From Stylophora pistillata (taxonomy: Eukaryota), in assembly GCF_002571385.2 (NCBI RefSeq), contig NW_019217843.1:587336-626294 (forward strand): a stretch of 38,959 nucleotides of DNA. The letters are read 5' to 3'. The position numbers and the translations under genes were made by a program. The notes under the pieces were generated by a model that saw nothing but the letters and a program-made list of their open reading frames with translations, was not told where the DNA came from and searched no databases. Shown here in pieces: positions 1 to 38,959 of this stretch; the stretch's first letter is position 1; each line of letters begins with the position of its first letter.

Positions 1-12114: not shown

Positions 12115-12291
12115 GTAAAGCAATAAGAACACTAATGTGGCCTTGAATTGCTGTAAAATATTGTAGAAGTCCGAGCTTTCGCCGCTCAACGGCATCATCA
12201 GGGACGGATGATGCCGATGAGCGGCGAAAGCTTGGACTTCTACAATATTTTACAGTAATTCAAGGCCACACTAGTGTTTTCATTGCTTTAC
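12115..12291. repeat. Long inverted repeat (85-bp arms, 7-nt spacer); Penelope-like inverted pseudo-LTR
   Basis: 12115-12199 pairs with 12207-12291 with few mismatches. The direct repeat atctattctgtaa occurs at 12106-12118 and 12327-12339. Confidence 0.85.
12169..12205 (-). ncRNA. Minimal type I hammerhead ribozyme motif (Penelope-type)
   Basis: The minus strand reads GUCC-CUGAUGA-U-GCCG-uugag-CGGC-GAAA-GCUC-GGAC. This gives both core boxes, a 4-bp stem II, a 4-bp stem I (GUCC/GGAC), a palindromic AGCU in place of stem III, and a CUC cleavage triplet. Confidence 0.65.
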
Positions 12292-13253
12292 CCAAAATGT
12301 TACTGAAGGACAATATTCAAAGATAGATCTATTCTGTAATTTGTAGATTTTAGTGTTTTTTGACCTTACGACTCCGCGCACGCTTTTAATAGAAAAACAG
12401 CTGACAAATGTAAAAATCCCGCTTTAAGAGCCGTGCACAATAGCGCGAGCAGGGCCAGAAAGAGCCTTACGGCCTCGCGAGCAGGGGGCGAACTGCGAGC
12501 TGAAAGGAGAGAGGAAAATAAGGGGGAGCAATACTCATATGATAAAATTCTTATTGACTTGGTTAGGTCAGGCCGGGCGGGAAAATATTTGGCTCTCTAG
12601 TCATCCCATACGTACCCATATCGCTGCTTGGTGCGCTCGTCGTGTTCTTGAGACCCTGAAATATTTTCCCATTCATCCATTCCACTCAGTCAATAAGTAA
12701 ACTACATTAACCTAGCTGACATTCTTTCAAAACAATCTAAAAATCATGATCAGCACTAAGTCAATATTGCCTTTAAAGGAAATTTACATAACAAACCAGA
12801 TATTTAGGAAAGGTGAATGCCTCGTTTTTCACCTACTTCAGCATTTCATGGAATTGGAATGGTAAATTTTTTCCCTTGATCGACAAAAAGGTTAAAAAAT
12901 CATGGAAATGCTTTTCACACTTTTAACTCACTTCGACACTGAATAGAGGTTATGAGAAAAAAAACACCAGACGGAAAAAGGACTATTGCTTTCGAAATCT
13001 AGATTATAAAGGTCTCGTGGAATTAACTACCTTAGATCGCCGACCTTGTGAAGTATTTTACTCCAGTCAAATATTTCACCGTTCCCAGTCTTCAGGCACA
13101 GACTGAAACGTTAATTTTAATTGATATGGTTACTTTTTGACCAAGGCAAATTCCTAGCTTTACGACTAATGGAAACTAAAACTTCGAGAAACCTCTCCGA
13201 TCATTTTGATTACCATCTATTTCAAACGTGGTCTCACTCAATTGGCCCGTAGT

Positions 13254-16200
13254 CTACCTATACTCGCGAGGATCAAAGTTAAGGATGTTAGCCATGTCTG
13301 AGAAGGCGGCATAACGTGCTCCATCCATGTCACTAGCTAACTGATTGTCAGATCGTAGCAGATGATTTCGACCACCGATTCTCGAGCCACATTCTGGACA
13401 TTTGCCTTCTTCCATTGCCCCTCCACACTCTGTAATGCAGTAGATGTGACCTTAAAGAATAAAAGTATCGCGTTGAGATATCGATCATGACGTAAAAACT
13501 GCAGTCACAAGGGCAACAATCATTTCATTTATAGATCTATTTTTCTCTAAACAGCCATACTCACCCTTTGGACACTTAAACCAGTGTCCCTGCGTTAGCC
13601 CCATGGCTTTAACAATCAGATCTTTCTCTTGTCTTGTCACGGCTTGGTAGAAAACTTTAAGGTTTTGTTCACGTCTGATCCTTTTCATACGATTAAGATA
13701 TCGTTCTCTTTTATCTTTGTCTAAAATTCACATTCAGATATAGGTTAGTAAACACCACCAGCTACTTACTCCAGGCGAAGATCTTTTGAGGAAATTCTCA
13801 TACGCGGACAGCTCCTAACAATTATTGCCACAAGACCAAATCCCATTTTTAACTAATATCGGACAAAATATTTCGGAGAATCTTTTTTCAAATGCAAGTA
13901 GTTTATCTTTCGCTTTCATTAAAAGGAGAAGGTGCTCCTGACTGGACAATACTAATAACATCATATATCATTGTCAGGTAAGGTAAATATCGCAGAACAA
14001 TATTCGCCCCGCGTTAAGGGAATACCGTCTCAGTCGCGGATCCAGAGGAGGGCCCCAGGGCCCCGTCCTCCCCACCCTTATTTTTGGACCAAACTGAGGC
14101 CCGAAGGGCCGAAAAAAAATTTTTGGAGACTGCCCGCCCCACCCATTTTATCTAAGGGTCTGGATGACCGGGGGCCCCCTTATCTCATGGTCTGGATCCG
14201 GCACTGATACAGTTCTACAATCACTATTCAGGTTATTGTCAGAACAATTAAAGTTGCCTTCATGTTATTCCCCAGAAAATTTAAAAAATTCCCGATTGCC
14301 TTTTTGTAAAACCAGCATATCAATCATAAGTTCACTGTGGCAAGATTGGACGTAGTCCTCTACCTATCCTGCACGTATCTCGACAATCATCTGAATACTC
14401 CTACCAAAACATGATATTTTTATCCTAAAAATGAAAAATGTTTTTGTCCTAAAATGAAAAAAATCCTTTTTCTCACCGATTACCGTCTCTGATTTCAGTG
14501 CTTGTTCTATGAAGTCAACCTTAACTCTGTCAGTAACTCTCAAACTGATTCCCCGTCCATCCAGTTGCATTTTCATCACTTTGTAGTCAGCAAGAAGCTC
14601 AGTTCTCAGCATTTCTTCATTGAGTTCCTCCAGTTCCTGATCGCTGAACCGAACTCGGGGTCGAGTGCCCATGACACGTATCCTGAGTTGGTCTATCTTA
14701 CTTTCCAGGTCAACCCTGGTTTCTTGAATCAGAATCAGTGCTTTACTGCCTTTCTGGCTTTCGGTTTCGGCCTCTATTTCCTTTTCTATTTTAGCCTTGA
14801 GCCCCTGAAGGAAATTCAAAAAGCTTATTTGATTCTCATACACATTGACTTGTTCATCTGTCAGACTCTTACAACCCAGGGACTTCGAAATTTTCTTTTG
14901 GTCGTCAGGGAAGCCGCTGATTTTCTCCACCTTGGTTTTCAGCGTTTCAACTGCCAGTTCGCGCTGCCGTTCATTGAGTAAAATTTTCTCTTTTATTTTT
15001 TCAAAGTCGGCAAGAATTGTCTTAACGATGTTCCCATATCGCAAACTGGTACGAATTGGGATCTGGCACCTCGGACAGCGTTTGAGTTGGACATTAGCGG
15101 GCTTTCCATCCTGCCCTACATCGGTTTGGTCCATCCACCGATCCATATTTTTCACTTCAAAGATGTGACCACACTCTGCCAGTTCCACGAATCGTGCGTC
15201 TGGCTCGTCTTCATCGCCGAAAAAGATCTCTGTGACTTCGGCTTTGTGACACTCTCGGCACTTTTTTGGACATGGTTCTCCACAGAGACCAATACAGGGA
15301 TGTCTGCATGGAAGGAGCCTTCTACATGGTTTGTTGCAACGAGGGCGATCACAAAGTTCGCCACATGATTTTGTGCACTTGTAATGCCTGCACCCCCAGT
15401 CACACTTCTCAGTACATCTATCGCAAGGTTCACCACATTTCTTTGTACACTTGCTGTGTTTACAGCTGTTAGCGCACTGTTTCTCGCATGGCGGACAGTT
15501 CCTGGTGCAGGGTTCAGAGCAGCTATGTCCACAAAACTGTGTGCGTCCACACTCTGCCTTACAAGGCCGGTGAACTCGACCGCGTAAACAATCACTGCAG
15601 CTACCTGCAAAACATGTAAAAAATTGGGTAAGTCCGATAGACCAAACCGTTCCCTCTGATATTTTGAGGGAAAGAACAAGTGAAAATTATAAACCGAGAT
15701 TATAGACCAAACATCAATTTGTCCAGTGTAGAAATTGTTCAGAAGTTCAAAAGAAATTTCCATCTTTTCAATGCATTTCTTAATTTGCTGCATTGCTTCA
15801 ATCTCGGCACCAGTCTTCCACTTAACTCTCATTTTTAGCTTCAGTCAGTTAATAACCTCTTCTAGAAAGGAAATATGATGAGACAAATGAAACCCTATTG
15901 CATAAAACTGAAACGATCCAGTGCATAATTCTTTCGTCGTATACTTCATTACAACTTGTTTTATTTTTTTTGGTTCATCTCCTGCAATGGCTGAGATAAC
16001 GTAAAGCAAGAGGACACAAGATCTATTTTAGAGCCCCTCGATGCTATTTTCTGTAGGCACAGCTCTCTTCATCTACAAGAATTAGACTGAAAGAAACTGG
16101 TTCTTACCGCGACAGGGGTGTTCGCAGTTTAGGATCACACCACAAGGTGCCTTACATGGACTGTACAATGGATTTACATGGCATTCAGTGAGATTTTCGT

Positions 16201-19200
16201 GTCCACACGCCCAGATTTTCTTTGTGATAGCGGCACACTTCACGGTACAATTTTCAGAGCACTTATTCGCGCACTTATGGCCACAGCGGGGTAGAATCTT
16301 TGAACAAGGTGACTGGCACAGTGCTTCAGAAGGATCTTTGGAGCAAGGTATTTTCTGGGCGTGACCACAGGGGAGAAGTTTGGAGACAGGTTCCATGCAC
16401 GGCCCACACTCTTGAAAGCATCTCCTGCGACACTTGTGATTCCGACGACAGAGAGTCTTGGCGCATGGCTTTTTACACTGGTACTCCTTGTGCTCTGGGT
16501 CTGTTGGATGACACACCATCTCGCACACGTGACCACATTCGAGTCTTGCCGAGCATGGAACAGTGCAGCCTCCCTCTGGTGCCTTCTTGAAGTCCTCGGC
16601 GCAGGATGCATGTATCACGTTTTGGGGGTGGTTCTGGCACGTGAGTAGCAATGCATCTCCCACACTGTCGCGCTGACGCATGTCGTTAACTATCCTGTTC
16701 CATAATAAACTCTTTGTTTCCAAAAGACTGATGTTACCAATGCAGAAAAACCCTTTCTTTGCCCGAGAGAGCGCCACACAAACTCTGTTTTCTGTCTGCA
16801 GGAAACCGATTTTACCTTCTTCGTTACTTCGAACGAGAGAGAGCAGAATGATGTCGTTTTCTTCTCCTTGGAAGTTATCCACTGCGCAAACTCGAACTCC
16901 ACGGAAAAAATCTTTGGGCATTTCTTTTTTGAGCTGTATTAACTGTCCAGTGTAGGCTGTAAGGACTGTGATCTGCTCTCTTTGGTAGCCTTGAAGAATA
17001 AAATAGCGACAAAGGGCAGCAATGAATTTGGCTTCGTGTTCATTTGATCTGCTCCTTCCCTCCTCCAAGAAATCCTGCGGAAAAGGAAAAGGATAGGCGA
17101 ATGTTAAAGAAAAATGAAAAATCAGTATATCAAACTCCCCCTCCAGCGCTTAATGAACTTTATTCTCCAGAAATAACACGGTGCGATGGACCTACGACAT
17201 GACTCCGGCCTCAGATGAGATATATCCCATCAAATTCATTACAGGGTTTAAATCCTGCGAACCTATGACTTAATTTTTCTGATGAGGCTTAAACAAAGTA
17301 TTAACTTTTTCCCATTTAACTTGCTTCCATTTAAATATTCGTAATAGCGCTGCAACTCCTCTCGATATTTTGAAAAAATTGTTTTCAACATACTTTTTAT
17401 TCTTTTTCCCATGCGCCTTTTCTTTATAAGCGTAACTATTATCCTACCACACCCAACACAGAAAATCGCTCACTTACCTCACTCTGAGCGTGGTCAACAA
17501 AAAACATGTTACGAGCCACTCCCTTGATGTTCTCAAAATTCATCACGGATTCGTGATTCTCCAGTTTTGGATTGTAGTAAATATGCTCCAGCATTTTAGA
17601 AATCTCAGGTCTCATCCGATGTTGTAATCGCAACCGTTCATAGGGCATTCCATTCCTCACCATTCTCTCAAAGAGTGACACTTCCAAATTGTAATCCTTG
17701 GCGAGTTCGTAAACTGTAGGATTGGGTCGGAGCTGCTGATGATCACCAATCAGAATCAAGTGTTGGCATCCGGGAGTTAGTGATGTAACAATGTGTGACT
17801 CCAGTACTTCAGCGGCTTCCTCCACAATCGTTATGCGTGGACGCAATCTTTGCAAAAGTTTGCGAAACTTTGCAGCACCTGAAATACATGATCACACCCT
17901 CTATACATGTGTACATGATATTCACAAAAAAATGAATTCATCTTAACGTCATCTTAGCCTCCTGGTAACTTTTGAAAACTGTTGCAAGTAAACTAAGGCT
18001 TACTCAAAAAGTGCTGGAAACTCCTAGTTGAGGAAGTATAATCAGATTTCCTTGACACAGCCAATGTTGGTTAATACTTAGGAAATGGAAATGCAATAAC
18101 TTCAGTAGATAGCTTTAAACCAATGAGGTTCCATTCGTCACTTGTTACCCTATTCGTGATATGACTTATTACATAAACACCTTTTGTGAATGGCAATAAT
18201 AAGAGTAAAAATCCGCTTCATAGATGCTCAGGTTACCTTCACTGATTCAAAATGGTTGATGTAACTTTGGAAATAAGTCAATGTCCTTGGAAAATTACTA
18301 GTATTGAATAATTTTGATGTTTTTTTCTTTCTTTTCTGGCATTTCCAGTTTTTTTATATAATTCTTTTAAGCTAGTTACAAAATGCTTAGTACCAAAACC
18401 ACAGAAAACCACAGACATCAAGTATTGGACAAAGTCGTTAGCTTCTATCTGAAATTGTTACACAGCTTCTTAAGCACAACTGTGTTTTACTGGATAAATT
18501 ACTGACAAATGACACACAACTTGCCTGTAGTTGTCATGCCCACGACATCAGCGTTCTTGAGTATCTCAAAATCTTCCATATTTCTTACATCCTTCAGTCG
18601 CTTGGCTCCTTCCTCAAATTTCTCTTGAAACATCGAGATAGTTCGAATGTACTCCTCCGCCAGATCCATCAGCCATCGGCGATACAGGCGCCAGCGATCT
18701 TTGAGGCTCAAACTCCAGACATTTCGAACCTGGTTTAATCAACAACAGATATGTTTTTCGATTCAGCCATGTAATTTCTGTATACCACCAACTGCATTCA
18801 AAGTTCTCATCGATTAAGTTAAGTAACAAAATAAGAGCGGGCCAAAGTTGATGTTGCAATTCACCCTCAACTGGCTATAAGAATTTGAAGCTTGACGAAA
18901 TCAATTGAGTGTCGAAGTACCTCGGTATTTAATCGGTTTTGCTTTTCTTTACTCCGTGATTGGTCCAGAAAGTTGCGCTACTCTCTCAACCAAACTGATA
19001 CACAACTAACGCCAATCGCGACTTGATCGCCCCTGTTTTCCCTTGCTTTAGGAGGTTTCCTGTTTTTTAAATTAAGTTTTTTCGTTGGCTGTTCCGGGTA
19101 TTCTTATTTCTCTGATTTACCGTTGTAACTACTTTGGTTTTGGTTTTACGACACTTAATCGGAAAGCGCTCTTATTTTGACCACGTCTTTTCTTGGCCTC

Positions 19201-22200
19201 CGATGAATTTTAACTCATACTGATGGAGAAAGCAAATGCTCACCGCTCTCGCTCTGTCAGGTTGCAAGACATCTTTCTTGCTCAGTTCGATTAACATAGT
19301 CCTCTTTAATTTCTTTTTAAGTTTGTCAGGTTTCTGAATTTGCCATCCACCTTCAGCTCCTTTGCCGAAAGCAAAAGGGTCCACAACTTTCAAACTTCCA
19401 CTTCCCGGCATCACTTTAGAACCGTACACTCTGACGTCATCAGTGTCTAAGACCCTCTGCTCTTGCATGACATCTGCTTCATACAACACATCTGGGTTAT
19501 CATTTTCCTCTTCTTCCTCCTCTTCTTCCTCTGCTTCTGCTCCTGCTCCTGCTCCCACTTAAAGTGGAACAAAAAGGAAAATATACCATTGTTCTTACAA
19601 AAGTGTTTAACGTTACTTTGCAAAAGTTGGCGTTCCGCCACCAAGCTACGCAACTACAAGCAATTCTGAAAGTGAAGAACATGCCAACTTTTCTAGGTAT
19701 TTATCGATACACTTGTAAATGAGAGATATGGTGGTCTGCTGTTTTCGGGCCAGACAGAGGATCGAGGGGCCGGGTATGGCCTTGGAAAGGTCACTATGAT
19801 GTGTTCTTCGGCAAAATAATTGACTCTCCCTGTCCAGTGGTAAAGAAGATCACAAGCGATAGAACAGCATCCCATTCAAGAAGAGTAAGGGTAGTCTTGA
19901 CCTCTATCTAAGGAACCGGAATACGCCTCGGCATAAAAGGCTATTTTGCCCCTGTCGGAAGGTTTGAAGTTTTATCTCCTAGCTCTGATGAACTCAAAAC
20001 AAATCCTACTTACCTTGTGCGACAATTCCACCAATAGCCATAATACTTTCCTTTCCGAGGGATTCTGCAAATATGCGAACATCTGCGACTCTTCCTCTAA
20101 AGCATCGTGCATGTCCAGAGTTTTCTAAGGCTCCAATCCTGATAGAATACTGAGTTGCAAGTTCCTGTTTCCTGCCAAGATACTTAGCTTCCACTTCATT
20201 CCCATCATGCCATAAGTGTGCGATGCCGGTCTCATAATCATAAGATGCTCCAATGAAGTTCCATGAATTCATATTCAACACAGCTTTCGCAAGAGGGGGT
20301 GGATGAGTTATATCTCTCCGCACAAACCGTGCCGTTAGGATTCCTCTCCCATCCATTACGCCTTCTTGACAAATTTGCAGTCCAAGGCCATGCTCGTGAA
20401 AGCTCAAGATTGATCCTCTATTTGCGGTTGGGAACACGTGTAACAGTAGCGTGATTGATGTTCTGGTGTCTAGGTCACTTCCGGGATGGTTTGGAATCAT
20501 AACAAATGAGTTAGGTGCTCCTGAGAGTTGCAAGGAACCAGTCTCATCTGGGGACCACGTGATGTTAGAAAGGATGGCTAAATTAGCTCGAGAAACTAGT
20601 TCCAGTCCAGCGCTTCGCTTGTTGAGCGGGAGCACAGCAACGGGCTGTGCTGCTAGGGAAAGAAAAAATGGAACATATGTTAAAAGCATTCTGAATTTCA
20701 CTGCATCTTTAAAGCTGGTTTTGGCATCTTTCTCTTTAAAATTAACAACTAATATTAATATTCTTTCGATGCTGTCTCATATTTCATACTACTATAAGGC
20801 CAGTAAAATTCACTCCCTGAATCTATTGATGAATCCATTACAATAGTGATTACATAGAGGATTATACGATAAAAGTGATACAGCTTTTTCTAAATGTGGC
20901 TAAGTACAGAAAGTGAAACGGGAGGTACTCTTTCTACAGATGCAAACTTGGAACTCTTGTCAGTGACACATTATAGACAGCAGAGAATCACTCATGTGAC
21001 GAAGTTTGAACATTTTCTTCAGTGCTACTGCTAAATATACTTCAAATACCCACATTGATAACTTAATTAGGTTATCCATCAACCTCCTTAAGGATGCCAG
21101 CACACATTCTGGTAATTCAAACAAGTGCGACAATTTATTGTGGAGGGAAAATGACTAAAAATGTCGTTACCTCCTTGTCCAGGATCTGACGTGTTAATAG
21201 AAAGCTGTAGCCAGTACAACATGGCGCTTTCCTTTTGTCCGCTTCTACCAGCAAAAACTTGCCTCAAAGAATCGTAATGAGCAAGGGTCATGCTGGGGAC
21301 GCGTCGATGCAGGGCGTCTTCGTGGAGCACGTTTTCATAGCATTTCTTCAGATCTTCAGCGGCCCCTTGCAGCTTTGTCGTGGTGTGATCCATTTCTTGA
21401 TGAGCATCATAGTAAGCCCTTCTGATGTGCAAGGGAACTTTCTTATCCTTCCAAGCACACAATTAGCAGAAAAATTCAGAACGTTAGTGGTTCCGTTTCA
21501 TTCTAAAGCAGTAAGGAACTACATTGCATTCAGCAAGTGTCAAGTGAAGTTCTCGAAATTTCCACAGAAATCGTCACCAATTCTGATGATGTATCTCAAG
21601 TGACGTTTGAAACCAGACCCAGAATAATCACAACGACCAAACAGAAAAAAAAGTTAACATGAGAGAATGACAATTCAAAGCAAAAACAAGCAGACCACCA
21701 AAAGCGCAAGGTGTCCAAGTTCGGATTGGTTTTAGTTTTGCCTCTGATTGCTTTAAAGGATGGTATTAGTTTTCTAAACCAATCATAGAGCAAGGTTAAG
21801 CAAAACCAAATCAAACTCAGTTTACTGTCGTTTCTCAATTGAAAATCGCCCTATCATGAGGGGGAGACATTTACGATTTCTTAACACTGCTGTTGAAGCT
21901 GTTGAATTAACAAATCAGCAGAATCTACACACTACAGCCCTATGTTTCACAAAACTGACGAGGGCAAGAAAAACAATCACAAGATTCTGCAATGCATTGG
22001 GTCTTCACCTTGTGATTGCGGTGTTTCAATTCAGACAGACTGCACGCCTTCATAATCTCACTCTGACTTCGATTTCCAATCCGCACAATCCCCTCGGAAT
22101 GAAACTTGTGGATACCTTCTAGAAACTGGTCAAGGGCATGGTTCGTGTAACAGACAATAAGAATTGGGCGACGTTCAGACACCAGCGGGGCAACTTCACG

Positions 22201-25200
22201 TTCGTCATCAAGAAATTCAGTACCAGTGTCCCACTTCAATTTGTTGTGTAACAAAACATTAGCGATCTACGATAAATGAAAAATAAAATTTTTGATCACT
22301 CTCTTCAGAGTTCGACATTATCAGGGTCGACCAAACAGACACTTACAACCTCAACCAAATATGGATTACTCGACTTTTTACCCGGGCTAAGAATTTTCTA
22401 TGAGTCCTCATTGGTTAAAGGTACGGTTTGAAACTAATATAGTTTTAATTGATTGATTGTATTACGACCTAAAGAGTAGGGTCACCAGTTAGAGTTTTTG
22501 TGCTTTAGTTGTTGTTTTTTTGTTGATTTTCTTTTGGCATGTTCAAGTTACCCTCGTCCTTGTAAATCACACACAAGAGCAGTTGCATGACAGCAAAAAA
22601 GGAACGAGGACTTGATAAATGTTCATAAGTATATTCTACCTTCAGCCCAATGTATGTCTTTCCAGTTCCCGGTGGTCCTTGAATAACCGCGAATTCTTTG
22701 GTCAGCGCCATCTGTAAAGCCCTGTACTGAGAATCATCTAGTTCAAGATCTTCCGCGGATGGCCAGGAAGCAAGGTGCAGAAGTGGAACGTTAGTTCCTA
22801 CGATAAAAAATAAAGGTAGTGGAGATAAATTGTGTTTGTTTACCAATGTCAGAGAAACCGTGTTATCTGAATTTTGAATGCAGAGGACGGCATAAAACTG
22901 ATCAAACCTTTTTGTTTGTGCATCAGTACAAAACAGAACACTTACCCCTACGCACGTCATCCCTGACGCTCAAGCCCGCAAGTCGTGTCCTCAGCTCTCT
23001 TAATGAGCTCGTGCTGTAAACAAATCAGATAATCGGTACAGTTTAATTTTTGAAGGAGGGGTCAAATAGCAATTGTGCCAAATACTTTGCTAAAAGTCAG
23101 AGTCTTGCCCTCTACAACGATGTTAAACAATTAACAAGCTTTATCATTATAGGTGACTGCCTTCGCAATTGGCTGTCAAGACTACTAATGCCCATTTAAA
23201 AGATCTTTTACGACAAGTTTTAACCATCAACAATCGATCAAGATGGATGGAAATACCAGACGCACGCATTTCTCATACGGTCTTTAATATGGTCTGTGGA
23301 CCCTCTCAATAAATGGCATTATCCACACTGACATGCATTTCTCCCCTGAAACTTACTATCTCCCCTTCACACCCACCACCAGTCCCAATTCAGTCCATTC
23401 GTTGGACCTCCTAAACAATGTAACCAACTTATTTTCCAATCTAAAATAGCACCTTCCATTGCTGCTACTCGTGTTTCCTTTCCTCATAATCGGCGTCAGA
23501 TCAAATGTCACTCGTCCTCTCAACCTGTTCCTCAGGTAAGCCGGTGCTTCAACATGTTTCTGACAACTAACGATGTATCTCTGGGTTAAAGCAAAGGAAA
23601 GAGCCAGTTTTATTGGCGCCTTTACGAAAAGTACAACGAAGAATTGAGATTGTGAAGCAGCACGTTTCTATTCAATTCATTAAAAGCATTTTTCAGCATA
23701 GAGCTGTGATGACATGGCTTAAGTACGAGAGGGATAGTCGGTGAAGGCAGCAACATCACAGGACTTGGGTCAGATCGCGAATGGTTTATAGAATGGTGGT
23801 GCTTAACCAATTAAAAGTTACTACGACACTTTTTTAAACTCTACTGCAGCTATTTATGCACATTATCTGACTTGATGAAGCATTTATAGGCTAGCCGAGT
23901 GTTTAAACTGAAATGGAAATCTCCCGATAAAAAGTTGTATTATTTAGCTTTATGTGAATCCCAAATATTCTTAGAGTCTTTGATGAACGACAGAAGACAA
24001 GAATTCCCAAAGGATGAGAAAAATATTTTGAAAAACTAGAGAACGATTTATGAAAATTTCGATTTATGACAGTCCTTCTTATCATTCAAACATTTTTTCT
24101 TTCCTCATCGTGTTTGACTTACAAATCCTGAACGACAGCGTAAGAAACCACCGTTAAAACGAAAAAGAAAAAAAAAAAAAAAGAAAAAAAGAAAACAACG
24201 ACACAAAAATAAAACGAAAATACTCTGAAAAAGATATTTCTCGGTTGATCATACGTTACCTGTAAGGGAAGTTTGTGTGGCTCAACTTCTTTCAACCCCT
24301 CAAGGATGTGACGATACGCTTCAAAGTAAACGGTGCTCTCTACCATTTGATACACTTCACCCCCTTCAATTCTCACATTATCAGATAGTTTGATGAATTG
24401 AATGTCCACTAACCCCTACAGAAAAAAAAAAAGCAGTTACCACTGGATGACAGTTTAAAGAGTTTTGAGAGACTTCGATGGGAGAACCAGTCGGATTTGA
24501 TATACTACGATAGGTAATGATGAGGGAAGCATAATGAGCCGTACAGTTACCTGTTTTAAATCTTTGACATCGCGATTGGCCACAGTTGCAAACACAAAAC
24601 TGCCAAACTTATCTTTAGAAAGACACATCAGTGAGCCAAAGATAAGCCGCTTGCTGTTTTCCCAACGTACATTCCTCAAATTCATGTTGTCAAACTTTAC
24701 TTTGTACTGGAGTCCGTTGGACGTACACAAGGGGTACAGCAACCGGACGTCTTTATACACCCGTATGTCCTGTAGTGCACCAATCTTAGCGGAGCCAATA
24801 CGTTCTAATAACTTGGCAATCCCTTCACGAAGGGGCCTCACGAAATCTTCGCGGAGGAGCCGAAACTGCACGTCTAAATAATGTTCTGCATTATGATAGC
24901 TCCCGTCAACTTTGTTCCTTCTGAGGAAGGGTCTTTCTCCGGTCAAAATGTCTTCCTGAGTCGGAATAACACTGAGATCTCGGAAATCATTGGGGGGGTT
25001 TAATTCATCATTCTCACCGGCTGACAATTTAAAAAAATCAGTTACAATCAGCATAAGGAATATTTTTCTCTTAACCGAATAGGATTACGCATCTCTCACC
25101 ATTTCGTTGTAATCTTCCTCTGCCTGGTCTCCTCTCGTCTTCTTTTCTTTTCAGTTCGGAAGCCTTCTCTGTTTTTAATTTCATTAGTTCACCCGCTTCC

Positions 25201-36034: not shown

Positions 36035-36802
36035 GAGTAATTGATGATGCCTTTTCACGAAGACTCGTGTTTCGAACTAAGGCAGGATTGTGCCGTGTGA
36101 TTTGCACGATTTCAAACTCAAGATGTGCTTTCTTTCAAGTTTTACTTGATAAATCATATTTAACTTTTGCGTTCAAACTTATTTAAAATGATTTTTTTGT
36201 AGAAAACTGCAAAGTTTTATTTCCCTCAGGCTCGTGCCCTTGAAATAAATTTAAGTCACTTATAGTAAAACTGATGTTCTATTCCACCTTTGGCACACTT
36301 GGATAAACCCAGAGCAAAAAACCCTGGGCCATCGCAAACCTGGTGGTTGACCCACAAGTTATATAGTTTGACATTCTGTCGCTAGAAGTAGTCGCTAACG
36401 GAATGCCGATTTAAGTCACAAAAAGGCTCCCCTTATCAGGCCACTTACACAAAACTGACCAATCCGATTACAGGAAACGAGCCCAAAGAAATTCCATATC
36501 GTTTTTCGTCTATCATTTTTTGCTTTGGACCTAAGAACTGATTGGCACAGATATTAGTTGGAATCGTTGTTTTTTGCTCGTAATGAGTAGAATTTGCCCA
36601 TCGATTGGAGCAAATCTTTCCTCCAGCACTTCTCGTATAGAAAGCCGCGGTTAACTTGTAGTTGAAGCTACCACGGAGAAACCTTTGACAACACTACTTC
36701 ACAATTTACATCAAGCAAAATCCCACAAGAACACTTAGAAAGGCTGTAGGAGTTTGATTTGATGTAAAGAGTAAAACGAACAGGTTATGGAAACAGGATT
36801 TT

Positions 36803-36904
36803 CTCTCTGACGATGGGCTAACGCTCGAAAAGCCAGCTTCAGAAACTTTTCACGATGGCTAACTTACATTATCACTGAACTCAATGGATAAAACCAAATT
36901 ATCT
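36803..36904 (+). repeat. Penelope-like repeat fragment with a degenerate minimal hammerhead core
   Basis: ctgacga-t-gggc-taac-gctc-gaaa at 36807-36830. A related piece, acgctcgaaacgtcagctt, is at 38941-38959. Confidence 0.6.
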
Positions 36905-38189
36905 ATGCAACAATAAAGTATATAGGTAAAATCCCGATGAAGATTTAACGCCAAGAAAACGCCGTCTAAACACTAACCCACTTATTTGGTGAGAACGTCA
37001 ATATGTTTTCAAAAGAGGGGTTTCTACAAAAATAAAGAAAAAAATTACAAATTGCGAGGGCCTAATTACGCAGCTAGTAGAAAAACTGAGAATTTCTAGA
37101 GGAAAGTTTAAAATTAATAGAGAAATGAATAATTAGTTCAGTTTTTAAAAGATTCAGTATACAAACGACTTCTGAAGCTTTGGCTGACTAACAATATTAC
37201 CTAAATCATTTAGTAGCGTGGGTAAAGCTCCTATCGAGCTTTGACGTAGTGTTATGTCCAAGAAACAACCATCGACCAGTTAAATATTCAGGAAATGAAG
37301 ATCTTGTTACTGGAGTGAATTGCTTCTAACTGTGATACTAACTCTGATAGCTTTTTAATTAATCGTTGGCGAAGAGACTTCAGCTCAATCCTTGAAAGAA
37401 TACTCAGTGACATTTCTTTCGCGCTTTAGTCATCCATACTTTGCTATACAGATGTTTCCCCGGCGTTTCCGTTTGTCTCGCTTCTGCTGTTAGGGTTTCT
37501 TGTTGCAAGCACAGTCATCAAAAAAGTATTGTCCATACCGCTTTCCTTTACGAACAGTGCTTCTGTCTTTGTTATGTCCAAAAAAGCGTGGCAGGACGAG
37601 ATACTCAGTGCCGCGCGATTGCAAGACACCCTTTATTCGCTCGTTCGACGTGAAATCCTGACAAAGTGAACTGTTGGTAATGATCTACATTTGCCCTTGC
37701 TGAAAAATGTTTCAGTGGCACTGTCATTTCAAGTGATAATACAATGAATGCAAGGAAATCTGTGTTTCTACATTTCGTGGGTTCAAATATTAGAGATCGT
37801 TCGATTTTAATTTCTTCGACTCTTTCAAGCACGCCAAAAAACATCTATAGACAAATACCCATACATAGACAATAAATATATAAATAAATATAAAATCTAC
37901 GCAACAAAGGCTGCAAAATGTGTAAGAGCGTTACGAATGCACGAAAGGCTTTAATAAATAGAAATAGTTCTGGGTCTTCTAAATATCTCCTCTTGACGTT
38001 TCTTTTCGATTTACAATTATCCCGTAACAGTTAAATTCCATTTTCGAAATACTTAAAAAATAGTTCTCCGGTCTTGTTTGGAATACAGTGTTATACACAA
38101 AGAGAATAGCTGACTCACTACCTAAAGTTCATAAAAAGAGAAGAAGGTGAAAAAACGTGGAAATAAATTGGAGAGGATCAAACTCTACA

Positions 38190-38876
38190 CTACTCCAGAA
38201 GACTGACTTGAGACGTTATTATTAGAGGAGTTCTCTTCAGCTGATCTTTGAATTCAGTCCAGCTTAAAGGGAAGAATTCTTCGTATCCCCAGCCAGACCC
38301 CTCTCTATCAAACACGTCCGCTTCGTTGATCACCCGTGTGGCCTTAGGAAAGTTTGAAGTCAGAGAGTATGCCAGTTTGACGAACCCTTTGCTACTGTGG
38401 CGGAAGTCACGTGTGCTTATTGTCAGATATAAGCCTTGACAACCGGAAGTCCTCAGTTTCAGCTCTAGGAACCTGAGAAAACAAATACATCTTAGCACAC
38501 CTGTTGTATACGCACTCAGTAGAAAGGCATGCTTAGAAAAAGAAACGACTAGAAATAGTATTTGGAGAAAACGAGGTGGTAACTCAGAAAATCGTCCTTT
38601 CCAAACTGTTTACATTTTCTAAAACATTTTCTCTCCCACTCTAGAACATCCATCGACCAATTGTTGGTTCTTTTCTACCAATCAAATCATCATTTTCCCC
38701 AAAGGTAGGTAGACAACTTACATTTCGTATCCGCTGACCCAGAAATGCGGGGATTTAATGATCTTCTTTTTTTTCTCTACTTCAATATCTTCTCCGATGT
38801 CCACTGTCCAGTTAAACACGACAGGATCATCATGAGCTTTCCTAGCAATGGGTTCTCCCTCTTCGCATTGTCTCTC
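38190..38876 (-). CDS. Last two exons of a gene with a C-terminal MATH/TRAF-like domain (5' part outside the window)
   Basis: Exons 38876-38722 and 38471-38190 join in phase 2 to give VFNWTV...IKSPHFWVSGYEM|FLEL...GLYL...GWGYEEFF, the MATH strand pattern. Confidence 0.7.
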
Positions 38877-38959
38877 CTGATGGACAAAACGTTGAATATG
38901 TTTTTAAGATTGGACGCATTGCAGCCGGGTTAAGTAACATACGCTCGAAACGTCAGCTT

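What the first reader, a model, noticed from the sequence alone, without database searches (positions are those of the whole stretch)
20014..20652. ZNFX1 RNA helicase with a LamG/ConA-like lectin-fold domain shuffled into the helicase core
Seen: a stop-free 213-codon exon with strong splice sites lies between helicase motif Ia (exon 7) and Walker B (exon 12), within the RecA1 insertion region. It is phase 1-1, so both inclusion and skipping keep the frame. The adjacent paralog has only ~250 nt at this position and no such exon. Known: ZNFX1 is a cytosolic RNA sensor with a C-terminal RZ finger of the RNF213 type, which is linked to ubiquitin ligase activity. LamG-like modules are usually extracellular glycan- or protein-binding domains that spread as phase 1-1 exons. 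I do not recall this fusion being described. Inference: a lineage-specific integrated sensor domain that could couple glycan or protein recognition to an RNA-activated helicase/E3, possibly switched by alternative splicing.
Basis: partly seen in the sequence, partly recalled or inferred. Interest (0 to 1): 0.85.

Follow-up and report, generated by a model that had tools for sequence, protein, structure and literature searches.

The report
Lectin-fold domain inside coral ZNFX1 helicase
A coral antiviral-type RNA helicase/ubiquitin ligase (ZNFX1 family) carries a lectin-like beta-sandwich domain, copied from a cell-surface receptor gene, spliced into the flexible loop that holds the helicase's self-inhibiting "plug"; this arrangement is expressed, conserved in several corals and apparently undescribed.

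Summary
Positions 20652..20014 (minus strand) are a 639-nt phase 1-1 exon with consensus splice sites. RNA contigs and raw reads join it to the helicase exons on both sides. No skipping was seen; the only variant is a 3-nt NAGNAG acceptor. The exon passes Pfam Laminin_G_3. It folds in silico as a confident ConA-like sandwich (pLDDT 94.6; Z 21 to a carbohydrate-binding module, 15-18 to pentraxins).

The host gene is a full ZNFX1 homologue: ZNFX1 domain, SF1 helicase with EEAA Walker B, NFX1 fingers, and an RZ finger with all six key residues.

- The domain sits in regulatory insertion 1C, about 25 residues upstream of the homologue of the human auto-inhibitory plug helix.
- It is not private to this gene. 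Three of at least 19 ZNFX1-like loci in this genome carry it, as do loci from three other coral-type assemblies. These exons form one clade under purifying selection (dN/dS 0.12-0.29).
- Its nearest relatives are ectodomain exons of polycystin-1-like genes, and it has lost their conserved cysteine pair.

Ligand sensing and splicing control remain untested. No paper describing this architecture was found.

The parts
20014..20652 (-). 639-nt phase 1-1 exon encoding a ConA-like (Laminin_G_3 / pentraxin-like) beta-sandwich domain.
20650..20655 (-). Tandem NAGNAG acceptor (tag|cag). The exon starts at 20652 or 20649, a difference of one Ala codon.
   Evidence: joints 20652>21171 (4 reads plus contigs) and 20649>21171 (2 reads plus a contig).
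21171..21446 (-). Upstream exon of insertion 1C. It aligns to the human ZNFX1 chain 9q9z_A at 793-877, which is residues about 706-790.
19242..19557 (-). Downstream 1C exon: Gly/Ala plus poly-Glu linker, then the conserved motif that holds the plug-helix homologue.
19454..19480 (-). Nine codons (EADVMQEQR) that align to human EADLIQADR, the auto-inhibitory plug helix at residues 828-836. They begin at residue 26 of this exon, i.e. 25 in-frame residues plus the Val junction codon after the lectin-fold exon.
   Evidence: profile hit E 3.3e-6; chain 915-923; numbering offset +87; paper 10.1101/2025.10.14.682297.
18524..18727 (-). Last 1C exon. It aligns to human chain 1008-1073.
17477..17877 (-). 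Walker B (deviant EEAA) exon; end of AAA_11 and start of AAA_12.
22008..22268 (-). Helicase motif Ia exon.
22508..22969 (-). Open stretch holding the Walker A exon (start of AAA_11).
24458..25084 (-). Open stretch holding the ZNFX1 N-terminal domain (PF25396, 104 bits).
16085..17149 (-). AAA_12 (RecA2) plus the first NFX1-type zinc fingers. It aligns to human chain 1198-1451, E 3e-95.
13257..13450 (-). Last exon: RZ finger (PF20173, 59.9 bits). The spacing C-x3-H-x6-C-x8-C-x2-C-x8-H is intact. The splice to the previous exon is inferred, not seen in RNA.
1644..1894 (-). Paralog B: a single 251-nt phase-1 intron at the position where gene A has intron, LamG exon, intron.

Best explanation
Shown:
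- The exon is a predominantly, perhaps always, included coding exon of a complete ZNFX1-family gene.
- It encodes an autonomous ConA-like beta-sandwich of the Laminin_G_3 type, nested in regulatory insertion 1C of the first RecA lobe.
- Its C-terminus is joined by a linker of about 25 residues (Gly/Ala plus poly-Glu) to the homologue of the acidic plug helix. In human ZNFX1 that helix occupies the RNA groove and auto-inhibits the helicase.
- The domain entered a phase-1 intron once. The donor was an ectodomain exon of the kind found in polycystin-1/REJ-like receptor genes.
- It lost the ancestral cysteine pair. It has since been kept under purifying selection in a subfamily of coral ZNFX1 paralogs.

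Inferred:
- Because it sits on the tether of the plug, the domain most likely acts as an added binding module, for a protein or glycan-like ligand or for another ZNFX1 copy.
- Occupancy of that module would bias plug docking, and so RNA access, ATPase activity and downstream E3 activity. It could also bias 1C-mediated polymer contacts.
- This would give these paralogs an input besides RNA.
For: - Splicing: inclusion junctions on both sides appear in three studies. Fourteen RNA-type runs hold 0.43-0.58 of the sampled words of 19100-21500. Exons with LamG make up 0.51 of that stretch and exons without it only 0.25.
- Family: Laminin_G_3 is above the gathering score. phmmer gives 623 relatives, the long ones with strong Laminin_G_3.
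- Fold: AF2 gives pLDDT 94.6 and pTM 0.91. Z is 21 to AbnA domain 4, 15-18 to pentraxins, 15-17 to CBM40 and 13-14 to LamG/LNS.
- Host gene: ZNFX1 domain, AAA_11/12, EEAA Walker B, NFX1 fingers and RZ.
- Position next to the plug: read with the cryo-EM paper.
- Conservation: the same exon order is found in C1156, C52, L001, L003 and L020. dN/dS is 0.29 and 0.12, like the neighbouring 1C exons.
- Single origin: the ZNFX-context exons form a clade with SH-aLRT 98.
- Donor type: the nearest own-genome relatives are a LamG exon followed by PKD repeats and REJ.
- Cysteine pair: present in 40/48 and 37/46 relatives, and in 0/9 and 0/7 of the ZNFX clade.
Against: - No ligand, binding site or regulatory effect was tested.
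- A fold prediction of the domain together with the plug exon gave no support, which is not evidence either way.
- The plug equivalence rests on a profile alignment (E 3.3e-6) to one human chain plus a preprint.
- The Pfam hit on the window's own exon is partial and only 2 bits above threshold.
- Purifying selection could reflect folding constraints alone.
- The taxonomic range beyond stony corals is unknown.
Confidence: 0.7

Rival explanations
1. Cassette exon. The domain is switched in and out by alternative splicing, giving two helicase isoforms.
For: Phase 1-1 keeps the frame on skipping. Paralog B shows that a protein without the domain is architecturally possible. The reads tool masked 19497-19565, so a 21171>19557 joint could not be listed.
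Against: No skip joint and no loose end at 21171 appears among those listed. Six inclusion reads at the upstream junction compare with 1-12 at constitutive neighbouring junctions. Exon depth equals that of its neighbours. All RNA-type runs hold a word share that needs the exon.
Confidence: 0.1
2. Passive passenger or spacer. The domain is tolerated in a variable loop and is kept only because misfolding would be harmful. It has no ligand and no regulatory role.
For: Human 1C is described as otherwise variable. dN/dS of the exon is no lower than that of the flanking 1C exons. Paralogs B and B' lack it.
Against: It has been retained in two deeply diverged paralog lineages (47% identity) and in several species, with 58 positions at least 90% conserved within the clade. 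B, the copy that lacks it, is decaying.
Confidence: 0.2
3. Self-association module. The domain mainly adds 1C-1C contacts that drive or tune ZNFX1 polymer formation, rather than sensing a foreign ligand.
For: In human ZNFX1, homophilic 1C contacts stabilise both polymer forms. Pentraxin-like folds often oligomerise (general knowledge).
Against: Not tested here. The nearest structural relatives are mostly monomeric carbohydrate-binding modules.
Confidence: 0.2
4. The exon belongs to a separate nested gene or is a chance open frame.
For: None beyond its position in a long intron-rich region.
Against: RNA contigs join it to helicase exons on both sides. The colinear arrangement is conserved in five other loci.
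Confidence: 0.01

Closest known systems
Human ZNFX1 (PDB 9q9z; Naydenova et al., bioRxiv 10.1101/2025.10.14.682297)
   Same: N-terminal ZNFX1 domain. SF1 helicase with 1B/1C insertions and the deviant EEAA Walker B. A conserved plug-helix motif preceded by an acidic run. NFX1 zinc-finger stalk. RZ finger with the Zn ligands and the Cys/His catalytic pair in place.
   Different: The coral gene has a 213-residue ConA-like domain in the loop N-terminal of the plug, where the human protein has about 20 residues. It also belongs to a family of at least 19 loci rather than being a single gene.
DDX1, a DEAD-box helicase with a SPRY domain inserted in RecA1 (from my own knowledge, not tested here)
   Same: A ConA-clan beta-sandwich nested inside the first RecA lobe of an RNA helicase, thought to be an interaction platform.
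   Different: DDX1 is SF2, not SF1. The domain is SPRY, not Laminin_G_3. The insertion lies between motifs I and Ia and is not on an auto-inhibitory element.
TRIM-type E3 ligases with PRY-SPRY/B30.2, and plant NLRs with integrated domains (concept; my own knowledge)
   Same: An immune effector enzyme that gains target recognition from an appended beta-sandwich or decoy domain.
   Different: There is no sequence relationship. Here the domain is internal to a helicase core, and no target is known.
LamG-type ectodomain exons of polycystin-1/PKD-REJ-like receptor genes in the same genome (C266, C83)
   Same: They are the nearest sequence relatives outside the ZNFX clade (32-36% identity), have the same single-exon module size and belong to the same Pfam family.
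   Different: They are extracellular and are followed by PKD repeats and REJ. As a group, the non-ZNFX relatives aligned keep a cysteine pair (40/48 and 37/46 rows) that the ZNFX copies lack; the C266 and C83 exons themselves were not in that alignment.
Pentraxins, CBM40 sialic-acid modules, AbnA domain 4, and the lectin-like N-terminal half of clostridial neurotoxin binding domains
   Same: Shared jelly-roll fold, with Z 15-21 over 165-200 residues.
   Different: Identity is 9-16%. Pfam Pentaxin is below threshold (18.7 against 25). No binding-site residues were compared, so this is fold-level resemblance only.

Membership tests
ZNFX1 (NFX1-type zinc finger-containing protein 1) family | N-terminal ZNFX1/armadillo-type domain (PF25396) | tested here: met
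   104.4 bits on 24458-25084.
ZNFX1 family | UPF1-like SF1 helicase core (AAA_11 plus AAA_12) with the deviant EEAA Walker B | tested here: met
   IVEEAAEV aligns to human chain 1091-1098; E 1.5e-49.
ZNFX1 family | Large 1C insertion with a conserved acidic plug helix | tested here: met
   Exon-by-exon alignment to 9q9z_A. The function of the plug in coral was not tested.
ZNFX1 family | NFX1-type zinc-finger stalk | tested here: met
   Residues 17-270 of the 16085-17149 exon align to human chain 1198-1451, including the Cys/His-rich fingers. Pfam zf-NF-X1 itself gave no hit, and the next 440-aa Cys-rich exon has no PDB hit.
ZNFX1 family | C-terminal RZ finger with Zn ligands and a catalytic Cys/His pair | tested here: met
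   PF20173 at 59.9 bits. All six positions match the human spacing. The splice joining its two exons is inferred.
Laminin_G_3 / ConA-like lectin-glucanase superfamily | Profile match above the curated threshold | tested here: met
   29.5 against 27.6 bits, partial, covering profile positions 72-150. The orthologous exon P0001 scores 30.4, and relatives score up to 208 bits.
Laminin_G_3 / ConA-like lectin-glucanase superfamily | Two-sheet jelly-roll fold | tested here: met
   AF2 pLDDT 94.6 with 14 strands. Z up to 21, rmsd 2.5 over 187 residues.
Pentraxin family | Pfam Pentaxin above threshold | tested here: not met
   18.7 against 25 bits. There is structural similarity only (Z 15.6-17.7).
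Lectin (carbohydrate-binding) function | Demonstrated or conserved sugar- or Ca-binding site | not tested
   No site comparison or assay was done. A shared fold shows no function.
Alternatively spliced cassette exon | Both inclusion and skipping junctions in RNA | tested here: inconclusive
   Inclusion was seen and skipping was not. The landing site 19497-19565 was masked by the reads tool.

The most novel reading that the evidence does not exclude
The lectin-fold domain is a ligand-gated latch on the auto-inhibitory plug. Binding of a non-RNA molecule from a virus, bacterium or algal symbiont (a glycan or a protein) pulls the plug from the RNA groove, or holds it there. A subset of coral ZNFX1 paralogs would then integrate two danger signals before switching on the helicase, the ubiquitin ligase and polymerisation. 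This would be an animal counterpart of the integrated sensor domains of plant NLRs.
Probability: 0.15. Interest if true: 0.85.

Novelty: new variant of a known kind. Interest (0 to 1): 0.6.

Why it matters
ZNFX1 is a newly understood immune enzyme. RNA displaces an acidic plug, and this turns on a helicase and two E3 activities. Corals have expanded the family to at least 19 loci. In one branch they have placed an extracellular-type recognition fold directly on the plug's tether.

If the domain binds something, it would show how an RNA sensor can acquire a second input by exon shuffling. It would also give a handle on what coral ZNFX1 paralogs recognise, a question relevant to coral disease and symbiosis.

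Even if the domain is only structural, it is a clean and datable example. An ectodomain exon moved into a cytosolic enzyme core and lost its disulphide-type cysteine pair.

Tried and rejected
- phmmer of the exon against PDB sequences gave only a chance hit.
- phmmer of the single acidic exon against PDB gave nothing. Only the 8-sequence profile reached human ZNFX1.
- Rfam on 18700-20020 gave nothing.
- ESM Atlas only repeated the Laminin_G_3 assignment.
- Complex prediction with the domain and the plug exon as two chains scored 0.00: no verdict, so no evidence either way.
- Among the top 150 of 623 phmmer hits, none of the eleven proteins I scanned with Pfam is a helicase with this domain, and no other listed long hit has the match at the position expected for one. 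I could not show that the architecture is annotated in any public protein set. The search for homologous proteins was not used, because its length window cannot reach full-length proteins from a single exon.
- The helicase tree could not resolve whether paralogs B and B' lost the exon or never had it. The result is a trichotomy, although B is nearer to A (path 0.52-0.58) than C52 is (1.03).
- Literature searches pairing ZNFX1 with LamG, Laminin_G_3, concanavalin, pentraxin, cnidarian or domain architecture found no description.
- One search was a poorly framed search and gave nothing useful.
All comparisons are exon by exon.
Full report
**1. The observation**

On the minus strand, the stretch 20652..20014 is preceded by a pyrimidine tract and ...ccctag. 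It is followed by gtaagt. It is 639 nt long and has no stop. It begins with the last two bases of a codon and ends with the first base of one, so it is phase 1-1. Its 212 in-frame codons hit Pfam Laminin_G_3 at 29.5 bits against a gathering score of 27.6, over residues 121-203. Pentaxin scores below threshold.

Open stretches along the same strand carry these domains:
- the ZNFX1 domain (24458-25084);
- the start of AAA_11 (22508-22969);
- the end of AAA_11 and the start of AAA_12 (17442-17891);
- AAA_12 (16085-17149);
- an RZ finger (13257-13451).

**2. Is it spliced into the helicase mRNA?**

Twenty public runs hold part of 19100-21500. Fourteen RNA-type runs from several studies hold 0.43-0.58 of the sampled words. 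The three exons in that stretch make up 0.51 of it. Without the candidate exon they would make up only 0.25.

Four runs were laid on 17300-22350:
- The joint 20652>21171 appears in 4 raw reads (X24) and in contigs of X9 and X1.
- A second acceptor 3 nt downstream (20649) appears in 2 reads and one contig. This is a NAGNAG site that removes one Ala.
- X9 contig record 7 runs through exons 17723-17877, 18524-18727 and 19242-19557, then directly into 20014-20651.
- X1 has a 27-nt loose end at 20014 that equals the start of the 19557 exon.
- X1 contig record 4 links 21446-21171 to 20652-20014.
- Raw-read depth on the exon (4.9-9.7) matches that of neighbouring exons.

No skip joint was listed. However, the tool masked the poly-Glu repeat at 19497-19565, so a minor 21171>19557 form cannot be excluded.

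**3. The fold**

A 60-sequence alignment gave an AlphaFold2 model with pLDDT 94.6 and pTM 0.91. The model is all-beta with one short C-terminal helix.

Foldseek and VIA-align place it in the ConA-like jelly-roll class:

| Structural neighbour | Z |
|---|---|
| Carbohydrate-binding domain 4 of arabinanase AbnA | 21 |
| Lectin-like N-terminal half of clostridial neurotoxin and NTNH binding regions | 18-20.6 |
| Pentraxins | 15.6-17.7 |
| CBM40 sialic-acid modules | 15-16.6 |
| LamG/LNS domains | 13-14 |

Identities are 9-16%, so this is fold-level kinship and says nothing about a ligand.

**4. Where exactly it sits**

A 2025 preprint reports human ZNFX1 cryo-EM structures (10.1101/2025.10.14.682297). 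It describes:
- an unusually large and otherwise variable 1C insertion (residues 688-978) in the first RecA lobe;
- an acidic plug helix (828-836) within 1C, suspended on flexible loops, that fills the RNA groove and auto-inhibits the helicase;
- 1C-1C contacts in the polymers.

The solved chain 9q9z_A is in the PDB copy. Its numbering runs 87 ahead of the residue numbering, because the Walker B EEAA lies at chain 1093-1096.

The coral exons align to that chain as follows:

| Coral exon | Human chain positions |
|---|---|
| 21444-21172 | 793-877 |
| 18726-18526 | 1008-1073 |
| Profile of the 19555-19244 exon from eight loci | 898-1003 (E 3.3e-6) |

In the last alignment, coral EADVMQEQR lies opposite human EADLIQADR, chain 915-923. 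That is the plug helix.

The lectin-fold exon therefore ends about 25 residues before the plug homologue. The intervening linker is Gly/Ala followed by poly-Glu. The insertion point corresponds to the short loop at about human residues 791-810. The motif DVLYEAxVMxxQRVLD is conserved in paralogs with and without the domain.

**5. How widespread and how old**

The exon has 623 relatives in a library of 1.84 billion proteins.

The eleven hits I scanned with Pfam are extracellular-type mosaics or single-domain fragments. Their domains include F5/8C, CUB, C-lectin, WSC, VWA, Sushi, PKD channel and Tectonin. None is a helicase. No other long hit in the list has its match where a ZNFX1-type protein would carry it.

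The best short hits are single exons called as ORFs and read into the intron. Their contigs show the same gene order: Ia, 1C-up, LamG, 1C-acid, 1C-down, Walker B.
- L001 has 66-68% identity in the exon.
- L003 has 50-52% identity and very short introns.
- L020 and L021 have 45% identity. Their run, SRR32085965, is a Pseudodiploria strigosa sample (PMC12616652).

In the window's own genome, 69 LamG-like exons were found. Only three are of this type: the window copy, C1156 (82%) and C52 (47%). Both of the latter lie inside colinear ZNFX1-like genes. At least 19 ZNFX1-like AAA_12 regions exist in this genome.

In a tree of 69 domains, the six exons with proven helicase context, plus four of unknown context, form one clade (SH-aLRT 98). 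This points to a single insertion followed by gene duplication.

The sister group includes two own-genome exons, on C266 and C83. Each is followed by PKD repeats and REJ domains, which is a polycystin-1-like ectodomain.

A cysteine pair is present in 40/48 and 37/46 of the other relatives. It is absent from every ZNFX-clade sequence. This fits a move from an oxidising to a reducing compartment.

**6. Selection**

Nei-Gojobori estimates on tblastn-anchored codons:

| Comparison | LamG exon dN/dS | dS | Flanking 1C exons | Catalytic exons |
|---|---|---|---|---|
| Window vs C1156 | 0.29 | 0.31 | 0.16-0.31 | 0.15 |
| Window vs L001 | 0.12 | about 1.6, near saturation | 0.04-0.12 | 0.05-0.09 |

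The exon evolves like the rest of 1C. It is under clear purifying selection, though less tight than on the motor core. Within the clade, 58 positions are at least 90% conserved. Six of these are clade-specific: S20, L42, S83, Q92, H148 and N151.

**7. The neighbouring paralog**

In paralog B, the two flanking exons are separated by one 251-nt phase-1 intron (1644-1894), with no trace of the domain.

B also shows signs of decay:
- a frameshift in the 1C-up exon;
- an in-frame TGA in the 1C-acid exon;
- a missing first half of the AAA_12 exon, and only a partial match to the RZ finger exon.

B is therefore probably a decaying copy, unless these features are assembly errors. A related copy on C1156 (B') also has no detectable domain.

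The helicase tree leaves (A, A', L001), (B, B') and C52 as a trichotomy. Loss in B versus gain after B split off is therefore unresolved. The distances favour loss.

**8. Mechanism (inference)**

What is shown is anatomy. A folded recognition-type module sits on the N-terminal tether of the element that, in the human enzyme, gates RNA access. According to the preprint, that element may also communicate with the E3 part.

The most economical reading is that the module adds a binding surface whose occupancy changes plug docking or 1C-mediated assembly.

Nothing here shows what it binds. A two-chain fold prediction of the domain with the plug exon gave no verdict.

Gene A keeps the RZ Zn ligands and the Cys/His pair at the human spacing. 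The same note names the species as Stylophora pistillata, which I did not verify.

**9. Novelty**

Searches of about 8.4 million papers and preprints found ZNFX1 mentioned in cnidarians only in passing. One S. pistillata single-cell preprint lists Znfx1 among the immune genes expressed in an alga-hosting cell state. No paper links ZNFX1 with a LamG/ConA-like domain. Architecture databases could not be queried.

I rate this a new variant of a known kind. It is a ZNFX1 subfamily with an integrated lectin-fold domain at a mechanistically meaningful site. It is of moderate to good interest to people working on innate-immunity evolution and helicase regulation.

Noticed in passing
window 1-7555 (minus) and G000:C60:577400-587335 (L024): Paralog B looks degenerate. 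It has a frameshift in the 1C-up exon (around 2010-2030) and an in-frame TGA in the 1C-acid exon (around 1429-1431). The first 146 residues of the AAA_12 exon are missing, and only the first 22 residues of the RZ exon match. It is probably a pseudogene, unless these are assembly errors.
   Followed up: partly
window 8903-10771 (minus): A 623-codon open frame lies between the two ZNFX1 paralogs. It carries a Mutator-like transposase C-terminus, an Exuperantia/DEDDh RNase-H-like exonuclease domain and a PML C-terminal domain. This looks like a transposon-derived exonuclease gene of the kind linked to the origin of PML.
   Followed up: partly
window 19122-19173 (intron 18728-19241): A short element is covered by reads of the opposite orientation, with many different flanking sequences in all four runs. 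It is a dispersed repeat transcribed from other copies. There was no Rfam match.
   Followed up: partly
window 17727-17879 and 18524-18584: In the raw-read runs, a second set of reads carries 5 or more linked differences and a slightly different joint (17879>18527, with one extra A). This is a divergent allele or a close paralog sampled at 95% identity.
   Followed up: no
G000 contigs C36, C283, C776, C920: There are at least 14 further ZNFX1-like AAA_12 regions in clusters. Many lie in open frames of about 880-2600 codons, so they are largely intronless. This is a large family expansion in which only three loci carry the lectin-fold exon.
   Followed up: partly
G000:C1156:12000-55000 (L016, L018, L023): C1156 carries copies of both window genes in the same order: A' with the domain and B' without. 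dS to the window copy is 0.12-0.6, so this is a segmental duplication rather than a haplotig.
   Followed up: partly
window 19497-19565: The poly-Glu/Ala-coding tract (GAA/GAG run) was masked as a repeat by the reads tool. Junction counts landing at 19557 are therefore unavailable.
   Followed up: no
window 27634-28051: An earlier first-reader note (s1-777807) proposes an interferon-stimulated-gene-like promoter about 2 kb upstream of the gene's first open stretch. I did not examine it.
   Followed up: no
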